A stretch of DNA of 64,000 nucleotides from Mytilus trossulus (lineage: Eukaryota), in assembly GCF_036588685.1 (NCBI RefSeq), contig NC_086374.1, forward strand, positions 13,888,001 through 13,952,000, read 5' to 3'. This document shows positions 1 to 64,000 of this stretch, in pieces. A model generated the notes under the pieces. It was not told the DNA's origin and made no database searches. It saw only the letters and a list, made by a program, of their open reading frames with translations. Numbering within the stretch: position 1 is the first letter of the stretch; each line of letters opens with the position of its first letter. The position numbers and the translations under genes are program-made.

Positions 1-1799
1 GACTTTTTCAGTTGCATGCCTCCTTCTACTCAATCAAAGAGAAGACACAGGTACAGAGGTCATGTGCAGTACATGCTGTTGACATTTACTTGTCTGGTCC
101 ATGTGAGGAATGACAGAATATTCACCATATTGACTTTGGGCAGTATTTGGAAGATAGAAAAATATATTATGAATCTGCACTGCTATGCGAGCATCCAACG
201 ACGAATGCAGAAAATAACACATGCTTCACTTTTTCGTGACTCGAGAAGACCTAAGAGAAATAGTCCTTCGTCAGCCGTTGGTAAGCTTCACCAGAGGAAA
301 ACGGTTCAAATATCAGATATGAGTTTGCAAGGCAGGTTAAAAGGGTATTCCTATTTCAACCACATTTGTTCATCATGCCAACTGAAGGGAAGCGGTAGAA
401 ATCACGAAAGACACCCAACAAGCATTAGCCATGTATGTAAACATAAGGCTCATCAAAGTCGCCTTTACTTGTTCAGAACCATTCAGCATTTCAAGTTGGA
501 CACCCTACACATAAATTTAAAACTTTCAAAGAAATTACACGAAGCCTACAATAATAATTCTTTATAAGCAACAACTTTTCAATTAAAAACCCACATAAAC
601 TCATCTTCGAATACCAAGATTAGAACTGTGAAAGTCAGATATGCGATTCTTCTACAAAAGAATCAACAGAGACGCTTCTATCAAAACGATAAAATGCCAA
701 GATAGAGAACTTGTCTCAAAAAAATTAACCACGTCACAAGTAACACTGCGGTCCACTGTTGTAGGTAATGACTTTTTGGGAGTTTAATATATTAGTCTGT
801 ATTTAATCTGGTCGGTGCGTTTTTGTCAAGGTTTTATTCATCAACTTTATTTTAGATATTGTTGAATTTTCTTCCTATTTATATGTTCAGTTTTCCCACT
901 ATGTTATTAGATTGGCAAATAGAATAATCATCAACACCTGCTATTTTGTTCTTGCTCTGTCTAGAGCAATGCATTGGTAACACATACTGTAACAGTAGAG
1001 AATTATATGGAAGATTCCATGTGCCAGTGACATGTACAGCCAATGAAAATAACACTTTATAATAAATGAATTTATAATATCATTTTATGGGATAGTATAT
1101 ATGTTATACAAAAAGTTTGCTATTTATTAATTATTTAACCGATTTTAATTTATCTAATTTTTCGTAAATTTTAAGACAAAATCAGCTTATTTCTAGAAAA
1201 TTTAAAAATAAAAATAAACTCGAAAACCAAGTATTACAATGAAGCTATAATTCCTCTTTATTTGTAGACATTTCGATTGTACAATCAAAATCAATTAATA
1301 AGCTCTCATGGTGACCGACAACGGTGGTTTACAGCGCTTTAATGCTGTCATTCAGATAACCAATGTGGCTGAAATTCAATTTTAGAAGCTTTTTATTTTT
1401 TTACTTGGCATTTTTTTAACTATCCGTGTCACATTATGTTTATTTCACTGGACAAAGATTCCACTTCATTGCATTATCTCGATTATTAAGTTCCTATTGG
1501 TGTCCATGTTAATATGGTATACCTTTCTTCACAAAATTTCCTTTGAAATTGTCAATATGTGTGATATCTAATATGTAAAAGTAAAATGATAAATTGCTTT
1601 GAAACAAGATTACAGATTGGTTCAATTGCTAATTGAATAACGAAGGAGCCAGCTACATCAGACATTTAAAACAATTTAGGTGAAAAGTATATTGCTGTCT
1701 TCTATAGGGAAGCAGGTATATGATTTGCTTGGTAATTCAACCATGTTTATAAATCTTTTATTAAATCTTTATTTGGAAATTGTTTGCTACGAATATTTT

Positions 1800-2420
1800 A
1801 GTCTTCGAACATAAAACTGCAATCCCAGTCTCAAGCAGCAAAATCTAAAATAATTGCTTAGACAAAGAATTTCATCTCGCAACTTGGTTCAAATCTGGGG
1901 CAACAACTGAAGTCCTGTTTAACTTGATCAGAACAGAACTAGAATTGAAAAGGGCATCAAAAGACACCACCACATAATTATTTAAATCTTGTCTGGGACA
2001 AGCGATCTCCAGACAAAGAAGGGGAAACATCATATTGAACTCTACAATAACAGGGCTACTAAAATTATAGAAGATTAATACAAAAGACGTATAACTATTG
2101 CTAGCAATTATCAACATGCTGAAATATAATTGATTAATTGTCCACTCATACCTATATCAAACTGAAACAAGAACAAAGGATATTAAAGATCAGAAACATA
2201 CATGTTGAGGACTTCCTAGTGACCAAACAAAAATACAGGACTTAAACGGTATAATATACGAACTTAACAGCAGACTCAGTAAAACATCAGTAAAAACAAG
2301 GAAATACATTTTAGATGGCGCAAGAAAAGGAAGGAACAAACACGTTAATTGATCAACCTGTCAAGTAACAACAAAGACGGCTAAGTCTAGTCATTACTAA
2401 GAACATATTGCTTTACAAAT
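1800..2420 (+). pseudogene. Degraded LINE ORF1, SGNH/esterase-like
   Basis: Broken frames give 'LATWFKSGATTE', 'ILSGTSDLQTKKGK' and 'LNGIIYELN', resembling mollusc LINE ORF1 SGNH-like proteins; it lies upstream of the RT fragment on the same strand. Confidence 0.4.
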
Positions 2421-3121
2421 ACACCGAAAGCTTCAATTTAGATCAAAAATCTTGATTCATACAAATCAACAAAAATTGAACAAGAGGAATTAGACAAATA
2501 CACCACACACAACCATATTTTACCTTCGATACTTGGACGTTTAAAATGATTGAAAAGAACATACATGTATAGACTCAGCTTGAAACATCCTTCATCTTGC
2601 AAGTACCGTAAGTATATGATAGACGATCATGCTTACACTCACTCTTTGGAAAAGACAAGCTTTTACTGCACATCAAGTAAAAGTTTCAGTAATAAGAGTA
2701 CACATATACTCATCGTACCCTTCCTGGGTGGCATTGAGAAAAACTCAGGACATAAAAGATAACGATTTCCATGGACGATAAGCAAGTAATCATGTAAACA
2801 CAATCCAAAGATTTTTTACGACTGTAACAAGTGGACACTGCATTGGAATGTCGACCTATAAATGCATCACCCTAAGCAAAAGCGAAGACACGATGACTTA
2901 CCAATTTGGCAAACCAAACCACTTCATCAAAAATATGTTTCATACCGAATGGCGATGACAGCAAGCACCCATCATTAAATATTTTAAGCTATCCAGTATT
3001 GGCAGACAGTATATCAGAAACATCAATGTCATCAATATCAGGATCAATCTTTAACTCACCATCATTTATTTTAAAACCAATAAATGAATTCGCTCCTTCA
3101 TGCATAACAGGAAACAGAGCG

Positions 3122-3450
3122 TAATACTAGAAGGGTCTGTTTCCACATAAGTACCAGTACCCTCTGGTGTACCCCAATGCACAGTTTTGGACCATTACTG
3201 TTCCTAACATAAATTAACGACACGCCAGAAACAGCATCAATAGCAGAGATAATGATTTTTGCGGATGACAACCTACTATTTCGAACAATCACGAAAACAA
3301 ACAAAGCAGACAGTCAACGTCTCCGGAAATAAAAACCGCTAGTGGAATACTGAAAAAAAAAACAAATGGCAAAGTCATGTCAATTCCCAAAAAACTGCCT
3401 TGTCATAAAAATATCACGGAAAAAATCGACCAGTGATACAAACAACATAT
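3122..3450 (+). mobile_element. CR1/L2-type LINE reverse transcriptase fragment (pseudogenised)
   Basis: Translates to 'VPSGVPQCTVLGPLLFLT*INDTP...IMIFADDNLLFRTI' (GVPQG-LGPLLF and FADD motifs). Confidence 0.9.
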
Positions 3451-4269
3451 AAACTGCACTTTGAGTAAAGACATGTTTTCCAAATTATTTAAAGATTAGT
3501 GGGATTATTACTTTAGTTAGCATGGCTAAAGCCAAACTCAATGACATTCCGTAAGGGATGACTACACTGTATCAAGAGCGCGGTGCACTTGATTCAGAAG
3601 AACATATGGTCATTGAAGAAAATGAAAGTTTTACCACAGAGGCGGTAGAAACTTAAAAGGTAGTAGAGTCTGTGTGCTCTTCTCACAAGGCGAGGAGAAA
3701 TATCTCTTTTCGATAAGATGATGAGATGTTGTTGGTCGAGGGGACAGACGAAGATGTCAGACAGACCTAGTCTGACTTAGATACCAAAAACTCAAAACGG
3801 AAATGGGACGATTCCGTACCTTACAGAAAAGTTTTTTCAGCAGGGGGCCCAAAAACAACCTGCAGTCTGTGGGAGGCAGACAAGCTCTTTATCCACCAGT
3901 TTCAGGGAAGAGACCTTGGCAGGGAAGCAAGTCACAGAACAGACAGGGGACTGTTATGGTCAGAGCCAGAATCAGACCCAGACCCAACTTCAGAACAACT
4001 AAGTGTTCAAGAAACCTGCAAACCGATTGAACGGAACAGAATGAGATGAATGGACATGTATATGACTGGTATTCCAAACAATTATTACAGTATTGTGGAA
4101 GTGTTGTGGAATATAATATAAAGAACATTTATATACAATTTTTTCGTGGACTATAAAGAAATCACTGACTTTACCGTGTATACTTTGTGAAATATTTTGA
4201 TGTACATTTAATAATACAAATGATTATTTTCAAAATAAAGAAAACAAAAAAAACTGCATGGCCATACTA

Positions 4270-4870
4270 TAGACACTATTAAAGCTAGCAGTAACAATTG
4301 ACAACAACCTAACCTGGGATAAACACATAGATAATACAGTTGACAAAGATAATATAACTTTATAATTAATACGCAGAAATTTTAAAGTCTGTACAAAACA
4401 TGTACAGGTAGCTGCATATCTATACATGGTAAAACAGGTTGTTGAATATGCATGCACAGCATGGGACCCAACAACCCAAGATAAGATCAAGGCAATAGAA
4501 CAGGTACAGAAAACAGCAGCATGCTTGTGAATAACAACTACTCAAACCATACACCTAGCTGTGTCACAACAAATGTAAAACTCTAAAATTGGAAAGCCTC
4601 GAAGAGCGGAAGAAAAAAAACAGGCTACGCATGCTATTCAAGGTCCAGCTTGATCTTATAGACATAGACCGTCACCAATATTTGACCCCAAATGATAACC
4701 TAACCACCAGTAAACAGCGCTTCCAGCAAAGAAATAAATGTACAGATGCCTACGACCATTCTTTCTAACCGAAGGACCACCAGGGATTGGAACAATTTAC
4801 AAAACACAGTTTATTTACTGTTATATCGGCCAAAACAGTTATGGGATTCAGGACCGCTCTTTGGACGGAA
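4270..4870 (+). mobile_element. Continuation and 3' end of the same LINE ORF2
   Basis: 'LAVTIDNNLTWDKHID...VVEYACTAWDP...IEQVQKTAA...RTTRDWNNL' is the typical CR1/L2 C-terminus; separated from the RT part by an ~800 bp unrelated insertion. Confidence 0.85.
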
Positions 4871-6511
4871 GTAGATAAAATCAGTTGTACATGATAATAG
4901 TTGTGTTGCATTGAGAACGTTTTAAGAGAAAACGTTCTGTGTTGCTGTCACTGTACAAGGTTTTCGCGCGGAAACATTCACATTCAGTTTTAAATCCGGA
5001 TCCTTACCTAGACGAACCCAACCCTGTCCCTTTTCAAGTATGCCTTCCCAATACAGGAACCTGAAAATTTAGTGGTGGTGAATAGTTTGTGGCCTGACAT
5101 ATTTTTTCGTAATATTTTTATTTTGTAAGACATATAAAAAGTAGAATCACAAATATACTGACTTCCGAGGAAAATTCAAAACGGAAAGTCACTAAACAAA
5201 TGGCAGAATAAAAAAACCTCAACACATCAAACGAATGGATAACAACTGTCATATTCCTGACTTGGAACAGGCATATAAAGGAACTCTATCTGCAATGATT
5301 TCTTGCATTCAAAGATATGACTTGAACCAAATTAAATATTGAAAACGTTCATGTAGTTTTTCTTTCGGACTTATTCATAATTAATTTCCATAGGAATAGT
5401 GTTACAACAAATTATTACATGTTTTTATTCGGACTTTTGTCTATATGAGTAGAAATGGGATTCCGAAAAAAGTCTGTCGGTAATATTTTAAAACGTACGT
5501 TGTATACAGTTTAAAATCATCATCCTTCTTACGAAAAACATTTAGCATTAAGGTTACTAAACATGAACGTTTTTTTGTTGTTATGAAACTGACTTTTTTC
5601 TATGGAGGAAAAAATCTGACGAGCATGTTCCAAGTGCGTTTTGCATTCAAATGAAAAGTATTAATAGTTTAAATTACAGTACCATTTACGACAAATAAAC
5701 TGTTTATACTGGTCTTTACAAATTCAAATTTCAAATCTTTAAGAAAATGAAATGCCGCCAATCACATAAAGGAATTCCACTGAAAATGCGAAACAAGCTT
5801 TACATTTCTTGGATAAAGAAAATATACAGCAATCGAAAAGTTATATAGAATTTTAGGCTTGCCTTGTGTTGATCATTAAGTAAATGTTAACTTTTGACCA
5901 ACATGTATATGAAGTCAAAAATCACACATGATGATCTAATCACAGCTCAAGGCGTCAAATACATATGTACTTTAACTAGGTAAACATTGACCATTCAAAG
6001 CTACTGATTTTTACATACCATTATTGTATTGAGGTGTTTGATGTTATGATTATAGACAGGTAGATATAAGTACATGTCAATAAAACTTTTTAAATTTTTA
6101 TGTCAACTTACGATCTTTTGTATTCACACGTATATAAAAAAAAATCCAATTGAAAAACCATAAACAAAAAAATCTATGACACATCTAAACTTGACAAACC
6201 TTTTTGGCATATGACAAAGACTTGAAAAGGTGCAGAATGGCAATTTAACCCTCTATACAAAATAGCAATTAACTTCTGATGACGTTTAACCTTCTTCAAT
6301 TATATATTCATCTGTTCTCATGACAGTCTTAGTTAAAAAAAACACTCTAACTTTGAAACTAACAATGCTAACTGTGTCGAATGTGACAACATGCTACATT
6401 TTAAGAAATCAAGCAAAGACAGAAATTGATGTCTTACTAAGCAGACTATTTACAAAATCATATTTAAAAGTTTTCTCTGTCTGATTTAAAAGTTCCTTCG
6501 TAGCATTTGTT

Positions 6512-7095
6512 GTTTGCGTTTACACTCAGTAGGGCAACACGTAGCACTCAATTCACAAATCGTATAAAACACTTAACACTATTCGTTCGCGTACTCACTC
6601 AGTAAGTCAACACATATATCGGTAATTCACAAATCCGATACAACACGTACATTTTTGTTCGCATGTACACTCAGTAGAGAAACACATTTCAAAGTGCGGC
6701 GCTTATTCGTTAGTTCTCCATTACCAAGTCATGTACAATACGCGACACTCCGCGTATACACCCATTAGGGCATCGCTTAGCACTCAAATCACAAAACCTA
6801 CACAACACTTAAAACACTTCGTTTGAGTCTTCACTTAAAAGTGCAACACGCAGTTCTTAATCACAAATCATACACAACACGTAACACTTCTTTCGCGTAC
6901 ATACTCAGTAGGGGAACGCGTAAGGTAAGGTAACACTTCATTCACAAATTCTTTACAACACGTAAATCACTTCGATCGCGTACACACTCAGTAGGATAAC
7001 ATATAGCACTTCATTCACAAATCTTTTACAAAACGTAACATTTCGTCCGCGCATCATGAACACTAATCAACGCGTTATACTTTCAAGCAACGCGT
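6512..7095 (+). repeat. Degenerate ~61 bp minisatellite, about 9 units (second copy ~14043-14627)
   Basis: Recurring 'cgcgtacacactcagtagggcaacacgtagcact..ttcacaaat..tacaacacgtaacacttcgtt'. Confidence 0.85.
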
Positions 7096-7176
7096 TGCAA
7101 TTGAATTATTGAACATACAAAGCTAAATTGATTGCAGTGTTCAGTCCGAATAAAAGCTGCTCCTATATATATCTTT

Positions 7177-7359
7177 TTTTGTATTTTTTGTATTTGTTAA
7201 ATAGATATATATTTGTATATATAGTGTCTCATAAGCCTTTCTACGCTGGGTATTTGTCTTATTTTATTATTGTGCAATGTATATTATATAAACTGTATAA
7301 ACAATCTGTAGACAAGTATGTGACACTTTAATAAAATAAATCATTATTATTATTATTAT
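7177..7359 (+). mobile_element. 5'-truncated LINE 3' UTR with (ATT)n tail (duplicated in copy 2)
   Basis: AATAAA followed by an (ATT)6 tail; flanked by a direct repeat 'tatatcttt' at 7168-7176 and 7360-7368. Confidence 0.6.
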
Positions 7360-9769
7360 TATATCTTTGATTGAAAACATGATTCTTGAAATAGCTGTGT
7401 TAGAACTCTGCAGTCGTAAATGAAAAACACTATTACATTTGATTTCAATCTTTTAACGTATTTCTTTTAAAAACGGTACCAATTTTGTTAAAAATACGCT
7501 CATATATATGAATTTGTAAGAAATTAATATGTGAATGTGATTCAAAACATCCTTTTTGGAAATTGCTATTGTACATAGATTCTGATGAATCTTTTTTGGA
7601 AGTTTATTAAATCAGAAGCACATTGACATATTTGTAATTTGACCGTCCTCCCTTTAACTTTTACATTCACTTTATAAACAAAATTTATTTTAGATATTTG
7701 AATTTAATTTATATCAATCAGATTGAAGTGCCGGTCTTAATAACTGTAAATGTCTTGTAGATGTTTTTATATCATCAATGGATACATGTGTACCTTTATT
7801 CATTTTTACATATGAAAAAAACCCGTTTTTCTTCTCAAAGACGATAATGTGTATTGGTTGGTGTGAATGGTAGTGGCAGAAACATCAAATATTTTACTAG
7901 GGTTTTATTTCGATGCTATTGAAGTTGAAATACACAATAATGGAATAGATAAAAACAGACAAAACTAATAATTCGTCTACCTTTCAAAATATTCGCACTA
8001 TATAATTATTGCGGACTATATATTTAAAAATCGAATATTTTTAAAAGTGGGATTGCCAAAAGTAATTTTTGCAAAAACATTTTGCGTCATTAGACTAGCC
8101 AATCCCGTGGCATTTTTTTTAAAGGTTTGATTTTGTATAAAACAAACATAGTGTTCCGTAATTGAAAAAAATAAATGCACATCGTCACAAAAAGCTCCTA
8201 CCTTACTGTCATTCCTTGATACTATCCTGTTAAAATATTCACTGACTTTGTCAATATTTTAATATTAAGATCTACTTCAATTGGAATTTATTATGCGCAT
8301 ACAAAATATGTATGTGATTGAACTATGACACCAAACCATTATTGACTTATATTGAAAGTTTTGAACAAAGAATGTGTGTAAGTTTTAAAACTTTTGTATA
8401 AACAGTTACCTTACGTGAACAAGATGATAAGTTTGGTCTTTGTATGTTATGTTTGCCTTTTTAATTGTCCCTTTTCTAATTGGAACAGTTCGTCATTGAT
8501 CTTATTGAAACAACTTATTGAAGAATTTTACACTTACATGAATTGAAATGAAAATAGATATTGAAAATTCAATCACCACATACTTTTGATAAGGAATATA
8601 TCTTTGTTTAAACAAAAATATGGACTATTATTTTCGCAATGTTTAAAACATCAATAAATGGTCTGACGTTTAAACCAAAGTTACACATTGATGTGTAACA
8701 AGTACTCTGACGATCTCAAATAACCCAACTGACACTGACAACCAAGTTTTTTTTTGTTACATATACGATATCGATATTTTTCAAAATGATGAATTTGACA
8801 AATTTAAAGCAAATCTTACTTTCAGAATAAGAGTAACCCAATGAAGAAAATGTGCAATGACTTATAATCATAAATATAATTTAAAAATTCAGCTTTACTC
8901 ATTACATGTTCTTTTATTTTTAGAACATTAATTGGAATAGGAAAGATACGGGACAAAGAATTGATATGGGGATTGGGTATATCGTATTATAATGTATTGA
9001 GATAATCATTTTTGGTTAACTTAACAATTCAAAAGCATCGCAAGCAGACGTTTTTTGGGGGGTGAGACATTTTAGCCAAGAAAACCTTTTTTAAGAACAC
9101 AAAAGATTTAGTGCTAAGTTACCACTATACATTGCAAGGATGTTAAAGCATCATAAAGGACAAAAAAAAAAAACCTTTTGACTTTGAATTGCCCCTTAAA
9201 ACTATTCGATAAAATTTTAGGAGAGAAGAAAAGAAGTGCCAAGCTCTTTACCATGACATTTGGAAGCCCAAGTACTGATTTTTCTATCAAAGACATACAC
9301 AAATGTTTGTATCGTTTTTAAAAGCATCCGTTAGATAATACTTTCTAATTTAAGTGAAAAAAAACAACCATGACTTTTAATGTTAAACGTCACCACAATT
9401 TTAAAACAATTTTTAGTTTTGTTTTAAAACCAATGTATCTGTCTAACGAGAAAATAATATTTTCTTAGTAATTTTCTCTGTATATGCAAATCCTTCTGTT
9501 ATACATATTTCCACTGAGGGATAGATAAAATGAGTTCATCTAATTTGTTTCAGTGTAACTTTAGGGTTTACATTACAGTCATGCATCTGAATGCTTTCTT
9601 TCATATAACTAATTTTATGATTTTGTAAATCATTTAATCTAGGTTAAGTTTAATGTTAAAACAATTATAAAATATATAACCTTTATGTCTTTAATTATAA
9701 AAGCGACAAAAAATAGTATTCTATCGCACGTCTGGATTGGGAACCAGTTTGTCTTTGACTTATGAAAAA

Positions 9770-11580
9770 GAAAACGTGGTATAATTGCCATTTAGACAAA
9801 TCTCCACAAGTGACCAAATGACACGGAAATTTACAATTTTAGGTCATCGTACGACCTTCAACAATGAACAAAACCTAGTCGGCTATGAAAGGCCCTGGAA
9901 TCAAAAGTGTAAAACAATTCAAATGAGAAAACTAACGTGGGGTAGATGTGTTTGGTGTTTCTGATTCAGATTCTTCCATGGATGCTGGTCTATCTCTGTT
10001 AGATTCTTCACTGGCACTAGGAGCTCGTCCTATGTTCTATTTTTGGGGAAAATATGAAATATAACTTTGATGATTAGTTTTATTCTACAATCAATTCAAA
10101 CTTTATTATTAGCAAACAAATCTAACCTTCAACGAATATATATATGATGAAATAAATATTAAAAAAAATTTCCAAACAAAAATATGTTTACCCTTCTAAA
10201 AATGGGTTTGTTTAAGAATGTGTCCATAGTACACGGATGACCCAATCGCACTATCATTTTCTATGTTCAGTGGACCGTGAAATTTGGGTCAAAACTTAAA
10301 TTTGGAATTAAAATTAGAAAGATCATATCATAGGGAACATGTACTAAGTTTCAAGTTGATGTAACTTTAACTTCATCAAAAACTACCCCGACAATTTTTT
10401 TTAACCTGAACTTCGAACTATCATTTTCTATGTTCAGTGGACCATGAAATTGGGGTCAAAACTATAATTTTGCATCAAAATTAGAAAGATCATATCATGG
10501 AGAACAGGTGTATTAAGTTTCAAGTTGATTGGACTTCAGCTTCATCAAAAACTACCTTGAACAAAAAACTTTAACCTGAAACGAACGGACGCACGAAGGG
10601 ACGGACGAACGAACGAACGGAGGCACAGACCAGAAAACACAATGCCCCTCTCCTATCGAAGGTAGGGAATAGAAAAAAATAAAAAAATAAGATATGTAAC
10701 ACAGCAACAAACGACAACCATAGGATATGACAGGCACATACATACAGAATGTGGCGAGGTTTAACATGATAGCCGAATCCCAACCATCCCCAAACCTGGG
10801 ACAGTGGTGTTAAAAGTAAAATCACAAAAATACTGAACTTAGAGGAAAATCAATTCGGAAAGTCCATAATCACATGGCAAAATGAAATAACAAAACGCAT
10901 CAAAAACGAATGTAACAGAGCAGTATAAGAACGAACTATCAAATTCAGTTGAAATCAGATGGATACAAATAGAAATACATTTATTAAAAACACAGAGTGA
11001 ACGTGGCCGGGTACTTGTACATCCCAACAACAAAAAGACACTAAGTACAGAGCTGAGAGTACTCGCAGTCACTAGCAGCTAGTTCAAACCAATAACAATT
11101 AATAATAAAAAAAATCATACATCTAAGACTAAAAAATCAATCAGTACAAATCCTACATCTAATGGATTTAATGTAAAGACGTCATAAACAATCAGAGAAA
11201 AACATAACCTTAAGTGCAATATGAAAAAATGTGGTATAATTGCCAATGAGACAACTATCTACAAGAGACCAAATGACAAAAAAAATAACAATCATAGGTC
11301 ACCTTAAACAATGAGCAAAGCCCATTCTGCATAGTCAGCTATAAATGGTCCCGAAATAGCAAATTTAAAACAATTTAAAATAGAAAACTATTGAATTACA
11401 GGCTCCTGGCTTGAGACAAGCACATACATACATAATGTGTAATAGTATAACAAAAGAACGAACTATAAAAATCAGTTAAAAAAGGCTTAAATCATCATCA
11501 GATGGATACAGATCGAAATACATCTGACAAAAACAGAGTGGACGTGGCCGGGTACTTGTATATCCCAACAACAATGTCAA
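9770..11580 (+). repeat. Cluster of high-copy interspersed repeat fragments flanking the HINE (duplicated in copy 2)
   Basis: Modules 'gtggtataattgccaatgagacaac...', 'aaaagtaaaatcacaaaaatactgaac...' and 'gtggccgggtacttgta' recur at about 5135, 15130-15592(-), 22370(-), 26100, 34790-35270(-), 53490(-), 61575 and 62370-62670(-). Confidence 0.85.
10215..10672 (+). mobile_element. Helentron-associated non-autonomous element (HINE/DINE-like) with two ~170 bp satellite units (copy ~18190-18645)
   Basis: Two tandem units starting 'ctatcattttctatgttcagtggacc', then a GGAC/GAAC microsatellite, a 3' hairpin 'cctctcctatcgaaggtaggg' and an A-rich flank. Confidence 0.75.
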
Positions 11581-14500
11581 CATGTAGGAGTCGACAGTTT
11601 AAAATATAGTATGCATTTAATGTGTCAACAGCTGCTTATCTATTATTATGCTTTCTTGTTTTGTTACCGTCTTGATGGAAAGTTTTTCAAATGAAACTTG
11701 CTGTTTTTCATTTGTTAAATTCAAATTTCAGCTCACGCTTTTTCAAAACTTAATTAATAACACAATTTAATTTTTCAACAAATTCAATGGCATAAGCAAA
11801 CCTCGGTAAACAATCACCTAGCCCACAAAGACAATAGACACTATTTCTATTTTAAGTTAGAACATTTTCATCTCTCTTGAAATTTTGAAGTCCATAAAGA
11901 ATTTTAATTCAAAGAATATAGTCTTTACGAGTTCTTTCACATCAGAGAAACTATAAAAGAAACATGCAATATTCCCACAAAACTTGAGCATCTGAGTTTG
12001 TGATTTATAATACATTTTATAACATTTTTACATTAACGAACAATACTTGTGTTTTATTTTTATTGATTTTGTTTCCTACAAGTATTATCCTGAAAGCTTC
12101 CATTGTGACTACAAGAATAGTAATTCCAACACCAATACAATCATACAAATAACTTTGTTTAAACATCAGATATTAGTAAATCTCTTTGTGCTCTTAAGTG
12201 GCTAAAATTGATATTTAGAGACAAAATTATTTTATATCGGATATAACTTATTTGCAACAGACTACAAAACAGTGATAAACAATAGGACCACCAGGGATTG
12301 GAACAATTTACAAAACACAGTTTATTTACTGTTATATCGGCCAAAACAGTTATGGGATTCAGGACCGCTCTTTGGACGGAAGTAGATAAAATCAGTTGTA
12401 CATGATAATAGTTGTGTTGCATTGAGAACGTTTTAAGAGAAAACTTTCTGTGTTGCTGTCACTGTACAAGGTTTTCGCGCGGAACCATTCACATTCAGTT
12501 TTAAATCCGGATCCTTACCTAGACGAACCCAACCCTGTCCCTTTTCAAGTATGCCTTCCCAATACAGGAACCTGAAAATTTAGTGGTGGTCAATAGTTTG
12601 TGGCCTGACATATTTTTTCGTAATATTTTTATTTTGTAAGACATATAAAAAGTAGAATCACAAATATACTGACTTCCGAGGAAAATTCAAAACGGAAAGT
12701 CACTAATCAAATGGCAGAATAAAAAAACCTCAACACATCAAACGAATGGATAACAACTGTCATATTCCTGACTTGGAACAGGCATATAAAGGAACTTTAT
12801 CTGCAATGATTTCTTGCATTCAAAGATATGACTTGAACCAAATTAAATATTGAAAACGTTAATGTAGTTTTTCTTTCGGACTTATTCATAATAATTTCCA
12901 TAGGAATAGTGTTACAACAAATTATTACATGTTTTTATTCGAACTTTTGTTTATATGAGTAGAAATGGGATTCCGAAAAAAAGTCTGTCGGTAATATTTT
13001 AAAACGTACGTTGTATACAGTTTAAAATCATCATCCTACTTACGAAAAACATTTAGCATTAAGGTTACTAAACATGAACGTTTTTTTGTTGTTATGAAAC
13101 TGACTTTTTTCTATGGAGGAAAAAATCTGGCGAGCATGTTCCAAGTGCGTTTTGCATTCAAATGAAAAGTATTAATAGTTTAAATTACAGTACCATTTAC
13201 GACAAATAAACTGTTTATACTGGTCTTTACAAATTCAAATTTCAAATCTTTAAGAAAATGAAATGCCGCCAATCACATAAAGGAATTCCACTGAAAATGC
13301 GAAACAAGCTTTACATTTCTTGGATAAAGAAAATATACAGCAATCGAAAAGTTATATAGAATTTTAGGCTTGCCTTGTGTTGATCATTAAGTAAATGTTA
13401 ACTTTTGACCAACATGTATATGAAGTCAAAAATCACACATGATGATCTAATCACAGCCCAAGGCGTCAAATGCATATGTACTTTAACTAGGTAAACATTG
13501 ACCATTCAAAGCTACTGATTTTTACATACCATTATTGTATTGAGGTGTTTGATGTTATGATTATAGACAGGTAGATATTAGTACATGTCAATAAAACTTT
13601 TTAAATTTTTATGTCAACTTACGATCTTTTGTATTCACACGTATTTAAAAAAAATCCAATTGAAAAACCATAAACAAAAAAATCTATGACACATCTAAAC
13701 TTGACAAACCTTTTTTTATTTGATAAACCTTTTTTTACATGACAAAGACTTGAAAAGGTGCAGAATGGCAATTTAACCCTCTACACAAAATAGCAATTCA
13801 CTTCTGATGACGTTTAACCCTCTTCAATTATATATTCATCGGTTCAGATGACAGTCTTAGTTAAAAAAAAAAAACACTCTAACTTTGAAACTAACAATGC
13901 TAACTGTGTCGAATGTGACAACATGCTACATTTTAAGAAATCAAGCATAGACAGAAATTGATGTCTTACTAAGCAGACTATTTACAAAATCATATTTAAA
14001 AGTTTTCTCTGTCTGATTTAAAAGTTCCTTCGTAGCATTTGTTGTTTGCGTTTACACTCAGTAGGGCAACACGTAGCACTCAATTCACAAATCGTATAAA
14101 ACACTTAACACTATTCGTTCGCGTACTCACTCAGTAAGTCAACACATATATCGGTAATTCACAAATCCGATACAACACGTACATTTTTGTTCGCATGTAC
14201 ACTCAGTAGAGAAACACATTTCAAAGTGCGGCGCTTATTCGTTAGCTCTCCATTACCAAGTCATGTACAATACGCGACACTCCGCGTATACACCCATTAG
14301 GGCATCGCTTAGCACTCAAATCACAAAACCTACACAACACTTAAAACACTTCGTTTGAGTCTTCACTTAAAAGTGCAACACGCAGTTCTTAATCACAAAT
14401 CATACACAACACGTAACACTTCTTTCGCGTACATACTCAGTAGGGGAACGCGTAAGGTAAGGTAACACTTCATTCACAAATTCTTTACAACACGTAAATC

Positions 14501-14936
14501 ACTTCGATCGCGTACACACTCAGTAGGATAACATATAGCACTTCATTCACAAATCTTTTACAAAACGTAACATTTCGTCCGCGCATCATGAACACTAATC
14601 AACGCGTTATACTTTCAAGCAACGCGTTGCAATTGAATTATTGAACATACAAAGCTAAATTGATTGCAGTGTTCAGTCCGAATAAAAGCTGCTCCTATAT
14701 ATATCTTTTTTTGTATTTTTTGTATTTGTTAAATAGATATATATTTGTATATATAGTGTCTCATAAGCCTTTCTACGCTGGGTATTTGTCTTATTTTATT
14801 ATTGTGCAATGTATATTATATAAACTGTATAAACAATCTGTAGACAAGTATGTGACACTTTAATAAAATAAATCATTATTATTATTATTATTATATCTTT
14901 GATTGAAAACATGATTCTTGAAATAGCTGTGTTAGA

Positions 14937-16384
14937 ACTCAAATCTATGGTGGGGTCCAAATCTATGGCAGATTCCTAATCTATGGTAAATGTGACGTCA
15001 TGCCATCCCAAATCTATGGCAGATTTTTACAATCCTAATCTATGGTAGGTTTTGTAGTTTCCTGGTCTTTGGCGGATTTTTGTTGTTTTTAAATCTATGG
15101 CAGATGTTACGCAAATGGAAAACAATGCAGTAAATATAAGTACCCGGCCACATCCACTTGTATTTTTTGTCTATCTGATGAGTTAAGCCTTTTTCAACTG
15201 ATTTTTATAGTTCATTCTTATGATGTACTGTTATACCACTGTCCCAGGTTAGGGGGAGGGTTGGGATCCTGATAACATGTTTAACCCCGCCAAATTAATA
15301 TGTATGTGCCTGTCCCAAGTAAGGAGCCTGTAATTCACTGGTTGTCGTTTGTTTAAAGTGTTACATATCTGTTTTTCGTTCATTTTTTTACATAAATAAG
15401 GCCGTTAGTTTTCTCGTTTGAATTGTTTTACATTGTCTTATCGGGGCCTTTTATAGCTGACTATATGCGGTATGGGCTTTGCTCATTGTTGAAGGCCATA
15501 CGGTTAGCTATAATTGTTAATTTTTGTGTCATTTTGGTCTTTTGTGGATAGTTGTCTCATTGGCAATCATATGGTCACATCTTCTTTTTTATACGGCTAA
15601 TGATTTATCCAAAAGAAGTTGATGTTTACGACAACGGGAGCCTGTCTATAAACCTTTTTGAAATAAACATTCCATAATGGTCAAATCGTGAATAATTCGT
15701 AAACGATGAATTCATATACCTTAATATAGACTTTGAAATTGAAATTGAAATTGTGTGTCCTGTAAAAAAAAACGTTTTCTAAATTGCGCATGGTACCTGT
15801 TTAACCTATTCATTAATCCAACTAGTACATGTACATGTAAGTCCCTTAACAAACACAACGGAAGTTTTTTTTCTAAAACAAAAATATAAATAAAAGTGAA
15901 CAGTTTTCGTTTTCAAATAATATTTATTTCATTGTTCATACATATTTGATGGTATCCGGTAATTTTTTCTTTCATTTTAAAAACTTTGCCCGCCGTAGTC
16001 CAGATAACTTATTTTCTTAAAATATCATGTACTGAAAAAGAGGTGCCATCGGTCATCGCGGGGTTCGGACGGTACAGCACACTCTGTCCCTCTTCCGGAC
16101 AATAGGTCACATCTTCTTGTAAACCTTCCTCAAATTAAATTGTTTTCGAGGGACAAATCTTCATCTGGAATGGTGCTAAAATTTATGGGTTTGCCATCGT
16201 TAGCGGCGGCGACGATGTAATATGGCGTTATTCAATTGTGACGTTATGTGTTAAATCTACCATAGATTTGGAGAAAACAAAAATCTGCCATAGATTTGAG
16301 TTGTTTGTCGTTTGTAACGTCATATTTACCATAGATTAGAAATCTACCATAGATTTGGAACCCGCCATAGATTTGAGTCCTACA
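14937..16384. mobile_element. Non-autonomous foldback-like TIR element with AAATCTATGG subrepeats; present only in duplication copy 2
   Basis: Five or six 'aatctatgg' at the left end and five 'ccatagatt' at the right end, which finishes 'gagtcctaca'. The left terminus lacks TGTAGG. A nested repeat sits at ~15130-15592. Confidence 0.9.
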
Positions 16385-19300
16385 TAATAAACAGTTACCT
16401 TACGTGAACAAGATGATAAGTTTGGTCTTTGTATGTTATGTTTGCCTTTTTAATTGTCCCTTTTCTAATTGGAACAGTTCGTCATTGATCTTATTGAAAC
16501 AACTTATTGAAGAATTTTACACTTACATGAATTGAAATGAAAATAGATATTGAAAATTCAATCACCACATACTTTTGATAAGGAATATATCTTTGTTTAA
16601 ACAAAAATATGGACTATTATTTTCGCAATGTTTAAAACATCAATAAATGGTCTGACGTTTAAACCAAAGTTACACATTGATGTGTAACAAGTACTCTGAC
16701 GATCTCAAATAACCCAACTGACACTGACAACCAAGTTTTTTTTTGTTACATATACGATATCGATATTTTTCAAAATGATGAATTTGACAAATTTAAAGCA
16801 AATCTTAATTTCAGAATAAGAGTAACCCAATGAAGAAAATGTGCAATGACTTATAATCATAAATATAATTTAAAAATTCAGCTTTACTCATTACATGTTC
16901 TTTTATTTTTAGAACATTAGATACGGGACAAAGAATTGATATGGGGATTGGGTATATCGTATTATAATGTATTGAGATAATCATTTTTGGTTAACTTAAC
17001 AATTCAAAAGCATCGCAAGCAGACGTTATTTGGGGGGTGAGACATTTTAGCCAAGAAAACCTTTTTTAAGAACACAAAAGATTTAGTGCTAAGTTACCAC
17101 TATACATTGCAAGGATGTTAAAGCATCATAAAGGACAAAAAATAAAAACCTTTTGACTTTGAATTGCCCCTTAAAACTATTCGATAAAATTTTAGGAGAG
17201 AAGAAAAGAAGTGCCAAGCTCTTTACCATGACATTTGGAAGCCCAAGTACTGATTTTTCTATCAAAGACATACACAAATGTTTGTATCGTTTTTAAAAGC
17301 ATCCGTAAGATAATACTTTCTAATTTAAGTGAAATTAAACAACCATGACTTTTAATGTTAAACGTCACCACAATTTTAAAACAATTTTTAGTTTTGTTTT
17401 AAAACCAATGTATCTGTCTAACGAGAAAATAATATTTTCTTAGTAATTTTCTCTGTATATGCAAATCCTTCTGTTATACATATTTCCACTGAGGGATAGA
17501 TAAAATGAGTTCATCTAATTTGTTTCAGTGTAACTTTAGGGTTTACATTACAGTCATGCATCTGAATGCTTTCTTTCATATAACTAATTTTATGATTTTG
17601 TAAATCATTTAATCTAGGTTAAGTTTAATGTTAAAACAATTATAAAATATATAACCTTTATGTCTTTAATTATAAAAGCGACAAAAAATAGTATTCTATC
17701 GCACGTCTGGACTGGGAACCAGTTTGTCTTTGACTTATGAAAAAGAAAACGTGGTATAATTGCCATTTAGACAAATCTCCACAAGTGACCAAATGACACG
17801 GAAATTTACAATTTTAGGTCATCGTACGACCTTCAACAATGAACAAAACCTAGTCGGCTATGAAAGGCCCTGAAATCAAAAGTGTAAAACAATTCAAATG
17901 AGAAAACTAACGTGGGGTAGATGTGTTTGGTGTTTCTGATTCAGATTCTTCCATGGATGCTGGTCTATCTCTGTTAGATTCTTCACTGGCACTAGGAGCT
18001 CGTCCTATGTTCTATTTTTGGGGAAAATATGAAATATAACTTTGATGATTAGTTTTATTCTACAATCAATTCAAACTTTATTATTAGTAAACAAATCTAA
18101 CCTTCAACGAATATATATATGATGAAATAAATATTAAAAAAAAATTCCAAACAAAAATATGTTTACCCTTCTAAAAATGGGTTTGTTTAAGAATGTGTCC
18201 ATAGTACACGGATGACCCAATCGCACTATCATTTTCTATGTTCAGTGGACCGTGAAATTTGGGTCAAAACTTAAATTTGGAATTAAAATTAGAAAGATCA
18301 TATCATAGGGAACATGTACTAAGTTTCAAGTTGATGTAACTTTAACTTCATCAAAAACTACCTCGACAATTTTTTTTAACCTGAACTTCGAACTATCATT
18401 TTCTATGTTCAGTGGACCATGAAATTGAGGTCAAAATTATAATTTTGCATCAAAATTAGTAAGATCATGTCATGGAGAACAGGTGTATTAAGTTTCAAGT
18501 TGATTGGACTTCAGCTTCATCAAAAACTACCTTGAACAAAAAACTTTAACCTGAAACGAACGGACGCACGAAGGGACGGACGAACGAACGGAGGCACAGA
18601 CCAGAAAACACAATGCCCCTCTCCTATCGAAGGTAGGGAATAGAAAAAAATAAAAAATAAGATATGTAACACAGCAACAAACGACAACCATAGGATATGA
18701 CAGGCACATACATACAGAATGTGGCGAGGTTTAACATGATAGCCGAATCCCAACCATCCCCAAACCTGGGACAGTGGTGTTAAAAGTAAAATCACAAAAA
18801 TACTGAACTTAGAGGAAAATCAATTCGGAAAGTCCATAATCACATGGCAAAATGAAATAACAAAACGCATCAAAAACGAATGTAACAGAGCAGTATAAGA
18901 ACGAACTATCAAATTCAGTTGAAATCAGATGGATACAAATAGAAATACATTTATTAAAAACACAGAGTGAACGTGGCCGGGTACTTGTACATCCCAACAA
19001 CAAAAAGACACTAAGTACAGAGCTGAGAGTACTCGCAGTCACTAGCAGCTAGTTCAAACCAATAACAACTAATAATAAAAAAAATCATACATCTAAGACT
19101 AAAAAATCAATCAGTACAAATCCTACATCTAATGGATTTAATGTAAAGACGTCATAAACAATCAGAGAAAAACATAACCTTAAGTGCAATATGAAAAAAG
19201 GTGGTATAATTGCCAATGAGACAACTATCTACAAGAGACCAAATGACAAAAAAAATAACAATCATAGGTCACCTTAAACAATGAGCAAAGCCCATTCTGC

Positions 19301-20842
19301 ATAGTCAGCTATAAATGGTCCCGAAATAGCAAATTTAAAACAATTTAAAATAGAAAACTATTGAATTACAGGCTCCTGGCTTGAGACAAGCACATACATA
19401 CATAATGTGTAATAGTATAACAAAAGAACGAACTATAAAAATCAGTTAAAAAAGGCTTAAATCATCATCAGATGGATACAGATCGAAATACATCTGACAA
19501 AAACAGAGTGGACGTGGCCGGGTACTTGTATATCCCAACAACAATGTCAACATGTAGGAGTCGACAGTTTAAAATATAGTATGCATTTAATGTGTCAACA
19601 GCTGCTTATCTATTATTATGCTTTCTTGTTTTGTTACCGTCTTGATGGAAAGTTTTTCAAATGAAACTTGCTGTTTTTCATTTGTTAAATTCAAATTTCA
19701 GCTCACGCTTTTTCAAAACTTAATTAATAACACAATTTAATTTTTCAACAAATTCAATGGGATAAGCAAACCTCGGTAAACAATCACCTAGCCCACAAAG
19801 ACAATAGACACTATTTCTATTTTAAGTTAGAACATTTTCATCTCTCTTGAAACTTTGAAGTCCATAAAGAATTTTAATTCAAAGAATATAGTCTTTACGA
19901 GTTCTTTCACATCAGAGAAACTATAAAAGAAACATGCAATATTCCCACAAAACTTGTGCATCTGAGTTTGTGATTTATAATACATTTTATAACATTTTTA
20001 CATTAACGAACAATACTTGTGTTTTATTTTTATTGATTTTGTTTCCTACAAGTATTATCCTGAAAGCTTCCATTGTGAATACAAGAATAGTAATTCCAAC
20101 ACCAATACAATCATACAAATAACTTTGTTTAAACATCAGATATTAGTAAATCTCTTTGTGCTCTAAAGTGGCTAAAATTGATATTTAGAGACAAAATGAT
20201 TTTATATCGGATATAACTTATTTGCAACAGACTACAAAACAGTGATAAACATTATCTTCATAGCTGTTTACGTCTACAAAGAAACACTAAACCTATATCA
20301 ATAAAACTTATTGTTCGGGTTAGCACATTTTAAAATAGAATACCGTATGTATACGAATGCCGAAAAGATTGGAAAATGTAAACAAAGATATGACTTCCGG
20401 CTACGCAAGCTTATTTTGTCAATACTAATAAATTCAGATCTACATTTTGAAAATTGACTCTCAAACTGTAGCATGTCAATCACCGAACGAAATTGATACA
20501 CACCATGAGCAATTTAATGGGTGCCACTAGTGGATCTGGATCTGTCACCCTTCCAGGGCACCCTAAATTACCCTTCGTTTTCGTTGACCAACCTGTTTCT
20601 TTAGTATACGATATAGTATTTTCTGTCGTTTTTTTTTTAAATGGCGTTTTCAGTTGTTTTTTTTCCCATTCACATTGTGAGTTTTCAACTGTCTCTCTCT
20701 CTTTTTGTCTACTGTTTAACTATCCATTCCCAATCTTGACCGTCATATTTGAATAGTGCCCTGCTTTAAAAATCGCCAGTACGACATTTACATTTAAAGC
20801 ATTAATATCTTGCATACAATTAAGCCTTCTCACTAAATTATA

Positions 20843-21194
20843 GAGAGCCGTAGTGTAGTGGTTAGTGCATCGGACTACTAACACAAAGGTTCCTGGTTCG
20901 ATTCCCGTTTGGGATGAAAATTTTAGGAACTAAATTTTCGGCTCTCCCTTGACACCATTTGCGAGTATGGTCTTGAGGAAACGATGATAGTCCGTCGGAC
21001 GGGGACGATAAATGGCTGGCCCGTGTTAAGAGAGAGCCACATCTCTTGCACGTTAAAGACACCCTTGTAGATTTCGAAAAAGAGTAGGCTAATGCCGCTA
21101 CAAGGCAGCACTCGTACCCGCAAAGTGGAAAGGGATTAATATAAGTTGCAAAACTTGTTTCCCAATCCACTATAAATAAATATGTTTAAACTAA
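20843..21194 (+). mobile_element. tRNA-derived SINE, probably Deu/Nin-domain type
   Basis: A box TAGTGTAGTGG and B box GGTTCGATTCC; central 'ggacgataaa...gcacgttaaagacacc...gaaaaagagtagg'; (CTAAA)n tail; TSD 'actaaattata' at 20832-20842 and 21195-21205. Confidence 0.9.
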
Positions 21195-23249
21195 ACTAAA
21201 TTATAACAAATTTATAAAAGAAGACGCCTTCCAAAATATTCTGTTAATTTAAAAAAAAAAAGTGGCACGAAAGCGGCACTGATTTAAGCTTGACATAATG
21301 AAAATGGCAAATGGTTAATTTTCCGAATTTGTTTATAATGAATGTTTTAATGTCCGCTAACAACAATCAATAACCATGCATCCTTATTACAAATATTTGT
21401 CATGGGATTACAAAATTCAACTTGTAATAAAAGTTGACACCATAAAGTGTAATTTCATCTTCAAATCTAATAGAATTACCAACTTAAATAAACACACTTT
21501 TTTTGATTAAAAGTTTTTGACCACTGAAATGACCTGACGTTTTTCTCTCGAGATATAAATATACATATAAAGTAAGTTAGTAATGTTCAGTTTGTTCCTA
21601 AATTGAGAACGCCATATTAAACAAATATTTAACAATAAATATGGTAAAGTCATTTATAATTAATTCGACTACTTTATGTCCGTTGTGGTCAAATGTTGTT
21701 TGCTTTTCTCAAGAGGTATACCATATGTTATACATTTTACAAAGCAAATATAAATCAATTCACTGTCCACCCTCAATGAATATAAAACATAGAAATGGGC
21801 CGTTTCAATATTTAAAATAAAACCGACACAGGTTTAATCATAAGCATACCTCATGGGAAAAATCACAGTTATGATTAAGACAGAAGTTAAAGTATCATTG
21901 TAAAATATTTATTGTAACCAAAAGGGTGATGTTATATACCCTCCTTGCTGTAACTACTTATCAAGCTTTTAGTACAATTCTATTATTGCTAATAATGAAC
22001 TTGTAACCAAACTACTTATTAAAACACAAATGGCAGCTTGATATCTACGCAACACTTAAAAGTTTATCAATATTGGGTATGATAGTACTGCCCCTAGTTT
22101 ATTTCCTTTGCCAGGTAATGTCTAGTCACCTATAGGCGGAGCTAAGTACTTATGCATCCCGCTAATGTTTGTTTGTGCTGATGTCAATGTTTGTATTATT
22201 GTCTTCCATTTTTGCTATTATGCTTTGTCTATATGCCATTTTGTTTTTAATTTGTTGACATATTTTTTTTTATATTGATTAATATTATGACACAATGTTA
22301 ACTACTGTACCCCTATCTATTTTTACATCTGTACCTATTTTGTCTGTTTATTTATTCACACATTGGTGTCAATATAATGGAATTTATCGTGACTGTCATA
22401 CAAGTGAGAGGTTTAGCTAGCTTTAAAACCAGGTTAATCCACTATTTTCTACATAAGGGAAGCCTTTTCCAGTCAGAAATACGACAGTTGTTTTCCATTT
22501 GTTTGATGTTTTGGAGCTTTTGACTTTGCAATTTGAGGAAGTTTTTTTTATAAGTGAATTATCTGTTGGGCTTGATATCTTGTTTTGTTCTTTTAAATTT
22601 TAGGTGGGATTTTTTGAAACACTATTATCAACGTGCATATATGATTGCCATTTTTTGCAATATTTTGTACTTCACTGTTTTTGAATTAAGTAAAATCAAA
22701 ACTGGTCAAAAAAGACAAAACAATGTGTGCACGTGCTTGCTCTTCTATTTTACAGTTGTGGGTTATTTGCACGTGAGAGAATACTGTACTCTTTGTTTTA
22801 TTTATATTTCAGACATTCATCAACATGATAAGGTTTCGTTGTTTCAATTCATTGTTTCAATCACCCAAATAATATATTGTTTTGTATGAGTTACATTTCT
22901 CAAATGAGTTTCAGAAAATATAAAAGCAAACAGTACTTTTTTTAAGTTTTTCAAACGAACGTGGCGTAATCAAGCAAGATCGTCCTTTCCTTTTTGTAAA
23001 ATGATTCAATAGCTGATTCATGTGATGTACGATTATATGTTTTGTAAATATCTATAATAGATTTTCTGATGTAACAAATTCATAGAGGGTGTATAGTAAT
23101 AAGAAACATATCTTATGATTCATGTAAAAAGTTGTCACTTTGACACATTACCCATTTCAATTTTCAAGACAATTAATGAAAAACAAATACTATGGCAAAA
23201 AGCTACAAGCTACAAAGCTACTGTAACGACTAGGAATAAGTACCAAAAA

Positions 23250-23415
23250 TGTGGCGCAGTGAATATTATATGTCTGTGAACATGTTTGTGAGCGTCAAAT
23301 TTTAGTGTGCTGCTTGTACAAAAATATATTGGCGCGGTATCGCAGAAGTATTTTAGTGTGCTTCTTGTACAAACATATATTGGCGCGGAAACATAGAAGT
23401 ATTTTATGTAGTGCC
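23250..23415 (+). repeat. Short tandem array of ~48-51 bp units, about 3 copies
   Basis: 'ttttagtgtgct.cttgtacaaa.atatattggcgcgg....agaagta' repeated. Confidence 0.7.
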
Positions 23416-23797
23416 TTGGTTGACATTGATGTAAAATAATGAGTTTTTTCAAGACTTATTTCATTCTTTTATCGTTTTACCTGTCTTACCTTATATTGAA
23501 CGGTCCGTGGTATTTGCAGTACTCACCAACTGCCAAAACATTTTCAAATATGTACATGTATGTCTCTTATCATTGCAGAAATGGATTTTTGTCTTGAAAG
23601 TAACTGTTGAGAGTTGCAGTTTAACAAGCAACTTTGAGAGTACATTTAACCAAATATGGTAATGAACTTGATATTGTTTTTCATTTTTGGAACTCTTTGG
23701 AAACTTTCTGAAATGTTTCATACATGGTTCGGTATCCATCGTCTGTTGATGATACGATGTGTATGATTCAAATGTACATACATGTTTATTATATATA

Positions 23798-25275
23798 TGT
23801 AACACTCAGAAACGTGTCCTTCCCCCAAAACGTGTCCGATTCCCCCAAACGTGTCCATGTTGACGTCACTGAACTGCAAAAGATGGCTAGATCAAAACAT
23901 CGCCAAAGCCTGTGATTTGTATAAACGCCCAAACGTGTCCATTTCTCAACTTACCCCAAACGTGTCCAATGCCAAAAACGTGTCCATATCAAGCGTTATT
24001 TGGTTAGTGCTATTCCATTAATACTAATTTATACTAATTTTACCATTTCATAAAAAATATAGATAAGGTACTTTTTCAAACCGGCCGAAAAACTGGGTAA
24101 AAGTGGGGGCGTCATTTCGACTATGTCGTATGTAAATAGGAAGCAAACATATTTAGTAAAACTGGACAGTTAACGGATGAAAGTGTCCCTTTCTCTGTTC
24201 TCTCTAAATATTTTAAAACACCGGCTTCTGGACGATCAACAGTCTAAAGTTAATTTATACAGTGCAAATGTAAAAATAAAATCTTCTAACCTATTTTCTC
24301 TCTAAATATGCATGAAATACTTGCAACTGGACAATACGCAATCATCAGTTTAAAGATAACTTAAACAATATAGAACAGTAAAATCATTAGAGCATTATGT
24401 TCTCTAAATATGCATGACATACTTGCAACTGGAAATACGCTATCAACAGTCTAAAGTTAATTTATACAGTACAAATTAAATTTGCAATTTCGGTAACCTC
24501 TAATAACCGGCGTTGATCACATACTATTTATATTAATAAAAAGAATCTATAAATCCAATGCATGAAATATTTGACACTGGACGTTATGTCTCTTGATCGT
24601 GTGTCTTTAGTGATGCTGGAAACCTAAAATTTATTTAAAAAAAAAAACGGATAACCAGTTGATGATTTGATGAGGTTTTGAAATACACACACATTCAGAT
24701 GGAGAACTTTTAACAAAATCAAAATTCAAAAAAAATGCTGCTTAACGCCCGCCATGCAATATTCAGATAAATATAAAAAGCATCAACGGAGTTTATAAGT
24801 ACAAACTAATTTACAAAGTTACCGATTAATTCAACTCTATAATTATTCAGTGTAGGTTCGCTCTAAATGAGTATGAAATACTTGCCACTGAACAATTAGC
24901 AATTTCAGTCAAAAGATAATTAACAATTACAGATTAAATTTGGAATTATGATATTCATTTAAAACCTACATTATATAGCTAAAGCTAATGAATAAAAAGT
25001 TTGTCACCTGTGTCACCATCAATGAATTGCCGTAAAGTTAACGTTATCAGCGTTTTTATTTAGGAGTTACATGTAGTAACGCTTAAAGACGTGAGACGTT
25101 CTGGCGTTAAATATTGGACACGTTTTGGCGAATAACATTTATCGGACACGTTTGGGTGTTATGACATCGGACACGTTTGGGGAATATTGTACTTTTCGGA
25201 CACGTTTAGGGAGAAAAGACACGTTTGGGGGAATCGGACACGTTTGGGGGGAAGGACACGTTTGGGAGTGTTACA
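23798..25275. mobile_element. Non-autonomous TIR element, TGT...ACA ends, AAACGTGTCC subrepeats, TATA flanks (Ginger-like or foldback)
   Basis: Left 'tgtaacactcagaaacgtgtcc' and right 'ggacacgtttgggagtgttaca'; six or seven subrepeats at each end. Confidence 0.9.
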
Positions 25276-27902
25276 TATATACAAGGTGTTATTATCATAA
25301 ACACATTTTTCTCTTTCGTTGCAACTGATATAATTAAGGAATTATATCTCATTTCAAAACAAATGGTTTTATGAAGTTCATTTCTATTCTTAAGGAAGAT
25401 TATCTTATTATCAGATATATTTTAGATATCTTACCCGGATGTTCTTTATAGTTATCATAAAGTCGATAAAATATTTAATCTTTCATGCCAGTCAGACAGT
25501 ATCTAGTAGTTATTTGTCAAACTTCCGTTTTGATGTTTTCTTAATAAGAGTAAGCTCCGTTTTATGCCGAATAGATTGGACAACTAAGAATGAATTTGAC
25601 CACATCTGATGGAAATCTACCAGAATACCGAGTATAATTCCTTTACGACATTGGGTATGAAATATTCTTTTGCTGATACGTTTTGTAATTTAGATATTAA
25701 TTCTCAGACTGATATGTCATTTGTTTGGAAATGTGAGATGCAGAATCAATCTTATCAATGAGAAACTGTGGTCAGCTGGTATGACCGATTTCACTATTAC
25801 TAAAGGCTATTTATTGCCATCTTATTTATTTTGTGTATCTTCTAGATACATTTTGTACTTCTCAAATATATTTTACACTTAATGCTTCTTAAAAAAGAGA
25901 TCATGTTATTGCATAAATTGCTGCATACCATTCAATATGATAAAGCTTTCTGACAGTTTAATAATAAGACGGGGGTGAAATATAGTAAAAAAACGCTGCG
26001 ATTTCAAGCAGATATCTAGATTCCAATTTAACGATACTTAGTTTCTATTAAAGCTTTATTATGCATGCCTTTAGATGTTTTTCTGGTTATTATAAAAATA
26101 CAAGGAGATGTGATATGATAGCGAATGAGACAACTATCTACCCGAATTCAAATGAAGTGAACGTAGGCATTATAGGCTATCATAATGGTCTCCAAGTATG
26201 ACAAACTCCATACCGTAAAGCTGGCTTTAAAATGCTTATGTTTTGAGCCGAGTACAAATACAAAACATATTTTGAGACAATGCTCGCATATAATTATTTT
26301 CTTTATACTGCTACTCTTACAACCGTTCTATAAATGAAATATCTTTGTGAAAAACATTTTTGGAGCAACGCCGAAACATTCCGGGAATCTGTATTATTTA
26401 TTGGCGCCAGAAGTAAAACTCATTAAACGCATTGTCGACCTTTGCGATATGCGGTCTGTAAATCATTTAAGGTCCTTTTAATCTGACCGCGCAAACAGCA
26501 CAGTTTAAGTAAACACATGTAACTTCATGTATCACATATTTTAGATTCGTCTACTGTGTTCTTGTTATCCCCTTTTGAAATCAAAATTTAAAAAAAAATA
26601 AAGACACGATTGAAAGGTTTTGTGTTTTCAATTCCAAGACACTAAAAATACAGTCAACTCGCATCAAGTGCTGGATGTATACAATTTTCGATATTGACCA
26701 GATTTAATATATAATGCAAACAAAATATTCATTAACTGCTTGACCTTCTTGTACTGCAACAAACATTGTTATAGTGTCTATATTCTTTGAAAGGAGTGTT
26801 TAGATTAACAACACCAGATGTCATTTCCATAATTATTCAGTACTTGACAACACTCACAAATACTTTACAAATGATGGTCATTGTTCGTCAAATAAAATAA
26901 TCAGGTTTCTCAGAAATTACAGTAGACAGTTATACAAAAACGTCTGCAGTATATTAGATACTTCAACATGAAAATATCATTGTTTACTGACCTTGTTAGT
27001 CAATAGTAAAAGGTTAAAATATGAACGGCAATTAATTCTAGTACATAAATCTTACAAAAGTGAATCGCCTATCAAATATACGTATAGCCTTAAGATGACC
27101 TGGATCATAAGTATGCACTTCACCGTTCTTTATTGTAAGGAATTGATTTGTTGGTATATATCCATGCATACATTTGTACCATACATATTTGATTTTACAC
27201 ATTTAAACTGCGAACGTTTTATTTAGATTGACGCTTTTGAAAAAGGTTAAGGTTATACTAAACACGAACTACCTTTAAAAAAACAACAACCCCAAAAACA
27301 AACCAGAAAAAACAACTCTTATCAGGTCTCAAATTCTTAAAGATCACAGTATAAAGACAGCACACTTAAATATGGAAAGTTCCTGTCTGTGTTTAAACAA
27401 TGAAACTATCTGACATGCAACCAAAGCTGTTTTAGATAAAATAAAATAATAAAAAAAAAAATTTAACAAAGCATTTAGAGGCCAACAGTCTTCAAGACTT
27501 GAGTGATTCATACAATCTGTCAAGCTTTCAATCAATTCCCCTGTTAAGAAAATAAAGACGAATTCAAAAGATGCTGTAAAAGACTTCTTAGCTTATCATA
27601 CAGAAATTCTCCAAAATGATAAAATGTAGAAAAGAGAAAAAGAATTGAAATAATAAATAGACACTAGTCCTAAGGTTCCTGACCGGCGACAATCACAGGC
27701 ACATGTTGCAGGTTGAATTTTTTTATCTTTCAAAAACATGTATATTTTTACAAATAATAATTGAATTTTTTTTTATTAAAAAATATCTTCATGGGACATA
27801 ACATTTGCATGCCTAGATGAATCTTTAGGAGAACCTCATGCAAAAAATTAGAAACTAAAGATCTATAAATATGTTATATACTAGTCAACAAAAGAAACGA
27901 TA

Positions 27903-28724
27903 CAAGACTTTTCTTCAAATTAAAGATAAAGTTTTCCGTTAATTTGACCAATAGTAATACTTAATCATTATATGGAAATATAAATCCGTTTAAAAAAATA
28001 TTTTTTTGCTTTCGTGACGTTTTTTCGCGATTTTTTTTTTTTTTTACAAAATTAACATAAAACGACAATTTAAAAAAACAGAAGTGCCAACTAATGATGC
28101 CAACCTCTCATTGGAAGGTAAATACGGTGTTTGCCATCAATTTGTTTTTAAAAATCCTACAGTTTCTTCGTTTATTTGTTAAGCAAAGTTCGGCATCACG
28201 AGAAATCGTTAAAATGTATACATTATCAACTGATTTACCATACACAGTATGTGTTATGTGATATTCAAAAAGCGGTAACAATCTTAAAAGTAATCCAAGA
28301 GGTTTCAAATTTACTGTGTGTTGTTTTCATATTAAAAGCATTGATTTTAGACAAAAATAAAAATTATTTTTTTTTGCATTTTTTGAGATTTCAAAAAACA
28401 CCTTTTTTTCCAAAAAAATTGAAAAAACAATATTTCAACCAATTAGTTGCAACATGAACATAACTTGATTATCATATTGAATATTTTTTAACAAATTTGA
28501 AATTTTATTCAGTACTTAGAAAATTAAGTGTAGATTTTTTATTCAACTTTCCGCGAAACTAATTTGCACCCTATGATCGTTTACACGGAATTTAGAAACT
28601 TTCTGACAAGTTTTGATTTTCATTATCACATGTGCATACATTGCAAATGAAAGCTTTTTAAAGTAGTGTATCTCATTTTGTTTTATATTTAATACTTTTT
28701 GATAAATTTTATTTCAAAGTCGTG
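27903..28724. mobile_element. MITE inserted into the left TIR of the larger element (CACGACTTT-type ends, TA TSD)
   Basis: 'ta|caagacttt ... aaagtcgtg|ta'; removing it nearly restores the TIR. Confidence 0.7.
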
Positions 28725-29475
28725 TATCACAGTGTAGATACTATTCTGTACGCTATCCGGAAGTCGAGATTTTCGAAGCGAGGACTTTCAAACTGGCTAA
28801 CAGAACGGTTTTGTTTTGGTGCATTTTCTCATCATTTGTTTACTCCTATATCTATAAAGTGTTTTGCACATCTTAAATGTATGTATAGCATCATAAATAT
28901 TAGTAACTGTAACAAAAACATGCAGTAGAATATAAAATATACGTGTGCATCACACCAACTTCATAGAAAAAAAGTGAAATCGATGGACAATTTTGCTCCC
29001 GTAGTACAAATCAAATGATCTTTTATTGCAAATATTTGCATCAGTTTACAGTTAAACATATACTGTTTCAATATTCTTACCGTATATAAGTAGAATGTTC
29101 GTATTTCAAATAAAAAATATGCTTTCCGTGAGGATCCCAAAATAAATTACTGTACGATCAGTCTAAAAGTAACTGTATTCTAGTAGCGATTTCATATTTT
29201 TTGTCTGTATAACCAGTCGTGATTTTGAAGAAAAAAAAACAACGGCAATTTGAAGGTATATACGTGTCTATGTGATATTATGATTGTGTCCATGGAACTA
29301 TAACGTGTAATTTCTTTCATCAGACAATACAAATATATTTCTGATGATTTTTGTAGACTGCAAAATAATTATATTTTGTTCCGTCAGTCTTATTTAAAAT
29401 CAAATACATAAAAAGCGATACATGATTCGCTTGTGGACTTTTTATTAGTGTGTCGTTGCAGTAATCTGTTTAACT

Positions 29476-31303
29476 ATAACATTAATTAGCTGTATAGGGA
29501 AATTATTTACTTCCATTATCAATACTCGATTGAATTTTTTTGCAAATGAAATTTCACTTATACATGAAAATCAGGCTGGCTTTAGAAAGGGGTATTCAAC
29601 TGTAGACAATATTTTTGTGCTTCATGCACTCATAGAGCTGTATTTCTCATTTGGAAAAAAACTTTTTTGTACTTTTGTAGACTTTCGGAAAGCATTCGAT
29701 ACTGTATCAAGAGCTGGTTTATGGGAAACACTTCAATTGAGTAATATTAAAGGGAAGTGCTTTAAAGTTATTTTTAATATGTACCAAGGAATCAAATCAT
29801 GTGTAAAATGTAATGGATGTCAGTCAGATTTTTTTCCCTGTTTAGCAGGTGTAAGACAGGGGGAGAATTTATCGCCGTTTTTGTTTTCAATTTTTCTTAA
29901 TGACTTAGAAGAATACTTTAAGAATCTAGATGGGATTCCACTAGAAACTGTTAAAGAGAAGTTTCAAAGTGAATTGCACATATTTTTTGAATTATTTGTT
30001 ATATTATATGCCGATGATACTGTAATTTTATCTGAAACAGAAGAAGGTATGCAGATATCATTAAATATTTTTCAATCATACTGTGAAAAATGGAAATTAG
30101 AAGTCAATTTAAATAAAACAAAGGTGATGATTTTTAGAAAGAGAAAAAGTAAGAAGAAATTTAAATTTTTATTACAAGACAAAGAACTTGAGATTGTCGA
30201 AAATTTTTCTAATTTAGGTGTTATCTTTAAATATAACGGTACTTTTTTAGATACCAAAAAGAAACTAATTGATCAAGCCCATAAATCGATGCATTTTATA
30301 CATAGAATTGTTAAAAACGAAAACATTCCTATAGATTTACAACTGAAATTATTTGATTCCATGATAGAACCCATTCTTTTATATGGTTCTGAAGTTTGGG
30401 GTTTTGAGAATTTGAAAATTATTGAACAGATGCATTTGAAATTTTGCAAAAGAATTTTAAAAGTTAGAAATACTACACCCAATTTTATGGTGTATGGAGA
30501 ATTGGGAAGATTCCCTCTGCAAATTCGAGTTAAATGTAGAATGATTTCGTATTGGTGTAAAGTTGTAAACAATAGCAGTAAACTCAGTAGTTCTTTGTAC
30601 AGGCTGATGTTATCATTGAAGAATCATGGCCATTATGTTTTCAAATGGATTGATTCTGTCGAATCAATATTTAACAACACTGGTCTAGGATATATTTTCA
30701 TGAACCAAATTGGCTTTTGTGATAAAACTTATCTCGATCGTATATTGAGTGATCAGTTTATTACCTCATGGTTTGGCGACATCCCGGGGACAATTTTATG
30801 GGTCATTTAAAAAGGACTTTGGACTAGAAAAATATCTGATCAGACTATCTGAACAGAATAGAGGGTGGATAACTAAATTAAGGACATCGAACTTACGTAT
30901 TCCAATTGAGACAGGCCGTTGGCAAAATATACCTAGACCAGAGAGAATGTGTACTTTATGTCATAAATTTATTGGTGATGAATTTCATGTTTTATTTGTA
31001 TGTCAACATGATTCTATTGTTAATTATAGAAACAAATACTTACCTAAATATTATACTATTAATCCTCAATATATTAAAATGGAAGGATTATTGTCCATAT
31101 GTAATATGAAGGTCTACAAACGATTGTCATTTTTTATTAAGAAAATTGCTTGTTTATTCTAAAATATTTACCATTATTATTGTATTTCTATGTTTAGATA
31201 GTACTGCATGCTCATTTCGTCATTCAATTGTTTATGTATTATACTTTGACCTCATGTTACACATTTATGTGTCTGAGCGTTATCAATAAATCTTGCAAAT
31301 CTT
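29476..31303 (+). mobile_element. 5'-truncated, relatively young LINE (RTE-X-like) with RT and C-terminal zinc finger
   Basis: 'ITLISCIGKLFT', 'ENQAGFRKG', 'FVDFRKAFD', 'GVRQGENLSPFLF', 'LYADD', then 'IETGRW...CTLC...DEFHVLFVC'; ends with AATAAA and a short tail. Confidence 0.92.
29530..31162 (+). pseudogene. LINE ORF2 remnant (RT, no endonuclease), single frameshift near 30780
   Basis: ORFs 29530-30810 and 30749-31162 overlap in different frames. Confidence 0.9.
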
Positions 31304-31429
31304 ACTATTACATTTTTAAAGACACCGTCTGCCGTTGACCAATTCAGTGGTGATAACATACATCGAGCTTTTCTCTTTTAAAATGACAAAAAATAGAAAG
31401 AGAAAGCTTTGTTTAAAAACTTTAGGTAT

Positions 31430-32372
31430 TGAGCAAAGAATTGACGAAATTATATCCCGCCACTTCTATAGTCCATGTTTTGGAAAAAAATAGACCACAA
31501 ATAAAACCAAATTATAGGTGCACAGGGGCATCATTAAATAACGAATATGTGGAAGTTTTATTAATATATGGTAAGTTTTTGAAAGTTGCGTATAGTAAAT
31601 TGGTATCACCCAATAAAGTAGTGGAAAAGTCCTTATCATGGAACTAGAAAACTGCTGAATTTTCGAAAAATAAAAAAAAGAGGTGGTAAATTTTTTAATT
31701 AAATGATAAGGAAACTGAAAAAGATTAATTAAGTTATGACAAGTGTCTGAAGGAAGTTGTGGATATAAAATAGGTACGCCCAATATAAGGTTATGACAAA
31801 GTCCGTATTTTAGATATAGAAACATCAAAAATATTTTAACCAAAAATTCGAAATAGAAGGACAATAATACATTAATTGATTAAAAATGGAGCAATTTTAG
31901 AATAGTTTAACCATTGGTTTTTGGGATGACGGTTGGAAATACCTACTGGGTGCCCCCATATAATGCAATGTTCAAGTCCGTATCTTATACAAATAAACCC
32001 CATAAAAGATTTTTAATAAAATTCGAAATACATTCCTTTTTTTTTATATAAATAAGGCCGTTAATTTTCTCGTTTGAATTGTTTAACATTTTCATTTCGG
32101 GGTATTTTATTGACAATAGGGATCCGGCGGTTTGAAAATCATTTTTAACTTTCAATGCATTTGTATGTGAACATATATTTGTAATCCTCTATTCTCCTGG
32201 ATTGGACACCCTCTCCATTTAAAAATGTCTGGAAACCCCAATGTATATTAAGTGGTTTATAGGAGATGCGCTTACAAAACCGCGAAACATGTTGTACTGG
32301 TCCAACGGACGAACGGAAAGACGGACTTCATTATCACTATAAACCACCGCTTTACAAAGAGGTGTACAATTG
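31430..32372 (+). mobile_element. Degraded HINE-like element
   Basis: Internal repeated 'aagtccgtat' units; 'ggacgaacggaaagacggac' microsatellite; terminal hairpin 'caccgctttacaaagaggtg'. Confidence 0.5.
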
Positions 32373-33226
32373 CGTGTGAAAGAGACAGATTTACATCCAA
32401 AACAAAGTGAAGGAACTGTGATCAATTATAGGCTACAGTACGGCCTCGAATGTTTGTATAACAATTAAATCTGTGTGTTTGTACAATTTTAAGTATAACG
32501 GAGGACATTTCTGGAACTTATATAAACAAACAAAACTTCCTCTTATCTCAGCAACATTCAAACATCCTTATACTTAATGAAGTAAGTCGAGTACACCCTA
32601 TCAAGCTTAAACATGATTCATAAGTTTTCAGGATGTGAATTTATTGAAATATATTTGTGTTATTTATAAAAATTGCCCCCTTCTAATGTATCGTAAATAA
32701 CTTTGAAATCACCACTAGAATACAGTGAAATAACGACTGATCATACAGTTTCAAAATATACAAGCGAGACTGATCGTACAGTGAGAAATTCAAACAAGTG
32801 TAATTTTCTTATTTCTGGCTTCAAAGATCTGGCTGAAACTTTTACCACCACTTAAAATATACTTTATTTAGGTAATTAAGTCTGGGTTTTACGTTAATTT
32901 GTACAGCAAGGGTGCCAAAAGATTGTTTTTAGGTTCACCGACTGATTTTCCTTAGTGATGCACTTGAAAATCTCTTGATTAAGGCAAAGATACGAATAAT
33001 GAATGTGCTAAATTTAATTATAAACCATTTGTGAATATCGATGTCAGCTGAATTAAGCATTAAGCAATTTACAGATGAACATCTTACCGTTTAATATAGT
33101 ATATCCAACAAATTTAGAATGTGATCCAAAAAGTTCTCGCTTCGAAAATCGCGACTTCCGGATAGCGTACAGAATAGTATCTACACTGTGTGTATCGTTT
33201 CTTTTGTTGACTAGTATATAAAACAA

Positions 33227-33769
33227 CATCTTCGATAGCCAAGGGTTACGATCCACTCCCGCTCTCTTCACCCTTGGCGGATTGAGATAATATTTCGGAG
33301 ACACAAGGTAAGGATTTTTATTGGTTGCAGTAGATACTCGCTGCATCCAATCAAAAAGCGCCTATAACATGATCACGTGTAAATGTTGAAAGTGTTTGTA
33401 AACAATTGCCACGTGTTTATTGTGCAACAAGTCTTTACATCACTAAACATAGGACTATATTTAGTGACAACTTGAATGTTTTTAATCAACTAATAGAAGT
33501 TTCTGTGTATGTTTCATGCACAAATGCATGAATATTGACATATATTTTCGTTTCCGGCTTTACCAAGTGGTTAGAATCTAGACGCTACCGTGTTTTTATC
33601 TCCAAATTGAAGAGTTCAAGTGCTACAATTGGTCAAGAATAATTTATTCGGAATGGGCGTGACTTTAAACTTCCGATAGATGGCGCAACATTGATATCAC
33701 AAATGTTGGCTCAATCTGCCAAGGGTGAAGAGAGCGGGAGTGGATCGTAACCCTTGGCTAGCGAAGATG
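33227..33769. mobile_element. MITE with ~60 bp TIRs and 9 bp TSD (MULE-like)
   Basis: 'catcttcgatagccaagggttacgatcc...' and '...cccttggctagcgaagatg'; flanks ataaaacaa / ataaaaaaa. Confidence 0.92.
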
Positions 33770-36284
33770 ATAAAAAAAACTAATTGGCATATATATGAAA
33801 AAAACCTATTATATAATATTTGAAGCCCTGTGGCTCCTTCTGTTTCCATGAGTTAAGACTCACGTCATACTTCAAATGGCGCAGTTCAGTGTTTATCATG
33901 CAATGGTTTCTATCACATTACTGTGTGAAATACATGATAATGATGTGCATGTTCTCAGTTTTAATATACAATTATTCAACTTGTTGCAGTTGTAAACTTC
34001 GGTGTTGTGAAGTTTTTATTTCTCATAAAAGTACATACTGTATGTACTATTTTTTGATTAAAAAATATATTCTGTAATGAAATTTTTAATCATGAATGTA
34101 TCCAGCATAAACACATTTACAGATCAGATTGCTAATCTAGACAGTAAGTCGTAATGGATATTTTTTCCCTTTCGCCTTATGCTTAAATTAAATGTTTACG
34201 TTATTTCAGATCTGTCTTCTGTGAAATTTCAATCAGAAATTAAGTAAAAATGTCGTCCTATTCCTCACGTACAATATATTACTTACCGCAAAAGTTTGGA
34301 AGAGAAATTAAAACTTGACGCTTTTTTACTATGATACAAGATCGAGTTGTCAACGTTATTGCTTCGGATTGATTGATTATATATTGATGAAACTGATATA
34401 TGATATAATAGAATGTGATTTAAATTAGAAAGAATTTGTGACATGAAGAATTGTTACAGTAAATTGATTCATTGTGTTGGGTCATCGAAGCTGGTTATTT
34501 GATGCCAATCTAGTGTAACAAACTCTGATGACACAGAAATACACGATGTACTGCTCTATATTAAAACTCTGACAATGATTTCACTTTATATCGTTAAAAT
34601 CCTAATAATAACATCTAAATCACAGCCATTGAATAAAATGTAACTTGTGTTCACTAATCTTGTAATAAAATCAGATAATAGAGATTATATAATAAGTGCA
34701 GATGAGTAAACATTTAAACAATTAAAGAAGAATCGGCATATATAATAGGATAACGTATTATTAAAATGGTGTATTTAGTATTGTGTTTTTGTTAGATGTA
34801 TTTCTATTTGCATCCATCTGATGAGTTGAAAACTTCATCAACTGATATTTATAAAATGTTGTTATATTGTTCTGTTACATCACTGTGAAATTATTGAATC
34901 CCATGTAAATCCGCATTATTTGGTTATATACATGACATTGTAGCTCTTTATTTGAGGCTGCGGCGGATTTGCAAATGAGTGTTTTGCAAATTGAAAGTGT
35001 CCAGTGTTCCAAGTCAGGAGCTTGTAGTTCAGTAGTTGTCGATTGTTGCTGTGTAACATATTTGTTTTTTCTTCATTATGTTGTACATAAACTAGGCCGT
35101 TAGTTTTCTTGTATTGTTGTTATACATTTGTCATTCATGGCCTTTAATGCTGCGAACGGGCGTTGGTCATTGTTGAAACCATACAATGACCTATAATTGA
35201 CAATTTCTGTGTCATTTGGTCACTTTTGGAGAGTTGACACATTGGCAATCATACCACTCTTTTTATTTTTAAATTGTATCTAAAATTTCAATGCATTATC
35301 TAAAATTTCAATGCATTATTTATAATTTCAATGCATTAATTTGTATGTGATAACTGTTTATATGTCTTTATGAAACATTTATATGACACTGCACATTTTC
35401 TGCTCATTGACCTTATCATCATGTACCCGAGTTTTTATATTACCTAATCTTTGTTGTAACACAGACTATTTACTTTACGTAAATTGGCCCAGATTTGTTA
35501 ATGCATAGATAGTGGAATCAATTGAACTTTTATACTCTACTGCTATTTTTATTTTCCCCTAACTTTTATTAGACATTTAAATAAATAACCACCTCGGAGT
35601 AAAACAAAGTGTTATATTATTTATAGTAACACATATTAAAAATCTATAGAACTATTTGGAAAATCTTGGTAACTTTTGATAGACATGAACCTTATCCAAA
35701 CACAATGGATATTTTTATGTTTTTGAACAGGTATTATTTTCCGATATTTGCACAGTATTTATCACTTTTAATAAATTGTTAAGATCTATTTAATACCTTC
35801 TTTTAATAAACGAAATAGAAACTTTTCAGGGCCCAATTGAAATTCCATTAGAACAAAAATAGCAATTTTATTGTTGGACGGAAGCTTACTCTTAATGTTA
35901 AAGTACACTTTAGAATCAGCACTTTCAAGTGAAGAACACAACACTTCAGATGTAATTTTTATTTTGGTTTGTCATCAAACATTTTGGAACCACAGTAGCG
36001 TAGAGCTTTTGTATTCAAATGGAAATATAGTCCAAGTAAACTATGATCAACTTTCAATGTCCTACTGGTCTGAATAAGCTACATTGCATGTTATGTTTGG
36101 AGTGAATCTAACAGTTCAATAGTCTTTAGCCAAGTTAATCATTACTGCGACAACATATGAGTTTCACTGTACTGATGTTCAACAAATTATATGCTTGTCT
36201 GAATTAATGTGGAATAAAAAACTCTTACAAAATATTTCTTTCTTTGGTGTTCTGTGAAATTCATATTGTAGTCTTTATGTCTAT

Positions 36285-36422
36285 AGCTGTTCCGGACCAT
36301 ATGAGTATTTGGACCATACGCGTATGGTCATGACCATATGCGTACACTCATAGTCGGGACCATATGAGTATATACTCGTATGGGTATTAACGAGCTGGAC
36401 CACATTAGTATTTAGGCCATAT
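36285..36422 (+). mobile_element. One end of a DNA transposon with GACCATA subterminal repeats
   Basis: 'tagctgttccggaccatatgagtatttggaccatacgcgtatggtcatgaccatatg...'; no partner end found. Confidence 0.6.
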
Positions 36423-36499
36423 TATTATTTTTTTTTAAAATATGAATTACAAACGTCTCAATAATACTTTATCTAAAAAAAAAAATGATGGTTACATGA

Positions 36500-36811
36500 C
36501 AATAAATTAGTTTTGGATGTAACGCGTCTTCTGATTGGCTGACGTTATTTTGTTATGAGCCCATAGACATAATTTAGACTAATCATGTGAACGTGACGTC
36601 ATCAACGTTTTTCATGGTTTTCTACAGTTTAAAATGAAATTTTGAATTAAATTATAAGAAATGACTGTAATATTTTTTCTGTCTTTTCGAAATAACATAA
36701 AAAATGTGGTGCACACTGTTAAATAACCCGCTACGCACGTTATTCAGTGTGCACCAATTTTTTTATGTTATTTCTTCATAGACAGAAAAAAATATTACAG
36801 GCATTCCTTCA
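36500..36811. mobile_element. Crypton-like non-autonomous element with ~150 bp imperfect palindrome (36656-36809)
   Basis: Arms 'gaaatgactgtaatattttttctgtc...ggtgcacactg' and 'cagtgtgcacc...gacagaaaaaaatattacaggcattcc', next to 'ttctgattggctgacg'. Confidence 0.65.
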
Positions 36812-36891
36812 TTGTATTAATTTAAAGGCGTACGTTATACGTTAAAATCAAATATGTTTTCCAAAGTTAATTTTCATCGTTTATAACATTC

Positions 36892-36953
36892 CATCTTCGC
36901 TAGCCAAGGGTTACGACCCACTCCCGCTCTCTTACCCTTGGCTAGCGAAGATG
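36892..36953. mobile_element. 62 bp collapsed copy of the 33227 MITE
   Basis: Same termini; perfect 9 bp TSD 'ataacattc' at 36883-36891 and 36954-36962. Confidence 0.92.
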
Positions 36954-37311
36954 ATAACATTCTTGCATGTAGGCCTATGGTGACATTAACTTCCACTCTT
37001 GGTAGCATCATTTTTTCGCATTTGCACGTCAAGGTTGTGCACGATCGAGTTTATTAATGATACCATGTTTAAATAAAAACGGGTCCTTAACCAATCCAAA
37101 TATCTCAATACAACTCCTATGACACAATTTTCCTTTTCTTGTAAGAACATAAATCTACAGAGATGTTGAAATAAGAACGAGTCCTTAAGCAACCCAAACA
37201 TCTCAGTATTGTCTCTAGAACACACTCTTTTATTTTTGTAACAGTATATTTCTTCAGAGAATCAGTGACCTATCGTATCATTAAATACATATATAGTTTA
37301 TTTTGATGTAT

Positions 37312-37910
37312 TTAAGGTTCATCATAACAAACGGACAAATATGGCTGTATTTACATGCCAAAAATTACTCTGAGTACAGACTTACCTGTAAAGTTGGAAA
37401 AGTTTTAATGCCTAGCATCCACTAGATATAATAAAGTTAGATGCATTTTGTGTTTCAGACAGATAAAATCTCTTTTGGATTTTGATGGGCATTTTTTTTC
37501 CTTCATGCAAAAGGTGTGAAAAATGACTAAGTTGTGGTACAACTATGAGATGTTCCCTCAGGTAAAAAACCGGTTTGTATTGTTTTCACTGTCCTTAATT
37601 GACATGGACACCAGGTATCTTCACAACTACAGGTGAGTTAAAGAGTTTATCTGAGTCAGTGAGTGGACAGTATCAAAGTAATTCAGGTGTTTGTTTATTT
37701 TTGCACCCTCTGCAGAAAGGAAAAAAAATGCCCATCAAAAACCAAGAAAGATTTTATCTTTCTTAAACACAAAATGCATTTAACTTTTATATGTCTAGTG
37801 GATGCTAGGCATTAAAACTTTCCAAACAGCATAGGTAAGTCTGTACACATATAGTAGTTTTTGCGGTGAAAATACGGCCATATTTGTCCATTTGTTATGA
37901 TGAACCTTAA
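37312..37910. mobile_element. TTAA-flanked MITE with ~190 bp imperfect TIRs (Kolobok-like)
   Basis: 'ttaa ggttcatcataacaaa...tttgttatgatgaacc ttaa'. Confidence 0.92.
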
Positions 37911-38366
37911 ATATTTGAGATAGTAAGTCGGTCAATATTACTATTAGTTTCGTCTTGAACCAAACTATGTAGGCAAGTATCTATTTATTATTACTTCAAT
38001 AGTAAAATCATACACGCATATGTACGCATAGATGTTGGTAAGAAATAATTGATTTGATGATTTAATTTCACCTGGTGTTTCGGTTTAGGTTTTATATTAC
38101 CGAGGCATTATCCTCATAAGACAAATTAAAATATGGACCAAATCAAATACACCTTTTAGGGTGCGCTCGACTTTAGTAACTCAGCACGAGGTATTTTGGA
38201 ATTTACAGGTTGCTTATTATATGAACGTTTTATAAAAAACAATCAATAGAACATCATAGAAAAGCAAATTAGTAATCTATGTTTCAAATTTTATAACAAA
38301 AATCCCTGTATTAAAGGCTGTGGATTTTTTATAAAAATCTTGGTTTTATTTGCCACATAGATTCTT

Positions 38367-38518
38367 CACAGGGGCTTGTTACAATTGCCGGGTTTACTAT
38401 CCATACGAACCCCTAAAAAAAGTGTTTTTTTAGGGGTATCCATACGAACCCCTAAAAAAAGTGTTTTTTTAGGGGTTCGTATGGATAGTAAACCCGGCAA
38501 TTGTAACAAGCCCCTGTG
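38367..38518. mobile_element. 152 bp palindromic MITE with 7 bp TSD (P-element-like ends)
   Basis: CACAGGGG...CCCCTGTG with perfect arms; TSD 'gattctt' at 38360-38366 and 38519-38525. Confidence 0.9.
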
Positions 38519-38894
38519 GATTCTTTTTCTACTAATTGCATTGAAACAATAAATAATTAAAAACCAATTGTTCAGTGAACAATTGAAGGTCTTTCCACCA
38601 CTTACAATATAGTTTGATACGAAAACATTGAAATTCAGTTTGAATGTCAATTCCTATAGCTTTATGATGTATAAATATGAATTTCAAGCAAAGGTCAAAG
38701 TCTATGCCTATGACCTTGACATCAATTTCAAGGTCGGAAACCAAAGACCTCAAATCAAAAGACCCTAGGTCCATAATATGTAAGGATAATGACCCTAGGC
38801 CTCTATCACTTATGGTTTACCAGGTAGAAATGCAAATCACTTATATCAAATACATAAGGGGGATTACTCTCATATGGACAAGAGATAACGGTTA

Positions 38895-39450
38895 CAAAAG
38901 ATACAGTTAAGTCTGCCTCATATCTTGACTTACATCTATGACAATGAGGGTCGACTGAAAACAAAACTTTACGACAAAAGAGATGATTTCAGCTTCGCAA
39001 TTCTGAACTTTCAATTTCTAGCAGCGCCTGCATACGGAGTATATATTTCCCATTTGATACGATATTCCCGGAATTGTTTTTCCTATCATAATTTCCTTGA
39101 TAGAGGGTTGCTGCTCACAAGGAAGCTATTAAACCAAGAGTTCTAAATGGTGAAGTTGAAACTACAACCTCCTTCCCTTTTCACGAATGTGACCTACCGA
39201 ATAAGACTATTTACCAGATTAGTAATAAAATAAGCCATACGACGTGTGCCACATGTGGAGGTGACTCTGCTCAACCTTGCGGAGTACATTAGATCAACCC
39301 CAGTTTATGATGGGGTTCGTCTTGCTTAGTCTTTGTTGTGTCTTGTGTATCATTATTTGTCTTTTGTCTGTTTTTTTTGGCCATGGCGTTGTCAGGTTTT
39401 TTTTTATCAATGAGTTTGACTATCCATCTGGTATCTTTTGCTCCTCCTTC
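38895..39450 (+). mobile_element. Penelope-like element RT C-terminal fragment plus 3' region
   Basis: 'DNEGRLKTKLYDKRDDFSF...AAPAYGVYISHLIRYSR'. Confidence 0.9.
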
Positions 39451-41879
39451 ATCCTTGTTTTCATCGGGTTGATAAAATTAAGAAATGAAAGAATGTGTAA
39501 CTACATTATTTGTAGTACTGATTTAGGGCAGATACACTTTACAATTACAGTCCGACTACAGAAATATCAACATACCTCTTTCAAATGTCCGTTCTTTCAT
39601 CCGACAAATTGTAGGACCTTAAACGACAGCAGATATTAAGTTTGATTATATTATGTCAGTTTTGTCTATTTTAATTTTCAAATTGGTCATATAAGGCTAT
39701 GGGACTTTATTTCGTTGAAATTCCATTCTGAGAACCCTGCATCAATATTGAAATGTGTTTCATTTAATATTTACATTGAATCTTTGATTCTTTAGGTATG
39801 ATGCAAGCTCTGACTGTTTATATTTTTGACGTTAATTAATCAAGAATCATTTCTTTACTTGTCTTTCAAGAGTTGTAGAACTTTCATCGTTACAGAAAAG
39901 TACACAAAAATTTCATAACTGATAAAGGAAATGACACAGTAATACTTTCAAAACTATTTTTATAACTAGAACTTAATTTTATATAGTTACCCAGTCCAAC
40001 TATGGAAACTACCCCACAATGAGTCTGATAAATATCTATGACTTTCCCTTCAGTAATATTTCCCCGATATTCATTTATTTACGTGACAGGTTTTGTAATA
40101 TGTGTATTAATTCAGATTGTTTCTAAATCCAGGGATACAATCTAAAATATCAAATATATCGATGGACAGAGACAATGGTCAATCTTCGTGACTAATTCCT
40201 TTGTGATTGTTTCTGGTCTTTGTCCGTGCTTTTATAATTACTCTGTGTACTTAGGTTATCAAATAGTAAAGCATCAGGATTTATCAATTATATATGGGTA
40301 TTACCTCTATTATGAGTTCGATCATATTTCTTCACATGTGAAACGATTACTGATTAGGTTATGATATCCACCGCAATGTGAATATGCAAAAATTATTTTG
40401 TCAAGCCGGACTCAAAGTTAAATAACAAACAAAAGTAGCGAACCCCAAGGAAAATTCAAAACAGGTAGTCCTATTACAATAGCAAAATCAAAAGTTCAAA
40501 CAGTCATATTGGTTAAACATGTTAAACAAGTATAGTTGATTTAAAGTTAGATGGTTTTCCTTCTTTAGAACACATTCCCTCGTGTAATTCAAAATGATTT
40601 ATTGTATCAACAAATTTTACATTGCATTATCAAATATCTAGAACTAGGATTTTTTTTTAATTACTAGTTAAACATGTGTGTATATGCACGTCACAAGTCA
40701 TGAATCTCGAATACCTTTTGTTTTATCTAAATTTTTAGTCGATCATGAAAACTCTGTTCTAGTAGAACATTACCAAATTTAATGTAAGTATCACCTATTA
40801 CAAAACATTTATTAGAGAGACAAAATATACATATACCAGAGGGACATTCCAACTCATAGATAAAAAATAAACTTACAAAGCTTTGGCCAAAAAAAGAAAA
40901 TTCATTTATGAGCATGAGTTTTGAAGGACTATTTACTTGTTTAAATACCAATACAAATAGAATATATTTCAATAATACAACTTTTTTTTAATTGAAGACA
41001 GATAATAGATTGACTTATGACTTTCCTAGTCATTGGAAGATTAAGATCATGCAATTTATAGTCATGCGACCCCGTATGGTGCTATATGTCCACTTTTGAT
41101 GAAAATAGGAATATCTTTTATAGATTTGAGTTATATGTGCCATGATCGATCTCCCAATACAACTATATTACGGGATTCCTTCATTCTACAAGTTTGGGTC
41201 AAACTAGACTGTTCCATCTCCACACTCTCATGAGATAAAAATGTTTTTATTATCCTGTTAGTTCAAAAATGAATATTTCCTTAATGTTTTGTCACCACTA
41301 TTTCACATGAAATTTTGTTGTTTAATAATTGTGATTAAAATTATCTTATTAGTACTGGAATTTAATGGTTTGCATGGATTAAACTCAATCTGCGAGAAAT
41401 TTTTATCAAAGCCAACAGTACAGAATGGGGGATATTACAAAGTCAAAACATCTAAGGTCTATGTCCAAAGGAAATATAGAAATACATTTATGAAACTAAA
41501 TTAATCGTAGTTAAATTTTCTATAATGCTTGTCTAATAAAAACCAATCGAATAAAGAGTTACTCTTTACGATCGTAAAATCTATTATCATATTACTTTTT
41601 ATGTCTCAATCAAATATTCATGATACTGAGCATCAAAACTACGATTTAAATTTTTACCACTACTACCAAATGGAAAATCCGCCAATATTAGATTCAGTCG
41701 AAAAGAATTAAACGATTTATCTTGACAATATGTTGACCAGTTCATGTTTTTTTGTGTTTCTATCTAGTTGACTTCATACTTAAATATGAAATTGCTGGAA
41801 ATGTTAGATTCTATCTAGCAGTATTACTATTTCATGGAAGGTTAAATTTGTAATATAGCTACGTAAAACCTTTCCTAAT

Positions 41880-43112
41880 CAAGAATGACAATTTATGTGG
41901 GTAGTCCTTTAGTCTCGAACTGTCCGGATCGAAACCAAGCAGGTTTTCCTCGTTTCCGAATGTCTGAGTTCTACCGGTGGTAATTCGTCAGCATCCTGAG
42001 GTACATCATCATTATCGATCATACTATCATCTGATGAAATACTCTCATCTTCCTCGGCAGCGTTTCCAATAGATTCAATCTCGTCAATCTTGGCGTCCCA
42101 AGAAAGACTGGTAACCTCACCAATGATATCAATGTTGGAGTTTTCAGCAAGACATGATTCGCTGTCCACTGTCAACACAAATCAAACCTCATCAGCTGAA
42201 TCCTTCTTAGTTGCCTGAACCGCCGGTTAGTCTCTGTTTGGTAGGTTGTAACTCTACTGGTTCCTAGTCTCTGATTTAGCCGACTGGAAGAAGAAGATCG
42301 TATGATTCCTTCTGAGTTGCTTGTGCTTTCTTTGATGCTTCTGTTGCTAGTTGGCAGACACATGCAAGTCTATCCCTAAGACCCAGGATGTATGAAATTT
42401 CTTTATTTCCCCCTCTCCATCTTCACGGATGACGGTAAATAGTGGAATGTCTTGATTTGGTTGATCCAGTAAAACATATGGTACATCTTCCTATTAATCA
42501 GCTAACTTGTGTCTGCCATCACAATATACGATCTACACCAACACGGTGTACAGTCTCCTCTGACTCGAAGATTGTATGATTCCTTCTGAGTTGCTTGTGC
42601 TTTCTTGGATGCTTCTGTTGCTAGTTGGTAGACACAGGCAAGTCTATCCCTAAGACCCAGGATGTACTTTGTGGCTGGCATTTTATTGTCTTTGTGAAGA
42701 CCAAAAGCTAAATCCATAGGTAGACGTGACTGCCGTCCAAACTTAGGAAATACGGTGCAAATCATGTTGACTCGTGACGAGTACAGTTGTAGGCTTGAAC
42801 TATGGGTGCAACGTAAGCTTTCAAGTTAGCTTTCTTCTGTCGGTCTAGTGTACCAATCATCGCTATCATGGTGCGATTAAACCTCATTGGCTTACTATTT
42901 CCCATAGGATGATATGGCGTTGTTCTGGATTTCTTCATCCCAGTCAAGGTACATAACTATTTGATAACTTAGCTTTCAAAATTCGCTCTTCTGTCAGAGT
43001 GGATACGTAGTGGAATTCCAAAGTGAACGATGAAGTTGTCAAAGAATGCTTGGGCAATAGTTCTAGATGTTTATATTCCGCGTTGGTAAAGCATGAGCGT
43101 ATCTAGTGAAAC
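41880..43112 (-). mobile_element. Gypsy LTR retrotransposon integrase and C-terminal tail, degraded
   Basis: 'FTRYAHALPT...FIVHFGIPLRIHSD...KSRTTPYHPMGN..RFNRT...VQAYNCTRHEST...FGRQSRLPMDLAFG'. Confidence 0.92.
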
Positions 43113-43423
43113 ATTCTCTTATCATGAATGAAAAAAATATTTTGGAAGACATTTAGTTTTCTTCAGCACTCTCTAAAAGTAAACAAGCAATGACAGAGAG
43201 AACAACTGCGTACGTGTAACCTGTATGATTGGTTGTTACATGAATATGGTATCGAAAGGAAGAAAACAAAAAAAGAAGAAAGACAGACAATACGGCCAGA
43301 AGAATAAGATGAAAAGAACAAACAAAAAATATTTTTAAAGACTGAGCAATCAAATCATATAGAACTGGGATTAAACTCTGATGCTTCACATAAATAGCAG
43401 TTTCTTGTCAATGGACGCATAAA

Positions 43424-44003
43424 AGGAGTAGGTCCAGTAAGACCCCTTTTTGGCCCCAAAATATAGCAGTTTTACAAAACTGTTAATTTGTATACTTTTA
43501 GTTATTCATTGGACAGTATAATGCTTCTGCTACATAAATATGGGCTGTTTTTGACAATACGATGTACATATATCGAGTATTAGCACCATTGAGTCATGCT
43601 AAATTACTGAAATCTTCACAATTCTAGCATTTTGGTTAAATTTTAGACGGTTTCCGCGTAAAACGAAAGTGGCCGCACTCGTGTTCATCCAAAATATTTA
43701 AATGTAAGTTGAATTTGATGATAATACATACCAAATATAAAGATTGAGGATGAACACGGATGCGGCCACGTTCATTTTTGACAAAAACCATCTTAAAAGT
43801 GATATTTTCCGGCATATTTGGTAGATTTTGCACATTTGAGCTTGAATCGGAGCAATTTTAATTATTAAATTAGTTAAAATCTTTCACATAAATTAATTGA
43901 ATCAAATAAAATAGACACTTAAGTGTTTAAAAAGTGGTCAACATCTTTCGTAAGATGAACCTGACATTTGAGGCCAAAATCGATCCTTACCGGACCTACT
44001 CCT
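43424..44003. mobile_element. MITE with AGGAGTAGGTCC TIRs
   Basis: 'aggagtaggtccagtaag' and 'cttaccggacctactcct'. Confidence 0.88.
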
Positions 44004-44009
44004 TTGTTA

Positions 44010-44080
44010 ACAGCACTGGGTCGATGCTGCTGGTTTGAGATTATCAGTCCCCGAGGGTATCCTCAGCTTAGTAGTCTCTG
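44010..44080 (+). repeat. Fragment of the retrozyme-related repeat
   Basis: 'cactgggtcgatgctgctgg...gtccccgagggtatcctcagcttagtagtc' matches the reverse complement of 63030-63085. Confidence 0.6.
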
Positions 44081-44854
44081 AGGTAATGAATACTTTCTTT
44101 TCTTAAATTGTCCATTTATTAATTAATGATTACAATATTAATTGAAACTCTGTTCCGATTGCAAATATCTAATGTTTTATTTGTTATTTGAAAGTAGACG
44201 TTTGAGTGTGTTTGTTTTCATTTATTCACCCAACTTTCTAATAGTCTGGAGACTTTATAAATGTTTTTCGTTTTTATTGGAAGCGTTTGATTTTGTTATG
44301 GGTGTGAACTTCATCATTTTGAAATTGCTTTGGAGTTGTTGTTTTTTTTATAAAAAGAATGTTTTTAAAGAGTTTTTGTATTTTCAAGTTAACTTGACAT
44401 TTTCAATTGTATACTAACGGTTAGTGAATGTATATGGTGTTCGTGTAACTGAATATTAGTTTTCTGTCTAGTTATTAGTCAATGTAGATATATCAATTTC
44501 ATTTTTTTTTATTCAATGAAAAAGCAATTAATTATATTTCACATGGCACTTCGACATATGCTACTTTTGTTTAATGATCAACACTTAAAAATATCTTAAG
44601 TCTGCATCCAATACGGATAGGCCTGATTAAATATATATACAAGAGTTTACTAATGTTCTAATCTCTTGAATAGAATAAAATATAAATGGAGGGAATCGCA
44701 TGATAAAAGGAGTTACACCTGGTACGTTGACAGTGTTCACATACGAATTGTAATCATATTTGAAACACATATTGTTTACATTAGGTTGTAAGATGGTGCA
44801 AAATCATCAAAGAATCTTTGACAAGTTTGATTATGAATTTTATATATAGATGGG

Positions 44855-45632
44855 ACTCTATATAGATGATGTTCTTTCACTAAATAATTCAAAATTTTGT
44901 GACTATTTGGAACGAATCTGTTCCATCGAACTAGAGATAAAGGATACTACAGATACAGTTAAGTCGGCTTCATACATGTAGCTTGACTTAAATCTAGAGA
45001 TTGACAATGAGGGTCGGTTGAAAACAAAACTTTACGACAAAAGAGATGATTCCAGCTTTCCAATTGTGAACTTTCCATGTCTGAGTAGCAACATTCCAGC
45101 AGCACCTGCATACGAGGTATATATCTCCCAATAGATACGATATTCCCGTGCTTGCGTTTTCTATCATGATTTTCTTGATAGAGGGTTGCTGCTCACACGG
45201 AAGCTATTAAACCAAGAGTTCCAAATGGTGAAGTTGAAATCATCCCTTCGAAAATTTTACGGACGCCATCACTAGTTGGTTAACCGTTATGGAATAACCA
45301 TTTCACAAATGATATCGGATATGTTCCTCACGTCGTAATTACAATCCCCTTCCCTTTCATGAATGTGTCCTACCGAATTAGACTATTTACCGGATTTTTT
45401 TTATCACATAAGCAATACGACGGGTGCCACATATGGAGCAGGATCTGCTTACCCTTCCGGAGCACCTGAAATCACCCCTAGTTTTTGGTGGGGTTCGTGT
45501 TGTTAAGTCTTTAGTTTCTATGTTGTGTCAAGTGTACTATTGTTTGTCTGTTTCATTTTCAGCCATGGCGTTGTCAGTTTGTTTTATATTTATGAGTTTG
45601 ACTGTCCCTTTGGTATCTTTAGTCCCTCTTTT
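44855..45632 (+). mobile_element. Penelope-like element RT 3' half (no C-terminal GIY-YIG) plus 3' region
   Basis: 'YIDDVLSLNNS...ELEIKDTTD...LYDKRDD...SNIPAAPAY...SLRKFYGRHH...DMFLTS*'. Confidence 0.92.
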
Positions 45633-47329
45633 AATGAACATGGAAAGCTGAAAGGGTGGACAATGATCATATTTGATCTTTTTGAAAGGCTTCTATATTG
45701 CGCTTAACGTTTTGGAAATTGACTCCCAAATTACGTATTAAAAGATCAACTTATAATAGAACAATTTAGGCTGTAATGTTCCAGTGCCAAGTTAAATGCT
45801 GTACTTAGCTGTATGTCTTTTTTTTCAAATACCCATTGTAACATTCTTGTATGATCTGAATGACCATACAACTACAAAATAATTCTAACAATAGTATGAG
45901 AAGTAATGGATGAGAAACGATTATAAATTTTCTTAAAGTTACTTCTTTAGAAATTATATCTTCAATCGATTATCAACCCCCAATTGGTTTTATGCGCTAA
46001 GTTTATATATTTTGAAAATAAATTTACAAATTATATTGATCGTCGTTTAACACTACGTTCAGTATAGCTGGATATACGTGGCCAGTTTTACCGGTGGACG
46101 AAGTTCGAATGCTCAGAGAAAACCTACGACCTTTGGTAGAAAATAACACAATCCTAATCACATGTAAGGATAACACTAACAGTATTAGTGTTGACAGTGT
46201 ACTGATTCAATTACTTAAAATATTTCGGCCATCCATCGAGATCGCTCAAATTTACGGAAATGAACATCAGTATTCTATAGTTGCCAATAATAATTTACAT
46301 TTTACTTGATTCTTGGTAAGTCTTTGCATTTCATCAGCCATTATGTATAGCGTGTCTTAATGTTAGTATGCGTACTAAAATTGGGACCTACTGTACTGTC
46401 AGTATTTCTTTGTTAGCTTTATCATAGAATAAAGTATTTTTCGTAAACTGGTTTGTTACTGTCCATAAACAAGAAATATGTTTAATTTATTATGTATGTC
46501 TCAGCAGGGTTTCGAATAAGAATACACAAATGATTAATGTTTGTCTATAGTATGATTGTCATGCATTGGTTAATCTAATGCCGTATATGTGAGCATTTAT
46601 AATCAAGTACGATCTTCAACAATGAGCAACCCCAATGCTGTATAGTAAGCTATAAAAGGTGTTGACAATAGTAAATGGTCAACATTTAATGTCCTCTTTC
46701 ATTTTTATAACAAGACCGCTAATTTATGTGATTAATTTACACGAGTCCAGAATGTGTCTGTAATATAATCTAGTTGGGAAGATTCAAGTGCATATGAACC
46801 AATATATTGAATGAAGACAGCGTCATACACTCTATATTTACAATTGAAATTGCATCATATCAGGTTTGATATACGAAATTATATTGTATATACAAGATGT
46901 ATACAACTCCAGTTTCACAATTAAATCATTCGACAAACGTACCAATATTTTCACAATGAACAATGCCATGAACTTATATCATACCGTGATGTATTAAAAG
47001 ATATCCAAGTTAGTTCTATTTATGACAGTTTGTGAGAAGAATCTGTTCCATCTGACAAGTGTTATGATGTATACATTATTGCTGATAATTATTTTAGGAG
47101 TGCCGTTTCAACATTTGTCATATATCTAAAAAGTTGTTAAATTAATGTGACTAATTCTCTCAGACTGAGTATAGATTTTGATATTTGTCTCAATTTGTTA
47201 TTAACCTGGAGACCTATAAAGCTGATTTTTGTTCATCTAAAAGAACGCGAAAATAAAGAATAAGTGAAAGATCATACAAAATCATGACTTAATATTTTTA
47301 AGCTATATTGACTTGATTTTAGTGATTAA

Positions 47330-47600
47330 CAGAGGGGCAAAAGAGCCATTTGAACTCATAGATCGAATATAAACTGACTAAGCCATGGTTAAAAAAGAAA
47401 AATACAAACAATAGTACACACAAGTCAACATAAAAAACTAGAATAATCAACAAAACCCCAATAACTGGGGTGATCTCAGATGCTCCGGAAGGGTAAGCAG
47501 ATCTTGCTTCACATTTGAGACCCGCCGATTTGCTCATGTTATTACCAAACCAGTAAAAAGTATAATACGGTAGGGTTCATTCGTGTAAAGGAAATACGGA
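47330..47600 (-). mobile_element. 3' region of the same Penelope-like family, inverted (further degenerate copy ~20515-20720 +)
   Basis: Reverse complement contains 'gatctgcttacccttccggagcatctgagatcacccc'. Confidence 0.8.
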
Positions 47601-48009
47601 TTAAGTAATTTTCTCACTTACGAAAAGAAACGGTCATTCCTTTCTGTCTAGATAAAAGATTTCATAGTAGGTGTTTTTTTGGGGGACAAGCCTTCAAATC
47701 ATTAGTACATATAAGTAGTAACATACCTCGAAAACTGTCGATAAATCACCCTAACCGGTAGGAGGGGGAAATCGTGCTTTGTAAACAATCACTCTCAAAC
47801 TGACATGATCAGATGATTGATTTCTTGATTAACATATTTTTAATGCTAGGAGGACTTGATTTTCAACAAACGCATTCACATGGTAAAACTGTTCTACTCT
47901 TCTTGCGGATTTATTCCTGTATTCAAAAGTTAGCAATATTATTTAACTTTACCTTCCGCTTTATGTAGTTAACCTCACTCACTTAATACATCGATATATG
48001 GTATATTAA

Positions 48010-48480
48010 GTTTAACGCATCTATCACATCGAACTTAGATAATGCAACAGATACAGTAAAATCTGCATCATATCTGGTCTTACATCTAGAAATTGAAAAT
48101 GATGACCGGTTGTGAACAAAACTTAGAAAAAAGTGATGATTTCAGCTTCCAAAGTGTGAATGTTATCCCTTTCTATGTAACAACATTTAGCAGCGCTTGC
48201 ATATGAAGTGTATTCAGTCCAAGCGAGATCAGACTTATAACAAGGAAGCTATTAACTAGTTCCAAATGTGAAGTCGAAATCCACCTGATAATTTTACAGA
48301 CACCATCATGAATTGATCGGTCGTTACGGTATAGTTTCCAACTGTTACTACAATCCGTCCTCTATTCTTCGAGTGTGACCTACCAAACCACACGACGGGT
48401 GCCACAAGTAGTTCACGATCTGCTTACATGTCCGGATTAACTTAGGTCATTTTTGTATATTGGTGGATTTCATATTGCAA
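48010..48480 (+). mobile_element. Older Penelope-like RT fragment
   Basis: Degenerate homolog of 44910-45500 ('acagatacagtaaaatctgcatcatatctggtcttacatctagaaattg'). Confidence 0.8.
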
Positions 48481-48787
48481 AGTGATTTAGTCTACCATTT
48501 AAGAAAAGGGGACACTAAAAAGAGATGCAACTACTTCCAGAAAATCCAGGGCCGTTAACATATTTTATATCCCTCAGATAACTTTACTGATAACTGTATT
48601 TTTCTCATATATAATTTAACTTAGAGTGAACTTTTATCAGTTTTATTCAAATTTTGACTACTAGAAAACATTAATGTACTCCGCAGCTGAGGATGTTATT
48701 CCTATTTTTGTCGTGAAGCGCCACTGTTGCAGATAGTAATAGTATGCATTTATATAAATATGTTGCGATGCTGATTAAATCAATTTA

Positions 48788-50183
48788 AGCTCCAGTCCCA
48801 CTAGACCAGGATCACCGCGATCTAAAATAAATTCAGAACGTGGACAGGTCACGGTATGAGCGGAAGAAAAAATTATATATTCGTTGCTTTCATGATGCTT
48901 CTACGTCCTCATTACGCATCTACGAAAACCTTGCTACGATTATACTACGTTCTCATCACGCGTATTCTGCAATACTACAATTTTCACGATCTTACTACGC
49001 TCATCACGTTCTCACTACGACCATACAACGATTTTACCACGCGTTTACTGCGATTATTGCACGCTCATACCATAAACATTCTACGATCATACCACTTTCA
49101 TATCGCCATCTTACTACGCCTTCAGCAATAACGTAAATATCGTGTTCCCTAACAATACTGATCAATTCCTTCTATTTCTAATCAATACGTAGATTAATGG
49201 GAAACAGCACAGTCGTGCCACCAAAATAAAATGAAAATCGTGGTGGTAGGGGTAGGGGTAAAGGCAGAGGGGACTCTGATACGACACCTGATTCAGTAGA
49301 AATGTCGGACCGGCCATTCTATCTAGATCACAAGCTATTGCTTGTCCAACAAAATCAAATGACGATGTTTTAATGAACGTAAATGGAAATGACACAGATG
49401 TGTCAAGTATCGTGGTTGGGCCATTGGAGAGCAGAGTTCCAAATAACATACAGATCTAAACTTAGAGGAAGAGCAAATCATAGTAGAAGGGTTTGAGGTG
49501 CATCCTATTTTATACAAGGAGAATATGACTACGTACAAGGTTACCGACATTAAAGAAAGGATTTGGCAAATAAAGCAGAAGAATTCGGCAAATCCATCTT
49601 GGTGCTTAAGACATGGTTTGCCAGCATAAAACTATATACGGATGCTTGATTAAAAAAAATCGGCGAGGGTGACAAAGAAATGACAGAGGGCGATGATTGA
49701 GTGATAAGGAACTTCGATTTCCTCAATCACTATGTTCGAAATAGTGATTTAGTTGGATTCATGTGGGTGGGGCCTGGCATATTTCAAGAGCTTTTGCTGA
49801 GAGTCGCCCCTCGCATCACTTATACATTGGGTCTTCTTTATATAGTAGTAGTTCGGAGTCAAACGCGCGAATGACCCACGACTGTTGTGCGACAGTCGTA
49901 CGACAGTGACACGAAAGTAACACGCGCATCCCATGACATGAAAACCCTAAAAATAGCCCAAAACAGCTCACTATTTCCGTACGACTGTCACACGACCGAA
50001 TTGCGACAACCCACGACAAAAAAATTACAACTTTTTTTCTTTCGTGTACCCATCGTGAATTCATTGTGGATATGTCGTAGCTGATGTGAATTTGTTTTTG
50101 ACATTTTGCAAGACAGTGCCATGACAACTATTTAATAGATCTTGAATGACAAAAAATCGATCGATTGCCGTATGACCGGGGCT
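48788..50183 (+). mobile_element. PIF/Harbinger-like element with TTA TSD and decayed MADF/Myb-SANT ORF
   Basis: 'tta|agctccagtccca...tatgaccggggct|tta'; CTACGA-rich subterminal repeats; ~49460-49650 translates to 'EEEQIIVEGFEVHPILYKENMTTYKVTDIKERIW..AEEFGKSILVLKTWFASI'. Confidence 0.8.
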
Positions 50184-51668
50184 TTAGCAAAACATTTTTT
50201 TTTATCTTGGTCACCAACGCTTTTTATTGTAGGAAAGAAGCAATGATCAAACTAAGTATAAAATCTATAACCTTATAACCTGTAGTATGATATAGAGGGA
50301 CAATATATGGAATTATTACATTGGTTGCAGTGAAAAGTAAATCAAAGAAAAAAACATTTTTTTTTTCATTTTCAACTCTATTTCTATTTGAGAGACAATG
50401 TAATAAAATAAATTAATTACTCTATTTTTTTTAAAACCAGCTCGTGACCGAAGAACAATGATAAATATTTAAAAAAGTAAACTTGTGTCGATCACATAGT
50501 TGTGAATCATGAAGGATAAAGGCGAAAATTATAATGTATCTATTGACCCCTCAGAGAGTTGTTTTAACGATTCTAAACGTGCATTGAGCACGGCACTCTC
50601 TTTACACGAGGCTTCGGATTTGACGTGCCCATATGGACCAGAAGTGACTGCGTACTTGTTTACCTGCAAAGCCAAACGGACGTCCCTTGCACTATTACAA
50701 GGTTTTTACTGCTGTCAGAAGAAAATTAAAAACATTTTATTCACAAATTATAAATGAGAATGTCCGCTAAAGGTAAATTTCAACCTAAATTTCGAAGTAC
50801 ATCTGATGAAATATTTTTGATTTTTTTTAAACACTTAAGTAATGATAATGCTAGTTCCTGATGCACGTCTATGGTATTATTAAAAAGAAGCACCATAATA
50901 ATGTACAAAAGTATGTTACTTTACAATAAATTAGTAAAAATTTAAATAGATTGTAACTAGTAACTAAACAAACAAAGGTTATATACGTTATATACAGTGT
51001 ACCTGTAAATCGTAAAAAAAACTGTTCCTTTATATCACTCTAATTTGCCCAATTGCTCATAAATTATCCATTCATGTTTATTACTTCGACCCATTAATTT
51101 GGTTGGTCTTGTCTTCGTTCTCCTAAAAGTAGGTAAGGACACAAACTGTACTTTGTTTTTATTTGGCCTTTCTTTTTCATTGTTCATGTTTTTAATATAA
51201 TTGCATACATGATATAAAAACGAAAAAAAAAGTACACGCCAATCTGTCATATAGTTTTGATTAAAAAGGCTGTTATTATTAGGAGAACAGAAATATAAAA
51301 TAATTTAGAGATTTTGTAGGTCAATACACATTATAAATTGTTAATATTCATTTATATTAGTATTGACTTTAGAATACCATTATTATACCGTCTTATTGAA
51401 TAAATCCCATATTTCTTGTGTATAAAACCAGTCAATACGATTACCAAGTACCGAATAACTATTTTAAGGCTTACAGTTGTCATGATTTATTAAATACAAA
51501 TATGAAATAACCTTTGATGTACAAAATATTTCAACGGCAAAATACCTCTTTTCAATATTTGACAAACAACTCTACTTCAAATTTCACACGTATTTGTCAA
51601 CACTTCAATTATGTAAATTGGTGTCTTTTCTTACAATTTTCACTACAAAAATCCAAAATCAATTGTTA

Positions 51669-51968
51669 CCCAGTAGTCATCATTTCGGTGTTGACATGAA
51701 TATCAATAATGTGGTCATTTTATAAATTTCCTGTTAACAAAACTTTGAATTTTTCGTAATATTAAGGATTTTCTTACCCAAGACATAGATTACCTTAGCC
51801 GTATTTGGCACAACTTTTTGAAATTTTAGATCCTCAATGCTCTTCAACTTTGTACTCGTTTGGCTGTATAGATATTTTTGATATGAGCGTCACTGATGAG
51901 TATTATGGAGACGAAACGCGCGTCTGGCGTACTTAATTATAATCCTGGTACCTTTAATAAATAGTTAC
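51669..51968 (+). mobile_element. Partial non-LTR retrozyme-type repeat unit
   Basis: Contains a hammerhead; segments also found at 62980-63117(-), 44010-44080 and 63965-64000. Confidence 0.8.
51887..51930 (+). ncRNA. Minimal type I hammerhead ribozyme
   Basis: GCGUCA-CUGAUGA-GUAUuaugGAGAC-GAAA-CGCGCG-UC|UGGCGU. Stem I is GCGUCA/UGGCGU, the core is intact, helix III is palindromic, and stem II has one mismatch. Confidence 0.88.
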
Positions 51969-52572
51969 AACAGACACGACTCCCTCCGCCTCATATTTAG
52001 ACTTATACCTCGAATTTGACCTAAACTGGCTAGAGATATAGGAAGAGGGTTGAGCTCACGAAACTGTTTAATTCCGCCAGATTTTGCAGCTTGTCACAAG
52101 ACTTTTATAAATCTTGTATGTTTTTTGGTTTATTTGTATGTTTGTAGTCTAGTTTGACGTTCATTATCACTGGATTTGTACACCATAGTTAGTACCTATT
52201 TACCAAGACCTTGTCGGTAATTATTCCGTTTCAACTTTACAAGTAATACACGATGATCGTAATGATACTGAGTACTGACGTTGTTAGACGTCTTAATAAC
52301 GAGTGTCATTATTCATATCACTTTTACTGCTTCGTCTGTTTGTTGAGGAATCCATTTGACGTGACTCTGTTCACTTGCATCCCGTCATTGTGTTATAATT
52401 GTTCGATTTAAAGTTTTGTATTTGTGCAATTTTAGCCAACGAGCTTTAAGTATATGCCTTTCAAAGTTTCTTTGATACATATAACGTGGCTATGTGCTAA
52501 TACATCCGCACTTTGTTATATTATTGTGAAAAAACTGTGTATTCTCGTCTTTCATTTTTGCTTATGTGCTTT

Positions 52573-53240
52573 AGGTAGCACTCCACAGTTAGGTGTGTAG
52601 TTTCGCATTTTGGCCCCTGTGGATTTTTCAAATATGAGAGCTAGTGTGCAATAAAATTCATTTTTGGATAGCTGAGTATTAAAATAGCCTTTGTATTGGG
52701 TTTATATGAACATCAAGGTTATGTGATGTATGTAATATAGGCTATTTTCTGTATGACAGTCCGTATTTGCATGTCCATACCATACATTGGTCCGGCAATT
52801 ATTGCAATGTTTTTTTCCAACTTTTTATCGCACGAACTTTGTGTGATTGGATTTTACGAAAAAATGAGGCGAAAGACACCCATTTTTTATTTGATCATTA
52901 GGAAGATTTAAGAAAACAGTTTCTAAAAAGGTATCACTCAAAGGCATTGAAATTCTAGTTTGATCCAAATTTTGGGGGGATATATGACATGTTCACCCCC
53001 CTTTTTACAATATTTTATGGTAAATGAATGCAGAATGTTGCCATGGATACACATAAAAGGAATTAATTTTCATCCTTTTAACTTTTGAAAATTGAATCTA
53101 ATTGAAGATACTGATTACATACATATGCACATGTACAACACAAACAGTTAGATTAATGTATTAGAAATCCAGGAATAGGAGATGACAAAACATGTTGGGG
53201 CTCATTTTTAATTGTATTTTCTAACTGTGGAGTGCTACCT
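52573..53240. mobile_element. MITE with AGGTAGCACTCCACAGTTAG TIRs, inserted in a tandem-repeat-containing interspersed repeat
   Basis: Perfect 20 bp TIR; flanking units 'gacgtggctctgtacttatacatc' at ~52360, 52485 and 53277. Confidence 0.9.
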
Positions 53241-54254
53241 TATCTTTAAGGCTTGTTTTGTTTCTTTGATACATATGACGTGGCTTTGTACTTATACATC
53301 ACGTTATTATGTCGTAAATATAAGTACTCTTGTTGTCTTTTATGTTTGTGAATGTTCTTTGCCTATACACCTTTATGTGCTTCTTCGTTACATATTTGTT
53401 TGGTTTTATAGTGATAATAATTATAACACAGTTTTGGCCGCTGCACCTCCATTTTTACCTAATGTGTCAGTTTGTCTGGTACACACATCGTTGTCAATAT
53501 AATGGAAATTGATGCGCACTGTCATACACGTGAAATGTTTAGCTAGCTATAAAACAAGGTTTAATCCACAAATGTCTAAATCAGAAAAAATGCCTGTCCT
53601 AAGTCAAGAGTATGACAGTTTTTATGCATTCGTGTGATGTGTTTGAGCATTAGACTGCTGTTTGATTACGAACTTTCCGTTTTGAATTTTCCTCATAGTT
53701 CAGTATTTTTGTGATATTGCTTTTAATTGTAGATGAAATTTAAAAGTACGACAAAAATCTATTTAATAAGAAACGTATTTGTAACAAGATTGATATGAGT
53801 ATTGATGGTATTGTATACACTTGTATAAACAAATGTATATATGTATAGGTACAGGAAAGATAAAGCTTAAGGTTATTACATGGCACCGTCCTAAATAACT
53901 CTGTAATATTGGCCGATGGACATTTCAAATTTAGCTTACATCAACAACCGATTTCGTAAATCACACAAAAATCTCGAACAACATGTTTGTTCAACGCATC
54001 CAAATTTAATGTACATTGAGTTGTGAAAGTTTTTTTTTTTTTTTTTTTTTTTTTTTATCTACATCCAATTTCACCTGGATACCCGATGAAGGTAGTTTGA
54101 TTATTGTAATATTGCGTTTATTCTTTTTCTGATTGAACATATCTTTCTCATTTTATTATTTACATTTTTAGTAGTTGGTTAACATTACATTGTTAGGAAA
54201 TTCATTACTCTATTTTGTGTAATTGAATTTAAATCAACGCTTAAATTATATATT

Positions 54255-55810
54255 ATTTACATGTTATCCCTCTATACCAACATTCCAAATGAAGATGATA
54301 TTGAGACCTTAAAGGAAGTTTGTAACTTTGGCAATATTTTGCACGTTTCAAATACCGACTGACTGATAAATCCAGCTTCTCACTAAGGTGCTGAAATACA
54401 ACAACTTTTCATTCAGTCTATCTCTAGGTCAATTGAACGGCAGTGGGAACAAAGATGACCCCGTCCTTTGCCAATATGTTATTGGGAAAATTGGAACAGT
54501 TAATTCAAGATATTTCTCTTCACCAACCTTATTCTTTGTTCAGATGTTTTGACGACATTAATTTAAAGTGGAATCATACTGTATAAGAATTTCATGTTTT
54601 CATTAATCATGACACCAACGTTCATTCCTCGATTAAATTCACTTATGGAATTTCTGCCTCTAAGATAATATTTATTGCCACTGCTTCACGAGAGAAACAT
54701 GGAACTATATCTACAGATCTGTATTACTTGCCTACAGATGTACACCAATGTCTTTAGCCTCAACGTTGTATTCTAAAACACTGTATCAGGAGCATTCTTT
54801 ATAGTCAAGACAATTAGGAATACGCGGGTAAGCGCCACCAATGATACTGTGACAAAGCAATCACAAGAAATTCACGACAACGTCGTGACAAACAGGGGCT
54901 TTTCTCGTGCTGATAACATCAGCCGATACGAACGTTTTTAGTATTAAGGCGTTTGTGTCGACGTATCCACCACAATTTATACATTGTTTTATTATTCGAT
55001 TTTGCCATGTGTTTATGGGCTTTCCGAATTGATTTTCCTCTAAGTTCAGTATTTTTGAGATTTTTCTTTTTACCTTATATACGCAATAACTGGAAAGGCA
55101 AAGACAATCCTTAAAATTCTAAGATCTTTCACGATTATGATACATCTGTACTGTCTTTCGTAGTCCCAAAAGTCTTAAAGATGTGCTTTGAGAGCTAACT
55201 GTAAACCAACTTATTTTCGCGGATACTTTATTTCGCGATTTTCGAATTAACTTGATGTAGTTAAATAAGGAAAGATCCAAGTTATACATATTCGCAACGA
55301 ATAAAATTCGCGTTATTTTTTTAATCGCGAAAATAAATCGGTCTCGAATATAAGTTGGTTTACAGTAGTGTTATCTAAACAGGACTCTCCCTCAGCATGC
55401 CCTGGAAACAACAAGGTCTGACTTGCAAGCATATAAAAACTGCACAACTACATTTAGACTTTCAACAGTCACTTAACTTATCAGAAGTACATCTACCTAC
55501 ACCGTTTTAGAAATGTTAGTTGTAAGAGTACATACACTGTGTACATGTATCTTCTTCATTGTATATGTGTCTACCAGCATGTTGTCGAGTCAGAACCATT
55601 TCACAAACGTCTGCATGGTCATCGTGGTGACTATTGTTGTACACCAGATTTCCCTCTCAGACGACATTTGAGATCATCCGGTCACTCGTAGACAGATTTG
55701 AACCGACTGACTATTACTATCATTGACCATAAAACATCATAGCACAGAGAGGAGAGTTCATCTAGAAGGATATTGGATCTGGGAGTTAGAAACGTTGGAA
55801 CTAATTGAGA
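54255..55810 (+). mobile_element. Heavily degraded Penelope-like element, RT plus C-terminal GIY-YIG
   Basis: 'SLYTNIPNED', 'LKYNNFSF', 'AVGTKMTPSFANMLLGKLE', 'FRCFDDI', later 'MYLLHCICVYQHVVESEPFHKRLHGHR'. Confidence 0.8.
55199..55365. mobile_element. Small TA-type MITE nested in the Penelope-like element
   Basis: 'ctgtaaaccaactta' and 'taagttggtttacag'; internal TTCGCGA repeats. Confidence 0.85.
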
Positions 55811-57068
55811 TCAGTAAGAAAGGGGTAGTTATTTTCGAGTTGTACTAGTAGGTGTCCCTCCAGTTTGAAACTACGAACTCCCGTCGGTAGTCCGTACTTC
55901 ATTTGAATCACATGTGCCAAAGGTTATAGAAAACAAAAAAACTGCAAACTGTACGTGTATTCTTTGTTGTTAATTTGTATGATATTCAAGATTATTGAAT
56001 TGTTCTTGTAATATTTGTTCAAATCGATGTTTGGTGTTTAATTTGTATAACGTTCAAGATTTGTGAAAAAAATAACAATAGTTGATGTAACCATTTAACA
56101 TCAGGCTAATACTGTATTTGTAGATACTAATTGCATTTTAATTTTCGAATTATTGTTTATATACCACGGTTTAGATGTTACGGTACACTTATTAGACGTG
56201 TATACAACGAATCTCTTCATATATGAGAATGTCTGCAAGATTCACCAGTTATGGTTGATAATCGCTCGAAAGGTGTAACCCGAATGTTAAATAGTATTTG
56301 TTTTTCTGTCATTGACCTACTAGTATACAGAATATATCGTAGTCCATGTATAACTATAAATGTAATATTTACTGGGCAGTTTAATTAAAGGTTGGGCTCA
56401 TGTCATATATCATGGGGCGATTCCAGGTTTAAAGGGTAACCCGTTTTTGTTGTGTAGAAAAACATACGTATAAAACTTCGTATATGTTTTCCAAGCATTT
56501 GTGGGAAATCTCATCATGTCAGCTGTTGTAAGAATTTTCTAACGTGATCCCTTCTGTATCCATTTAAATTGCGAAATTTTCGAACTGCAATCAAATCAAA
56601 ACAGAAAAGATACTGAAAAAATAAAGATTAGCCATTATGTACATATACCAAGGGGAAACTTCATGCACAGCATGAATATTCATCGTTTCATTTCATTTTT
56701 TTTAGAAAATGGGATTTTCTGGCAAAAAAACCTCACAATATTTTCTTCTTTAATACAGATTTTGTTGCTCACTTGTTTATTCTGTGATTTGCTGGGTTTA
56801 TGGTTCACAAAACGTCATAAGCAGCCTTTAAAATCTCAAAATATCGTGCCAAGTCAGCAAAAGGTATACTTGAAATGACCCATAATTTTATTTGATTTAA
56901 CGAACATCTTGATTTATGAACTTGCAATGCATGCAATTATCCTTTAATTATCAAGCATTGAATTACATTAAATGCGTGTTATTTGGATTTGTTCAGCTCA
57001 AAATCATTATGCAGCTATGGGTGAACGCCTGTTGTATGGAAAATTGAACTAAAACAAATAATGAATAA

Positions 57069-57595
57069 TTAAGGTTCATCATAACAAATGGACAAATATG
57101 GCCGTATTTTTACCTCAAAAACTACTCTGTGTACAGACTCACCTGTGCTGTTTGAAAAGTTTTAATGCCTAGCATCCACTAGATATATAAAAGTTAAATG
57201 CATTTTGTGTTTAAGAAAGATAAAATCTTTCTTGGTTTTTGCTGGGCATTTTTTTCCTTTCTTCAGAAGGTGCAAAAATAAACAAACACCTGCATTACTT
57301 TGATACTGTCCACTCACTGACTCAGATAAACTCTTTAACTCACCTATAGTTGTAAAGATACCTGGTGTCTATGGTCAATTAAGGACAATGAAAACAATAC
57401 AAACCGGTTTTTTTGCCCATCAAAATCCAAAAGAGATTTTATCTTTCTGAAACACAAAATGGATTTTTTTTTTTTTTATATCTACTGGATGCTAGGCATT
57501 AAAACTTTTCATACTTTACAGGTAAGTCTGTACTCAGAGTAATTTTTGGCATGTAAATACAGCCATATTTGTCCGTTTGTTATGATGAACCTTAA
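57069..57595. mobile_element. Second, inverted copy of the 37312 TTAA MITE with an internal deletion
   Basis: Same TIRs and TTAA flanks; internal sequence is the reverse complement. Confidence 0.92.
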
Positions 57596-57624
57596 ACAAA
57601 TTTTGTTTCTGTTCAAAGCATATT

Positions 57625-58140
57625 ATTTCGGAAGAATAAAAATAGGTTCCTACAGACTTGTAGCTACTTGTTGCTGTCGGGTAATCAAACAGGAATGAGT
57701 CGTTTGATTTTCCGGCTATTATTTTCAAGAATGAAATCGCCACCTTTCTCTCTAAGATTCGTTTTCAACAATAACGCAAGAACTTCAGGCGGATATTATG
57801 TCCGAACAAACCAATCTATTGCAAATGTCTTATAAAAAGGCAAATCGAGACCAAAGAAAGAGTGGCGCAAATTTTACTTTTGCTTTTTGAATAGCAGAGG
57901 ACTACTGCCATGTATATGGAGTGCTAAACAGTAGTATACTGTTTCCGACATTGAACTAAAGTTTGGATTTTGGACACCCTCCAACCATTGAAAATGGTCA
58001 ATTGCAGACACTAGACCTTTCTTGTGAAGCTGTTCTTAGCAATACGTTGTGAGTAGCTTCTGGGCCATAGCAAACATAAAAATTTGTAGGATTTACCAGT
58101 TTTTGTGATGACTTAAAAAAAAATGAAACAACATTACCAT
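57625..58140 (-). pseudogene. Diverged second copy of the 'GGDFILE' exon
   Basis: Aligns with 59210-59680 (shared 'ttcaagaatgaaatcgccacctt', 'cgcaagaacttcaggcgga', 'attgcagacact'); translates to 'KFAPLF...GGDFILENNSRK...LQVCRNL'. Confidence 0.8.
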
Positions 58141-58389
58141 CTATCAAGTGTAACATAAATTATCTATAAAATATGAACAAAACTAATTGAAAATTAAAAC
58201 GTTTTGCGTCATTCACTTTTAGTATTATCCTTACTGATGTTCTTTATCAATTATATCGAAAAGAGTATATGTAACAATAAAAGTAAAAGCATGTTTGAAA
58301 AGACTAGTTTCAATATTCATATGTCACACCACCCTTAAAACAAAAATAAATATCTTTTCTATTATAAATCATATTCGACTTGTAATTGT

Positions 58390-61300
58390 AAGAAATGTTA
58401 GAAAATCAGCTTTCGTCTTTCGTTTGATCTTTGTCAATTTTTTTTTTTAATATTTGTCACCCATTGATTTCAGTTTTCGTTTTATTTGATACAGCTTCGT
58501 CATTTGGTCGATCATCAGGCAATACAAAAACCAGTTCATACTTCTTCTTAGTGCTTAGTGGAATATCATGCAACCACAAAAAGTATTATCGCCGATGTTC
58601 ATTGGCGTTTTTTCAGACATGTTGATGAAATTGTTGACGAGGTCATTTCCACTTATTGACTTTAGAGTTGGTTGCTAAGAATTTAGAATTTTTGATAAAA
58701 GTTCGAACGTTTGAAATTTCTCTATTAATGTTATAAGCAAACATAATTTTCATTCGCAGAAGCCAAGCAAATTGGACAGCGAGAAAATTCACCTTGAAAT
58801 CATATTCTTATGTCGTTTTAAGGAAAGTATAATGTTCCGCAGTTACAAAAAATATCGTTCAATTTCTCAGAACACTTGCAATGAAGAAGTCGCCTTCTTC
58901 GTTCCCGAACACACAATGTATCAAAAATGATTTGACAAGGACAAAACAGACACATTGACCCATGATGTCGGCCCACAGTCTACACAATGTTTCATCTCCG
59001 ACTGTAACGACATAAGTGATGATTGCAATATTTGCAATGAGTTGAAATTAGACCAGCGTAATATTTTAGTTGGATGCAGATCAAAATCCCCATGTAGCTA
59101 CTGGGTGCACGCCCGTTGTATGGGGATTTGTGCCTGAATAAAAACATCATTATAAAAAAAAATCTATCCAAAGCATATTGGTTCGGAAGACGAAATATCA
59201 TATTATTACATTATCGAGCCTGTCCCGTTCCTTTAGACTTGAAACCACTTGTTGATGTCGGTTAATTCAGCGGGAATGGATTTCCGGCTATAAACTTCAA
59301 GAATGAAATCGCCACCTTCTCCCTTAGATCATATAAGATCCGTTATAAACAATACACGCAAGAACTTCAGGCGGACACTGTACCCGTACGTACAAACCAA
59401 TCTCTTACAGATGTCTCCATGTAAAAAGGCATATCGAGGCCTAAGAGAGAGAGACGAAAATTTCATTTTGTTGTTTGAATCGCAGCGGTATTATTTCGCC
59501 TGACCCCTACCCTGAATATATGGAGTGCCAAACAGTAGGTAAATGCTATTTTCGACATTACACTATAAATTGGATTTTGGACACCGAAAACCACTGAAAG
59601 TAGCCTATTGCAGACACTGGACCTTTCTTTTCAGCTGTTCTTTGCAATATATTTCACAATATTACCATCTAACATGTGAAACATAAATTATATATAGAAT
59701 ATTTACACAATTTTTTTTTTAGTGTAAAACGTTTTACGTCATGCACTTTTTCTATTTAAATATATTTTTAAAAAAATATTTCCTTTTGCATTTTTATTTT
59801 TCTGTGTAAAATTGAAATTTAAAAGGAAAAACACCCTACCATTTGTAAAAGTTAATTTTCAATTTTCTAAAAGTTGGATTAAAACTGGTAAGTAACTTTT
59901 GATGTTAAACTATTTATTTCAATAAAATACATACTAGTAGCATCTTGACACGCTTGTAGAGCTTTAATGGATACAAATCCTAACATCTTTGCTAGGTCTA
60001 TGAGCGGCATCCCACAGCATTTTGAATAAAGCTTTGACCATATATATTTCATAATGACCTGGTCATGCAACAGGGAAAGAAACCCACTTAACTTTCAAAA
60101 TGAAATAAGAAGGTGTTGTATGAATGTCAATGAAACCAAATTCATCCAAGACAAAATGCAGTTTAAGTAAGCCATTAGAGGTTACAATCTTCAATGTGAT
60201 GTCTTTGCAAACGTCGAACAGTTACATAATTAAAACTTAACAGGAAGTAAAAAGGTATTGTTGTACTTTCAGCAGTTTTCAACTAGAGTCATTTGACAAT
60301 GATCTCTTTCTTTTATATGCTCTAGGAACGCTTCCTCTTCCTCAAATTTCATTTCACAATCATAAAAAACTATGTGATTGTCACTGACTTCGTTCCCTAT
60401 TGTGTAATGCAGAGCGTCGCCAAGAATTGTCCATTTTGTGTTTGATAGTGTCAAATTTTCAATGTGTTATAATACATAAAATACAAATTTGAAGGTAATT
60501 TAATGTATACTATTCATTTTCTTGCATTTAAACTGTTTTATTTGGGAAATATAATTAGGAAAGAGTGATAAACGAAGTATTAACTATCTGTACGTACCAT
60601 TTCGACATATTCACAAGAACATGGTCTCTCAAAGCACGGGTCTCCCATTTTCACTTGGATATTTCATCTGGATGGCCACTAGTTACAAAGTTGAACCATA
60701 TATATATAATGGCACACATTAAATAATGATATCAGTGGCGGATTCAGAAATTATCAAACGTGGGGACCCACTGACTGCCTTAGAGGAGGCTCCTTCAGTC
60801 ATTAATTCCAACTTAAAAAAAAAAACACTCTACGTTTACCTCAACATCCAACATCCAAAAAATGATTTAATATCCAAAATACTATAATCGGACGATATAT
60901 ATACCTATCATGTGGGTTGCAATCTTATCCATGTTCCCATCTTCAATTGCTAATCCATCACACATAACTTTAAGTTGCTCTTCTACAAACTGGTTTCTGA
61001 AGATATTACTATAACATTTTTTTCTTAATATATATATATAAGTCTACAAGTCTACTTTTAAAGGAGAATAATGTATCTAACCTAACAATAACTACATGGT
61101 TCAGCGAACAAGCTAGCTAACCAAAGATATGTGAAAGTAATCGTAAAAGAAATGAATTGAAACCATTTAAAAAAAAAATACTTATTGGTATGAATTGTAG
61201 CCAGTTCATTTGTTGATGATGAATACAAAATACTTCCTTCATTAAAGTGCACTCCAACTTTTAATTTGTCAAATAATGACGATACATATCTATTCATTAA

Positions 61301-62964
61301 TAAGACATTATTACCGAAACTTGCAAAAAGCCACATCCTCTTGTTGAAATATGGCTAAAATATCGCCTATATGGCTTTATTCTTTGAAGTCTGGTCAAAC
61401 TTCAACCAGTTTCTTGGAGTGAATTTATCTTTAAATTGTAACACAATATTTGGATTTGGCATGACGTGGATGCTGTTGGTTATTACGCTGTTTTCCGATT
61501 TAAAATTAGTTACAACTCATCACTTTCTCTGTAATACCTGTAAAACAAGTATACAGTATAAGTTTGCATACATTCTAAAAAGTAAAATCACAAAAATACT
61601 GAACTCAGAGGAAAATCAATTTGGAAAGTCCATAATCACATGGCAAAATCAAAAAAACAAAACGCATCAAAATGGAATGGACAAGAACTGTCATATTCCT
61701 GACTTGGTACAGGCATTTTCAAATGTAGAAAATGGTGGATTAAACCTGGTTCTATAGCTCTAACCCTCTCAATTACACATACTTTGATATTGTTATGCAG
61801 ACGAGTGTTATATATTTTCAACTTTGTTTACTATACTAATTACCAAATTAATAATGTAGTCAATGAAATATTAATCCACTGTAGACAACAGGTGACTGTA
61901 TATGGATTATAAATTTGTTAATTATAAGAACTACCTGATTGTTGTCAAAGAGAGTAATAACGTCTATTTCTTCAGGGCACTGCAAAGCTTCCTTGCTATA
62001 TTATTTGATCCAGTTAGTAACTGTGGTATAGCTGCCAGATGGACGACCAACCGAATTTAGATTAACTGCTGTTTTGCTGCCAGTGGTGTAGTATGTCAAC
62101 AAAGATTGAACTACACCAAGAGACAAAATGAACACAGAATTCCTCAAGTAATAAATGGCATCTATACATCTGGCTGTGTACAGGGCAGTGTTGTTTTAAG
62201 CTGGGTTGTCGTCAATTATTCTATTTCAAAAAATGTTGTTGACCCAATTTCTGCAACACACATACTCTTAATAGGATATTGAAAAAACCAAAATATACCA
62301 TCACCATTATTGAAAAGGGAAACAATTTGCATCATTGGATTTAATTCTCAGCCATTAGACTTGTGTTTTAATGTTATACCTCTGTCCCAGCTTAAGGGGG
62401 GTGTTGGGATCCCGCTAACATGTTTAAACCGGTCACATTCTGTATGTATGTGCCACGCCTAAGTCAGGAGCTTAAATAGGGCCGGTATGTTTCTAGTTTG
62501 AATTGTTCGACATTGTCATGTCGGGACCTTTTATAGCTGACTATGTGGTATGACCTTTTTTCATTGATGAAGGCCGTACAGTGACATGAAGTAAGTTGAT
62601 AATTTCTGTGTTATTTCTGTCTCTTGTGGAGAGTTGTCTCATTGGCAATTATACCACATCTTTTTTTTTTAAATTATGAGAATCTTTATTTACAATAGTT
62701 CAAATATACAAGAACATTGATTTCATCCTATCATAATCATAAGTACTCATAACCTAACTGTAACGATGAAAGATTCCAGGTATTCATCATCGTTAAATTT
62801 TCCAGCGATATTATCTGAATCCTCGTAAATGACTCTGCTTTGGTATATCCCTATTGCTGTGACAAGTTGTTGCTGTTCAATAGAGCATTCACCCCTTTTA
62901 AAAGTGAAATAACTGCTTGCACCGCTTCTTCTGACAAATCACTCTTGTTTATTTTTTTGGTAAA
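58390..62964 (-). pseudogene. Decayed multi-exon DDE transposase-like gene (Academ/DUF6589-like)
   Basis: Ordered minus-strand segments: 'PSGSYTTVTNWI...DVITLFDNNQ' | GT-AG intron | 'VLQRK**VVTNFKSENSVIT'; 'MGDPCFERP'; 'WTILGDALHYTIG'; 'PGHYEIYMVKALFKMLW..LAKMLGF'; 'GVRRNN...KGEGGDFILE'; 'LKSISGNDL'. Confidence 0.7.
58955..59137 (+). pseudogene. PHD-finger-like fragment
   Basis: 'CNIC...ILVGC....CSYWVHARCMGI' fits C4HC3 spacing, truncated by a stop. Confidence 0.7.
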
Positions 62965-62979
62965 CTGGAAATTTATAAA

Positions 62980-63117
62980 AAAAAATGACCACATTATTTG
63001 ATATTCATGTCACCACCAACACCGAAGTGTTGACTAATAGGCTGATAATACCCTCGGGGAAGAAACGTCAACCAGCAGTGGTGTAAATAGTTATCAAAGG
63101 TACCAGGATTATAAATT
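62980..63117 (-). repeat. Inverted fragment of the retrozyme repeat, covering the part missing from 51669-51968
   Basis: Reverse complement joins 'ttataatcctggtacctttgataac' (end of the 51.9 kb unit) to 'ttcggtgttg...gacatgaatatcaa..taatgtggtcattttt' (start of that unit). Confidence 0.8.
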
Positions 63118-64000
63118 GAGAAACCTTTGAAATTTTATTAACAATATATAAAGTGCAGGTTTAATTTAAAATCTTTCTTCGTTAAATATATAAATATAAA
63201 CAAAAGCAAAGGTTAAAATAAGATTTAACAAAATTAAGATAGACACAAAAAAAATTAAACTACTAGACTTACTAGCAGTGGAGACTGGAATAACTAGATA
63301 ATAGAAAAGGTAACCTGACTAGGTTTGAAAACTGGTCTTTGATCTGGATGATGCGTTCATGTTTTAGTCATCGGTTTTAAGTGAAGTTGTCGAAATCAAT
63401 AAATGCAGGAGCCTAGATAGTATTATGTTGTCTGAGTCTGATCTGAAAAAACGATCAGGTCTACTGATATTGCCTGGAAAACAGGCTGATATTACTGAAC
63501 ATGGTTAAGAGGTCGCACATCACGTAGAGTGTGTAGATGAAGTTCTGTCAGTTTTTAGAAAAAAGTTCTTTTAGTTGTAATATTTTGGACGTGACTCCGA
63601 CTCGGTAATTATCCTGCTAATGGGTTTTGATTTTAACGTTCTTAATGCAGTTTTTTTCAAGGTGCGGCTCGGTCACACGAGGCTTTTTACAATGATGTTT
63701 TCAATTTGATTCCCTCATATATCTTTCTTTTAATCTATATCTGTCAATTTATTGTCAACTACAAAAGCGTATTGTGTGTATAACAATTTAGAACTATATA
63801 GTTATTCGCATTGTGTGTCTGTGATGTATGTATGTTAGCTGTTGAATCCCAAGAATTCTCGCACAACTAACAATGACGGTTCTAATTGTTCCGCACTAGG
63901 TGCACGTTTGCTTACTTCATTTCGTCAATACAACGGAACTACATTCGACTGTTATGTTAACATGTCGGTGTTGACATGAATATCAACAATATGTTATTTT

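Follow-up and report, generated by a model that had tools for sequence, protein, structure and literature searches.

A decayed transposase gene in Mytilus trossulus and a likely third Academ lineage with CAG ends and a MADS-PHD partner gene

In a 64,000-nt window of the Mytilus trossulus genome (the whole stretch of DNA analysed; contig NC_086374.1 of assembly GCF_036588685.1, positions 13,888,001 to 13,952,000), an initial annotation had read positions 57625–62964 as an intron-rich, zinc-finger-bearing transposase gene of an undescribed family. We asked what kind of element left these remains and how it is related to known transposons.

Exons and fold of the transposase

Using intact homologues as tblastn queries, we found the minus-strand segments in the order originally reported, the main pieces matching at E values of 1e-37 to 6e-4. 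A sibling copy on the same contig is collinear, with 77–85% identity across all nine exons. The window copy consists of nine decayed exons (62960–58350, all on the minus strand) encoding a DDE transposase. Exon 1 (62758–62960) is a 3′ remnant that lacks its 5′ part together with the left terminal inverted repeat (TIR); it is 84% identical to the sibling copy, its match to homologue P0009 is weak (tblastn, E = 0.16) and its donor has decayed from GT to TT. Position 62964, originally taken as the edge of an exon, is no exon start but marks the junction, at 62963, with a dispersed repeat (63117–62963). Exon 2 (61935–62266) contains one in-frame stop and ends in FDNNQ with the first catalytic Asp (61946–61944), which is present in 74 of the 77 aligned rows having a residue there. 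The following intron (61538–61934) has GT-AG boundaries and is in phase 0, joining FDNNQ to VLQRK as first described; it contains a dispersed repeat (~61775–61577). Exon 3 (61315–61537), which begins with VLQRK, carries two stops side by side, exon 4 (60905–60996) was placed by its match to the sibling, and exon 5 (60598–60696), with an MGDPC..PCS motif, has lost its acceptor and acquired a frameshift; exons 3 and 5 match both homologues and the sibling.

The second catalytic Asp (60418–60416; 99/99 aligned rows) and the C2H2-like insert lie in exon 6 (60241–60475), from which both acceptor and donor have been lost. Exon 7 (59935–60064) encodes GHYE, whose His (60056–60054) is found in 98/98 rows; its acceptor is lost and 2 nt are deleted. 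Exon 8 (59210–59649, start approximate) encodes GGDFILE with the catalytic Glu (59298–59296; 91/92 rows) and is interrupted by stops and frameshifts; its first ~85 nt, which included a DHHKSW motif, were deleted along with the acceptor. The C-terminus is encoded by exon 9 (58350–58792, end approximate), matched by homologues and the sibling. The D, D, H and E residues are all retained in the window copy. The initial annotation had noted several canonical splice sites; 10 of 16 are canonical, but the exon 1 donor, both exon 6 sites and the acceptors of exons 5, 7 and 8 are lost. With its stops, its frameshifts, these 6/16 lost sites and its missing 5′ end, the window copy is dead. Twelve raw window fragments, several of them out of frame, gave nothing above cut-off in Pfam.

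Across the family, homologues share an invariant D/D/H/H/D/E, in agreement with the D..D..G.H..E layout initially proposed. A structure model of the intact oyster homologue P0005 (pLDDT 94), not of the broken copy, matches DDE transposase folds. The top VIA matches were the P element (Z 9.4, 324 residues aligned, rmsd 5.7), Hermes (Z 9.3) and integrase cores (Z 8–9), Z values of ~9 being only slightly above background. From the model, the transposase is predicted to be an RNase H-fold DDE enzyme with conserved D/D/E. The predicted layout places one Asp on strand 1 and the other after strand 4; an insertion made up of a zinc finger and helices comes next, and the Glu lies on the helix that follows. 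The exon 6 insert reaches only E = 0.005 against Pfam zf-C2H2_2, below cut-off. Neither the zinc-finger insert nor the introns, which the initial annotation had regarded as marks of the lineage, set it apart: an insert of 49–75 aa occurs in 80 of 97 aligned family rows (a strict C2H2 pattern in 45) and is absent in 17, and among close relatives from this genome introns are few or missing altogether.

Ends, target duplications and dispersed copies

Three features of the window copy had been overlooked: an antisense PHD exon (58878–59191), a tandem duplicate (58220–56969) and a right TIR (56385–56528). The duplicate begins with a copy of the intron 7/exon 8 region (57599–58220, minus strand), which lay partly within the span first annotated and is no further exon. 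It is 74% identical to 59649–59227 and 76% to the sibling, and retains the HHK.W motif missing from the first copy. An unrelated MITE-like inverted-repeat insertion (57069–57595) splits the duplicate, beyond which lies a second PHD-exon remnant (56969–57040, plus strand; 79–84% identical to sibling PHD exons). The right TIR (plus strand) was identified through the 3′ flank of a sibling copy. It is decayed, its terminal C being changed or lost, and it agrees at 110/157 positions with the TIR that a young non-autonomous relative carries (61.7 bits versus ≤34.6 in 30 shuffles). A left TIR was not found within 20 kb upstream of the window copy, which consequently has no target duplication to report, and no end was located near it with a TIR motif taken from a sister clade.

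Family termini are CAG...CTG. An exact 5-bp target duplication flanks 19 of the 20 elements with both ends read (16/17 in a scripted table and 3/3 by eye from the same output), including a 2.5-kb deletion derivative of the window copy's own subfamily (TTCAA); in one sibling with both ends the duplication is absent. Inverted repeats beside sibling C1d and the second C1a element proved to be common repeats and not TIRs. The family comprises 3,041 clusters at E ≤ 0.001, and young near-identical relatives with intact ORFs occur in the same genome; such ORFs lie at C3:56996321, C7:46377875 and C10:14915330. A metagenome scan with P0028 returned two contigs of 1.2–1.3 kb, too short for ends or a partner gene.

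The window copy might alternatively derive from a host gene, intron-rich and domesticated, that became a pseudogene, with no mobile element involved. Its eight introns, the annotation of homologues as host proteins, and an identity to one sibling that is higher in exons (82%) than in introns (74%) would fit such an origin. However, at least 14 sibling loci are dispersed, all of them broken pieces with unrelated flanks; the TIR is present in both window copy and siblings, and the derivative of the same subfamily is bounded by TIRs and a target duplication. The host-gene explanation is thereby largely refuted and we regard it as extremely improbable. By the TIRs, target duplications and dispersed copies of its family, the window copy, in which only the right TIR survives, belongs to the Class II TIR transposons, as the initial annotation had anticipated in proposing a multi-copy element.

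An antisense MADS-box and PHD gene

In relatives, the PHD exon is part of an antisense gene that combines a MADS box with PHD and interleaves with the transposase gene: its first exon lies past the transposase stop, and its exons 2 and 3 lie within the intron that follows the exon encoding the catalytic Glu. Neither MADS exon survives in the window copy, which keeps the last exon (58878–59191, plus strand), nested in the last transposase intron. It encodes a PHD-like finger ending in C..H and is broken near its end. This exon is 61% identical to P0175 (E = 5e-27) and reaches E = 0.011 against Pfam PHD, below cut-off. Ten of the 14 sibling loci carry an antisense PHD exon at the same place. Among eight partner proteins, PF00319 scored above its cut-off of 26 in two annotated Mytilus proteins (29.9 and 34.3 bits), one of which can be aligned, exon for exon, to a TIR-bounded relative of 5,955 bp (C9:77775626–77781580), while PHD stayed under the Pfam cut-off in all eight (best 23.7 of 24). 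P0181 gave no PDB match at E ≤ 0.1, and its single-sequence model has a pLDDT of 40. Outside this genome, the partner turned up only among Mytilus protein records.

The gene could be captured cargo that contributes nothing to transposition, since several copies and all MITEs are without it, and the second gene of other sub-clades is oriented differently. Yet its nested position is identical in elements whose transposases share only ~40% identity, and the PHD frame appears constrained. Over 43–57 codons picked around a motif, dN/dS was 0.12–0.20 in deep pairs of the window copy's clade, and the window exon itself gave 0.22–0.35 against two siblings over 43 codons. Both the small, motif-centred choice of codons and a value of 0.6–1.5 for a 36-codon transposase stretch weigh against these estimates. 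A second ORF is also kept directly downstream in six further sub-families, one of which offers a weak lead to MADS (Atlas 0.76). We therefore consider mere cargo unlikely and favour a partner gene belonging to the element. A Tudor-like match in the last ORF of families a, c and d (E 0.03–0.11 in two of the three) is a lead.

Relation to Academ and to RAG-like systems

The initial annotation had assigned the transposase to the Academ/DUF6589 type, and the kinship holds. For comparison we used elements of this genome recognised by their ends, target duplication and helicase; the AcademX references were picked through a motif that we take to mark that lineage. The family profile aligns to AcademX cores at E 2e-12 to 1e-7 for three of four fragments and more weakly to AcademH cores (E 4e-4 to 0.06; Z = 1000 in both), with the G.H.E and D...E.N motifs in register. 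Atlas structures gave TM scores, by query, of 0.65–0.67 to DUF6589 clusters. The Pfam DUF6589 model matches 13 of 25 members at E ≤ 0.01, weakly (best 4e-13), with P0001 and P0003 below cut-off. In a quick tree, which lacked an outgroup and gave long-branch warnings, the branch that sets the family apart has a support of only 50. The transposase is homologous to Academ cores and probably belongs to the Academ superfamily in the broad sense, but by ends, target duplication and partner gene the lineage is distinct, being neither AcademH nor AcademX.

Could the family already be catalogued, for instance as the Academ-2 of RepeatMasker or another Repbase family, and merely be undescribed in papers? 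That label has been applied to oyster insertions, with no definition in the passage concerned (10.64898/2026.02.10.705023), and to a fungus, also without definition (PMC12411881). Repeat curators may have met the family because it is large and has young copies, and the DUF6589 matches point the same way. On the other hand, described Academ lineages have 3–4 or 9–10 bp duplications (PMC10045372), and among the 100 Academ entries of a curated bivalve library, 90 begin with TAG and not one with CAG, nor does any carry the label Academ-2. Within the opening ~400 letters of the consensuses in two files of the bivalve library supplement, four short TIR words did not occur. A description of the lineage was not found in the literature searched. 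We judge prior cataloguing somewhat unlikely. The family may be undescribed, as initially proposed, but its distinguishing traits are the CAG ends, the 5-bp duplication and the MADS-PHD gene, which had gone unseen.

The window very probably holds a dead copy, truncated at its 5′ end and duplicated in part, of a cut-and-paste transposon with two genes (CAG...CTG, 5 bp), likely of a third Academ lineage. The transposase would bind the TIRs, excise the element and insert it into AT-rich targets through cuts staggered by 5 bp, and may also mobilise the ~440-bp, ~1.76-kb and 2.5-kb non-autonomous derivatives. The role of MADS-PHD is the least certain part: it might be an accessory protein able to bind DNA and recognise a histone mark, might steer insertion or control transcription of the transposase, and might take the place of the helicase or XPG nuclease of the other two Academ lineages. 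More tentatively, and with slightly less than even probability, this may be an undescribed, still-mobile third Academ lineage of animals, with CAG ends and 5-bp duplications, whose transposase is paired with a protein uniting a MADS box and a histone reader. In the window's clade that protein would be the antisense MADS-PHD, and in giant 21–40 kb relatives with a RAG1-like N-terminal zinc domain it is possibly MADS-Tudor. Such a pairing would be an independent counterpart of the RAG1-RAG2 design, in which a DDE enzyme works with a chromatin-reading partner.

Duplication length in Academ has been tied to the partner enzyme, 9–10 bp with a helicase and 3–4 bp with a nuclease (PMC10045372). In combining 5 bp with a non-enzymatic MADS-PHD protein, the family would add a third state and a natural test of that link. 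A MADS box joined to a chromatin-reader finger and carried by a transposon would amount to a new module for targeting or self-regulation. The window copy itself is a fossil; the mechanism is open to testing because of the young relatives with intact ORFs. The family could also give rise to spurious 'MADS-box genes' when mussel genomes are annotated, P0181 being named so.

AcademX (Academ-1), which is common in bivalves (PMC10294476), shares with the family a homologous catalytic half, motifs in register and a TIR-bounded structure. It differs in its TAG ends and 3-bp duplication (2/2 copies of this genome) and in having a nuclease with duplications of 3–4 bp (PMC10045372), whereas the family lacks a nuclease extension and has its MADS-PHD gene as a separate unit. 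Intact family ORFs end ~200 aa beyond the catalytic Glu. The AcademX nuclease we take to be XPG, and no XPG-type nuclease match was found by Pfam in 25 family homologues; AcademX lies on a long branch of 3.8 changes per column. AcademH (DUF6589/PF20231-type transposase) resembles the family in predicted fold, in a weak sequence match and in an opposite-strand second gene. Unlike the family, it has TAG ends, a 10-bp duplication in this genome (one exact, one 9/10) and a DEAD/Helicase_C gene, which was present in the control AcademH; a helicase ORF was absent from the 5,955-bp TIR-to-TIR relative and from the ORF lists of families a, b, c and g. Of the partner genes initially suggested, a PHD gene was thus found, joined to MADS, but neither helicase nor XPG-type nuclease. 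AcademH has a long branch of its own, of 4.2 changes per column.

The RAG1L-RAG2L, TransibSU and Chapaev systems share with the family a duplication of 5 bp and a second gene whose end encodes a PHD-like finger (PMC4411706), and their RAG1-like N-terminal zinc domain occurs in some family relatives. Shared descent with RAG1-RAG2 would account for these likenesses. RAG1_imp_bd (cut-off 23.3) scores 28.3 and 23.1 bits in two intact relatives, the best match of P0175, sub-threshold, is RAG2_PHD (E = 1.6e-4), RAG1 heads a Foldseek list with no match at E ≤ 0.001 (E = 0.017), and Transib duplications are likewise 5 bp (PMC8355894). Against such descent, a PDB sequence search with a 100-sequence family profile at E ≤ 10 gave 13 weak unrelated matches and no RAG1 or Transib, and the VIA Z for RAG1 (5–6) is below those of the P element and Hermes. 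Moreover, the RAG1-like N-terminus and the PHD partner occur in different sub-clades. We consider this descent very unlikely, and a third Academ lineage remains the preferred reading. The Chapa domain in this family is an extension, because it was reported to be known only from the Transib/Chapaev group (PMC4411706). Kelch repeats are present in the second gene there (PMC4411706), where the family partner has MADS. The cores are without detectable sequence similarity, the family core aligning instead with Academ. Transib and RAG-like termini are CAC; those of the family are CAG, and its two genes are interleaved.

The nine-exon transposase gene in the window

The initial annotation described minus-strand segments in a consistent order, and intact homologues do match them collinearly on the minus strand (tblastn). 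The nine-exon feature, at about 62960-58350, is real. Using a collinear copy on C2 at 33.36 Mb as reference for base-level comparison, we found 82% identity in the nine exons (2,125 aligned bases) versus 74% in the introns (2,001 aligned bases). Canonical splice sites are present at 10 of 16 positions. In one relative from this genome, the junctions of the window copy lie within a single continuous ORF, confirming the gaps between the segments as introns. Position 62964, taken as the start of the gene, is instead the edge of a dispersed repeat, and 58220-57599 duplicates exon 8. The window transposase copy is dead, with in-frame stops in exons 2, 3, 6, 8 and 9 and more than 10 frame-breaking indels relative to the C2 sibling, part of which may be the sibling's own.

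A profile search with the family (related transposases in elements with CAG...CTG ends) recovered 3,041 clusters at E ≤ 0.001. Over an alignment of 100 proteins, the first Asp was kept in 74 of the 77 rows having a residue there, the second Asp in 99/99, the His of G.GH.E in 98/98, a later Asp in 93/93 and the Glu in 91/92. The first and second Asp, this His and the Glu are retained in the window copy. In the predicted model of P0005, an intact oyster homologue (pLDDT 94), these residues would sit on strand 1, after strand 4 and on a helix behind a large insertion; the top fold matches of the model are P element (Z 9.4), Hermes (Z 9.3) and integrase cores. Foldseek with the same model gave no significant match, RAG1 ranking first at E 0.017. 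The C2H2-like insert, noted in the initial annotation, proved to be common: a long insert occurs in 80 of 97 rows and the strict pattern in 45, and 17 have none.

Element ends and size

The 1.3-Gb genome is mussel-like, judged by the closest named proteins, which come from Mytilus. Of 112 candidates in a protein search of it, 88 matched, among them intact family ORFs of about 1,000-1,140 codons in multiple copies. Walking outward from these ORFs gave 5'-CAG...CTG-3' ends and a 5-bp duplication. This duplication was exact in 16 of 17 elements in a scripted table (two further loci with one end only stand outside the 17), the one without it being an old intron-rich sibling on C10; inspecting that output by eye added three exact cases. 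From the 3' flank of the nearest sibling we reached young 1.76-kb non-autonomous elements whose TIRs are 750 bp long. The terminus of these elements matches window 56385-56528 at 61.7 bits (at most 34.6 in 30 shuffles); it also matches sibling C1d at its right end and sibling C1a at its left end. No left TIR of the window copy was found within 20 kb upstream. The window subfamily includes a 2.5-kb deletion derivative with both TIRs and a TTCAA duplication.

Two non-autonomous families share CAG ends and 5-bp duplications, namely MITEs of about 440 bp (loci L074-L076, L082) and the 1.76-kb elements (L150-L154). A further MITE-like element, with inverted arms of about 180 bp (85%), lies at window 57069-57595 and has relatives at other fetched loci. 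Three giant members of 36.6, 39.8 and 39.3 kb (G000:C7:46377875, C8:60711876 and C5:71876283; L031-L036, L085-L090, L155-L160) are about 98% alike and have CAG TIRs and 5-bp duplications. They are very large for a TIR element given such scant coding content, the one listed having just three stop-free frames of at least 110 codons. Other large members measure 21-25 kb.

A MADS-PHD partner gene

A PHD-like exon lies on the plus strand within the intron following the Glu exon of the window copy, and at the same position in 10 of 14 sibling loci fetched. A search with this exon returned 8 proteins, 2 with a MADS box over the Pfam cut-off. The annotated Mytilus protein P0178 corresponds, at 93-100% identity, to three exons lying antisense in a 5,955-bp relative bounded by TIRs, exon 1 beyond the transposase stop and exons 2 and 3 within the transposase intron. 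This layout recurs in the nearest sibling; the window copy has lost both MADS exons. Over short motif-centred stretches, dN/dS of the PHD frame was 0.22-0.35 when the window copy was compared with two siblings, and deep pairs from the sister clade gave 0.12-0.20. The MADS-PHD protein is a putative partner of the transposase. In six more distant sub-families the second ORF is on the same strand instead of antisense, with a weak MADS lead in one; three of the six have an additional Tudor-like ORF, with sub-threshold matches in two.

In the sibling at L018 (G000:C7:39343001-39353000) the PHD region is tandemly triplicated; beside it, and abutting the MADS exon, is a broken tyrosine-recombinase-like fragment, which we take to be Crypton-like. 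In P0180, an annotated Mytilus edulis protein, the PHD exon is fused between unrelated sequences, possibly through a gene-model artefact or exon capture.

Comparison with Academ lineages and RAG

Same-genome controls were DUF6589-positive elements (AcademH) and elements picked with what we take to be the AcademX motif. The former had TAG ends, a helicase and a 10-bp duplication (one exact, one 9/10); the latter had TAG ends and a 3-bp duplication. Directly after the transposase, AcademH families h, i and j (L127-L138) each carry a third ORF, about 250 codons long, whose TDSKG and DGIHP words resemble those of an SGNH hydrolase. The family profile aligns to both the AcademX and AcademH cores, better to AcademX, and its Atlas structure matches are DUF6589 clusters. 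The control duplications, 10 bp with helicase and 3 bp, agree with passages of PMC10045372 giving 9-10 bp for AcademH and 3-4 bp for AcademX. Judged by the first ~400 letters of each, 90 of 100 curated bivalve Academ entries (PMC10294476, supplement file 24) have TAG as their opening three letters, and CAG opens none. A quick tree of 64 rows (identical rows merged; P0039, P0051 and the e-clade ORF lost at motif-cutting) placed AcademH and AcademX each on a branch about 4 changes per column long; the family made up one side of a split supported at 50. The family is a lineage related to Academ but separate from both AcademH and AcademX, and it carries a MADS-PHD partner gene. We provisionally call it undescribed, having set it apart through same-genome elements and paper passages.

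The intact relatives at L039:8311-9999 and L043:7846-9999 have at their N-terminus a zinc domain of the RAG1-like, Chapa type (PF12560, 23.1 and 28.3 bits), and a crude motif for it is present in 10 of 37 long homologues. In sequence, the transposase core matches neither RAG1 nor Transib. The family resembles the RAG system in its 5-bp duplication, in the RAG1-like N-terminus of two relatives and in the partner's PHD, which scores weakly with RAG2_PHD. These parallels are real, yet divided between sub-clades.
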